Below the pieces are notes generated by a model, which saw only the letters and a program-made list of their open reading frames with translations, did no database searches and was not told the origin of the DNA. A program made the position numbers and the translations under genes. Of a stretch of DNA of 64,000 nucleotides, positions 1 through 64,000 are shown one piece after another. Source of the stretch: the human T2T-CHM13v2.0 reference genome, Homo sapiens; the NCBI RefSeq assembly GCF_009914755.1, contig NC_060927.1; one strand, 5' to 3'. Positions within the stretch are counted from its first letter, which is position 1; each line of letters begins with the position of its first letter.

Positions 1-119
1 GCCATACCTAATCCTACTTGTTGGCAGAGAAAGATGAGAGATCTTGAAATGGCTCCCGTGCTCAAAGTATTTGTCAGTTTTCATAGAGCCCGAAGTGCCG
101 ATATTGAAGATGTATTTCT

Positions 120-903
<784 letters not shown>

Positions 904-1044
904 TTTCTGTTTTCAAACAATGATGTGTTTCTCGGACTCTAAGAAAATTTTCAGCAGAAGAAAAGTCCGTGATAATGGTGACTGGGGTAGTGCAGTAGTG
1001 GAAATAGCAGTGGAGAGGGGACGTATGAAGTTCTTAATCTGGAT

Positions 1045-1170
1045 CAAATACTGTGCTATGTACTTTATGTTCAATACATGTATTATTTTATTTAATCCTC
1101 AAAATAATCTCATGATTGTAAAATTCTTTTGTTTGATAATAACTTGCCCAAAAGAATAGGAGTTTTTAAA
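1045..1170 (-). mobile_element. MIR fragment
   Basis: 'actgtgctatgtacttta...tttaatcctcaaaataatctcatga' resembles the MIR 3' region, antisense. Confidence 0.55.
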
Positions 1171-1377
1171 CCCAAGAGCTGCCCGTGGAAGAAGCATTAT
1201 TAGAGCCATCAGGAAACAGGGCATTCAGTGAATTAGACCAAAACAATAGAAGGATGGATATTAGGAACACTAGAAGGGACACATCATGCTAACAACAAAA
1301 TGGAAAAATCATCTACTTCAGAGTTGTGTTGAGAGTCTCCTTGTGAATATCATTCATAATAAGAGAGCACTGACTTG

Positions 1378-1664
<287 letters not shown>

Positions 1665-2908
1665 TCAGAGAGGGCTGATTTTTGAATCAGCCATTCTAAA
1701 ACAGTGGACCTAGAAAGAAGAAATCTTCTACCAGTAGCCTTCTTTCTAGATAGCAATCCAACAGGCCAAAAGAAATTTGGGGTCTCATAATCTGATACCA
1801 ATATTTTCTCCTCAGTAGTGAAAAGATTTGAATTAATGCATTTACTCTAAGCTTGTTTTTAGGGAATGATGAGGTAATAGTTAAAGAAAGTAGACAACGG
1901 TTAAAGTAATAAGAAATGCTGAACTTCCAAAAAAGCTGGCCTTAATATTCTCCATCAACTGGCAGTGTTCCCAGTGATGCTTCTATCACAGACTGTGATA
2001 GAACTGGCATTACACAATAATCCTTTCTTCTTCAATAATGTAGTAAGACATCACATCCATATATTTCCCAAATAGGACTGCCACTGCATATCTAGTTAAG
2101 GAGCTATCATTCTACTGTTTCTCTTGAGAAATGACACTAAAGCAAAAAACTTTTAAGTTTTTGAGGGGTTCTATTGGCCACTTAAAATACCCTTGATATA
2201 TGACCAAAATTCATTTAACTAACTAAAAACAAATAGTTGTGAATTACATAGAGGGCTTCTCTCAGCCAGATGCTTCTCATAGATAATCTAATAAAGATCA
2301 TTGAAAAATAATAAAAAGTTGCATTTCTCACATGGAGGAGGACCCATAATACAGTTCATTCTAATACTGAGGGAGTGGTGCCCTCTAGCAGTGCATGTGA
2401 GAAATATTATCATTTAAGTATATTAAATACAGCAAATAAGGAGCTCCCAGTATCTCAGCTACTCTCAGACATAAGGGGCAATTTGACAGTTCTGAGCTAC
2501 TAGAAACTACTGAAGTTTCACTTCCATGTGCACTAATTTTTTAAGTGCCAGCGAAGGTTAGATTCTAATAGTGCCCTTCTGGGGATTTACCAATAACTTT
2601 TAAAACCTCATTACCTGTGAATGTCACATAGAACAGGTCCCTTTCACTTTTCCTTCAAACCTCCCCTAGGTCAGTGTTTGAGGATGAGAATAAAGGGTAC
2701 AAATAGGAAAAAGGATCATCCTACAAGCTGAACAGCATCTCTGGTGCAAAAGATGCTCACAAAATGGGAGAATGTTAAGAAATCCATTAATAGCTCAAGT
2801 ATTCAAAAACTGATGGAGTTCTGACAATTTTCCCTTAAAAGTACCACAGTTTATGGTTACAACTGATAAATTTGCAGGGTTAGATAACTTCAGAAGCTAA
2901 TTAAGTAA

Positions 2909-3240
<332 letters not shown>

Positions 3241-5029
3241 TGAATTTTTAATTCCATTTTAATTAGTGAAAGATGTTCCAGCCAGTCTTATCTCGATAAG
3301 ATATCCAAAAGATTATATGCACACCAATAGTACATTACAAATGCTTTTGAAACTGAAAGGTGTGTTTTCTGGTTTCTGTGTGTCTGATATGCTATTTCAA
3401 ATCCTGTAAAAGCAAAATGTAGTTTTTTGACAAATATGCCCATGTGTTGTGCACAGTTTGATTTATGTAAACTCATTTCAAATGCTACTGCAGAATTTCT
3501 CCTGAATGGATGAAAAATGTCCGCCTAAAGTGATAAAATTATATGTGTAGAAAGATACAGTTTTAAGAAGGGATTTTTATATGATACAGATTTGTAACTC
3601 TATTTCACAAAATATCATTTAAAAAAAAACTTCAAGAATACCTGACTTTTTTTTTTTACATTTTTCTGTCAGTTCAGGGGTTTGCATTGAGTTTGCTCTG
3701 CTGAAACACTTTTCTGTGACTTAGCTTATATGGGATTGGTAAGTAGGGGAATGATGTCAGTATAACATAGACCCTGGATTTGTTCAGGTATTTTACTAAG
3801 TAGCAGCAACCAAACACAAAGCCTACGAACACAGATTAACACAGCTAGCCAAGGGAAAATACCTACTGCACATGATTCCCATTCATGCCACATTCTTCCT
3901 GTTGGTGCAGTGTGGCCACGTACTCCAACATGGGAGTGCTTATTGCGTAATTCTCAATCTTTCTGCAATTTGCACTTATTTCATAGCTTAGCAATCTCAA
4001 CTCTTCCTTCTTTCTTCCATCAAGCTACCTTCTCATGCATGTGCACACACACATACACTGTATTTTTTGTAGTAGTTATTATGAATTTAACTTATCTTTT
4101 TAATCATGTTTATATTTAATTATGTTTGATAATTACTAGGATGGTTATTGTTTTTGTAGTGTTCTCGTTACATAAATATTGAGTAGGTGTCCTGACCCTA
4201 TCTTTTTCATAAACCCTACAATTTTTATTGCATGATTTTGCAGACCATAGAAGAAATGCGTTTATCTCATTAAAGCAAAAACATCTGTACATCTGTACTT
4301 GCACTCTACTTATTAATTGCACTTATTATCATTGAATTACTTCCAGAATTATAGACTTCCCTCATAAATCTGAGGTAAACAGATTGAGATATCAATTGCC
4401 TACTAGATTCATTTTTAAAATTTTACCTTCGCATGAGAATACCAGCCCCAGGTGTACATTGCATGGCCCTATTAAAAAGTGACCTCTCCATCTTTATTTG
4501 TTTCTAGGCAGTTACCGAAAGTATTTCCACAACAAAAGAATGTAATCAAGATTTGACTTGCTTCCACTGAAGCTTACTTTCATTTTTAAACATCATTAGC
4601 CTATGATTTAGGAACTTTTAAGAAATTGGCCCCCATTACCCCCCAAGCCCCCGCATTCACATAACACACACCTCAAGTTCTCCTTTAAGTAATTTGTGAT
4701 TTATATTTCAATTTTACATTCAACATGGTCTTAAATATTAAATTCCACCAGGTCAAACTGCAATGAGTCAGGGTTTTAAAATATGATAAAATTAAGATTC
4801 CAAGAAATGAATCCTTCCATTCCAAAATCTCTTCTTGCACATTAATTCAATTAACTCAGAAGAAAATAGATATTTTCCAGGAAAAATGTCTTTTATTTTA
4901 CTTTTGTGCGAATACAAATATGTATCTTTTGTTTTAGGAAAGAAATAATTCTCTGATAGTATTTCCATAGGACTATGTTACTGGTGTTAGCATGAGTGAA
5001 TTTTTTAGAACGCTAGTGGTGAGCATATA

Positions 5030-5235
5030 ATAGAGCTATCTCAACACCTACACTCCAAGAACAAGTCACAGCTTCTCCTAAATGAGCCAAGCATTGCATT
5101 AGGCACTTGCAGTGAAAAGCTAAACAAAACCCTGTGTTTAAGAAGCTTACGGAGAGTGACAATAGAGACAGTTCAGCATGTTCTCTAATAGAGATATATA
5201 TGAAGAGTGCTATGGGACAAAGCAGAGGTGGCGAC
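5030..5235 (-). mobile_element. L2 3' fragment
   Basis: 'gagccaagcattgcattaggcacttg...gaagcttac...agtgctatggga' resembles the antisense L2 3' end; degenerate. Confidence 0.45.
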
Positions 5236-5384
5236 CATATCAGAGAGCGAATGCTTTAACCTACACAATTAAAAAAAAAATCTTATGGCGTTCCTAATTT
5301 TGTTTCTTTCTCTTTCAATTTTCTGAAATTTTAAAATGTTTGTTCACTTGAACATACAATAAATTTTCTTTAAAAGAGTCCCTC

Positions 5385-5500
5385 AACAGGGAGATGAGAA
5401 TATTCTGTGTCTTGATCTTCATGGTGGTGTATACCAAATTCACCAAACTGTACACACACAAATGTACCTTTTACCAAATACAAATTATACCTCAAAGTTT
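5385..5500 (+). mobile_element. L1M (MC/ME) 3' end fragment
   Basis: 'gatgagaatattctgtgtcttgatctt...ggtggt...aaattcaccaaactgtacac...aaattatacctcaa'. Confidence 0.6.
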
Positions 5501-5602
5501 ACTAAATCCATCAAAACATACAGTGCTACATACTTTAAAAAAATTAGCTTCCTCCCTTTGATGACCAAGGTAGCAATAAGTGTATTAGAGAAAGAAAAAG
5601 AT

Positions 5603-5881
<279 letters not shown>

Positions 5882-5956
5882 AGAAAGAAAAAGACTAAGG
5901 AATTATCTCATGGAAGGCTGTCTTGCATAATAATTATTTTTTGTACTGTCTTTCAG

Positions 5957-6107
5957 CTGTAGGTCCAGATTTTTCAAGAACACTCTTGAAAAGAGTAACT
6001 CTTGTCAAAGTGGGAGGTGAAGTTGTCATTGAGTGTAAGCCAAAAGCGTCTCCAAAACCTGTTTACACCTGGAAGAAAGGAAGGGATATATTAAAAGAAA
6101 ATGAAAG
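5957..6107 (+). CDS. CNTN4: Contactin-4 internal coding exon (N-terminal half of an Ig-like C2 domain); phase 1 start, phase 2 end, 151 nt
   Basis: Translation (A)[49 protein letters not shown](R) is recognised as human contactin-4, with the Ig Cys and Trp. Acceptor ttttttgtactgtctttcag|CT has AG at 5955-5956; donor GAAAG|gtactg starts at 6108. Confidence 0.96.
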
Positions 6108-7319
6108 GTACTGTCTTGAATTATTTTCAATATTTGGTTAACCTGTAAAAATGTGTTGGTCTGTTATTAATAATTCTAAGGGGAAGGTGGGGTGACTATC
6201 TGCTGTTCCTGAACTAAGTGTTAAAAAAAGAACAGAAGCTTTGGAAGGATGAGTGGTAAGTTATTGATCTTTATAGTCCTTCTGGATTTGGGAATTCTAC
6301 AAAGCACTCCGTGCAGAGATAGATCACATGATCCCCGCTGAAGACTGCCAGAGCTGCCTGAAGATGAACAGTTAGAAACATCCTCCTTAATTTAAGCCTG
6401 AAATTTTTGTAGATTTCCCCACCTTTCCCCATCCTAAGTCCTTTGGTATATGTAAATAAGCCCATGTCTTATTTGCTATGACAACCCTTCAATTATTTGG
6501 CAGTGGCTATTATGTCTCCTGTTAGTTTCTCCTTTTTTGAGGCTGTCTCAAAACTCATTCAAAACTCATTCTTTTCAAAACTCATACTTCAAACAGCAGA
6601 GTGTTATGCTTTTTATTTCAACTACATATTTTTGAGAAAACAGGTTTTTTTTCTAATATCTAAACTCTTCATCTGTATATTTCTTATACATGAATTACAT
6701 TTAGAATGCATGTAGTGTATACAATGCAAATATATAGGAGTTATTTGAGGTTTTACATTAGCTTGCACGAAATGGCAGGTGTCTCTAAGACCTTTTCTTG
6801 GCTGTCACCCCTGTAAAATATCCCCTACCTTTTTCTATAATCTACTTAATCTGTTGCAAAATGGTAATTATGCGTGAATCTGTTTGTCACCTATAAGACA
6901 GGATTTGCCAGCTGTATATATAATGATTTTAATTAATGCTAAAGGTCAGGTACTCAAGGATGCAAGAAGGAAGCCTATAAAAATGTGTACGTATCTACCC
7001 TTTACACCTGTACACCTTTGGATTTGCATATACATATTAGACCTGATGATGATGGTGTTGTCCATTTTAATGTAAACCTGATATGGTTTATAAATGGTGT
7101 ATTCATACTTTTTTTTAACACTTGCTATGGACTAAGGAGTAACAAATGTATTAAATTTGTGGAATACATCCCTTTCTGATTTCTGGTGTATCAAGAAAGC
7201 AGTGTAGTTCATTGAATGTTGACATGGCATTCAAATTTGTAGCCAAACCTGAAAATCAATAGCATAATTGCTTATTTTGCAGTCTTCAACATGAGATTCA
7301 TTTTCTGTTTTATTTACTT

Positions 7320-7531
7320 CAGTGTTTCTTAAAATGTGGCACGTGAGATTACTTTTAATAGCTATGTACTTACTTTTAATATAGTTGAAATATAACTAGT
7401 ATGTACCACATGTATTTCTCAGAATAAGGCTACATTTTAAAAGTTTTAATTTTAAAATGACACTAAGAAAATAATAATATGGGTATTAGACATGTCAAAA
7501 ATCATGAATGAATAAAGTTATAATAACACTG
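7320..7531. mobile_element. Degenerate hAT-Charlie-type MITE
   Basis: Ends cagtgttt... and ...aacactg look like Charlie TIRs around an AT-rich interior. Confidence 0.4.
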
Positions 7532-7903
7532 TAGGTCAATCAGGAGAAGCTAAGCTATGCTACTGTAACAAGCAACCCTGAGTTCTGGCTTATAACAACA
7601 AAAGGCAATTTCTCTTTTGCACCTAGTGTACATCAGGGGTTTGGTAGTGGCTCTGCTCCTCTCTAAGGCCAGCCTGGTGGACCAAGATGCTCTGGACGTT
7701 GCCATTGCAGAAGGAAAAGAGCCAAACATGCATGGGTTCTTAAAGCCTCTACTTAGAAGTGCAACACTTGCACTTTCACTCACATTTCATTGGCCAAAAC
7801 AGGTCACATGTTCCTGCAACTCAGCAGGGAAATATAATCTTGCTATGTGCCTGGAAGAAAAGAGACAACCTAATATTTTGAACAGTATTAATGACTGCTT
7901 ACA
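7531..7903 (-). mobile_element. Ancient MaLR/ERVL LTR (MLT1I/J-like)
   Basis: 'ctatgctactgtaacaagcaaccc', 'cactcacatttcattggccaaaacaggtcacatg' and 'gaacagtattaatgactgcttaca'. Confidence 0.75.
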
Positions 7904-8309
7904 ACTGCTACAGCTTAACCATTGTTACAAGCTAATTAAATTACCTTTGGGGAAATAGTATGCCAGTATCAAGAATTCTATATGATATGTGAATTTAATT
8001 GATTGTTTCCACCACTTGACTTACCACAAAGCTTGTCTTTATCCAGATTTCATTCTATCTATTCCTGACTTGACTAATAAGGTCCAAATATGCTTCAACA
8101 TTTATTTTGCACTAAAATATATATTTAAACTGAGGAAACTCCCCATCATTACCTAATTCCTGCTATTTATCGCCTCCACCTTCTCTGTCAGCAGGCTAGT
8201 CCCAAACTATCAATATTAGCACTTATTCTCCACATGAGTGCTGTGTTCTCACAGTTCTGATCCTCGTTCCCACCTCACTCAGAATGTATTAACCAGATAT
8301 GATGATTTT

Positions 8310-8598
8310 GTTAATGTAAATGCATTAAAAAACTGGCCAGGTGTAGTATATAGGGGAATGCTGGGGACTTCAGTGTTTGCCCCATCCAAGGGAGACACCT
8401 GCCACTCAGCCATATGGAGACACAGGTCAGGTGCCTGCTCATCTTCTTGTTCTTCAAGAGAAACTAGAAATCTAGACTTTTGTTTGAGCTTCCATTTTTT
8501 AAATGTCAGCAACTAATTTTTATTTTGATGATGTACAATATAAACTGTGTGCTTATAGACCAAGTTTACTTCATGAGCCACGGGTTTTTAACTTCTGA
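8310..8598 (+). mobile_element. MER102-like hAT-Charlie element
   Basis: 'ttcaagagaaactagaaatctagactttt...ttttaaatgtcagcaactaatt' matches the MER102 core. Confidence 0.65.
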
Positions 8599-9785
8599 GA
8601 ACATGAAGTGGAACATTTCATAGTTTCTGAAATGGGTGAACAATAAGAAAGATTTTATGATTGTTTTCTCATTGGCAGAGAAGAGATTCTGCCATTTTTC
8701 TCATTTCTTTCTGATAGAGAAGAGGGAAAATTAAGTGGATGAGTGAGAAAAAGCAATTGTAGATGAAACTGATGAGTAAAAAATTTTAGAACCCCTATTT
8801 TGGGAAAGGATTGACCTGGTAGACCAACATGAAGTGCAAAATTCTTTGACTACACAGCTTTGAGTAATAATTTCTAATGCACTGCCTCATTAGCCTTAAT
8901 TCTCTTTTCAGATGTAGAATCTTAGGAATCAAAAGGCAAGTCTTTAACCTTTGATTAAAAATATTATTAATCCCTTAAGTAAAAAATACTGGCATAACAC
9001 AGTGAAACAACACTTTATGATCAAGCCCCTTTTATTAATGTTCTGCCTAGATTCTGTGTTTTGAAAGACTTTGCTAAACTCTTACTTATTGACATTTAAT
9101 TTCAATTTTAATTAATCAACTGCCTACAAATGAGTTTACAGTAGTGGTATTAGAAGCAATATTTTAAAAATTAAAAAGGTTTTGTCTCATCTAACCATGT
9201 GGTGATATTGTAGTTAGCTAAGTTGATATAGATTCAGAAACACTGATTTAACATTAACATGTTCGTTATCTTAAAAATATGTTTAAAATATGTTATTGTT
9301 TTGGCTTCCCATTCTTTTGGAAATATACAGCATATTCACACTAGCCTTATCTATGTTAATCCAAGCATCTAAATGAAAGATTGAAAAGTCAAGTAATTTC
9401 ATAGCATTCTTCTTGGGTAAGCAGAATATCCATAAACATAAAACATTTCTTATTGTCTTGTGTATGTCTCCAGCAATCAGTGTAGGCAATATCAGGCATT
9501 TAAAACAGGGAAGACCTGTCACACAGCTCAAGAGCTTTAGTCCTCAGGAGAGGTCTCTAGTCACCATAAAGGCAGTTGGAATCATTTGGATGAATTGAGG
9601 AATTAAGCCTACTAACTGAATAAGGTTGATTATTTTATTTACTGTTAGTTTTTAGACAGAAGGTACTTTGAGGCAGGTAAGACTGAAGTTGACCTATTAA
9701 AAACAAAAACATTAAAATACAGAAATAGCAGAATCATTAATAAAAATCCTAGAATCCTAGGATTATAAGGAGCTATACAACAATT

Positions 9786-10240
9786 GTATCAACCCAGGGT
9801 GGATGCTTTTGGTTACAAGTAAGAGAAACCCAACTCAAAAGGACAAACGAGAATTCATTGGCTCATGTATTTGAGAAGATCCAGGATGGATTGCAACTGC
9901 AGGTATGACAGGGCTTAGGTGCTCACACAGTATCATCAGGACTCTGTCTCGCTCTCTTCCTGTCTCACCTGCACCTTTGGCTGTTTTGGCTTCTTTTCCA
10001 ACAGGCTCTCCTCTCCTGCTAGTAGGATGACTACTGGAGCCATGTACTCACCCTCTTTTCCAATGTATCGCAATGTCCACTGATCAGGCAGACGTGAGTC
10101 ATGTGCTTATCCTAAGAGGCACATGGGGAAGCCCATCTCAAACCACATGGACTGAGAATGGGACAGGGGTTTTCCCAAAGAAATCGAGCTGCTATCACCA
10201 GAAGAAGAGGGAATGGATGCTGCGCAGAGGCTGATGCCAA
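9786..10240 (-). mobile_element. Ancient ERVL/MaLR LTR (MLT1K/L-like)
   Basis: 'ttggttacaagtaagagaaacccaactcaaa', 'catcaggactctgtctc' and 'agaagaagagggaatggatgctg'. Confidence 0.7.
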
Positions 10241-11953
10241 ACTCCCACCATAATTACAGAGCCCATCTTCCATGCCAGGGCAGGGATCCCCACAATGGCT
10301 GGGCCCACATCCTTCCCTGGTTACTAATAATGATGGAGACCTTACTAATTGTTAGATTATGTCCTTGCAACTTCCACTCATTTTTGGTTTCACTTTGTGG
10401 AATTTTACTGACAAATCAGATTGTTCTCCACCACCCCTCCCTTCCCTTTCTATACTGGGAGGCTACCCTATGTTCTCTTTCAATTCTTTTCTAAGCCCAG
10501 ATGTCCCCCTTGTATCTGATTTTCTTCAGACAGCGTTGTTTGGCATCCTCTCACTGTTTTGGTCATTTCCAAGCGGTTTTAATAAGGGAAAAAGTAGCTT
10601 TATTTATCTCCACAGAAAAGGATGATGATTATTATTGTTATACTAGAGAGAAAAAATGACCTTCAGCGAGTTTGGATTAGTAAGGCAAGCAAGTGAATGA
10701 TATAACATAGAAAGACCACTCCCTGCCAATGTTTATTTTTAAAAATTAATGTGGTGCTTAGACAAGAAAGTTTAGTTGTCTGGAAAAATCACTGAGACAA
10801 AATATTTTACTTTTCACCGAAGCCAAATAAATTAATAAACTGTCACTCTCATTAATGTTGAGTAAATAAAGTCTTCTTATTCTTATGCTTAAGGGTTTCC
10901 CCCCACCCTTTTAAATATTAGACTAATACATTATGTCAAGCAAATGGATAATAAGCAGGTATAGGTACGCCACTGAATTTTTCCAAAAAGAATCTCACAC
11001 CTACAGTCTGCATGTCGCAGGCTTGGGTTTAGAACAGCAGCATGACTCTGTTTTGTGAATCTAGCCAATTCCAGTTTCATTCCATGGATGCAGCACTCAC
11101 TGGGTATTTACCTTTGCTTAGCACTAGAGAGAGAGAAAAAAAAGGAGACATGAACCTAGCTAGCCCTCACGGTGCTCATAGACTAGCGCAGAGGCCCAGT
11201 AGCACAATATCAATATAAATTTGTCAACAATCCTGAGGCATATGTTATAAAGGTGATGTATTGAGAAGGACTACTGGAAAATGTAGGGCAGCGATAGATT
11301 GTGGAGGCCTTGTATTTTATGTCTGTGGAGTTTAGACTTGAATCAGAAGACCACGGACAGAATTGAAGGATTTTATGCAAGGGAGTGTGCAGTCATATGC
11401 ATGCTACAGAAAAATTACTGTGCCTGCAACATGCAGAAGGAATCAGGGTAGGGCAAGGTTGAGGATGCAGAGAGGGCAATTCCAGGTAGCAGTCTAGGAA
11501 GAAAATCACAACACGTGGATCACATCAGTCTCCTGAGAGTGAAAGAGAGAAGGGTGATATACGGACTATTAAAGGGTAGAACTGAAAACACTTAATGACC
11601 TAGTAAGTAGAAGGATTGAAAAAAGGAGGAGGAAAAAGAGGAAATGCCTCCTAGGATCCCATCTTTAGGAACTGACGAATGGCAGTTCCTAATACCACTT
11701 GCCGCAGTAGTAAACAGAGAAGGAGCAAGACTGAGAGGGGGCAAATAAAGAGGTTACTGTTAGCATGTTGAATGTGAGGTGCCTGCAAGTGGTGACGTCA
11801 TTCAAACGGGGATTCCCATTCAAGTGTCACCTGCTCAGAGACACTTTTCCCAGTAACATACTTAAAATGGTAAAACCCTCACCTTCTTTTCCTAATTTAT
11901 ATATTTTATAGTATTTGTCACCATCCCACATACTATGTATTAACTTTTAATTG

Positions 11954-12276
11954 TTTATTTATTTATTATTTTTTAGAGACAGAGTCTTGCTCCATTGCCC
12001 AGGCTGGACAGCAGTGGTGAGATTATAGCTCACTGCAGCCTTGAACTCCTGGGCAAAAGCGATCCTCCCACCTCAGCCCCCTGAGAAGCTGTGATCACAG
12101 GCACATGCCACCATGCCTAGCTAATTTGTTTTGTTTTGTTTCGTTTTGTTGCTTGTAGAGACAGAGGCTTGTTATATTATTGCCCAGGCTGGTCTTGAAT
12201 TCCTGGCCTTAAGCAAACCTCCTGTCTCAGCCTCCCAAAGTGCTAGGATTACAGGCAGAAGCCACCACACCTTGCC
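11954..12276 (-). mobile_element. AluJ with (TTTTG)n-expanded middle A-tract
   Basis: 'tagctcactgcagccttgaactcctgggc'; ends 'gccaccacaccttgcc'. Confidence 0.9.
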
Positions 12277-12424
12277 CACATTTTAACCTTATCATCGATC
12301 TTCTCCACCCTCCACCCATTGGATCGTAAATTCCATGAGAATAGAAATGTGTGCTGCATGTGCGTGCATGTGTGTGTGTGGCCGGGGTGGGGGGTGGGAG
12401 TTTGGCTTAAACAGTACAAATTTA

Positions 12425-12792
<368 letters not shown>

Positions 12793-12912
12793 CTAAAATC
12801 AAGGCTTCAGCAGAGATACACTCATTCTGGAGGCTCTAGGGGAGAATCTGTTTCCAGCTTCTACAGGTCACCTCCATTCCTTGGCTCGTGGTCCCTTCGC
12901 TCCATCTTCAGA

Positions 12913-13908
12913 GCTTAATGAAAAAGTGAGGGAGGCAAGTCTTAATCGGTAGAGGTTTATTTCGCCAGGGTTGAGGACATGGCTGGGAAATACATACGTC
13001 ACTGGAGCATCTGTTACTGGTGCTCTTCCAAAAGGGGGTTTGAGGATTTTTCAGTATTTAAAAGGGAAAGAGCAAGCAAGAGAGAAAAAAAAGGAGGGAG
13101 GGTGGACAAAGATGCAGATGCTTACAGTCTTTATTTATTTATTTATTTATTTAGAGACGGAGTCTCGCTCTGTCGCCCAGGCTGGAGGGCAGTGGCGCGA
13201 TCTCGGCTCCCTGCGAGCTCCGCCTCCCGGGTTCACATCATTCTCTTGCCTCAGCCTCCCGAGTAGCTGGGACTACAGGCACCCACCACTATGCCCGGCT
13301 AATTTTTTGTATTTTTAGTAGAGACGAAGTTTCACCGTGTTAGCCAGGATGGTCTCGATCTCCTGACCTCGTGATCCGCCCGCCTCGGCCTCCCAAAGTG
13401 CTGGGATTACAGGTGTGAGCCACCACGCCCGGCCCAGATGGTTACATTTTTATGAGGCTGTGATCGGCCTCAGGAAATGTACATTTTACGTGTGAAAAGA
13501 GGGCATCAAGGAAAAAGTCAGTTATGCATTCGTCGCAGGGTCAGCCAAGGGATAATTTCTGGTTTTGTCCTTTTCCTCTCCGTGGGAAGATAAGCTGGTA
13601 ATTGACGTTGTCAGGGTGAGATTCAACGGAATTTGGTTTTAGGGCTAGTTTATACAGGGGATATGTATCCTGAAAGATTTAGGGGCTCACAAGGAATTTC
13701 ATTTGTGACGCAGGCCATCTGGGGAGATACGTGGCCTTCTGTCATTGTGGGAACCTGGCTTATGGGTGAGGCTGTGATACAGGGTTGTGAAATTACAGCT
13801 ATCGGTCTGGGAACAAAAGGAAAGCAGTGTTGCGTGACTCAGTTCCCAAGCTTAACTTTTTCTTTGGCATAGGGAGTTTGGAGTCCCAAGATTCTATTTT
13901 CTTTCACG
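12913..13908 (-). mobile_element. MER4-family ERV1 solo LTR, split by AluY
   Basis: Right end 'ttcccaagcttaactttttctttggcatagggagtttggagtcccaagattctattttctttcac' is the reverse complement of the MER4 LTR start. Confidence 0.8.
13130..13434 (-). mobile_element. AluY with (TTTA)n tail
   Basis: 'caccgtgttagccaggatggtctcgatctcctgacctcgtgatcc'; degenerate TSD cagatg(c/g)ttaca. Confidence 0.96.
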
Positions 13909-16580
13909 CTAGTAAAGGCAAGTTCTTCCCCCATCCCACCACTCTGACCTCTCTTCTGCCTCCTTCTTCCATTTTGAAAGGCCTTTTCTATTGGGCTTTC
14001 TGTATATGTTTTATTCCGTTCTTTAACACTACAACACTGCCTGGCATAGCATAAGTGCTATGTGAGTGTCCAATAGGAAACTGGAAGTATAGATCTGAGT
14101 TCTGGAATAGAGACAGAGATACAGACATCAGTAGATAAGAAGCCATGGAGTGCATTGGAGTGCATATGTTCATCCAGAGAGAGTTCTACAGAATGAGAAC
14201 ATCTATGGCTCAAAGGAAGGTACCCTGAGGAACAGACACATTCAGAGAATGAGCAGAAGCCACGCCTGCTGGGAGGTTTGAAGGAGACTCAGAGAGGTGG
14301 GAGAACATCTAGGAGAAAGTAACAAACAGAAGCCAAGGGAGAAGAAAGGTGCAACAAGGAGTAAGCGCTTGGTGCTTCCAAGACCCTCAAAAAAATAATG
14401 GTGCAAGCATGACTGCTGGATTTAGGAACCTTAACGTTACCTTGGGCAGAGTACTTTTAGGCCACTGTGGACCAGTTTTGAAGACACAATAAAATTGTAT
14501 AAACATCCATATTCTTAGGCATGTCTTGCCAAACCGAAATACATGTTTAGGTCTGCCTGACCCCTGCAGTGTAATCAGATCAAGTCTAGCATTCTGTGAA
14601 AATATCCAACTGAAATAAGAATGAAATTCATGCTCATGTGTCTTGTCTATAGACACTGGTATCTGCCTCCAAAGTGAAATTGGATCATAACCCTAATTTG
14701 CCTCTCTTCCCAAAGGCTTTTGGAAGAGTTGAAATTCATGTAAGACATGGAAGGAAATCCCAGTGCAGGGCTGCACAACTCTGTGTTGCACACAAGGTGT
14801 GAAACCCAGGTCCAAAGACGCTGGCAGTCTGGGAGGCAAAGCAAATGTGATGGCAGGTATTTGCCCAGAAGGCCGATGGAATCCTGGTGTGGAAAGTAAA
14901 GTTTATTGCTTCAGGCATTCTGTCTCTGTTCTGGAGGCAGAGTGTCTATATATGTGCTCTTAATGAGAAACCTGCCCTCAGGATATCTCTTACAGTTGCT
15001 GCAGAGCTATAAAGCTCTGTTATTAGGAATTCTGCCCTGGGGAACAATTATGTTATTGCAATAATTAGAGGCAGTTCATCTCCATAATAATGGAAATCCT
15101 GCCTTGTAGGCAAAACAACATCAAAGCAACAGGAGCGTCATTGCTCTAGTTAGAATCTGCTGCCCTGCTTATTGGTAGTACTATCATTTTAATTTTGCAC
15201 ATGCAGTTACGAAAGAGAGCTTATACCGCTCTTCAAATTCAGACCTAGAACTTCTTGCCGTTACTTCAGTTTGTCTCTCCTAGAGCCATGGATAAAATAG
15301 TTACGGCGTTGAGCTCTCCTGAAGTGCAGTTGCAAAAGTGTTTAGGGAGATTGGTGTTTTAAAAATGTTTGTCAGAATCCACAGGCCCAGTCCTCTGGGA
15401 GACCCCATAAACTTACCCTCAGCCAAAGCCTTTTCTATGTGGGTATAGTATGGCATGTTATTTTATGGCCAGGGTTAAAATGATGACTAAATCCGGTGAC
15501 TACCTGAGATGGGTCTGACCCTTTGCTCTAGTCATGTGGCATAGTAATACCAGAAGACATACATGTGGTTATATAACTCAAGACATATATATGGAATTTG
15601 TATATGAAGCTGCTTTTTAAAAAGTGTCCAATCTAAAGGTAACATTTGATTTTCAAAAAAAAATCTTTTGAAGTGTCTCACATATTAATCCCTTCCTTGC
15701 AAGTAAGTCCTTTGCCACTCCCCTGGTTTTCAGGCCTTATTGTCTCTTGTGTGAATTTTGCAATGATTCAACCAACCTCTTAAATGATTTCATTGGAACC
15801 AGCCCTCACCCAAATCTTCTACAAGATGAAACTTACCACAATAAACCTCTGAGAAATTCAATTGAATGAATATCTGTCACGTATCTCCCTGGTACAAGAT
15901 GTATTTGAGATTATGAACATAACCTAATTTAAATCAAGGTTCTACATGTGTCACGGAAAAGGGACGAAACAGTTTCTTCCATGATTTACCAGAGACTTTT
16001 TTTTATCTTATCATAGTTATAAACTTCATATTTACAGCTATTGGTTATTTAATTAATGTTCATTTTCCCTAAGAGGCTGAAAGGGCCATGCTGAAAAGTG
16101 CCATTTGTGTTGGAGCATACAGGTTCCCCAGTTCCTTGTGCTATACCTAGAGTAGAATAGACACTAATGTTCTTGTATGAAATGAATGAACCAACCCAAA
16201 TCGTCTGATTCTTGGAGGGGATTGAGGAGAAGGTGGTGGTAGTATATTTAGGTGCAAGGAGCAGCGGGAAAGAAATGTATTTGAAAGGAAAGTAGAGTGA
16301 AAGGTTTGAGCAGGAGGAGATAAAACTGGGACATCTCTCAGAATCCAGTTGAGAAAAGCATTCCATGGCAAGCTAAGAAGCTGGCATTTCACTGGGAAAC
16401 AGAGTGAAGTAATGATTTTGTCTTGGGGCTTCACACTTCCTTTTAAGTTATCTCCTGTCCTCCATCGGTTGAGTTCAGTGTTTGTACTCAGGTAGTGTCT
16501 GCCGTGACTTACCATGCACCCACCTGGGAAAGCATTTCAACTTCCTAAGGCAGTGTTTCTCCATTCCTAGAGCAAAGATC

Positions 16581-16775
16581 CAGTGGTTGTTCCCAAATTT
16601 AGGTCTGCAGCTCAGTGCCAGGCTGACTGCAGCAAAATCAACTGAGATGTGTTTTAGAAAGCAGAGTCCCACTCTCCATCTTCAAAGATGCTTTCTCGGG
16701 AATTCTGAGATGGGGCCCAGGAATCAGAATACTTGTTTCCCATAGGATTTTAATGCACACTCAGGTATGACAACG
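16581..16775. mobile_element. MER5-like hAT-Charlie element
   Basis: 'cagtggtt...', 'ctgagatggggcccaggaatc' and 'gattttaatgcacactcaggtatga'. Confidence 0.55.
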
Positions 16776-16778
16776 TAG

Positions 16779-17010
16779 CAGTGGCTTCCCATTGACTTCA
16801 GGATAGACACTAAGTCTTATGAGATGACCAGTAAGGCTCTATATGCTACTCAGGCTCCTGCCTGCTGTCTACCAGCTGTCTCACTTCACTCACCTTTACC
16901 CTCAGTTTTTGAGCCACACGGACCTTCTCTCTTTTCTTCAAATGGCTTCTTCTTCCTCTTGCTGCAAAGCCTGAGAACGTGCTGTTCTCCTTCCCTGAAA
17001 TGCTCTTATC
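16779..17010 (+). mobile_element. L2 fragment
   Basis: 'cagtggcttcccattgacttcaggata...gctgttctccttccctgaaatgctctt'. Confidence 0.6.
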
Positions 17011-17356
17011 CAGGCCTTGAAAAACTAAGTCCGCAGGCCACATCCAACCCTCCACCTGTGTTTGTACAGTTGGCAAGCTGAGAATGGTTTTACATTTTTA
17101 AATGGTAGGAAATAAATCAAAAGAAAAATCTCATTTTGTGACACGTAAAAATTATGCCGATGTCAAATTTCAGTGCCCACAAATAAAGTTTTACTGGACA
17201 GGACACAGCCATACTCATTCATTCACAAATGGCCTGTGGCTGGCGGCTTTTACACTGCAAGGGCAAGATTGACTAAGTGGGACTGAGCCTACCCAGATCA
17301 AAAAGCCTGAAATATTTACTCTCTGGCTCTTTACAGAAAAAGTTTGCCAAACTCTG
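17011..17356. mobile_element. MER58B (hAT-Charlie)
   Basis: 'aagctgagaatggttttacatttttaaatgg', 'aaataaagttttactgga' and 'aaatatttactctctggctctttacagaaaaagtttgccaa'. Confidence 0.85.
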
Positions 17357-18619
17357 ATCTAACTCATGGTACATTTCTGGAAATGTGGGGTATTAAAACA
17401 TCTTCATAGTAACATGATCTTCCCCCACCTTGGGTTTTTTGTTTGTTTTTGGTTTGCTGTGCCTTTTATTTGTTCTTTGTGACTTACACTTTTGATTAAA
17501 TTGTCACTTCCAGCATGTCCGTCTTATGCAAAGCAAAGGGGAAGTGAATTTGGTGGGAGGTCCGAATTATCTCACTTTGCTCTCTAGAGCAGTACCTCCC
17601 AACTTTTGCCAGGAAGAACTTCTTTTCATGCCCCCAAAATCTGAACTCCCTGGAGAAATCAGAGCCCAAGGGAGCTTTAAATGTGAAGACACAGAGGGTG
17701 AGGGATGGTGGCAGTGGAGAGAAAAGTAGATACCTGGTCATCTTCCCCATATTTCTGAACAACCAGTAAAAAAATGAAGTAATGGGAAATCTCCATCCTT
17801 GGTTGAGGATCCATGGTTTTACGTGGACTATTTTATACAGGTGCTTTAAGTTTATGCTGATAAATATTTATGAATGGTCTAGTTCCGTTGGGGAAGGAAA
17901 GAGAAGACAGCAATCACAGGACTTGGTTTCTAGAGTTTTATAAAATTCAGCTACTGTGACCATGTATACACACATCAAACAATTTAGAAACCACCAGTGA
18001 AGCACAAATTAACATAATATAGTCCAAACAGAATCCACAGCAGTGCTTAGGGAACAGACTGGGAAGAGACTCTCAGTCAGGCAGAGTCTGCCAAAATCGG
18101 CTTCCAACAGGAAGTGAGTTTAAGCCTTTGTGAAAGAAAATGCTCCACAGAGAGAGGAAGAGAGGGAAGGGAGAAGTCTCCATGCTGGAGCCCATGTACG
18201 TGCAGCAAGTCATGTACAAGAAATGAGGGGAAGAGAGGGACTCAGCCAGGGGGAGGAGTTGCCATCTGTAGCATTTAGATGGAAGAGGTGGAAGGACAAA
18301 CATCAACAGGAAGAAGCTACAGGTTTAACTAGAGTTTATTAACACTGTAAAATAATATGAATGAATATAAAATAATAGTGCCAGAAACACGGTGAGTCAG
18401 CTTAACTGTGAAGAAGTTTGGGAATCTCTAGCCATTAAGTAGAAATGAGACTTTGATCTCTCGTTATATCACTAATGTATTTTTGAATACATTTGAGGCT
18501 TTGGGGATCCTTGGGGATTCAGGTTACTTATTACTTTGGCTCTAGTCCTGTATTTCATGGTTATCTTGTGGCCATTTTTATCTCTGTAAAAAAAATGAGC
18601 ATTTTCAACCCCCCATCTG

Positions 18620-18850
18620 TCAATAATAATAGTAACACCCAGCGCTTGTTTTTTTTTTAGTCTTTACTATGCCCTCTGCTTAATTTCTTTTAATCCTCGT
18701 AAAAATGTTATGGGATCAGTCCTATTATTGGGACTCCATCTTTCAGATAAGGAAACCAAGGCTGGAAGAAAGCAATTTATTTACCTTACTTAAGGTTGCA
18801 AAGCTTGATAATGTTAAATCTGGAATTCAAATCTAGGTCTCACTCATTGC
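18620..18850 (-). mobile_element. MIR
   Basis: 'tttaatcctc', 'ccatctttcagataaggaaaccaaggc' and 'ggaattcaaatctaggtct'. Confidence 0.7.
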
Positions 18851-20124
18851 ATCTATGTCTACCAGGTTTGCCTGAGGAAGGAACAAGCACTAGATGCTTC
18901 TTTCTAAGCTTTAAAAGGGAGATAAAGCTTTCGTTACCTCCCTGGCATAGGACTGGCATAGCAGCTTTTCCTGTTACTCATTTCATATTTTCAGTAATAA
19001 ACTGGCAGCTTTCAGATCCATAGCTTTATCATTTCCTGAGAGGGAGAGAGGTAGGATGGTCTGATTTCAGGGCTGGGTTAGAACCATGTAAACCCTTTGG
19101 AGAAGAGGTAAATTAAGTCCTTGAACTACCTCAGCCGTGCCTTTGTTCAGAGAAAATAGCTGTGTATCATCAAATGGAGTTAAGTGATCATGAAAATATT
19201 CAAACCAAAGTGGCATGTCATTAAGAGCAATTAGAACTGAAGTGATGTGACTGGATATTAAAACCAGACAGGCAGTGCTTTGTGCCTTCTCAGTAGAGAC
19301 AAGGCAGATGATTTGGGTTCCTCCTAACTTTGTCATCTCTAGAAATAAAATCTGCTAGACTTCTTAGATGTATTGATGCCATGTAAATATTGAAGGTCTG
19401 GGATCATATACTAAGTTTGACCCCTATATTTCCATTATAGAGTTTTCTCCTCATATTTCAGTCACAGATATGCCAGAGTTAATTAGATCTCTACTAGTAA
19501 ATATCCATCATGATGTTTCTAAATCCCTTTTGCCAAATGATCTAATTAGAGCAACACTTGGCTTTCTATATAATTACAACATATGGCACCTAGAGGGTAC
19601 ATATAGTAGAATTATAGGTTGCCTGATGAGAATTCCAGGTGGTGGGTAAAAGACTCCATTAAATAGAGTAGGTGTGTGTGGGTGTGTGTGGGGGGGTATG
19701 GGCATGGGTGTTAATGTACACAATTCCTCCTACAATTCTCCCTAGAATAAGTAATATTTTGTAATTCAGCTGTCCTTCCCACATGAAACAACATGATTAT
19801 ATCATGGAACGGGAGTTAAAATTTAAAAGAAAACAAATAATTGATGACATTAGGATAAATTTTTTAACCTTCCATGCCCCTAAAAATGATCACATGTAGT
19901 AAGTCAGCAAGGCTGAAAGCAGCTCTGTGTAAGATGCATTATGTGATGGGATGTATTCCTCCAAGCAAGATCACTTACCCAAACTGCTAAATATAAAACA
20001 AAGATGGGACCATAAAGAAAGAATGGTTTCTTAATGCCTATTTGTAATCTCTGGAAGTAGAGTACCCAACTTCAGTAAGTGAAGAGTTCAGTGTTGGTTT
20101 GTTGAATTTGAAAAGCTTATCCTG

Positions 20125-20322
20125 CACTGTTGTGCTGGAGCCCAGTAGCAAGGGCTCAAAAGAGTGGATTCTGCACATCCATTCCCAGCTCTCTGTTCAG
20201 CGATAGCTCACATTCGTAGCTTGATATTAGCCATCGGCAGAATATTTACACCACGGAAATAGGCCCACTTCAAGGGCAGTTTTTCCAGAGCCACTGTGGT
20301 AAACATTGACAGCACACCACTA
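20125..20322. mobile_element. MER63A-like (hAT-Blackjack)
   Basis: TIR-like ends cactgttgtgctgg / cagcacaccact; internal 'tatttacaccacggaaat'. Confidence 0.8.
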
Positions 20323-20399
20323 GCTGTGGGCATATGCAGCTCAGAGTTGGCCACGCCAGTTTAAAGTCCCTGGGTCAGATCAGGTGGAGAAACATGACT

Positions 20400-21200
20400 T
20401 TCCAAATTGTTACTTTTGAAGTAATAAGGGTGTGGGAGGTTCATTGAGAGAAAAGAGAAAAGCAAAAGGGCTGTGGACAGACTCTTCTGATTTATGCAGA
20501 GTGTGCATGAAAGAGAAAAAGAAACAGAAAAAGTTGTCAGAAAGCTAAACGGAGAACCACGAAATAGGGCTGCTGTGAAATTCTAGGTATCATGAATGGA
20601 CAGTGGTCAACAATGCCAGGTGTGGCCACAAAGTCATTCAGGATGAGACCACAAATGATATATATTTGGTGACAATGAATTCACAAGTGACCTTGAAATA
20701 AATACTTTAGATAAGTGCAAAAGCTGTACAGGCTGGATGGTAAGCAGCCAGATGCAGTGGATCTTTTTGCAGGTGTTAGGTAAGGAATCGGAAGCTTAGA
20801 TATACTGCAAGAGAGTGACATATTTGTGGCAAGGATCTCATTAGGATGGAGGAGATTGGGGAATATTTATAGCTTGAGGGAAATCACACTGTGTCGAAGA
20901 AGGAGTTAAAGATGTAAGGGAGGGGAGATGATTCTCAAGGAGAGAGCAGAAGAATGGACTAGAAATCAATTATTGTGGGAAATGATGAGGAACCTCTGTT
21001 CTCTGTGGGTAGGAAGAGAAGATGAGTAAAGTCTCAGAGAAGTTAAGGGTAAAAGAAGGAGTTGAGGAATTTCATATAACATACCTTTGACCTCAATCTC
21101 AATAATATGAGAGTCAAGGTCATCTTCTGAAAGTCTGGTCATGGGGGTGATTGTGCACTTGAGCAAAAGGGAGGCCTGGACTGTGTTTTATGGTCAATGT
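20400..21200 (-). mobile_element. L2 fragment (antisense)
   Basis: Purine-rich degenerate L2 ('gtggtcaacaatgcca', 'gtgaccttga'). Confidence 0.5.
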
Positions 21201-21449
21201 GATAGAAATAACATTTGAATTGAGCTTTTTATATTTTCAGTTGCTTCCACACACATTGACTTTCCCACATATTGATTTGCTCTAAAGGGTTTTATTCCAA
21301 AAGAGGTGGTTTGTTCCAAAGGATGCATAAAATTGTTATAGAAAAAATGAGGTTGACTGCTCTTAATATCAGGAAAGATGTTTTTCAGGTGAATGCAATG
21401 TGTTCCAACTCAGAAGGAAAACAATGCCATTTAAAATTACTATTATCCT

Positions 21450-22495
21450 TTCTCATTTTCTCAAGGACTTTCCCTCCTTCAATCATTCCTGCTCTTTCTC
21501 TACATCATCAGACTCTCCCTTTTCTTACTGTTCCTATTGGATTGTTCCTTCCAGCACATCTGCATCTTCCTCATCCACTTTGCCTCCTTTGCTCTGTCTA
21601 CTTTCCCTCTCTCTCCAGGCAATCTCCTCCCCTCCCATGGCTGTAAACACCATGTGTGTACTGACAACCCTGAAATGTGTGTCTTCAGTACAGGATTCTC
21701 CCCTGAGCAATGTATGGTTAACATTCTTCAGAAGGAACTCACTCCTGCCACCAGTCTCCACCCTGAACCTTAGTCAGTTATACACCACCTCTCTCTGATC
21801 GCTTGAGCCTGAAACCTAGAAATCACTGCTAATTTCTGTTTCATCACCCCATTTATCCTATGCATCAATAAATTTTAAAAACTTTACTTCCAAAGAACAT
21901 AATCTATCTCCTTCTTTCTATGTGCATTGCTGGTGCACTGGCCCAACCACCCTCATTTCTTGTCCAGATGGTTGCAGTAGCCCCGACGGGTCGCTCTGCT
22001 TCTATACTCGCTCCCTTCCAATGTGTTCTCTGTACCATAGCCAGAATGGTTATGGAAATCAAATCTCATCACAAATGCTTAAGATAGAAGCTAAGCTGTT
22101 GAACACAACCTACAAGGTATGGCATGGTCTGGCTCCTTGCTGTATTATTTTTGTGTTTTGTTTCATTTCCCCTCCCTTACATCTTTAACTCCTTCTTCAA
22201 CTGCCTCTCCCTACCTGTACGTGCCAGAGGTCTGAGGCCGTGTATACCGCACTTCTCACTATAACACCAGTGCCTCCTTTCCTCTTCAATTTCTTCTTTG
22301 CATTTTTCTGAATTTGTAATTCCATATTTATGTTTTCATTGAGTTGACTGTTATCTGCCTTCCTAAACTGGCCTGTAAGCTGTGTGAGGACAGGATCTAC
22401 CTGGTTCCGTTCACCACTATTTATCCAGCACTAGCCCTGGAATACAACTTAGGGCTTTAGTCAATAAGTGTTCAATAAATGAAGAAAGAAATCAA
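21450..22495 (+). mobile_element. L2 (sense), including the 3' end
   Basis: Pyrimidine-rich body; 'ctgtaagctgtgtgaggacagg...gttcaccactatttatccagcactag...tcaataaatgaa'. Confidence 0.7.
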
Positions 22496-23904
22496 TGGAC
22501 TTACAGCCTCTTTTCACGAGGACTAGAGACTTCTCCAAAAATAAAAGCAATAGTAAAGATAAAAGTAAGTAATTTAGGGGGTTGGAATAATGGAGAATTG
22601 TCAGTAGAAAAATAAAAATGGCAGCAATAAAATTAGCACATAGAAATACTTTCAGTATAATTCACAGGTCTGGTTGTATCTGTCTTGCTACCCAATCAAA
22701 GAAAGAAACATAATTAGTTATAATTATCGTGTTTATAAAATTAAAAACAATTGTTTGTCCAATAGTAAAATCTTAGCAAAACCTTCCTCATGAGACGCAA
22801 TTACTGCAGTTGATATAAGATTTCATAGATGTGCCTTATAATTTTCATACATTTGGCAAATCATGTGGTGATGGAGGACACCTTAGTAAATTAACTTCTG
22901 TGAGGTAGGGCCAAATATAGAGCTTTTTAATGGTGAAGCTTGATGTAAGGGTACAGTTGTAAATACTACATCAATATTTCCCAACACGAGTTCTTGAGAT
23001 GGGGTGGGAGGTGATGTATAGGGTATAAAGTGGTGTTCTATAATCAAATAAGTATAAGAAGTACAATTTAAACATTTTGTATTGCAGACTGTCTCAGAAT
23101 CCTTAATATGTTGATTACAGTGATAATCTTCAGGAAGCGTGGTTCCCAAATTTATCTGGAAATCAATTTTGCTGCACAGAATACATCAAGGGACTAGGGT
23201 TTCAGGGAGCAAAAACTTCGGAAAGCTTTCCTCTAAGTGGATGTAAGACTTTATTTACTTTAGGAATTCCATGATTAATTTTCACAACCATGATTGTATA
23301 AGGACGGATTAGAAGGAAATGCAAGATTATAATTGCTGGCAAAGAATAGGGAGTGCACCTATTGTGTGTCCCCAATCTAGATGAGGTGTATACTATACAG
23401 TAGGGCAAAGAGAAACGTGAGGGCAAATGTCAGAATGCCGCCTTTAGGGTGGAACAAAGATGCAAGTTCCTTGGGAGAATCAGCAAGCAGGAGAATCATT
23501 TAGCTCACAACTGATTCCTGTCCACAAAGTCAACAACAAAGAAGGCTGGGTAAAAGCTACAGAGAGTCTCAAGTTTTTCCTGATGTATTTTTCCACAGGC
23601 TGTTAGACCTAAAACTGAATAGCTAAATCGAAAGCAAACCAGCTATCCCAATATAGCATAACAGCATGAACAACTCAAGCCTGCAATTAGCCCAGGGAGA
23701 ACAGGACTTTACTTCTAGTTCCCTCAAGTGTGGAAGAAGCAAAGAGAGCACAGTCAAGTGAGAAGGAACACTCGGCAGGTTCTTAGCAATTGCACCATCT
23801 TCGTTCTTGATTTAACATCCAGCGTTTCATGTTGATTAGTGAATACTTGGTTATAGAGACACAAATTTTATTTAGATTGTTTGTTTATTTTTAGACTCCT
23901 AGGT

Positions 23905-23927
23905 AATATATAAATATATAAATATAT

Positions 23928-23950
<23 letters not shown>
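23905..23950. repeat. (TA)n microsatellite at the Alu tail
   Basis: aatatataaatatataaatatatttatatatatatatatatatata. Confidence 0.9.
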
Positions 23951-24314
<364 letters not shown>

Positions 24315-25057
24315 TGATTATATAATAATGGAATTGTAGTTCCATAGTAAAAAATAAAAATAAAAATCCATTGATGAATTTTTCCTCAGTAGCTCTAATA
24401 ACCTTTACCTGTATCACTCAAACATAATCACAAGCCAAGGTCATGGTTCAGAGAAAAAATGAATTTTTGGGGGGTTTTTTTTTTGGTGTTGCTTTGTTTG
24501 GTTTGGTTTTTGTTCCACACCCTCAAATACCAACAGAAATATAACACCTCCTTTATTAAATTTTATATTAACAGCAACATTTTGAGATAACTAGAGCATA
24601 AATTTTTTTTACCATTTCATTCTCGGAAGCACAATAGCACAGAGTTAAAAAATAAATCTAAGTAGTAGAATTTTAAAGCTAAGAGCAGCATCTAGTCTAA
24701 GAACTCCTTGAACTGGCTCCTCCTCCATGTGACTGCATTCATTTTCTTTCTGATAATCATGAAAAGTTGAGCTCCATGATGTTGGTAACGAAACTTTTAT
24801 TATTTCTGCTCCTCCATAGAACCATTTTGTATTTATTTTTGAATATGTCACACATTTTGCTCTCCTTGAATACTAGACTCTATTAAACACCTACCGAAAA
24901 CACAGCAAAGCAAAATGTAAGAAAACTAACAGGAATAATTTCAAATTTCAAATGATAGCCTCTGCCTTTATTTAACAAATATTTGAGGCAACTGAAGTAA
25001 AAAATAACATGAATGCTCTCTTGAACTTTACCAGAACCTTGTCTAAGGCTACTGCTA

Positions 25058-25495
25058 CTGCCTTAGATTGCGTGTCCTGAAACAAACTCAGATGACAGGT
25101 TGCATACAGAAGGTTTATAGGGGAGTGCTCTCTGAGGATACACCTGCAGGGAAGTGAGAAAGGCAGAAATGAGCAGAGAGAGAAACTGTCCTACAGGTTG
25201 GTTGCAACTGGGATTTCAGCTAGTCCCACTGAGAGCTCTGGAGCTCAGATAGCCCTTCAGAATGGTCTTACCTTGAGGCAAGGGAATGTGGTCTTTAAAT
25301 CCCTGGATCAGCCAGTCATGGGCCTCAGATCATCACCTATAAGGGGTATAAGCTTAGTGGAGGCAGTTCCCCGTTTCAGGGGGTAATTCAGTAAGCGACA
25401 CAGCTTTAAGCTGCCCCATATTCTTGGGCAGAGTTTTTGGAGGTAGAATGCTTTGGCCTGAAGGAGGGAAATCTGGGTAGAGTACTCTTTCCTAT
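25058..25495 (-). mobile_element. LTR16A-like ERVL LTR
   Basis: 'ggtttataggggagtgctctc', 'gagctctggagctcagatagcccttcaga' and 'cctgaaggagggaaatctggg'. Confidence 0.75.
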
Positions 25496-26849
25496 AATTA
25501 TAAGAGATGACTGTATGGCACCCTTATCATAGGAAGAAACATTTGGAACTACTCATTATTTTTAAAAAAATGTCTTATGTTAGCCAATTAGTCTTCAACA
25601 GGATGCCCGGAGGAATCTGTCTGAATTTCTCATCATGTTCAAAGCATAAGTTGTAATTGATTCTTTCTTGGCAAGGGAACGCAGTGTGATTCCTCTGCCT
25701 CATTTCCTTTTTCCGATCCTCCCCTCAAAAAGCAGACTCAGGGAATATGACCTAGACAGTATCCCCATTTTTAGCCTTGGGGACTCTCCATTTTATGAAT
25801 TCCCTTTTTCCTTTTCCACAGACACTCTCTCTTAAAATGTCTGGGCACCTCCCCCTCTCAGCCTTTATCCTCTCTTGCTTACTTTTTGTCAAAGATTGTC
25901 AGTAACTTCATTTGAGGAAGGAAAGAAGGGAGGGAGGAGACAGGAAGGAAAGGAAGAAAGCAAATCTGAAGAAAATAAAAAACTTCGACATCAGATCAAT
26001 AAAACCACCTCTTCGCCTAGTTCCTATGACTTTTTATGCAAGAGGGTCAGTGTCTTTTCTCTGCTTTGAGTTGCAGGAAAGAAGGACACTTTAATTAGCC
26101 TAAGTTAGTACATGGCCATTGCCTAGAGGATAGATTTGTGTCAAACCTAAAAAATCAAGGGCTAGAAAAATAGAACCCATTATATATACATCACAATATA
26201 GTTATGCATTCAAATTCATTTGGAATTTTTCAAAAGTGAGATAGAAGATTTTAATGTGGAAATGTTCTGTACAACTTATAGATGCATGTCATATTAGGTA
26301 AGAGTAGGGTCCAGAGAGTCTCATCTTCTTTCAAGGATGTATATCTTTTCCTGTAGCTAATATAATCTCTGATTATTAGGATTTCAGGGCTAAATGAAAC
26401 TTTAGAGATAAACAGATGAGTGGGTTTCAACTACCAGTTGAAAACTCTGGTTTTCAGCCATCCCTGGGGGATGCAGCATATCACTATTGTTGAAAATGGT
26501 TCATTGCACACTGATTGTCAGAGGAAGTGGGGATGGGGAAGAGGTAAGGGGAGAAGGGAGGGTCAATAGGAGTGTATGAGAATCTCAGGCAAGGGGATGC
26601 TTTGGAAAATCCCTCCTGAACTTTCTGTCATGCGTGGCTTTCCAAGCCGTGGGATTTATTGGTTTCCCCAGGACTTTTGTTTTACATTTATGGTAAAACT
26701 GAGGTTAGATGATTCATGACATGTCTCATAATTAACTATTGACGTGTATATGCTCATGTAACGTCATGTCTCACTGTAAAGCAATAAAGCTTTCTAGCAA
26801 GAAGAGTATTTAGAATCCCACCAGAAGGTTCCAAAAATCATCCAACCAA

Positions 26850-27420
26850 GGGTTCACTGAAATGAGCTTTCTTTGGCAAGCACAGTATATTAGCTGGCTC
26901 CACGTTTAATTTTTTAAAATTAAGTTCCAACATTTATAATTTGGTACATGCCCTATAATCCAGACTTCGGACATCTCTTCAAAAACTGAAGGATCTGCAA
27001 CAGACAGCTTGCTTTTTTTTTTCTTTTTTTTTTTTTTTTTTGAGACAGAGTCTCACTGTGTCACCCAGGCTGGAATGCAGTGGCGTGAACATGGCTCACT
27101 GCAATAATCCCAGACTTCTGGGTTCAAACAATCCTCCCTTCTTAGCCCCCATGTAGCTGGGACCACAAGTGCACACCACCATGCCCAGCTAATTTCTTAA
27201 CGTTTTGTAGCAGTGGGGTCTCCCTTTGTTGCCCAGGCTGGTCTCAAACTCCCGGGCTCAAGCAATCCTCCCACCTTGTCCTCCCAAAGTGCTGGGATTA
27301 CAGGTATGAGCCACTGCCCCTGGCCAGCCTGCATTTCTGTATGGCAATACTTATCCAGAGCTAAGAAGAGTTATCCTTTTAGCAAAAACATGAAATCTTC
27401 AGTTAGCCATACAATCCTTG
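26850..27420 (-). mobile_element. MER102-like element split by AluJ
   Basis: 'ttccaacatttataa...aatccagacttc...ctcttcaaaaactgaaggatctgcaaca' continues after the Alu as 'gcatttctgtatggcaa'. Confidence 0.6.
27013..27325 (-). mobile_element. AluJ
   Basis: T-rich tail; 'gttgcccaggctggtctcaaactcccgggctcaagcaatcctccc'. Confidence 0.9.
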
Positions 27421-28848
27421 TATCCCAAATTAAGATGTGGTGTCAGTTGCTGCTTATCATTGTTTTCGCATTGTAGTTTTTCTTACAGTAAAAATAAAAG
27501 CAGAATATTTTTTGCGTCTGTTTCTCTATCAAAGAGTGAAAATAAGAAAATGTAGTCAAAAAGACCACACACTTCAAGAAAATACAGGAAAAGAATATGT
27601 TCTCTTATGCCCCATAACAAATTTTCCTGTGTACAGGCAAAGCATGTCATGAAAACCTTCTTGCCAGCTTCATTCATTTTTATGACCTGCTTACCTCCTA
27701 TAGGCAATAGTGCTTGTACATCTAGATCTAGCTCTATCCCTTTATGTTACCAATGATCATTCAGAAGGAGAAGAAGGTTTTAAATCCCTCAGACTACCTG
27801 TGAAGTCTGGACAAGAACCTAGTTCCTCACATCTATAATAGTACAGTGTTCTTTTTATTTTACCATGAATGGTTAATAGTGGAAACTCTGTGTTTTCTCT
27901 TCCCTGGAGATTGTACTAATCTACTCTTGTTATTTTTTGGTTTTTTGTTTTTCTTTTTGTCTTCATTTGCTCTGTCATACTGACGTGAATGGCAGGTTGT
28001 CAATTAACCCTCTTCCCAGATTGTATTAAAATCTGAGTATAAAAGCTACAGCCAGATCCGTATCTCTTCCATTATAGATACCAGACATCTAACAACACCC
28101 AAGTGAGGGTTTTCTTTATAATTTTTCCTACACAGCTGATTGTCAGCCTAACTTAGTGCCTGGTAGATAAAACGGAGAATTAAACTTGCCTTTTAGGCCA
28201 GGAAATTATTCTGTTCTAACATTATTGCTCATATTAAAACCCTGTGCCATTAAAGCTGTCTCTATTAAATGAATATGTGCTGGGTGCGTTGTTTATTCAA
28301 TTTAATTGTAGGGAAAAAAAAAACTCATACGAGGGAAATGGTTTTTTGAACTGGTTTTTACCAGTCACAAGCCATGTGAATGAGTGTCCAATTAAATAGT
28401 GGCTCACTAGGACTTGTGTAATAGTAACATCTGTTACCTTAATTAAACAAGTTACTATATAAAGGCACTTTCATAGCTCACTTTGTTAGAGTAGGTTCTG
28501 ACCTAGAAACTCTAGGAAGGTTTGTTCTCTTTGTGGGATTTTGTTGGCGGTAGCGTTCCCAGTTGGCCCCATTAAACTATAGACCTGACAAGCTCTGTGA
28601 TCTACAAACCTACAATACGTTCAAGCCTACAGAGCCTAGAGGAAGGAGGGAACTGAAGTTTGTGATGCAAAGTGGAACAAATAAAATAGTAAAAGTGCTG
28701 GGTAGGAGTGCTTCGTACTCATTTTGATGAACTTGGGTGTTGTGACTGAGAGGCAAGTGGTGGTGGTAACAGAGAAAGGAGAGTGAACAAGTATTTATTG
28801 ACCCTCCATTGCATGTTAGGCTCGCAGGAAAATCTGTATCTGCAGGCA

Positions 28849-29201
28849 TAGGTCTACAATCCTGTATCCATATCTTTGAAATCCAAAAAGCTCTGAAAAC
28901 AAAAAAATATTTTTCTGTCTTTTTTCTTCTCTTGTTAATCTATTTGTTTATTTCTGGCAGGTTTGGAGCAAACTCATTTGGTGGCAAAACCAAACTGAGG
29001 CTATTGATAGACTTTGTCTTTATTTACCCCATGTTGAATCACAGAAATAATAATATATTGGGTTGTGAGATACTACATACACCAGACTTTTCTTGGGATG
29101 TTATATAAAATAAATATACTATGGTGTTTTTTAATATTCAAAATCCTGAATGCCAAAACACAACTTTCCCTGAGAGTTTTTGATAAGGGGTTATGTATTA
29201 G
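28849..29201. mobile_element. MER46C (TcMar-Tigger)
   Basis: 'aggtctacaatcctgtatcc...gaaatccaaaaagctctgaaaac', 'aaactcatttggtggcaaaacc' and 'tttgataagggg'. Confidence 0.8.
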
Positions 29202-29264
29202 ACCATTTTTAAAAAGGTAAAATAAACTAAGGCTCAGTGATATTGTTTTGCTCAAAAATAGACA

Positions 29265-29570
29265 ACTAATCAGCCCTTCCAGTGACTTCCCATTCACTTC
29301 AAATAGTCTCTGCTTGCCATATCCTGCAGTGTCCTACATAGCCAGGCCCCTACTTATCTCTCTGACCATATCTGCTGCTAGCTAGCTCTTTCTCTTAGCT
29401 ACAATCACACCGGCTTTGCAGATCCTCAGTGACATCTAGCTCTTTTTTGCCTCAGGGCCTTTACACTTGCTTTTCCCACTAACTGAAACACTTTCTTCCC
29501 TGATCTTTAATGAACAGCTCCTTCTTGTCCCATATCTCAGCTGAAATGTTGTCTTTGCAGAGAGACCTCA
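29265..29570 (+). mobile_element. L2a fragment
   Basis: 'cttccagtgacttcccattcactt', 'gcctcagggcctttacacttgct' and 'tctcagctgaaatgt'. Confidence 0.7.
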
Positions 29571-29689
29571 AGCACATTCAAAAAAGACCTTGCTCCTGTC
29601 ATGCCAACCAAAAAGAGTGTGATGGAAAGTTAGCTGAATTCCTACTGGATTCATAGATGAAATAATATCAGAAAGAATACAGATATTAT

Positions 29690-30163
29690 GAAGTTTGTTT
29701 TTTCTGCCTAACGTCTAGTACTTCTTTGTCTGAAAGAAGCTCCCTAGCGATGCTTTCAGGAAGGGCCTTTTCCCATTATTTGCACCCTTCCTTGCTTTTT
29801 TCAGTGCCAAGTGCTCTGCTGTTCTCTACCCAGTGGACCGGGTTATGGGAAGGCACAGGCTAAGCCAATCAGACCCTCTCCTTCTTTCAAGAATCAGAAT
29901 TTTCCTATGGGCAGGACACAGAGCAGAGACATTGGGTGGCAGCTCCCTGGGGATATTGCTCCTTAAATTCTACTCTCTAGACCCCCAGAGCTACTACTGG
30001 TTGCTGTCCTTTCCAAGCCCTATTTGTTCTGCTTTTTCTCCAGTTTGTGAGTTACCCCATATCTTTTCAATAAGTTCCCCATTTTGCATAATTTAACTTT
30101 GCTTTTTTGAAACAGACTTTGGTCTATTTTAGTTACTTACAATACCCAAACCCTAACTGATAT
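29690..30163 (+). mobile_element. Ancient MaLR LTR (MLT1L/M-like)
   Basis: 'aagccaatcaga', 'tcaataagttcccc' and terminal 'ccctaactgatata'. Confidence 0.55.
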
Positions 30164-31512
30164 AGGCAAACAGATAGAACATCTTTAATTTGTATGTTTT
30201 TCTCTAAATCTAACTTAGAAAAGTAACTCTTTAATGGCATTTGGGTGTTCATCTTAGTGGTTAAAAATAATTATATCTTATCCCATTTGAATAAAACAAC
30301 TTAAGAAGTTGAATATCTACAATTTGAGGAAGGGGAGCAATTTGAAACATTTTGCTTCGCAAAGATGTTTGCGTCCAGCTTAACTGCTTACCCACCTGAT
30401 TAAGTACCTTATCCATGACTAATGGAGTTGTCGAACATGTGGACTTGCAGAGACTCATGGAATTAAAATGGATGTATCCCCTCCAGAGAGCCCTGTTTCC
30501 TCGAAGGGTAGCTAGCACTGGAGTGGGATGCTGTGTATTCCCACAGGCATGTGCTGACGTGGGAGTTGCTGAAATTTGGAGGCTGAAACATTTTGGCTGC
30601 CTTTGTGCAAACTCAGGTTGTCTGGCATCTGCATCCTCCCAGAATGAGTCATTGTATGTCCATGCTTCATTGATTCTTGCTGAAGGAGATTTGGACAATG
30701 GGCCTGAACCTGCCAAATGAGTTTGGGAAGCCCCAAACACATCGGTAGCTTGTTATATAAGCATCTTGTGCTCAGCAGTTAGGCCTGCCACTGTCTGTGA
30801 TGAGTAGCAGGTCCCTGTCATAGTGACATCCAGATGAGGTTATTTGCTTACCTCTGTGCATGACATGTGAGCCCAAAGATGCTGGACTAGGTCCTCTTCC
30901 AGCAAAATGGTGCGCATTGCCCAGATGGTCTTGCATAAGCTGAGAAAGAATAGAGAAGGCAACGTGTGGCCACTCACCTAGACTCTCATTTGAGCTCCCT
31001 TGTCAGTGCTTTATGAATGTGGAGGATGAAAAGATATCCCAGCATTCTTTGATGAATTGGTTTTAACTCTATATGGAGACCTTCCTGAATCCCAAGATAA
31101 TCTAATCTCTATTTCCACAGCCCATGAACTTATCCTTATAACATCTGAAGTTCAAATTATTTATTTAGAATTTGTGTCCTATACTAGACCTTACATTTCA
31201 TGACAACACGAGTTGCCTATCTTGATCATTGTCATATCTTATGCACTTAGCATAGTACTTGACACATAATGGACATTAAATACATATATGATGAATGAAT
31301 TCACTAGCTGTATCACTTTGGGCAGGTTACTTAATCTCTCGAAACCTAATTCCCCATCTGTTCAATGGTGATAATAATGGTAACCATCTTAGAAAGGGTT
31401 ATATGAGGTAACCCACGAGAAGCTTAGAATTGTGTCTTTTGTTGTTATCATTGATAATAAATAACGAACAATGAATCTTCCCTCTACTTTCAAAAAGGGA
31501 AGTCATATAGAC

Positions 31513-31859
31513 CAGTGGTCCCCTTTTTGGCACCAGGAACTGGTTTCGTGGAAGACAATTTTTCCACAGATGGCGGGTGGGGTGGGAGGTGGTTTTGGGA
31601 TAAAAGTGTTCCATCTCAGATTATCAGGCATTAGATTCTCATAAGGGGCATGCAACCTCTAGATCCCTCAAATGCACAGTTCACAATAGGGTTCAGGTCC
31701 TGTCCTGTGAGAATCTAATGCTGCTGCTCATCTGACAGAAGGCGGAGCACAGACTGTGATGCTTGCTCACAGGCTCTCACCTCCTGCTGTGCCACCTGGT
31801 TCCTAACAGGCCATGGACCAGTACCAGTCTGTCTGCAGCCTGGGGGTTGGGGACCCCTG
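31513..31859. mobile_element. MER1B (hAT-Charlie)
   Basis: 'tttttggcaccaggaactggtttcgtggaagacaatttttccac', 'ggcattagattctcataagg', end 'ggttggggacccctg'; degenerate 8-bp TSD atatagac / ttctagac. Confidence 0.92.
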
Positions 31860-33189
31860 TTCTAGACTACTGTGTAAATTTAGTTCGTGCATAATTCGTC
31901 TAAACTTATTGGTAATACATAGATATTTACTGTCTTCTCCATGACTCCAAGAAGTGTTTTAACTTTACAGATGAAAAGGTCCTACAAGGAAGGTTTCAGT
32001 CGTTCATATGTGTATATCAGAAAAACAAAGGTGGCTCATCTCTCCACAGTAGTTTCACTGGTGATATTTTCATTGCAAATTCCTTTTTACAGGTGTCAAA
32101 AATCATAGTATGTGGGAATGTCTGCCTCTAGTGACCTTCAATGCACTATTAAAAAAAGAAGTTTTGTTTTGGATTGCCAGGATTTTAACCTTCAAACTAG
32201 CCTGTGTGTCATGGATCCCTGCACTAGAAGGCTTTTAGAAAAACAGATAAACTAAAAGGAAGCTTTACAGACTGAACATCAGCTACAGGAAGACCTAGGT
32301 GATTCCCAACTCTATACCCAGGTGCCAGGAAGGTTCTAAAAGTCAGTAAACACAGAGAGGCCATTCTACTACCCCTGGCCTGAGGCCCCAAATTCTGGTG
32401 AAAAGTTCTGCTGCCCTTGTAGTATGGAGCTTTTTAAAGCAAAGGCAGAAATACTTAGAAAAAGAAAGAGGATGAGCATAAGATCTACCTTCTCCCAAAG
32501 CAGCCTTATCGAAAGCCTTAGTGAGATGGTTTCTAGGATATAGTTGGAACCTGTCTGGACTCACAGCTCCCTATGTATGTTGAACTCTTAGTCCAAGACT
32601 CTCTTGGATCTTGAGGTAACTACAGTACCATAAAAAGGACTAGATTTGGGGAATGGCATCAGAGCCAGAGCTTTGCCATCTATGTAGTCTTGAGCAAGTC
32701 ACTTAATTTATTGTACTTAAAATGGACTTAATAAGAAACACCTGCAATGTTCTGCTCAGATTTCATTAGATGGGAAAGTGCTTTTTATATGGCTCTAACC
32801 TCTAACCACTGTAGAGTTTTTGTTACATGCATTTTTAGGTCTATGTGCATTTTTTCAAAATGAAATTATATAATACCTTATTGTTTTATTATTTGACTCT
32901 TTGATTGACAGTATATAGTAGATACCATTCCCTACTGAAGAATATAACATTTTCATTCTATGTTTTTATTTTTTATGGCGCAATCATATGGCATTGTATG
33001 ACTTTGTCAATTCACTACAAATATTTATTACTTAATTTTGAACAGTTCAGTTTCTTCTTTAGAACTGCTGTTTAATCTACTACAGTTCACATCAATTGCA
33101 TCAAATCTCTAGTATTCTAATTAGAATGCAATACCAACTATGGGAATTACCAAGCAGCTGTATTTTGGGCATCTTCACCAACATGGTTA

Positions 33190-33435
33190 TAGCAACAGCG
33201 AGGATTTGTTGAGTGAGTGCCTAATATGTGCTAGGTATTTTACATATACTGTACCTTGTATAAATCTCCCCCAAACTCTCCAGCTCATTGTCATTCTGCT
33301 CATTTTGCACTTGAAGGAACTAAAGCTCATCAACATCAACTAACTTAATCGTAGACATAGAGATGACTAAGTGACAAAACTGGAATTCATCTGTAGGTTA
33401 TTTGACTTCAAAACGACATAAACTGTGTCCACTAT
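33190..33435 (-). mobile_element. MIR
   Basis: 'ttgagtgagtgcctaatatgtgctagg', 'ctcattttgcacttgaaggaactaaagctc'. Confidence 0.6.
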
Positions 33436-33639
33436 ATGAAGCATCTTGCTTGATCTCAAACTCAGCACATTTGGATTTGATCTCAATGTCTTGCCCTTGT
33501 CTCAAACATGTCTCCACCGTGTGCCACCATTTTATGAATGGTGCCATCATCTACCAAGCTCCCCTAACTGGTAGCCTTTCCTTCCAACTGCCCTGAGATG
33601 ACCTTTGTGAATGTTAATTCCCCCCAGATTGTTAATTCT

Positions 33640-34003
33640 AATGACCAGCTTCCATTCTTCAATTTCTCAGCACCATTTGACACAGGCGGTAGATCGCTCC
33701 TCCCTCTGAAATCCTTGTTTCACTTGGCATCCAGGACCGCATAGGCCCCTGGTTTTTTTTTTTTCTAGTCCATCCAGGCCACTTCTTCTCCATTTGTCTA
33801 TTGGGTCCTCCTCCATTCTACAACTTCTAAACTGACCCGGGGCACAGTTTTTGGGCCTTTTTTGTATATGTCCCTTCTTCCTTGGTGTCTTCCTCTAGTC
33901 TATAGCCTTCCAACTTACCTAAACACTGGAGAAGTCATTTATATTTCCAGCCTGAAATTCTCCCAGAATTTGAGTATATTGAATGATATATTCAACACCT
34001 ACC
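33640..34003 (+). mobile_element. L2 fragment
   Basis: 'ctcagcaccatttgacaca', 'cacttggcatccaggac' and 'tatatttccagcctga...atatattcaacacctacct'. Confidence 0.65.
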
Positions 34004-34153
34004 TAGGTCTTTGCAATCTATCCTAGGCAAAAATGTCCTGACTCCAACATATAAATTGTCTTCCCCCTTAGTGAAAGGAGAGGAAAGCAGTGAAGCTTTG
34101 CTGGGCCTATTGATTTGGATGACACGTGTTCTCTGAATCACCTAGAGGGATTC
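34004..34153 (+). repeat. Left arm of a ~150-bp imperfect inverted repeat
   Basis: Manual alignment to the reverse complement of 34848-34998 gives 117/151 identities. Confidence 0.9.
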
Positions 34154-34847
34154 ATTGATTAATTGAGTCATTAATGCACCGATTCATTCATTCAAATATT
34201 ATTTAGTGACTACATCATTTGCCAAGTACCATGCTAAGAATCTAGATAAAATGTTTAGGGCCAATTATCTAGGAAATAAGTTTTCTAAATTAAGTCAATT
34301 CTTAGGAATCACCTTTTGGTTTTCATACTAAACAGGGAATGGAGTATTTCTGAATCATTAATTCCCAAATCAACTTTTCTAAAATATGCATAATCGTTTC
34401 CAAAATGGAGATTTATTTAGATGTCACACAAGATAATTGCAGCTTTGTAAACCTAACCTAAGGGAAATTGAGTTTTCATTCAGAAACCTTATCTTGATTG
34501 CCTAGACATCACCCAGCATCCTCTGACGCCTCTGCTTGATGTCCTTATGTCAGCCTGTCCTCAGGAGAGAAAGAGGAAACTTCACCAAAATGAACAAGGT
34601 CTTTCACCTTCTCCCTTTAGGTTTTAGGAAGAAGCTGTTTATGAAAGTTGTCCTCCAGTGCCCATTGGGAACTTGCAAAAGATCAGTTACTACCGATGGA
34701 CAGTATGTCTGGTCTTTCTCTCTTTTTCCACATATTAAATTGTCATTGTGTCAAATGTCTTGCCATCAAATACGGTGCTGCAAAGAAATTGCAATTATAT
34801 TTATCAGTTTTTTTTCTCTGACCTTTGAATTTCATTCAGTCCACAGA

Positions 34848-34998
34848 GAATCCTTCTCGGTGGTTCAGAGAACATGTGTCATCCAAATCAATAGAGCCAA
34901 CAATCTCTGATTTTTCTCTCCCCCTTTCACTGAGGGGGAGGGCAGTTCATATATTGAAGTCAGAACCTTTTAAGCCTGGAATGGATAGCAAAGACCTA
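34848..34998 (-). repeat. Right arm of a ~150-bp imperfect inverted repeat
   Basis: ggtggttcagagaacatgtgtcatccaaatcaatag is the reverse complement, with 2 transitions, of ctattgatttggatgacacgtgttctctgaatcacc at 34107-34142. Confidence 0.9.
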
Positions 34999-35669
34999 CA
35001 GCTTTAGTGCATGTAATCTTGCAATGCAATAACCTGGTAGTCACGCAATCTGGACCTAGTAACAGGTTACCACAATTCCATATGGAGTTTTCTAGTGTTT
35101 TCATCCTGTCTGCCTAGTATTAATTTTGAGTTTCTGTCTCTGGAAAATTTTGTTTAGATTTTAAAATCTTGGTTTTTGTTCTCTAATCATTTTCTCTCAC
35201 TATAAGATTCTGACTGTCAGAATTAAATATGTTATAAAACTAATGTTTAACCGTAGTCTCATTCCCTACGCCCTGCCCCCTGCCCCGCACCACCCCAATC
35301 ACCTAGAATATTTTGAAGGAAGAAATGGGTGGTGGATAATAGCAGCCAGGTTATCTGGCAGCGCAACCTCATTTTAATATTAGCTAAAGCAGAAATAGTC
35401 AAGAGGGCAAGTCTGCCATGAAAAGTCTTATGAAACATTACAAAGTTAAATGGACCACTAAAAAACGGTAGACAGAAGAGACAGCCAGGTGCTCACCAAA
35501 ATCTTACAGTTGAACTTTAAAAGTCATATATAATGAGCAAGATTAGATGCAAAATCAGCCATAAAAATAAACTATTTCCCAAGACTCAAGGCTAAAGTGC
35601 ACCTAAATCTTATTTATTAGCATGACTGAACTAGCAGCACAGTAAATCGTAATTGCATGTGTCAGTCAC

Positions 35670-36100
35670 GTGGTGTTTATTAGGCCTTTTCTGATTTTGA
35701 GTGACAAAATACACACAAACTCATCTCTTCTATCCACCATGTTGACTCTGTTCTCAGACAGGTGTCATCCTCATTACCACAAAATGGCTGCAGCAGCTCT
35801 AGACATTAAATATTCAGATATTCAATTCCAGAAGGACAGAGTGAGAATCATTTTCCAGAAAGTCCCAGGAAAAGTCTCATTGTAGCTTACTGACTCTGAT
35901 TGAGTCGTATAATTATCCCTAACTAATCACTATAGCCAGAAGACATGAAATGCTGGGATTAATTTAAGCCTGGGCCCTGTGCTTCATGCCAACATTTAGT
36001 AGTGGAGCCTACTAATATCTCATGGCAGAGGCTGAAAGAGGGATAGGTTTTTAAGTGGCTATTATTGGATATAGTGCTAATGGACGCTGGACACAACTGT
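35670..36100 (-). mobile_element. Ancient MaLR/ERVL LTR (MLT1K-like)
   Basis: 'caaaatggctgcagcagctctagac' and 'ccctaactaatcactatagccag'. Confidence 0.55.
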
Positions 36101-36114
36101 TTGAACAAGAAGGA

Positions 36115-36792
36115 ATGGTCAAAAGTGACAGATATTGTGAAGAAATTGGAACCCTTTTGCACAGCTAGTGGGGATGTAAAATGATTCAGCATCAACATCA
36201 TGACATGTCCTCAAAAAAATTAAAAGTAGAATTACCATATGATTGAACAATTCCACTTGTAGAGATTACTCCAGAATTAAAAGCAAGGACTCAGCTAGAT
36301 ATTTGTACATCCATGTTCATTGCAGCATTATGCATAATAATCAAAAAGTGGAAACAGCCCAAATGTCTATTGATAGAAGAATAAATAAACAAACTGGGGT
36401 ATACAGTGGAATATTTTCCAGCCTTAACTAGGAATGAAATTCTAACACATGCTGCCATATGGATGAACCTTGAAAACATCATGTTAAATGAAATAAACTG
36501 GACACAAAAGGACAAATATTGCATAATTGCACTTATATGAAGTACCTAGAATAGGCAAATGGATAGAGACAGAAAGTAGGATAATGGTTACAAGGTGATG
36601 GGAAGGGGGTAATGGGAAGTCATTGTTTAGATGGGTAAAGAGTTTGCTAGAGATGATGAAAAAGTTCTGAAGATGGATGGTGGTGACAGTTGCACAACAG
36701 TGTGACTGTACTTAATGCCACTGAATTCAACACTTAAAAATAATTAAAATGGCATTTTTTATGTTATATATATATTTTACCACAGTAAAAAA
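36115..36792 (+). mobile_element. L1MB 3' end
   Basis: 'gaaattggaaccctt', 'catggatgaaccttgaaaacat'-like motif, 'cacaaaaggacaaatattg' and 'tacttaatgccactgaatt...tttatgttatatatattttaccac'. Confidence 0.88.
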
Positions 36793-36924
36793 GATATAAA
36801 AAATGGAAAATAGGCAAAGACAAAAATCAAAGGGGCAATATATACTCCCATCTAAGTTAATAAATGATGGGAATGTTACTTCTTTTTTATTTTTAATAGG
36901 TAAATGATGCTAATTTTATTTCTT

Positions 36925-37755
36925 ATTTTTAATTATTTAATTGATAAAAATTAAATATTCAAGGTGTACAACATGACTTGTGTATATATTATATAATGAT
37001 TACCACAATCAAATTAATTAATGCATCCATCACCAGATTGTACATTAGACCCCCGGAATTGTTCATCTTATAACTGCAATTTTATACTCTTTAACCAACA
37101 TCTTCCTATTTATTTCCCCTACCTCCAGAGCCCCTAGCAACCATGGCTCTACTTTCTGCTTCTACGAGCTCTACTTTTTTAGATTTCACATGTAAGTGAC
37201 ATTATACACTATTTGTCTTTCTGTGCCTGGTTTATTTCACTTAGCATAACATCCTCCAGGTTCATCCTTGTTGCTGCAATGGCAGGATTTCTTTCTTTTT
37301 AAGGCTGAGTAATAGTCCGCTGTACATATTTACTAGTTTCTTTATCCATTAATCCCGTGATGGACACTTGGGTTGTTTCTATATCTTGGCTATTGTGAAT
37401 AATGCTCTGATGAATATGGGAGTGCAGATAGCTCTTCAACATACTAATTTCATTTTCTTTGGATATATACGCAGAAGTGGGATTGCTGGATTATATGGTA
37501 GTTCTAATTTAAATTTTTTTTTGAACAACCGTACTATTTTCCACAATGGTTATACCAATTTACATTCCTATCAGCAGTGTACAAGTGTTGCCTTTTTTCC
37601 ACACCCTAGTCAATGCTTGTTGTCTCTTGTCTTTTTCATAGTAGTCATTCTTAGCGGTGTGAGAAGATATCTTATTGTGGTTTTGGTTTGCATTTCTCTG
37701 ATGATTAGTGATACTGAGCACCTTTTCATATGCCTTTGGCCATTTACATGTCTTC
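36925..37755 (-). mobile_element. L1MA (late) 3' end / ORF2 C-terminal remnant
   Basis: 'tattcaaggtgtacaacatga', 'tttatttcacttagcataa' and 'gattagtgatactgagcaccttttcata'. Confidence 0.85.
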
Positions 37756-38308
37756 TTTTTTTATTTCAACTTTATTTTGGATTCAGAGAGTACATGTTCA
37801 GGTTTGTAACATGGGTATATTGTGTGATGGTGAGGCTTGGACTACAGATGACCCCGTCACGCATGTAGTGAGCATAGCACCTAATAGGTAGTTTTTCAGC
37901 TCACATCCCCTCCCCACCTTCCCCACTCTAACAGTTCCCAGCATCTGTTTTTCTCATTCTATGTCCATGTGTACTCAATGTTTAGCTCCCACTAATAAGA
38001 ACATGTGGTGTTTTGTTTTCTATTTCTGTGTTAGTTTGCTTAGGATAATGGTCTCCCACTGCCTCTATATTGTGACAAAGGACACGATTTTGTTCTTTTA
38101 TATGGCCGCATAGTATTCCATGGTGTATATGTGTTGCATTTTCTCTATCCAGTACACCATCAGTGGGCACTCAGGTTGATTCCATGTCTTTGCTATTGTA
38201 AATAGTGCTGCGATGAACGTAAAGTGCATATGTCTTTTTGGTAGAACCATTTATTTTTCTTTGGGTATATATTCAGTAATGGGATTCCTGGGTTGACTGG
38301 TAGTTCTA
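37755..38308 (-). mobile_element. L1PA15/16-like 3' end
   Basis: 'caactttattttggattcagagagtacatg', 'gtagtgagcatagcacctaataggtagttttt' and 'gtactcaatgtttagctcccact'. Confidence 0.85.
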
Positions 38309-38366
38309 AGAGCCACTGTGACTGGCCTTTTGATGATATTTTGATTTGTCTAACGGATTTCTAATT

Positions 38367-38536
38367 TAGTATTTCTCTGATGGGAGGCTATTGCATTTTA
38401 AATGGATGTTTCCACATATTGCAAGACTGTAGCATCTCTAGGCCCAGGCATTCCTAGTCATTCTGACAAACAGAAAATCTCCATGCTTCCCAAACGTGCT
38501 GTAAGAAGCATTGTTGCCTCCAATTAAGAAACACTG
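38367..38536. mobile_element. MER117/MER20-like hAT-Charlie element
   Basis: 'catattgcaagactgtagcatc', 'agtcattctgacaa' and end 'ttaagaaacactg'. Confidence 0.55.
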
Positions 38537-41036
38537 GTTTATGAGGAAAGAAAGTGCCAGTTAAACTGGCTGAATGGCAGTTTTATTTCATATGGTACAT
38601 TAATAAGTGAGCACCCCATTTTATATACTAGTTTCTCATTAGTTCTTATATATTTTAAGTAATCAAAATGACCCAGGCAAGGTAAGTTCTGAACCTTCAG
38701 GGTGAGGCCTAGATATTGGACCATGGAAATTCACTGGCATAACTCAGTTTATTGAATTCTCATGGCAGCCCAACCAGCACCTTGCCTGCTACCTTTGTAA
38801 TGTGCTTCTTCTAAATGTTAGCATAAACAATCTGCATTTTTTTGAATTATCCCGGTGATTGCTTCCCTGGTGCAACTATGATTAAAAATAAGACAGATAA
38901 GTTCTACCCCAAGTAGCTTACAAAATGTAAGCATTATAATACAATACAGAAAGCAAGAATCCCCTTAAGTAGCAGTAAAATCACAGGCTGCAAGAATGCA
39001 GGGCAGGCAGAAAGACTTCCAGCTGCAGGAAGCAGAGACAGCTTCATAAAAGAGGCAACACTTAAGAGGTTCTTACGTAATAAGTAAGCAGTACATTTGT
39101 AGAAAGGTTGGAGAGGGGTATTCTGGGTATGCTATGAGTAATCCAGGGAACTAATGCTCAACCTAGGAAGTCTAGATTTTATGAACTTATGGATCCCTTT
39201 ATAACTCCAGAGCAACTGACAGAAAGATGGAATAGCATTCCATTGGCTAGTTGTCTTGCCCAAATAACTTGTTTGACAAAAACCGTGCCTCCAGGGAACA
39301 GAAGGGTCAGTAGTCATTTGAGTATCTGCATATATACAAAGACACATATACAATGAGAACAACTGAGGCAGAAATTGAAAGCAAAGCTCTCAGTGTCTAT
39401 GTCAGAGCCTTTCCCCAGACGGTGCTAAGTAAAATATGTAAGCACTTAAGGTTAGCTATAAACTATTCCTTTGGGCAAGGAAATAAATATTATTACAGGA
39501 AACTACAGCAATTTTTTGACATCAGGAAAAGAATATAGTCCTGCAAAGTCCTTTTAGGTCAAGGAAATTAGCTTCTAGGGGAAAATATATTTAAAAACAA
39601 AGAGTCAGATAATGTTTTCAGAGCAAGTTTTCAGAAGGCAGTCTATTTCCAGTTTATGCTATCTATAGAGCGTCTGTGTAAAGCTCTTTAAAAATGTAAA
39701 CACCTAATTGCATTTCAGTATGATAAGACCATAAAGTCTTTAAGTCTCCACAGGTATTTATGAGTTCTTGGTCATAACTTTGAAAGCCCTTTTCATAATT
39801 ATGCCTATCAACATATTGTGAAAAAAAATCATTGAGGAGCTTACCCTTGGCTTTAGAAATAGTATATACCATCTAATTATTATTTTAATATAAATTATTT
39901 CCTTACCATTAGATTAATATCTAGCCCAGAGCACATGTAATTGAGAAATCTGTTTTTTTATTTTTAGAATCATACTAAATTTTTAAGTGACTGATTTTTC
40001 AAAAAAAAAAATCTTCTACTCATCAGAAACAGTTTGGGATCTGTAAAAATCCCCTAGTTTATTCCAGACGTAAATTTCCCCAAAGACTTTTAGCACCTAT
40101 TAAGTTTTTGTCTCCCTAGGTATGAGAGTTTGCTGTCAGTTAAGAGGAAATTTATAAGAAAATGTTAAAACCAGCTTAAATAACTTTCTAGTTCTATTTA
40201 ATGTTGGTACAACTTCAATGAAAACATTTCAAGTCAGCATTTCAAATTCAGCTGCCAAGACTCAGGTAATATTTCCTGGACTCAATCATATGGGCATGAA
40301 ACACTGCAGTTCTATCTTCAAAGTCCTTTGAAATCTGTCTCATGATATCTTTAGAAGAAAATATTCCAAAATGAAATGAAGAACTTCATTTTCAGCTGAA
40401 TTTTCTTAACGTCTGTCACCTTCTTAGGTGTGGGTTCTGAATTTTAAATATTCCTCTTTTTGAACCTGTGGAGATTGTAAAAGGCTACATCCCTAGTGAA
40501 AATTGGTTTGAGATAATTCCCTGGAAAACTTTTGTCAAGGTGTACAGTTGTCACTTTGGTTCATGTTAGAACCAGGAGAATGTAATATGTAATAATGACT
40601 AATGCCCCTTTAAAAGAGCATTTCTCTCTTTTCTTGTCTGCAGATATTTCTCATGTCTATAGGTACCGCACGGGCAAGAGCCATACTTTAGATAAATACA
40701 GGTTTTGAGTTTTTTTGTTTTTTGTTTTTTGTTTTTGGTTAATATACTGTCTCTCTCAAAATCAAAAATAAAAGCTAAACACTTGAGGCTGCTTATAATA
40801 CAAGTTATATATAATAGGCCTGTTAAAATAAAACATTTAGACCTGTAGAAGAAGGGGAATGTGTACTTTAATAATGACTTAGTTAGTATTATTAGTGTTT
40901 TGAGTTTCCTAGGATTCTGAGCCAAAAGAGAAATCGGCAAGCTGTTAAATAAAGTTCATTATATGAAAAACGGTGTTGAAGAGAGACAACTTTCTCCTGA
41001 CTTTAAATTATACATTAAATGTGTTAGTTGAATCCA

Positions 41037-41734
<698 letters not shown>

Positions 41735-42389
41735 GATATTTAGACAAGGGATATCTGCTAATATAATGGACAGTGTCTTGTACAGTAGTTTTTCAGCAAC
41801 TGTTGAAAAACTATAGGACTGTCTCCTTATAGCAAATGACAACCCTTGAGAGCATACCTTACATAAAAATAAAGATATTTTTATTTTCCTCACTGCCTGT
41901 TATATCAAATGTTGTTAAATCCCTGCTAGAGACAACATACCCACCTCTGAACCAGACCACCTTGTTATTAGAAGAGAGCCATCCTTTGAAGTCACACACA
42001 ACAACACTGCTTAATGGCTAGGGAAACAAAGGCTATTATTAATCTAAAATGCTTTAAACAGGGCTTAGAGAGAATGAAATAAGCAGACTGGAGTTTAGCC
42101 ATGGTGCAATGCTTTGAGGGCGAAAACAAAGCCATCCATTTAGATAAGCTTTGAAAAACACTGTGTAGAGGGGAATTCTTCTAGAAAGTGTGTCTTAACT
42201 TCTACAATCCATTTGATACTCAAAATTTTTGTGTTCCTGCTTTCAGTGGCACTTCCTATAAAAATCCATTGCCTTTTCCTTCTTCATCAAAGTCTTTTTA
42301 AGCTTGGGGAAAATAGACTTGTCAAAAACATGTCAAAGACAATTACATTTGAAATTTTAAGTCATATGAAAGATGTAATTTGAACCCCA

Positions 42390-43500
42390 AGACTTATAGA
42401 CTCTCTGGACCTCAAAAATTATTTAGGTCAACCCTATATGATTTTTGAATTCCCTCCAGGAAAAACCTAACTTATCTGGATCTCTTCTGCCAAAGACACT
42501 CCCAGTAATAGAAACTTCTGTGGAGAATTATGCCCCTTAGGGAATTTTTATGTAATAAAATGTTTATCCCTAGATAGAGCCATTCACTTTTAAGCCAGAC
42601 GCCTGGTGCAGCACAGGAAATCCCAGGTTTCCTTTCTGCCACACTCTTCCGAATATTCAAAGACAGCAGCTCTTCTGTCCCCAGGTTCACCAAAGTCATT
42701 TCTTTGTTCACCAGGCTAAATGTGTCAGCATTCTTGGGTTGCAGTTAACCAAAATAACTCTAGCTAACTCAAGCAAACAGGAATTTTATTGGAAGGATAT
42801 GAGGGACTTAGAAAACCCCTGGAAGAAGCAGTTTTGAAACTAAATGAATCTAAGGTGTCCCTCTGGGATTAGGAAACAGGAAAGGCAGAAGCTGTATATT
42901 TACAGGAATAGTTTGATCAGGGTGCCCCTGCTGAGTTCATCAGGTTCTTTGTCCTGCTGTTCCAGGAGGAAGGAGTTATGTATGACTATTGTAGCTTTGG
43001 TTGTAAGACACAGGGAAAGGGAGGGCCTCTGACCACAGCCTTACCAGATTGAATCCAGTGAGAACAGCTATCCTCAAAAGAACATATGAGTACTATGAAA
43101 ACGGGAAAATGGATACTGAGTAGGCGAAAACAACAACAATTAAAATAATGTTGAACACCATTCTTTCATCTTCATGTGAAGTGGCTTTGAGTCCCATCCG
43201 TCTTGTTCCTGTGAATCATCCAGTGTCCTTAGCTGCCCTCTTAGTTGGTGTTAATTTTTTCAATGACCCTCTCAAATGGTGGTGCCTTGTAGCTCTAGCT
43301 GCAGTTTGATCAGCGCAGAGTAGAATGGGGTTATCCCCTCCCGCATTCTGGATGCCGTATATCTATTAATGCTGCCCAGGATTATGTTCATGTTTTTGGC
43401 ACTCTCATCTGCCCATCGAGTCAGACTGAGTTTAAAGTCACCTAAAACCTAGTAATTAATTTTCTCACCGTTTCTCTAGTCTATGCCACATCTGCCCCCA
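42390..43500 (-). mobile_element. L3/CR1 LINE fragment, interrupted by an LTR
   Basis: 'tttgatcagcgcagagtagaatggggttatcccctccc...ctattaatgctgcccaggatt...aagtcacctaaaacc' and 'ttcaccaggctaaa' match antisense L3. Confidence 0.65.
42721..43160 (-). mobile_element. Ancient MaLR LTR (MLT1L-like)
   Basis: 'ttcttgggttgcagttaac...ctagctaactcaagcaaacaggaattttattggaaggatat' and 'aaatggatactgagtaggc'. Confidence 0.6.
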
Positions 43501-43509
43501 TCATTATCA

Positions 43510-44395
43510 TATCTCTTCCTGTGCCTAGAATGCACTCTTCTACTTTCTGTTATTGCCTAGTTAACACTTCCTTTTCCTTCAGACCTCGCTCGTATTACCT
43601 CTTACTGAGACTCAATTTCCCTTTTATAGATATTTATAATACTATACACTTTTCCTTTACAGTACCTCATATGATATAATTTCACATTTATGAATGTGAT
43701 TATTTGGCGTCAAGATGGTCTAGAAAGAAAATCTAAATTTCTTATTACATGATCTAGCCCAAACCTTAGCAGCCAATCTCATTTCTTACCACTCCACTCA
43801 CCCATCCCACTGGCCTTTCTGTTCCAGGAAAACACAAATCCTGCTGTTTCCTTAGGGCCTTTGCACTTGATGTTCTCTCTCATTCCCCATTCTTTGTCTG
43901 ACCACTACTTATCATCGATTAGATCTTAGCTCAAGTAATACAAAGAGAGGCCTTCCATGTTTAACCTAAAGAAATTCCATCATCTTTTGTGCCCCCAACA
44001 CACACCAAAAGTCCATTTCTATCATAAGACTGTCCATATTTTCTTCTTAGCACATATTACTGCACTAACTTATCACATTCATATTTGCTTTATTTGCTTT
44101 ATTGTTAGTCTCTCCTTCCACTGAAATGTGAGATCCTTAAGAGTAATGGCATTATTTGTCTTATTTATTGTTGGATACCTAATTCCCAGAAGAGTGCAGG
44201 GCCCACAGTGGATGCTCAGGAAGTATTTGTTGAATTAGTGAATTGAAGAATGGTCATAAACAGAATAAATTGTCTTTTCCAATAGAGTTTAAGTTTCATG
44301 AAGGGAGCAACCGTATCAGTTTTGTTCACTATTGCATCTTTAGTACATTGCCTGACACATAGTAGGTTCTTATTACAAATATGTTTCATGAATGC
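43510..44395 (+). mobile_element. L2 3' fragments (two, nested or tandem)
   Basis: 'cttagggcctttgcacttg', 'gctcaggaagtatttgttgaatt' and a second end 'tgcctgacacatagtagg'. Confidence 0.7.
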
Positions 44396-44808
44396 AATAC
44401 CATATTTGCACTATTAGTGTTTTTGAGCATTCATAGGGACATTTATATTTCAGGGATATTTATGTTCAGACCTGACTGATACACAATATGTGAGCTTTTC
44501 CTCTCAATTCCCTATCATGAGGAAAAGAAATTGGCATCTTATCTCTACCTCCACCCAAAGTAATCGGCAATTTCATTGGAGAAATTTTTAGCCACCACTG
44601 AGACTAGTTCTGCATAAGAAAATTAGACTGAGATCTAGCAATTTACTAGGGCCATCAGTTTAATTATGAATATCCAATGTGAGTAAATCAGACTTCAAAT
44701 GATACATGTTTTTCACCAAATTGCTTAGTAACTCTGTCAACTCTTCCATTCATTGATCTCTAAAATTGGAAGACTTGAGGTGAAATTCCAGTCTCCTAAT
44801 GTGTAGTT

Positions 44809-44972
44809 CAGTGTTTCTCTGACTTTGGGAGCATATAAATCACCTAAGAACCTTAATAAAATGCAGAATCTGATTCAGAAAGTTTGGGATGGGGCCTGAG
44901 ATTGTGTGTTTCTTATAAGCTCCCATATGTGACATAGCTGCTGACCTCAAACCAAACTTTAAGTAAGGAACT
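44809..44972. mobile_element. MER5A-like
   Basis: 'aatcacctaagaaccttaataaaatgcagaatctgattcag...ggatggggcctgaga'. Confidence 0.7.
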
Positions 44973-44984
44973 AGATAACCCTGG

Positions 44985-45200
44985 ATAATAATAGCAAACA
45001 CCAGTTGTAAGCAAGTGTAGCACTTTGTAGTTTTCAAAGAACTTATTTGTAAATTAATTTTTAAAAATCCCTACAAAGACACAATTATTCAGGTATAGAT
45101 GAGGAAACTGAAGTTGAGAAAACTGACACCTTTAATTGAAGTCGCACAACTAGAAATTTAACCAAGTTTCTCCTTCCACAACTGCAGTTGTTTCCCCTTC
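44985..45200 (-). mobile_element. MIR
   Basis: Core 'tagatgaggaaactgaag'. Confidence 0.6.
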
Positions 45201-45499
45201 ACATCATCTGTCTGGACCACATTCACCCACTCATTCACAGTAAATTTAATTATGCTTCCATCGTGCCCTACTCGAGGGGTTGAAGATACAGCAGTGAATG
45301 AGAAAAAGATCTTACCAGGTTTTCTGATGTGTAAATGGAATGATTGGCCCTTCCCAACTCCAGTGGTCTGTGATTCTATTACGGTGTGCCATGTTTAAAA
45401 AATGAAATTATAGAATTAAGGCATTATCTTAGGTATCATTTTCTACCTCTGTGCTCTCAGAATCAATAAACTTAAATTCAGCTGATCATCACCGTCATA

Positions 45500-46440
45500 C
45501 AAAACTTCCTCCCACATTCTTTGTCTCATTGCAGACAAGCATATCGGAGCCAAATTTCACGCTATCCAATCAATAATTAATTCTCCTCCTAACTGTTCCT
45601 CCTAAATTGTATTGTTTTGTGCTCCTCCTGGCCACTGCTGCCCTAGTTCAGGTTTTCTCTTGTCTAGTCTGGCAGTGTCTAGAAGCACTTTCTCTGGTGA
45701 TGGAAATATTCTATGTCTGTGCTAATGCAATACAGTAGCCACTTGCCGTATGTGGGTATTGAGCACTTGAAAGGTGACCAACGCAACTGAGGAAGAGAAA
45801 TTTTAATTTTCCTTAATTTTAACGTTAAGTTTAAGTAGCCACATTTGCTTAGCCATCTCTTGGACAGCATGTGCCTGGATCCTTGCAGGAACTTTTCTGC
45901 CTGGTTTCCGCTGGCTTCTTCTTATATCTAAATTGATTTTCCTCATTCATTCACCAGCATGATCTTTCCAAAATGTAAATCTGATGATATCACTCCCATG
46001 CCTTAAGTTCTTATCCTGGGATAAAGTCTTTGCTTCCTATGTGACTGGCAAGGGTCTTTGTGACCTGACCCCTTTCTGAACCCACCAGCCCCGCTTTCTG
46101 CCTCACAGTTAATGCTCTGACAATGAGCTACCACCTTTTCTGCATGTCGTCCCCTGTATGTATCTAACTCCTACATATCCCTTAAGAATCAGTTCATCTC
46201 CATGAAAAATTATCATTGATTCATCCCCACCCAGGACCTCTACTATGTTTTCAGGATACTCTATAGATACATATATCATTTCAGGGAACCACATTATTTT
46301 ATCTGTCTCATATTTATTGGTGGTGATAGTGGAAATTCACCAGACTGTGAATTTCCTAAAGGGAAGGGTTATTTCCAATTCATCTTTATTGACTGAGACA
46401 CTACCATAGGTAGTGAGCACTACTAGCCATTGAATGAATG
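45500..46440 (+). mobile_element. L2, split by MER3
   Basis: 'gatctttccaaaatgtaaatctgat', 'cagactgtgaatttcct' and terminal 'ttgaatgaatg'. Confidence 0.65.
45673..45870. mobile_element. MER3 (hAT-Charlie)
   Basis: 'gtgatggaaatattctatgtctgtgct', 'gtagccact', 'tattgagcacttgaaa' and 'ttggacagca'. Confidence 0.8.
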
Positions 46441-46694
46441 GGAGATGAAAAGAAGGAGAGATGGAAGAAAGGAAAGGGGGATTAAACCAGCTAGTATCAA
46501 ATTTTAAAAATAAATATTGGCTGTTAACTGTTCGGGAATCTCAATTTTTCAGTTAACTTTATTTTTTTTTACAGTTGATAGCTAGTATAAATCTCAGTTA
46601 GACATATTTGGATTTTTGGAGGACTAGTGGATAGGTTTCCTATAAACAATTGATCATTTGAATTTAGTTTCAGTTGTACAAAATAAAAGGCATT

Positions 46695-47121
46695 CAGGCA
46701 CTGAAAGACAAATTTTGCACGTTCTCACCCACATGTAGAAGCTAAAAATTAAAACAATTGAACTCGTGGAGACAGAAAGTAGAATAACAATTACCAGAAG
46801 GAGGGAGGGGTGGAAAAGGGGTGATAGTTAATGGATACGAAAATGTAGTTAGACAGGATGAAGAAAATCTATCATTCAATAACACAATGGGGTGACTATA
46901 ATCAACAATAATTTATTGTATATTTTGAAATAACTAAAAGCACAAAATTTGAATGTTCCTAATACAAAGAAATGATAAATGAGGTTATGGATACCCCACT
47001 TACCCTGATGGGATCATTACACATTATATGCCTGTATCAAAATGTCACATGTATCCCATAAATATATATGCCTATTATGTACCCATAGTAATTAAATATA
47101 CATTTTTAATGAAGAAAGAAT
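46695..47121 (+). mobile_element. 5'-truncated L1MA2/3 with a perfect 14-bp TSD
   Basis: L1MA 3' UTR ('ggtgactataatcaacaataatttattgta', 'tgcctgtatcaaaat'); TSD aaataaaaggcatt at 46681-46694 and 47122-47135. Confidence 0.9.
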
Positions 47122-47262
47122 AAATAAAAGGCATTGTATCTTCTCTACATAGACAGATTATTTTAATCAGCCAAATTATATTTCCTTTTGCTAAAATGTC
47201 TGAGCTTTGACTATATTGACTGGTGGACTTTTAAAGCCAGAAGACACTAAGTTCAGCCATAT

Positions 47263-48002
47263 TGTAACTGCTCAATGGGTTCACCCTGCCTGCTGCCTAG
47301 ACAGAGCAGATTTATCAAGACAGGGGAATTGCAATAGAGAAAGTATAATTCACTCAGAGCTGGCTATGTAGGAGACAGGAGTTTTACTATTACTCAAATC
47401 ATTCTCCCTGAGCATTGGGGGATCAGAGTTTTTAAGGATAATTTGGTGGGTTGGTGGGGAGCAGGGGGCAGTGAGTCAGGAGTTCTGATTGGTTGAGTTG
47501 GAGATGAACACATAGGAAGTCGTAGCTGTCTTCTTGCACTGAGTCAGTTCCTGGGTGGGGGCTGTAAAATCAGATGAGCCAGTTTATTGATCTGGGTGGA
47601 CCCAGCTGATCCACTGAGTACAGGATGTGCAAAATATCTCAAGCACTGGTCTTAGATTTTACAATAGTGATATTATCCCCAAGAGCAGTTTGGGGAGGGA
47701 AGAATCTTGTAGCCTCTGGCCTCACGACTCCTAAACCATAATTTCTAATCTTTTGGCTAATTTGTTAGCCTACAAATTAGCTGGGGTCTAATCCCCAGGC
47801 AAGAATGGGGTTTCTTATGGGAAAGGGCTGTTATTGTCTTTGTTTTAAACTATAAACTATAAACTGAGTTCCTCCCAAACTTAGTTTCCATCCCAATGCC
47901 CAGGAGTGAACAAGGACAGCTTGGAGGTTAGAAGCAAGATGGAGCTGTTTAGGTCAGATCGCTTTTCACTGTCTCAGTTATAATTTTGCAATGGCAGTTT
48001 CC
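47263..48002 (-). mobile_element. LTR8/LTR8A ERV1 solo LTR, 4-bp TSD ATAT
   Basis: Starts tgtaactgctcaatgggttcacc; ends gtctcagttataattttgcaatggcagtttc; atat on both flanks. Confidence 0.9.
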
Positions 48003-49224
48003 ATATCATTTTTCAGAGGAAAAAACTATACAACTTACCCATGATTAATCAGTAAGTTAGTGGTGAATTCAGTAGAAACTGGTGTGTATATGAACACATT
48101 CTTGAAGTCTAAATCTGGAAAGAAAGGCATTTTGTTTTTCAAATACCTACTTCAGAGGAGTTTTGTTTGCTTTTTTTTTTTTTTTTAATGACAATGATTT
48201 TGGTTGAGATTTTACTTAAAACAAAAGTTACAAAGTTGTGCCGCCTTTGGTACTTCATGCTGTGCCAGTTAACAGTGGGGTGGGTCATCTGTCTATGAAC
48301 CATGACCATTTTCAGTTGAAAGTTAGGGAAGTCTGCCTTATCTCAAAAGCCCTTGCCTTCAGGCTTCTGTTCAGATGGTATCAGCTGGAACAAATAAGCT
48401 GAGATTGCATTTGCTGTTTTTTGTGCTAATCTCAAGAACATTCCAAAAATGGTTTGTCAGCAGCTGAACTGAGCACAGAATCTGTGGGCATGACCATATT
48501 TCTCCTCACAAGAAAAATCACTTTTTAAGTTTCTTGGAAGTTGATTACAATGTGCTTTTTGCTCCCTCTTCAAAAGTAAGATAAGTATCGGAATCTGTCA
48601 TTTTCTGCTTTGGATGTATGCCTAAACAGCCAAAGAAGCGCATCAAAACCAAGGAAAAAAATGTGGAAAGGCCAACCTAAATGTATATAGGGTATAGTCC
48701 ATCCACAGACTATAGCTACACAGACAAAGTGAGGTGAAGAACTTGGCAGTTATCTGAGGGATTTTCCCAGTTTGGTTGATGCACTCGACCATCCAGAGTT
48801 CCTCTTGTTAAGTAACTTTTTGTCTGAATTTTCTGAAAAACAGAAATAGCACTAAAGATGAATCCTGAACTCTGAATAATTGTATTGTAAGTCAGAAAAA
48901 ACTTTTTGTGATCAGCCACTAAAAGGGAAGTCACAAGAAGAGTCCACCACTACTACCACCACCACCACCACCAGAGCAAACTTGTTTACAGCCTCTCTGA
49001 GTCATTACTGTGCTAGGTTTTGAACACAGAGAGCAAAAGGACTATATTGCATGAGCTTATAGACTGGTGAGGAGACAAACAAGGAGGTGGACAGTTATAA
49101 TCAGGATGGGCACCCATGTTGACCCCCTTCTTCTGGTGTTTCAGCCATTTGATGCATCATCTATGGACACACAGATGTTTCCTCTGTATACACTGTCTCA
49201 CAAGTGACACTGTGTATTCATCAC

Positions 49225-49917
49225 CACTCTTCAGGTTGCAAATGACTGAAATCCAACCCAAACTGGCTTATGAGGCATTTTTGACAACTTTATTGAAGTA
49301 TAATTTACATTCCATAAAATTCACTCATTTTAAGTGTACAACGCAATGATTTTTAGTAAATTGTACTAAGTTTTGCAACTATCACCATCATCTCATTCTA
49401 CATTATTTTCATAATATTTCAAAGGGAATCTGCTGACTCACGTATCTGAAAATTTCAGGGTTTGCTGTATGTGCTAAGGGAATATCATCAAGACTTCATT
49501 TTTGTTGGTTTCATTCTTAGCCAATCTATTCCCTGGTGAAACGACAAATGACCCCTAGCGGATTATCTACCACCTTAGTAACCCCAGCAGAAAACATATA
49601 CCTCTTTTCCAGTTGTTGGAACAAATGTCTTAGGATGACACACATTTATCCTGATTGGTCTAGGCTAGGTCAGGTGTCCACTCCTGAACCAATCGCTTTA
49701 ACCAGGAGTGTGTGATGCTCTATCTTTGGCCATGTCTGTGTCACATGAACACCCCAGCAGCCAGAGAATGGTGTTACAGCCACCCAAAGTACATGGTCTG
49801 AAAGTGGGGAGACATGATTTCCCAAAGGAAAATTGGGATTATTATTATTATTATTATTATTCCTAGACAAAGAGAAATGGATGCTGTGCAGGCAATACAG
49901 TAGATGTCCAATCCACA
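49225..49917 (-). mobile_element. MLT1K-like LTR containing an antisense L1M 3' fragment (~49278-49420) and (ATT)n at 49838-49861
   Basis: 'ggttgcaaatgactgaaatccaacccaaactggctta' continues after the L1 as 'aaagggaatctgctgactcacgta'; end 'aatggatgctgtgcaggc...gatgtcca'. Confidence 0.72.
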
Positions 49918-50393
49918 GGAAAATTGTGATCAGAGTGACGTTGCTTCTTCCCTTTTGAATCCCCTGTAGTGGTTATCACACAGCCTTTTATATAGCAAGT
50001 ACTCAAAAAATATCTGTGGATTGGTCATGGACAGGCTAAAACATAGAACAGACCAACAATGACAGACTTTTACTTTCTTATTTTATTGTTGGGGAAGGCT
50101 AAAAAATTAGGAGTATGATTTCAATTATTAAAGCTAATAAACTGGGGCTTATCTGAGAGGCCACATGGGAGCATGATGGTCAGAGAGCGGCTGGATGTGT
50201 GTCAGAACTCAAAAGCAGATTGCAGTCAGACTCTTCCCCTGTGTAGGCATTGAGTACGTAGATATATACACCCACACACACAGACAGTTGACCCTTGAAC
50301 AACTAAGGGGTTAGGAGTACCAACCCTCTGCACAGAAAGAAATTCACATATAACTTTTGACTCCCCAAAACCTTAACTATCAATAGCATACTG

Positions 50394-50717
50394 TTTTTGT
50401 TGTTGTTGTTGTTTGTTGTTGTTGTTTTAAGAGAGACAGTCTTGCTCTGTCGCCCAGGCTGGAGTGCAGCAGCAGCATAATCGTAGCTCATTTTAACCTC
50501 TAACTCCTGGGCTCAAGCAATCCTCTAGCCTCACCTTCCCAAGTAATTGGGACTACAAGTGCATGCCCCCACACCCGGCCGATTCTTTCATATTTTTTGT
50601 AGAAACAGGGCCTAGCTATGTTGCCCAAGCTAGTCTCAAACTCCTAGGATCGAGTGATCTTACTGCCTCAGCTTCCCAAAGCACTAGGATTATAGGCATG
50701 AGCCACTGCACGTGGAC
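50394..50717 (-). mobile_element. AluJ with (TTG)n tail
   Basis: 'aactcctgggctcaagcaatcctc' and 'ctatgttgcccaagct'. Confidence 0.88.
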
Positions 50718-50770
50718 TAATAGGCTACTATTGACTAGAATGCCTTAATGATAACACAGTTTATAAACAC

Positions 50771-51407
<637 letters not shown>

Positions 51408-51631
51408 TACGCTGTATTCTTACAATAAAGAAAATAAAATGTTATTAAGAAAATTATAAGGAAGAGAAGAATATATTGACTGTTTATTAAGTGGAAGTGC
51501 ATCATCATACAGGTCCTTATCCTCATCCTCTTCAAGTTGAGTAGGCTGAGGTGGAAGAAAATGTGTGTATTAGTGGACTTGCACAGTTCAGACCCGTGTA
51601 TTTCAATCCCGTGTTGTTCAAGGGTCAACTG

Positions 51632-51655
51632 TATATCTATCTATCTATATCTATA

Positions 51656-51691
<36 letters not shown>

Positions 51692-51704
51692 TATATATAT
51701 ATAT
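51632..51704. repeat. Compound microsatellite (CTAT)n(CTGT)n(CTAT)n(AT)n
   Basis: Read directly, starting at the TA next to the right Tigger TIR. Confidence 0.9.
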
Positions 51705-52236
51705 TTGGCCTTTCTTATTGCTCTTTCATCAGAAGAGTAATGCTAGTGAATGATCTGGAATTCAGTGGTATACCATAAGCTGGCAAGAAACCTGGCAAAT
51801 TGTAATTTATATTCACAAAACATTTTTTTCAAACTATGCAAATCTTTACATCTAACAGAAAAACAATAAGCAGAATTCTAGAACCTTTGGAATAAATAAT
51901 TCAGTACCAATAGATACATTAAAGTATATTGTTTATAGAAAGGATCAGAGTTGAAAATTGTTAAGGAACAACCTGTATTTTAAAAGTAAATTTTATACCA
52001 TTTTTCCTAAAAGGAATATGGTTCACAGCAAATTTCAGATCCATAAAAACTTTATCTTCTAGTGACTTTTAAGATTCTCTTTCTTGACAGGAACTTCAAG
52101 AATGGCAAGATATTTCTTTCTTCCACTTAACTGCAATGTGACTATGAAGATGCTGTAAACATTTGCAAATTAGGTTGTAAATAGCAGCAATGAAAGCATT
52201 AACTCTCATAGCCACATTTTCGGAAGTGCACTTTAC

Positions 52237-52337
52237 ATTATGTGGAGATAGGTATTAAGAAATAAACCTGAATGCTTATATAAAAATTATGCTGGAGATA
52301 GGTATTCAGAAATAAACCTGAATGCTTATATAAAAAT
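52237..52337. repeat. Direct tandem duplication, period 50 bp
   Basis: tggagataggtatt(a/c)agaaataaacctgaatgcttatataaaaat at 52243-52287 and 52293-52337, one mismatch. Confidence 0.95.
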
Positions 52338-54699
52338 CCAGCCTCCTATTTTCCAAGCACAGTGGTATAATTACAGCTCTAATTTATGGCATACTTTGTA
52401 GGATTGCTGATTAATTATACAGACCTCCTGATGTTTTATATTCTTTTCAACTTTGTTTCCCTCTGCTATGTGACCACTACAAAGCGAGTATCCCTAAATC
52501 ACTTATTATTCAGGTTACCTAATTTTTAAAAAGTGAATTTGCTATTAACATCATTTTCTTATATAGCACTGTAACATTTATATGTTAAAAATTATTGTAC
52601 TCCTTAATGTTGCAGCTAACTCATACACACACAGACACATACACTCACTCCTACACATACACATACAGACACACACACTCAAAGATTTTAATAAATTCCC
52701 GATATTTACCCAATGTAGACATGTCTAACAGTTCTGCATGACTTGATCTGAAATATTGAACACTTCAACAGTGCAACAAAGCATGATTCGTTAGGGATAA
52801 TACTAACCAATCTCATTTTTAAACTGATTATAGGGATCCAATTTGAATAATTTGCTGCTGTGGATTATTTGGAAACAGTTGTAGCACATTTTGTTTGTTG
52901 CTCGAGGTTATCAGTGTTTTCAGAACACTATCTTCCTTTCATAGTTCTTTTGAGTTTAATAGTTATACAAAAGCCCCATTTACCAGATTTTTCAATAAAT
53001 GTAGTGTGCTGATGATTACAGGAGGATTTGCCAGAAAACTCCTTTACATATACATAGTGCAATATCTTCAGATATTATCCTCTTCTTTGCTTTAAGTAGG
53101 TCAGGTTCACAATGAGCTGTTCTCCTTAAACCCCTCCCCTTCATATCCTTATCAAATTCCCTTTATCACTGTCACATCTAAATTACTATCTTCTGCTTTG
53201 CCACCAAGACATTTTTAATAGTAAGAGCTTCCTGCTCCTTTCTTAAGCTCTTCTCTTTTTCGGTCATCAACTTCCCCTTGGAATTAGGAAAAGGCCCTTG
53301 TAGATTTGGGCTATTAAATAGGAGAGGACCCATGTATCAAGTCCTTAAATGTTCTGTCATCATGAGAATTATTTATTGGAACCCATTACCTGTGCGACTT
53401 CACAGTTCTTTTTAGATGGTTTGTCTGAAAAGAATAAAGGCTCTTCGTTGAAATGAAATCGCTTTCTTTGCTACCTAGGGAAGAAAATAGTTGAGTCTAA
53501 TTATTTAGAAACGAGAGGAGGATTGCTGTAAGGACTTGAGTCGATCATGGAAGTTTCTCCTATGCAAAACAGATCTGAAGGTACAGAAAACATAAAAATA
53601 ATATCCCTGGGAAGAGAACACCCAGGTATTAACTTAAGCACATAGCAGGCTTTATTGAGTTTTACAGAAAAAGTAAATACAGCTGACACAACCTCGAGAC
53701 TAAAATTTTTGGTGACATCTCTGTTTATCCCAGACACTGATTTCTCTATTCAGTTTTGTGATGTGGAGAGTATTCCGAAGGCCTGAAAGTGTTCAAAACC
53801 ATTGTGCATAGCTTCATTTTGGGGGAGAATGTTATAATTTGCTTCTGAAAACTAAGTAATCTCTGACCTCTACCCACACATCAAGAAAGGTTAGAAATCA
53901 GTCCTAATCCCAGGAATTGTCATCAATGTCTCTAAAATTCTAAAGACTGAATGAATTTTAATCCAATAATCAACATATTTAATGTGTGCCTGTTTGTATA
54001 TAAAGGACTGTATAAAATGAAAGGGAGACAGAGAGATGGATACGACCTGGGATTTGAGTTCTGGAAATCATTTGAGTAAATGGGGTGATGATATATTGAG
54101 GAAGTGTAACATCAATGCCATGTGAATAGATTGGGCAGCTTTGGAAGGTCATGAATTGGCCATTATGCGATTTGCCCAACACAGTTTATACTTATTCATA
54201 CCATTGTAAGAGGAAGTTGATCATGGGAGAAAGGTTGAAATAGATGTGTGTTTCACAAGGTACAAGATTGGCACTTCTCCAAGTACTCAGATCATCTTGG
54301 ATGGTACACAGTATACAGACATTAAAAAGCACTGAGCAACATAGTTCTCTTACACTCCTTCTGAGAATATCAAGGGGAAACTCATGGTTGGTCCTAGCAT
54401 ATCTGAACACTTTTGAAATCCTGAGTAATCCCTCTTTTACTGAAACAAAAAAAGTAGTTCCTAGGCTGAGAATCCTGGGAGACAAGTTTACCTAGCTGGA
54501 ATATAATACCTTAGGTGGGTTTTTATCACATTTATTTTTATGATTACCACTATTTATGGCAAGTAGATACTGGTTTCCATGTATCATAGCAACAAGTTTC
54601 CTTTATTCTTTAATTTTGAACTTTGAAACATTTAAAAAATATTGTGACTATTGGTTATTAGAATGATACTGAAAATAATAACAGAAATGATCTTTGCAG

Positions 54700-54910
54700 C
54701 TAACAATGACCAGCTGTTTACCATGCACCATCACAGGCTTAAATGTTTCATGGGAATTTTTACATTTAACCTTCTCACAAAAAACCTATGAAATTCAGGT
54801 GCTTGTTAATTATGACCCCCATTTTAGAGATGGCAGTCTGGAGCCCAGAGGGGTTGAGACTCCCAAGTCACACGTCTAGCAGATAAAGAGGCAAAGATTT
54901 AGGCTGTCTT
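54700..54910 (-). mobile_element. MIR
   Basis: 'ccccattttagagatggcagtctggagcccagagggg...cccaagtcacac'. Confidence 0.7.
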
Positions 54911-55637
54911 GTAGTACATCAATGTGGCCGAAATGGAGAGACGTCAGTTCAGGAAAGCTTAGAATGGATGACTGTTGGTGATGCTGAGTTTCTGTGCTTC
55001 CCAGAAGGCAAAGATGCAGCTGTTTTAGGGACAGGGAGAGACCTTGGGGATTTTAACTGGACCGTGACAGTGGTGTTCTATCATGATAGTGAATGAGCTA
55101 GTAGATTCCACTTTCATTTTCTCTCTTAGAAATATTATGAAGTTCTGGTATTAGGGGTTAAAGCAAATAAAGCATGATCCTGCCATCACCAAAGAGTTGC
55201 AAATTGGATGCATAATAAAATTAAAACATTTTTTGTTTCTGGCATGGCCAATATTGCTATTTGTCTTATAGAAACCTCTTCTCATTACTAAATTATATAT
55301 TCTGTATAGTGGGCCCCCCTTTCTAATTAATAATTAATATTGTCTTCCAGGCATTTTAGTTACCAAGTGGTAAAGGAAGCTTCTGTGATTTCAACTTCAA
55401 GTTATTTTTCACATATTCTTTACTTTTGCTTCTGCTTTCAGACACATTAATAGGGACACATATTTCTCAATATTAGGAAAAGCTATTTCAACAAGTAAAA
55501 TTAGAAAGCAAACAGAAAAAAAAAAGAACTATTTAATTATAACCAAAGATCTAATGGTAAATTTAAAGAAAATCTCTTAAATGTGGTTACATTTTTTACT
55601 TCTTGTTTTATTTCTTTCCTACACCCTCCAACACTGC

Positions 55638-55870
55638 AGGATAGCATGGTAGGAAGGGTACAGGCTCTCTAGTGAGCCCTGAGCTCAAAACTCCACTCTA
55701 TTTCTTGTAAATGACATTGACTTTGGATGTTTTAATTTACTCCTCTGGATTTCATTTTTCTTAACTGAAAAATCAGGATAATGATACTCCTCAGAATTGT
55801 GCAGATTAAATGAGATAATCAATGCAAGCAGCCAACAGCACCCAATAGGATGTTGTAAGTGCTTAATAAA
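55638..55870 (+). mobile_element. MIR
   Basis: 'gataatgatactcctcagaattgtgcagattaaatgagataat' and 'gtaagtgcttaataaa'. Confidence 0.7.
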
Positions 55871-58049
55871 CTTCTTAAGCATCTCCATGCGCCCAATACT
55901 CAACTTAGTATATTTACAGTTTTTCTTCTGGGTCTCTTGGTCCATTTCTGTCCACGTCTTCTTTATTTCTAATTATTTCTAGAGACAGCTGCACTTTGTT
56001 ATTAAACTATTCTTTTACAAGCTACTCTGCTGTTCTGATTTTGTTATATAAAGCTTCCTGAGTGCTTTATATATTTTAATGTTTTTTTCTCATTATAAAA
56101 GTTATATTACTTATTATGATGCTTTGGTAAAAGTATATGGAAGTATAGAAAATAACAAATAATATTGCTTTAAATAATATTACTTTCCTGTCCTTACCCC
56201 CATTCATCCTCACAATGCCTTATGGAATTATGTTGAAATTGTCTCAGGTCCTAAATTCTCAGAAGAAAGGAATTCTAAATCTTATATTAGTGGAAACATG
56301 GAGATCTTGCATCAATGAAATATAGCAATTTAAGAAACAAATTTTAGGCAAAATGACATCCAAACATGTCCTTTACTTTATTTCCTTTTCCCAAAGACAT
56401 GGTGTTTCTAGTGTTATATGCTTACCATGTGAATAAATAAAATCACAAAATTTTACCAGCCCAAGAAAAGCATTTCTCATGTTCATCATGCACTGTGTCA
56501 CGAAGAACAATTAAAATTAACTCTGTGATCTTTAATACTCATCCAGCCCCAGGCAGAGAGTTATTGCCAGGTTATTTTAAAGGGCTTTCAAACTGTTGTT
56601 CAGAGGAAGTTAAACCTGAATCAAACCAGGTTAAACAAACACAAGTTTATTTTCTCTTTTGAGCAATGCTGCAGACAAGGGCAATAGGGTCTGAACGCAG
56701 CTTGTTCTTCAGGTGGCCTGAAATGCACAGGTTGTTCAGCAGTTTATTAAACCCAAATCTTACAACAGAAAGCAAATTATCTCTAAGGGAACTTTGTCAC
56801 CAGGGTGTCTGTTCAATAGTGATGTCTATTGCCACCACAGAGACTACACGGAAAGGTCAATGACAGGTTTGCCTGAAATTACCCCGGGAGGAGGTGTCTT
56901 CCTATTGACCTACATTAAATTTGTTATCCAAAATACCTTTTTTTCCTTAAGATGGGGAGCAAAGCCATCTTCTAGAGGTCTCAATTGACTCTTTGTAAAT
57001 TGCAATTACCACAAAACAATCTTTCTTTCTATAATTCAAAATAATTAATTCCTTCCCATCATGCTGAGAATTTCCACGTATCTTTTGAAATCAAGTATGT
57101 AAGCTTGGGCAAATTTCAGCTAAAAGTTAAAATACCTTTTGAATTTTATGAAAAGAGATAGGCAAGGAAATTCAAACCAAAACAAGTCTTTTTTTTTTTT
57201 TCTTTTCAGAGAAAAGTCTTGGTGTTATTTGCTATCAGGTAGGTCTATAGCATACAGCCTACCCATGCCAATTAATCTGCCAGGCTTTTCTAATTTCTCA
57301 ACTGGCACAAAGCCAGAGACCCCTGTACTGTATCCGTATGTCAGCTCTTGCAGTCACAGGCTAATTCTCCTGTTGATAGGTTGAATATATGAATCTTTAT
57401 CTCTGTCTCTTCATTGTCACCTCTCTACTCCTTCTACATTGTGACTATTTCTTGGGCATTGTATTCCAAAATTATGCTGTATTGCTTTTGCCTCAAGGGC
57501 AAGTAAAGACAATGCCTTTCTCATAAGCAGTTCAGCTTTCAGGCAGAACAGCTTAGAATACCATAGGTTGCCATTTTGGTGTAGATCCTCCTCTGTCTTA
57601 TTTTGGTTATAATTTTAATACCAAAGTAAATATTTATCACTTGGCCAGAGTAACAAGAAAAAGATCAAATGAGAGATGTAGTTTAATCCAACCAACAAAC
57701 TGGGTTAATTACAGAAGAAATTAAAATTGCAGGCAGGCCCTAATCTTTTTTTTCCTACTGGACTTTTATTCTTTGATACATTACCCATTACCACCCCCAA
57801 ACTGTCTTTTATACTCCTCATTTGATTGTTATTATATCACCGAGAGAGCAATAATTGCAAGTCTCTGTTAGCTGCTGTTGGGGAAAAGGCCAAGCCTTCT
57901 ACAGGCTGGAAGGAGGCTGAGCAGTGGGCATGGGAGGTGGTGCCAGGCCCACAAAAGCAGAACCCCTCCTGCGTATCACTTCCTCTGCCCCTCGTCTAAG
58001 GGCTTCAAACAAGGTCTAACAGCCCTGGGGGGTTTCCTCTCTTGATACC

Positions 58050-58515
58050 CGTTATGGGTTAAACAGTTTCCCTATAAAAATCATATTCACCTAGAATCTC
58101 AAAATGTGACCTTATTTGGGCCCTTTGCAGATGTAATCAAGTTAAGATGAGATCATACTGGATTGCATAGGCCCTAATCCAATGACTGATGTCCTTATGT
58201 AAGGAGAGGGAAATTTGGATACAGAGGGAAGACAATGTAAAGAGACACACATCCGCACCATGTGACGATGGAGGCAGAGATTGGAGTGATGCCTCTGCAA
58301 GACAAGGAACACCAAAAAACAAAAGGGCCAACAGCCGCCAGAAGCTGGGAGTGAACCAAAGGGTTTCTCCCGCAGAGCCTCCAGCAGCAACCAACCTGGC
58401 CAATACCTTCATGTCAGACTGCCATCCTCCACCACTGCCAGAGTATAGATCTTTATTGTTGTAAAGCGCCTAGTTTGTGGTGTGTTGCTATGGCAGCCAT
58501 AGGAAACTACTACCA
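58050..58515 (+). mobile_element. MLT1C-like MaLR LTR
   Basis: 'aatgtgaccttatttgg', 'ctttgcagatgtaatcaagttaagatgag', 'ggaggcagagattggagtgatg' and 'atggcagccataggaaact'. Confidence 0.88.
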
Positions 58516-58677
58516 CACCACACCCATCGTCCCCTCCCACTGCATTGCTCTGTTCTCTCTGTCCAGTATGTCTTGAGTGGAAACATTGAAGAGGGGATAG
58601 ATCGTGGCCTCATAACCACAGGCTACCCTAAATCCCGGCCCCATGTACTCAGGCACATGCTGCTACTGGTTTAAAGT

Positions 58678-58930
58678 CAGGGTTCACAGTCTCAAAGGCC
58701 TGCAGGGGCCTGGTAGGAACATTAAAGAGAGGTTCAAGCCAGGCATAGACGGGAGCTAGAAAACCCACCATCTGCTCAAGAGGGCTGCTGCCCGTCTCCT
58801 CCAGCCTATTGGTGCCCTAAGGGGATATGTTGCCAGTATTGCCCTATCTTCCCATATGTCACAATTAGCCAGGAATGGGCTTTTATATGAAATCATACAA
58901 TTATTAGATTGTTATTTTAATTGTGTAGAA
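58678..58930 (+). mobile_element. MER102-like fragment
   Basis: 'ctcaaaggcctgcaggggcctggtagg', 'ctccagcctattggtgcc' and 'ttttatatgaaatc'. Confidence 0.55.
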
Positions 58931-59134
58931 AAAGCAAGCTCATCTGTGGCTGTGAAGTTCCTCTGGTCTATTAATGACAGGCTCGCTGACACGTGCCCAA
59001 TTCTGTCCTGCCTTGTGATGTACGTGAGACCTTTGGTTGGGGGATGCCTGTCTAACCGCCCTCATTCTAGGGCATCGCTGATGGCCCCTGGGGTCAGCAG
59101 TCTTCCTTTCCTGGAGCCAGGCCTCCTGTGACAG

Positions 59135-59164
59135 CTCTGCCATCCTCCCCTCTGCCATCCTCCC
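59135..59164. repeat. Perfect 15-bp tandem duplication
   Basis: ctctgccatcctccc twice. Confidence 0.9.
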
Positions 59165-59187
59165 AGTTTGCTTAAGCTGAGAAGTAG

Positions 59188-59752
59188 TCTTACCGAAATA
59201 TAAGTTAGTCGCTCACCCCTTGCAGAGTTCAATTAACTGGAGTGAGGTCTGGTATAAAGAAAGCGATTTATTCCAAAGCTAGCTTGGGGAAAGAAATACA
59301 GATGTCCTGCCTTAAGTATACCACTTCACTTTTGGAACAGAAAACGGGTACTTTTCAAAGGTAGAGGAGGAAGCAAGCAAAACGTGATAGCTCTGGTGGC
59401 TTATCTACGAGGTGTTCGAGCTTGTGACTGCCGGCACCTTTGTGGACAGGACTAGGCTGCAAACTTACCAGGTGGGAAGGAGTTTCCTATCTCTTGAGGC
59501 AGTCACCTGGTAGGAGGGAGTTTTATAAAATTGAGGCAGCCTCCTGGTGGGGGAAAGTTTCTTTCTGGGGCGCCTAAGCACATAGTTAGATGAACTTGCC
59601 CGGTAGGGAGTGTCTGGTGAAGGGGAGGTAAAAGGCTATATTTGCATTTCTAAAGGGCTATGTAGGAAGTGGGGAACCAGGGGAATGAGAAGAGAAAAGA
59701 GAGAGAAAAAAATAATTAAACCATCTTAGAAAAATGGGGCTACTTGGTGACA
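59188..59752 (-). mobile_element. ERV1 (MER4-group) solo LTR, subfamily uncertain (MER66-like?), 4-bp TSD GTAG
   Basis: Ends t(c)ttaccg... and ...tacttggtgaca; antisense polyA signal tttatt near 59267; gtag at 59184-59187 and 59753-59756. Confidence 0.7.
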
Positions 59753-60905
59753 GTAGCAGTAATTATTTTAACTATGTTTGGGATTCTGTAATAAATTTTA
59801 GCTCTTCAGGAGTTTAGCCTCCCTCGTAATGTGTAAATCTATTGTTTCACTTTCAGGCTTTCAGCTTTCAAACACGTTTTCTGGAACCAATCATGTATAA
59901 AAGAGAGTAGAAGCCTTTTAAGGCCCTTTGAGTTTTTTTTTTTTTTAATTGCACATAATTTTAAGTGAGCTATTTTATTCTTGATCTAACAATAATAAAG
60001 ATGATTTAAAATTTAACATAACAGTTTGTCACTTTTTTGTGTATTTTGTTTGTTTGTTGAAAGGAAATGATCACTCCATAATTTCTTTCTTTGCAGAAGG
60101 AGAGAAGTGGTTTTCTAAGTTGTATTCTGAAGGGATTTATTTCTAAGGAAGTGTTTCAGTGTGACTTAAAGGCAAGCAAGGATACGCTGTCTCCCTCTAC
60201 AGCAGTTAGGCTTCCTGCTGAACTGCTCAGAAAAATCATAGGTCTCCATTTTGGGATAATCCTCCTCTTTTGGGTGATAGAGTGAAGTTGGCAGCTTTCA
60301 TCATGTGTTACTAAAGACCCCCCCAAAAGAAAAGATCAGCATTTTTAAAGGTCCTGTGTCCCCAGACTGGTTTTGATTTATAGGACTGACAATGTCAACT
60401 TTTCAATGGCTGCAACTCAGAGCCTCATGTGAAGAAAGATAGATTCAATTTATCTCCTGAGTCCAGATTTGTTCCTATCCTCTGTGGATCCAAAATCTCC
60501 AAATGACAGTGAGGGAACAACTGCTTCTCTATGCTCTAGGTAATTTACTGTGTTGTGAATTAGATGACCTCTTTTCATGTAGGGAAAATTAAGTCTTGTG
60601 TCATGTCTGTATTTGTACTACTTGCTGCTTTATCACCTTTGGCTTTTCTCTGTTGCCACCAATAATTTAAAAAGGGCCACAGGTAGGTCAGGACTAACCT
60701 GTTCTAAGCCAAGAACAGATTTACATTTTCAATTCTTTTCATCTTACTCCATCACTATTCATAAGTATTAGGAGGAGCTCAAAGTTCACTATCACCCTAA
60801 TAGCTACAAGTCAGTCAGTAGTCTAAATTGAGGAAACCAAGATGAGATGGACCATAAAGGAAACTTTGAAATCTCATCCAGAAACAAACATGAAAATAAA
60901 GCTAT

Positions 60906-61865
<960 letters not shown>

Positions 61866-62083
61866 TTAGGTACTATATTCATGAAAAAAAAAAAGAATGT
61901 AATATTAGTGGAAAAACCGTTTTTCTAAGTTGGTAGAAGATCCAAATGGAAAGGAAGAAAATATCTAAGTATTTATATTGAGTTGCATTTCAAATTTTTC
62001 CTTGAGCTAGCCAAATTTGTACCCCAAGGCCGAATGCTAGCTTTATAGCTTATTTCTGGCTTATAAAAATCCCATAAAACATT

Positions 62084-62367
62084 GGCCGAGTGTGGTGGCT
62101 CACTCCTGGCATCTGAGCACTTCGGGAGGCTGAGGCCCTCGGATCACTTGAGGTCAGAAGTTTCAGACCAGCCTGGCCTACATGGTGAAACCCCATCTCT
62201 ACTAAAAATACAAAATATTAGCTAGACGTGGGGGTACATGCCTAGCTATCAGGGAGGCTGAGGCGAGAGAATCGCATGTACCCAGGAGTTGGAAGTTGCA
62301 GTGAGCCGAGATCGTACCACTGCACTCCAGCCTGGGTGACACAGCAAGACTCTGTCTCAAAAAACAA
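62084..62367 (+). mobile_element. AluS (Sz/Sx-like), 17-bp TSD
   Basis: 'ggatcacttgaggtcagaagtttcagaccagcctgg'; TSD aaaaatc(c/a)cataaaaca. Confidence 0.9.
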
Positions 62368-62674
62368 AAAAATCACATAAAACACATTAAAAGCAACAGG
62401 TCAAATTGTATACTTAGCCTTTATATGCAGAAAAATATAGCCAAAATTATGTGATACAGCTGTGTATGAAGAAATGTCAGGTGCTTTTTTCTTCATATTC
62501 GGAACTGTGTGGTTATTCTTCCATTATAGATAGCATTCGTCAATCTTCTACCGAAAAGTTCTATCAAGGCAGTCATCACGGAATCATCTTCAGAATCCAT
62601 TCCTTCCATTCTACTTTTACTACCACCGTCACCTGAACAAGTTCAGCAATTTCTTGGAAAGATTGCACTCTTCC

Positions 62675-63060
62675 TGTTGTCAGGGCTGAAAACTCAATTT
62701 CTAACATCTTATATTATTGGCTTATATAACTGGGGCGTCCAAGGTGTTGACTTCCACCGTGGACAGAAATGGGCTCAAAAATGTCATAAGGTCTCTGCTT
62801 CTCTTTCTCTCTCTCTTTCTCTTGGGCTCTGTTTGTCTTTGGATGGCTTCCTTAAGGCATGCTTTCTCTATATGGTAGGCAAAATAATTGCCAACAATTC
62901 TAGATTCCCATCTTCCAAATTTAGCAATCCCAGCAGAAAGAGATTGTTTTCTCAAAGAGCTCCTGGTTTTGATGGCATGCTTCTACACCCATCACTATAG
63001 ACAAGAGAATAGGGTCTCCTGACTGGCCAGGTCTGGGTCCCTGCCCATCTTTATACCTAG
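62675..63060 (-). mobile_element. MLT1K-like ancient LTR
   Basis: 'ttattggcttatataactg', 'gggctcaaaaatgtcat', 'ttagcaatcccagcagaaagaga' and 'ctgactggccaggtctgggtc'. Confidence 0.6.
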
Positions 63061-63227
63061 ATAGTTTGTCAAACAGCTTTCCCATTGAAAACAGTAATGC
63101 TCATTTTACTGTGTGCTTATAGAAATGTGTATGTTATTGTATGGAACACATTGGCATTATTTCTAGATATATAATCATCAAAAGTAATGATTTATTATGA
63201 GCTTGAGAACAAAAACAATAATTTTCA

Positions 63228-63611
<384 letters not shown>

Positions 63612-63874
63612 CTATGAATAAATGGGTTCAATATATCATCCCCCTTCTGTGTCTATTTGGTGTCACCCATATGCTTTGTGAGGCATCATAATGTGTTGTA
63701 GGACTTCAGAGTGGCAGAACTACTCAGCAGTTGTCTTAGTCTTAACAGAATCCTTTGTAATTGCTTGAAACAGTGGGTCCAGGAAGGCACAGAGCTTCAC
63801 TTAATAGAACATGTGGCTAACTCTGGTCTATTCATGAGTGTCTCACTGACATATGCCCAAGCACCTGTCCCGCC

Positions 63875-64000
63875 TGGTGTATTTTACATGTCAGGCATCG
63901 TTCTAAGCACCGCACATCTTAACAACAACTCTATGAGATGTATATAGTTACTTTTATTATCCCATTTTTACAAACAAGGAAGCTGAGTTACAGAGAGATT
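63875..64000 (-). mobile_element. MIR (runs off the window)
   Basis: 'tgtcaggcatcgttctaagcac...aacaactctatgag...attatcccatttttacaaacaaggaagctgag'. Confidence 0.75.

What the first reader, a model, noticed from the sequence alone, without database searches (positions are those of the whole stretch)
34004..34998. Unexplained ~150-bp inverted duplication with a 694-bp spacer deep in the CNTN4 intron
Seen: 34004-34153 aligns to the reverse complement of 34848-34998 with 117/151 identities (77%) and one gap; 24 of the 33 substitutions are transitions. The inner core (34107-34142) matches at 34/36, and both differences become G-U wobbles in the sense pre-mRNA, giving a continuous 36-bp helix. The arms match no Alu, L1, MIR, LTR or MER consensus I recognise, although the outer ~50 bp of the left arm may be decayed L2. 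Both outer ends read TA-GGTCTTTGC. Inference: (a) an old local fold-back duplication that may form a long dsRNA stem (ADAR substrate, small-RNA source or intron-folding element); or (b) an undescribed ~1-kb non-autonomous DNA transposon with long TIRs and a TA target site. Caveat: over the full arms, wobble-compatible (13) and A-C (11) mismatches are balanced, so strand-specific structural selection is not shown outside the core.
Basis: partly seen in the sequence, partly recalled or inferred. Interest (0 to 1): 0.8.

Follow-up and report, generated by a model that had tools for sequence, protein, structure and literature searches.

The report
Old single-locus inverted duplication in CNTN4 intron
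Two 150-base stretches about 700 bases apart in a CNTN4 intron are decayed reverse-complement copies of each other, found nowhere else in the genome; this is most likely an old local copying accident with no sign of a function.

Summary
34004-34153 aligns to the reverse complement of 34848-34998 with 117 of 151 columns identical, one gap, 24 transitions and 9 transversions. This is far above chance: score 171 against 18.4 +/- 3.4, 0 of 500 shuffles. Homology stops sharply at all four ends.

Three exhaustive scans of the whole T2T genome, allowing up to 3 mismatches, used 25- to 34-base patterns on which both arms agree. They found only the two arms, plus two 3-mismatch hits that do not extend. 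A sister copy of the same age would be seen with P about 0.98. So this is a single-locus repeat, not a transposon family.

The arms do not match my own L2, MIR or Alu profiles. The spacer holds only a weak L2/MIR-like 3' tail.

Both strands fold equally well, at -337.8 kcal/mol. Mismatches split 13 wobble against 11 A-C. The 34/36 core is not significantly better kept (p 0.064).

Best reading: an inverted duplication about 10^8 years old, from a replication template switch or repair synthesis, decaying neutrally. It can form dsRNA in the pre-mRNA, as the inverted Alu pairs in the same window also should. This is ordinary and of low interest.

The parts
34004..34153 (.). Left arm of the inverted repeat (150 nt)
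   Evidence: 117/151 identical to the reverse complement of the right arm; no other copy in the genome.
34848..34998 (.). Right arm of the inverted repeat (151 nt)
34107..34142 (+). Left half of the best-kept core. It forms a 36-bp uninterrupted helix (2 G-U) with 34859-34894 in the sense RNA
   Evidence: longest helix is 36 bp starting at arm position 104. Window permutation p 0.064, so it is not significantly better kept than the rest.
34859..34894 (+). Right half of the 36-bp core
34154..34847 (.). 694-nt spacer, unique sequence with no inverted homology
   Evidence: inner flanks no better than shuffles. (no other match). (no Pfam match in 7 of 19 stop-to-stop ORFs).
34139..34239 (-). Weak L2/MIR-like 3' tail remnant at the left edge of the spacer. 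The alignment runs a few bases into the arm, and only about 34175-34239 looks convincing
   Evidence: home-made L2 3' profile positions 621-731, E 4.4 over the window and 0.096 over 1.4 kb. Not significant on its own.

Best explanation
This is a single-locus, old inverted duplication. A ~150-bp piece of the CNTN4 intron was copied once in reverse-complement orientation about 700 bp away. The most likely cause is a switch-and-return of the replicating strand to the opposite template (template-switch mutation), or templated repair synthesis at a break. The two copies were identical at birth and have since drifted apart neutrally to 77% identity (Kimura distance 0.27, about 0.135 per arm), which by recalled human-lineage rates is of the order of 10^8 years. 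Because CNTN4 is read from the + strand, the pre-mRNA contains both arms and is predicted to fold them into an imperfect ~150-bp duplex with a 36-bp perfect core. That makes it a possible incidental ADAR target. This is a by-product of the DNA repeat and not a selected structure. What is shown: the repeat, its sharp ends, its uniqueness in the genome, the neutral-looking substitution pattern and the predicted fold. What is inferred: the mechanism of origin, the age, and any editing.
For: Repeat and significance.

Uniqueness: three exhaustive pattern scans of the 3.1-Gb genome (<=3 mismatches) used stretches on which both arms agree. The 30-mer core gave 2 of 2 hits in the arms, control 0. The 34-mer gave 2 of 2 in the arms, control 0. 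The 25-mer terminus gave 4 hits, the 2 arms plus 2 others at 3 mismatches, control 0. Those two others (L008, L009) show no further likeness and L008, the only one of the two I scanned for this, holds no comparable inverted repeat.

Power: a same-age copy (13.7% diverged) with two ends would be hit with P 0.98, one at 25% with P 0.38, and one at 30% with P 0.16. Families of more than about 10-20 copies are therefore excluded. As a positive control for pattern scans, consensus-like motifs of two old families gave 108 and 615 hits against 0 in controls.

No likeness of the arms to my L2 3', MIR or Alu profiles.

Neutral look: ts:tv is 24:9. Both CpGs in the arms sit at mismatched columns. The split is 13 G-U-compatible against 11 A-C mismatches. 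The 34/36 core has permutation p 0.064 and the longest exact run of 19 has p 0.18. The 995-nt RNA folds at -337.8 kcal/mol on either strand.

Mechanism precedent: template switching creates inverted repeats and whole hairpins in one event and is common in primate introns (PMC5453318, passages read; PMC10710096, abstract read).
Against: Template-switch events described in the passages I read are short (tens of bases, with the template close by). A 150-bp copy 694 bp away is larger than what those papers treat, so the exact mechanism is an extrapolation. The arms end outward in TA on both sides, which is what a Tc1/mariner insertion would leave. I could not compare other mammals, so neither the order of events (which arm is the copy) nor the absence of an empty site is shown. 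No Dfam or RepeatMasker library was on hand. The BLAST-type genome search is blind to old repeats: a true L2 piece of the window found only itself. The negative results therefore carry little weight on their own.
Confidence: 0.62

Rival explanations
1. This is the last recognisable copy of a very low-copy, or elsewhere lost, non-autonomous DNA transposon of the Tc1/mariner kind. It would be 995 bp long with 148-bp terminal inverted repeats, inserted at a TA that was duplicated.
For: Long inverted termini with sharp outer ends, and TA just outside GGTCTTTGC on both sides. The size is in the usual range of non-autonomous elements (recalled). The interior is non-coding.
Against: No second copy was found in 3.1 Gb by three exhaustive scans, with P 0.98 of seeing a same-age copy. 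The TA cannot be told apart from the first two bases of the homology itself. The 8-bp flanks match at 4 of 8 (read), so there is no hAT-type duplication either. There is no transposase remnant (7 of 19 ORFs tested). The termini do not resemble the mariner or pogo ends I recall (recall only, not tested).
Confidence: 0.2
2. The arms are two independent insertions, in opposite orientation, of the same part of a known old repeat family (L2 or another).
For: A weak L2/MIR-like tail lies next to the left arm.
Against: Two independent copies of a family as old as L2 or MIR would be far less than 77% alike, and a family young enough to give 77% would have been found by the pattern scans. The arms start and stop at the same bases at both ends. 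The arms score no better than shuffles against my L2 3' consensus (70 to 388 of 1000 shuffles reach the score on full arms). The L2 profile finds nothing in the arms even at E 50.
Confidence: 0.04
3. The hairpin is a selected RNA element of the CNTN4 pre-mRNA, such as an editing site, a small-RNA precursor or an intron-folding aid. This concerns function and could hold whatever the origin.
For: The predicted sense-strand duplex is -191.5 kcal/mol with a 36-bp uninterrupted core, against -177.0 and 21 bp on the antisense strand. z-score is -12.3 for the 995-nt RNA (20 shuffles). Both core differences are G-U in the sense strand.
Against: Two of two wobbles has p 0.25. Over the arms the split is 13:11. 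The whole RNA folds equally well on either strand. Core conservation is not significant (p 0.064). There is no Rfam family: 3 matches, all E > 6 and far below gathering scores. The same window holds longer and better-matched inverted Alu pairs, for example 12409-12730 with 13130-13450 at 87%, so it adds little dsRNA.
Confidence: 0.05

Closest known systems
Template-switch mutations of DNA replication (four-point model; PMC5453318, PMC10710096)
   Same: A stretch is replaced or inserted as the reverse complement of nearby sequence. This creates an inverted repeat that can fold as an RNA hairpin, in one event, often in introns and at a single locus.
   Different: Described events are short, and the search in the paper used a 14-bp lower bound (passages). 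Here the copy is 150 bp and lies 694 bp from its template. The ancestral state was not seen, so membership is inferred.
Non-autonomous Tc1/mariner elements (MITE-like, TA target site)
   Same: Terminal inverted repeats, TA at both outer ends, about 1 kb, non-coding interior.
   Different: Only one copy in the genome. The arms are far longer than the usual 20-40-bp termini (recalled). No related autonomous element was found.
Inverted Alu pairs in introns (endogenous dsRNA, ADAR substrates)
   Same: Two reverse-complement stretches within one intron, predicted to pair in the pre-mRNA.
   Different: It is not made of a dispersed repeat. It is shorter (150 against ~300 bp) and less complementary (77% against 87% for the pair at 12409-13450).
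Inverted-duplication origin of hairpin-RNA and young miRNA genes (plants, Drosophila; recalled)
   Same: A fold-back made by inverted duplication, transcribed within a host transcript.
   Different: In that model the arms derive from a target gene elsewhere. Here no other homologue exists in the genome and there is no small-RNA evidence.

Membership tests
Tc1/mariner-type non-autonomous DNA transposon | Terminal inverted repeats | tested here: met
   150/151-nt arms, 77% identical, sharp ends.
Tc1/mariner-type non-autonomous DNA transposon | TA target-site duplication flanking the element | tested here: inconclusive
   TA is present at both ends but cannot be separated from the homology of the arms.
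Tc1/mariner-type non-autonomous DNA transposon | Dispersed copies in the genome | tested here: not met
   Pattern scans found only the two arms plus two hits that do not extend.
Tc1/mariner-type non-autonomous DNA transposon | Empty site in a genome lacking the insertion | not testable with these tools
   No other mammalian genome is held.
Tc1/mariner-type non-autonomous DNA transposon | Kinship of termini or interior with an autonomous element or transposase | tested here: not met
   Pfam found nothing at or above cut-off in 7 of 19 ORFs (best E 0.071, unrelated families). No Dfam library is held.
L2 LINE 3' fragment | Significant likeness to the L2 3' region | tested here: not met
   For the arms: best E 11 in 30 copies; no hit at E 50; no better than shuffles. 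The profile was home-made from 30 copies and covers only the last ~680 bp. The spacer edge gives a weak hit, E 0.096.
Template-switch / local inverted duplication | Reverse-complement copy of sequence nearby on the same chromosome | tested here: met
   the spacer is 694 nt.
Template-switch / local inverted duplication | No source elsewhere in the genome | tested here: met
   (and 3, 5, 36, which are of low power).
Template-switch / local inverted duplication | Ancestral sequence with one arm only | not testable with these tools
   This needs outgroup genomes.
Template-switch / local inverted duplication | Size and distance within the range of described events | tested here: inconclusive
   The passages read concern short events. 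150 bp at 694 bp is larger.
Selected structured RNA / ADAR-edited intronic dsRNA | Stable duplex in the transcribed strand | tested here: met
   (prediction only).
Selected structured RNA / ADAR-edited intronic dsRNA | Strand-specific conservation or compensatory change | tested here: not met
   13:11 wobble to A-C, equal energy on both strands, core p 0.064. Covariation across species is not testable.
Selected structured RNA / ADAR-edited intronic dsRNA | Observed A-to-I sites, small RNAs or duplex reads | not testable with these tools
   No editing or RNA-seq data are held.
Described RNA family (Rfam 15) | Match at gathering score | tested here: not met
   3 matches, 15.6-19.3 bits against gathering scores of 60-120.

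The most novel reading that the evidence does not exclude
The locus is the sole surviving copy in humans of an undescribed eutherian DNA transposon with ~150-bp terminal inverted repeats and a TA target site. Alternatively, whatever its origin, its 36-bp core duplex is an edited or small-RNA-producing element of the CNTN4 pre-mRNA in brain.
Probability: 0.07. Interest if true: 0.45.

Novelty: new member of a known kind. Interest (0 to 1): 0.18.

Why it matters
It matters little as it stands. It is one more example of how local inverted copying seeds potential RNA hairpins in long introns, the raw material from which new miRNAs and editing sites sometimes arise. CNTN4 is a neurodevelopmental gene, so an edited or processed hairpin there would be worth a look. 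However, the same window carries stronger Alu-made duplexes, and nothing in the sequence shows selection.

Tried and rejected
- The BLAST-type search of the own genome with the left arm, the right arm and the whole 995 bp found only this locus. A control with a true L2 piece also found only itself, so I give these no weight against old families.
- The 24-mer mid-arm pattern gave 19 extra hits against 16 in the control, which is chance level, and none extended.
- The first L2 alignments were spoiled by Alu insertions. I removed the Alus with a window-derived Alu profile and rebuilt the profile.
- The MIR profile gave 8 hits at E <= 10 in the window, none inside 33800-35200.
- Scanning 81 other loci (244,916 bases) and the 64-kb window with the arm profile and with the spacer and flank pieces gave nothing beyond the places picked by the patterns. 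One hit (L030) looks to me like part of an Alu copy, judged by eye from the alignment and not tested with the Alu profile; I judged it noise.
- L008 (contig 4) carries weak likeness to arm 2-45 on one strand and to arm 90-133 on the other (E 0.004 each in 6 kb). The two are not collinear and there is no inverted repeat there, so I judged it chance.
- The outward extension of the alignment seen is not above shuffles.
- A literature search for CNTN4 with inverted repeat, intron and dsRNA: none of the 10 papers listed (of 1,053 holding at least 3 of the 4 terms) mentions CNTN4, so the search did not settle whether anything on this locus is in print.

Full report
**Observation.** The window sequence and the repeat finder show the inverted pair at the stated places.
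- A global alignment of 34004-34153 with the reverse complement of 34848-34998 has 151 columns: 117 identical, one gap, 24 transitions and 9 transversions (alignment A1).
- The local score is 171 against 18.4 +/- 3.4 for shuffled arms, and 0 of 500 shuffles reach it.
- Both outer ends read TAGGTCTTTGC.
- The homology is sharply bounded. Outer flanks of 30 to 200 nt and inner flanks of 30 to 340 nt score no better than shuffles. An apparent outward extension in a gapped alignment is therefore not real.

**Is it a repeat family?** The whole T2T assembly that holds the window (3.1 Gb) could be searched.
- BLAST-type searches with either arm and with the whole 995 bp returned only this locus.
- A control showed that this search cannot see old repeats. 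A 151-nt piece of a genuine L2 copy from the window (43950-44100) also returned only itself. I therefore rest on the exhaustive pattern scans, which come with a reversed-pattern control.
- Three patterns were written on stretches where both arms agree, with up to 3 mismatches allowed:

| Pattern | Hits | Control |
|---|---|---|
| 30-mer core | 2, both arms | 0 |
| 34-mer from the outer half | 2, both arms | 0 |
| 25-mer terminus | 4: the arms plus two 3-mismatch hits on contigs 4 and 16 | 0 |

- The two extra hits do not extend, and the contig-4 locus (L008) holds no comparable inverted repeat; the contig-16 locus (L009) was checked for extension only.
- A fourth pattern, a 24-mer, was at chance level with 19 extra hits against 16 in the control.
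- Power: with the arms' own distance (K2P 0.271, 0.135 per arm), a sister copy with two ends would be caught with P 0.98. At 25% divergence the figure is 0.38 per copy, and at 30% it is 0.16. A family of more than roughly 10-20 members is thus excluded, and a same-age sister copy almost certainly does not exist.
- Consensus-like patterns do recover old families here: recalled L2 and MIR motifs gave 108 and 615 hits against 0 in controls.

**Is it a known repeat?** No Dfam library is held, so I built profiles from the genome itself.
- I collected 30 L2 3' ends, freed them of Alu insertions and built a profile of 860 positions. Its consensus agrees with the L2 3' end as I recall it.
- The profile finds L2 pieces elsewhere in the window, for example 43723-44256 at E 2.8e-26.
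- In the finding it gives only a weak minus-strand hit at 34139-34239 to the last ~60-110 profile positions, the tail that L2 and MIR share. The E-value is 4.4 window-wide and 0.096 in a 1.4-kb search.
- The arms are not L2-like. The arm profile against 30 L2 copies gave best E 11. The L2 profile found nothing in the arms at E 50. The arms against the L2 consensus are no better than shuffles.
- A MIR profile and the Alu-containing profile do not touch the region.
- Rfam gives nothing: 3 matches, E above 6, 15.6-19.3 bits against gathering scores of 60-120.
- Pfam gives nothing in 7 of the 19 stop-to-stop ORFs.
- Independent insertions of one family are also excluded by logic. A family old enough to escape the scans would give arms far less than 77% alike, and such copies would not share both end points.

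**Selection or drift?**
- The substitution pattern looks neutral, with ts:tv 24:9. Each arm's single CpG lies in a mismatched column.
- The better-kept core is not significant: a 36-column window with 34 matches has permutation p 0.064, and the longest exact run of 19 has p 0.18.
- The 995-nt RNA folds with the arms paired on either strand at the same energy, -337.8 kcal/mol. The z-scores are -12.3 and -9.5, from 20 shuffles each.
- The isolated arm duplex is somewhat better in the sense strand (-191.5 against -177.0 kcal/mol, 36 against 21 bp uninterrupted). This rests on two wobbles in the core (p 0.25) within an overall 13:11 split.
- In the 64-kb window, 12 inverted pairs lie within 3 kb. 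The other 11 fall inside intervals that the Alu-containing profile marks at E below 1e-24. One of them is a pair of about 320 bp at 87% (12409-12730 / 13130-13450), which should make a longer and tighter duplex in the same intron.
[quoted passage not shown] Intronic dsRNA as such is commonplace.

**Explanation.** The best reading is a one-off local inverted duplication that has decayed neutrally.
- Replication template switching is known to write the reverse complement of nearby sequence and to create whole hairpins at once, often in introns (PMC5453318, passages; PMC10710096, abstract).
- The events treated there are short, so applying the mechanism to 150 bp at 694 bp is an extrapolation. 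Templated repair synthesis at a break is an equally possible route (own knowledge).
- The age, of the order of 10^8 years, follows from 0.135 substitutions per arm and recalled human-lineage neutral rates. It is an inference.
- The main rival is a lone relic of a DNA transposon with long termini and a TA site. The TA ends speak for it, and the complete lack of sister copies speaks against it. I give it 0.2.
- A selected RNA role is not excluded but has no support (0.05).

**Limits.**
- No other mammalian genome, no Dfam, and no editing or RNA data were available.
- My L2 profile covers only the 3' ~680 bp of L2.
- The supplements of the cited papers were not opened.
- The literature search shows no CNTN4 among its 10 listed papers (of 1,053 that hold at least 3 of the 4 terms), so it says little about what is in print for this locus. 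The wider literature was not searched for the locus by coordinate, since only T2T coordinates are known.

Noticed in passing
window 12409-12730 and 13130-13450: Two Alu-like copies in opposite orientation, about 320 bp at 87% complementary with 399 nt between the inner ends. This is a stronger predicted dsRNA former in the same CNTN4 intron than the finding.
   Followed up: partly
window 61619-61766 (+): Rfam Metazoa_SRP match at 71 bits, just above the gathering score of 70. It lies inside an interval that my Alu-containing profile hits (61469-61781), so it is most likely an Alu and not a 7SL gene.
   Followed up: partly
window 43723-44256 (+) and 44273-44396 (+): The best-kept L2 3' end of the window by my home-made profile (E 2.8e-26 and 4.8e-10). 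The second piece repeats the tail.
   Followed up: no
window 31148-31336 (+) and 31301-31446 (-): An L2-type tail (E 1.6e-08) abuts a MIR core on the other strand (E 3.4e-05), close to the RefSeq enhancer at 30740-30789.
   Followed up: no
L008 1502-1545 (+) and 1611-1651 (-) (contig 4): Weak likeness to arm positions 2-45 and, on the other strand, 90-133 (8.9 and 9.1 bits, E about 0.004 in 6 kb). The two are not collinear and there is no inverted repeat there. Judged chance.
   Followed up: yes
search tool, own genome: The DNA mode of the own-genome search returned only the query itself for a 151-nt piece of a true L2 copy. Its negatives say nothing about old repeat families, whereas pattern scans with the reversed control are exhaustive.
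   Followed up: yes
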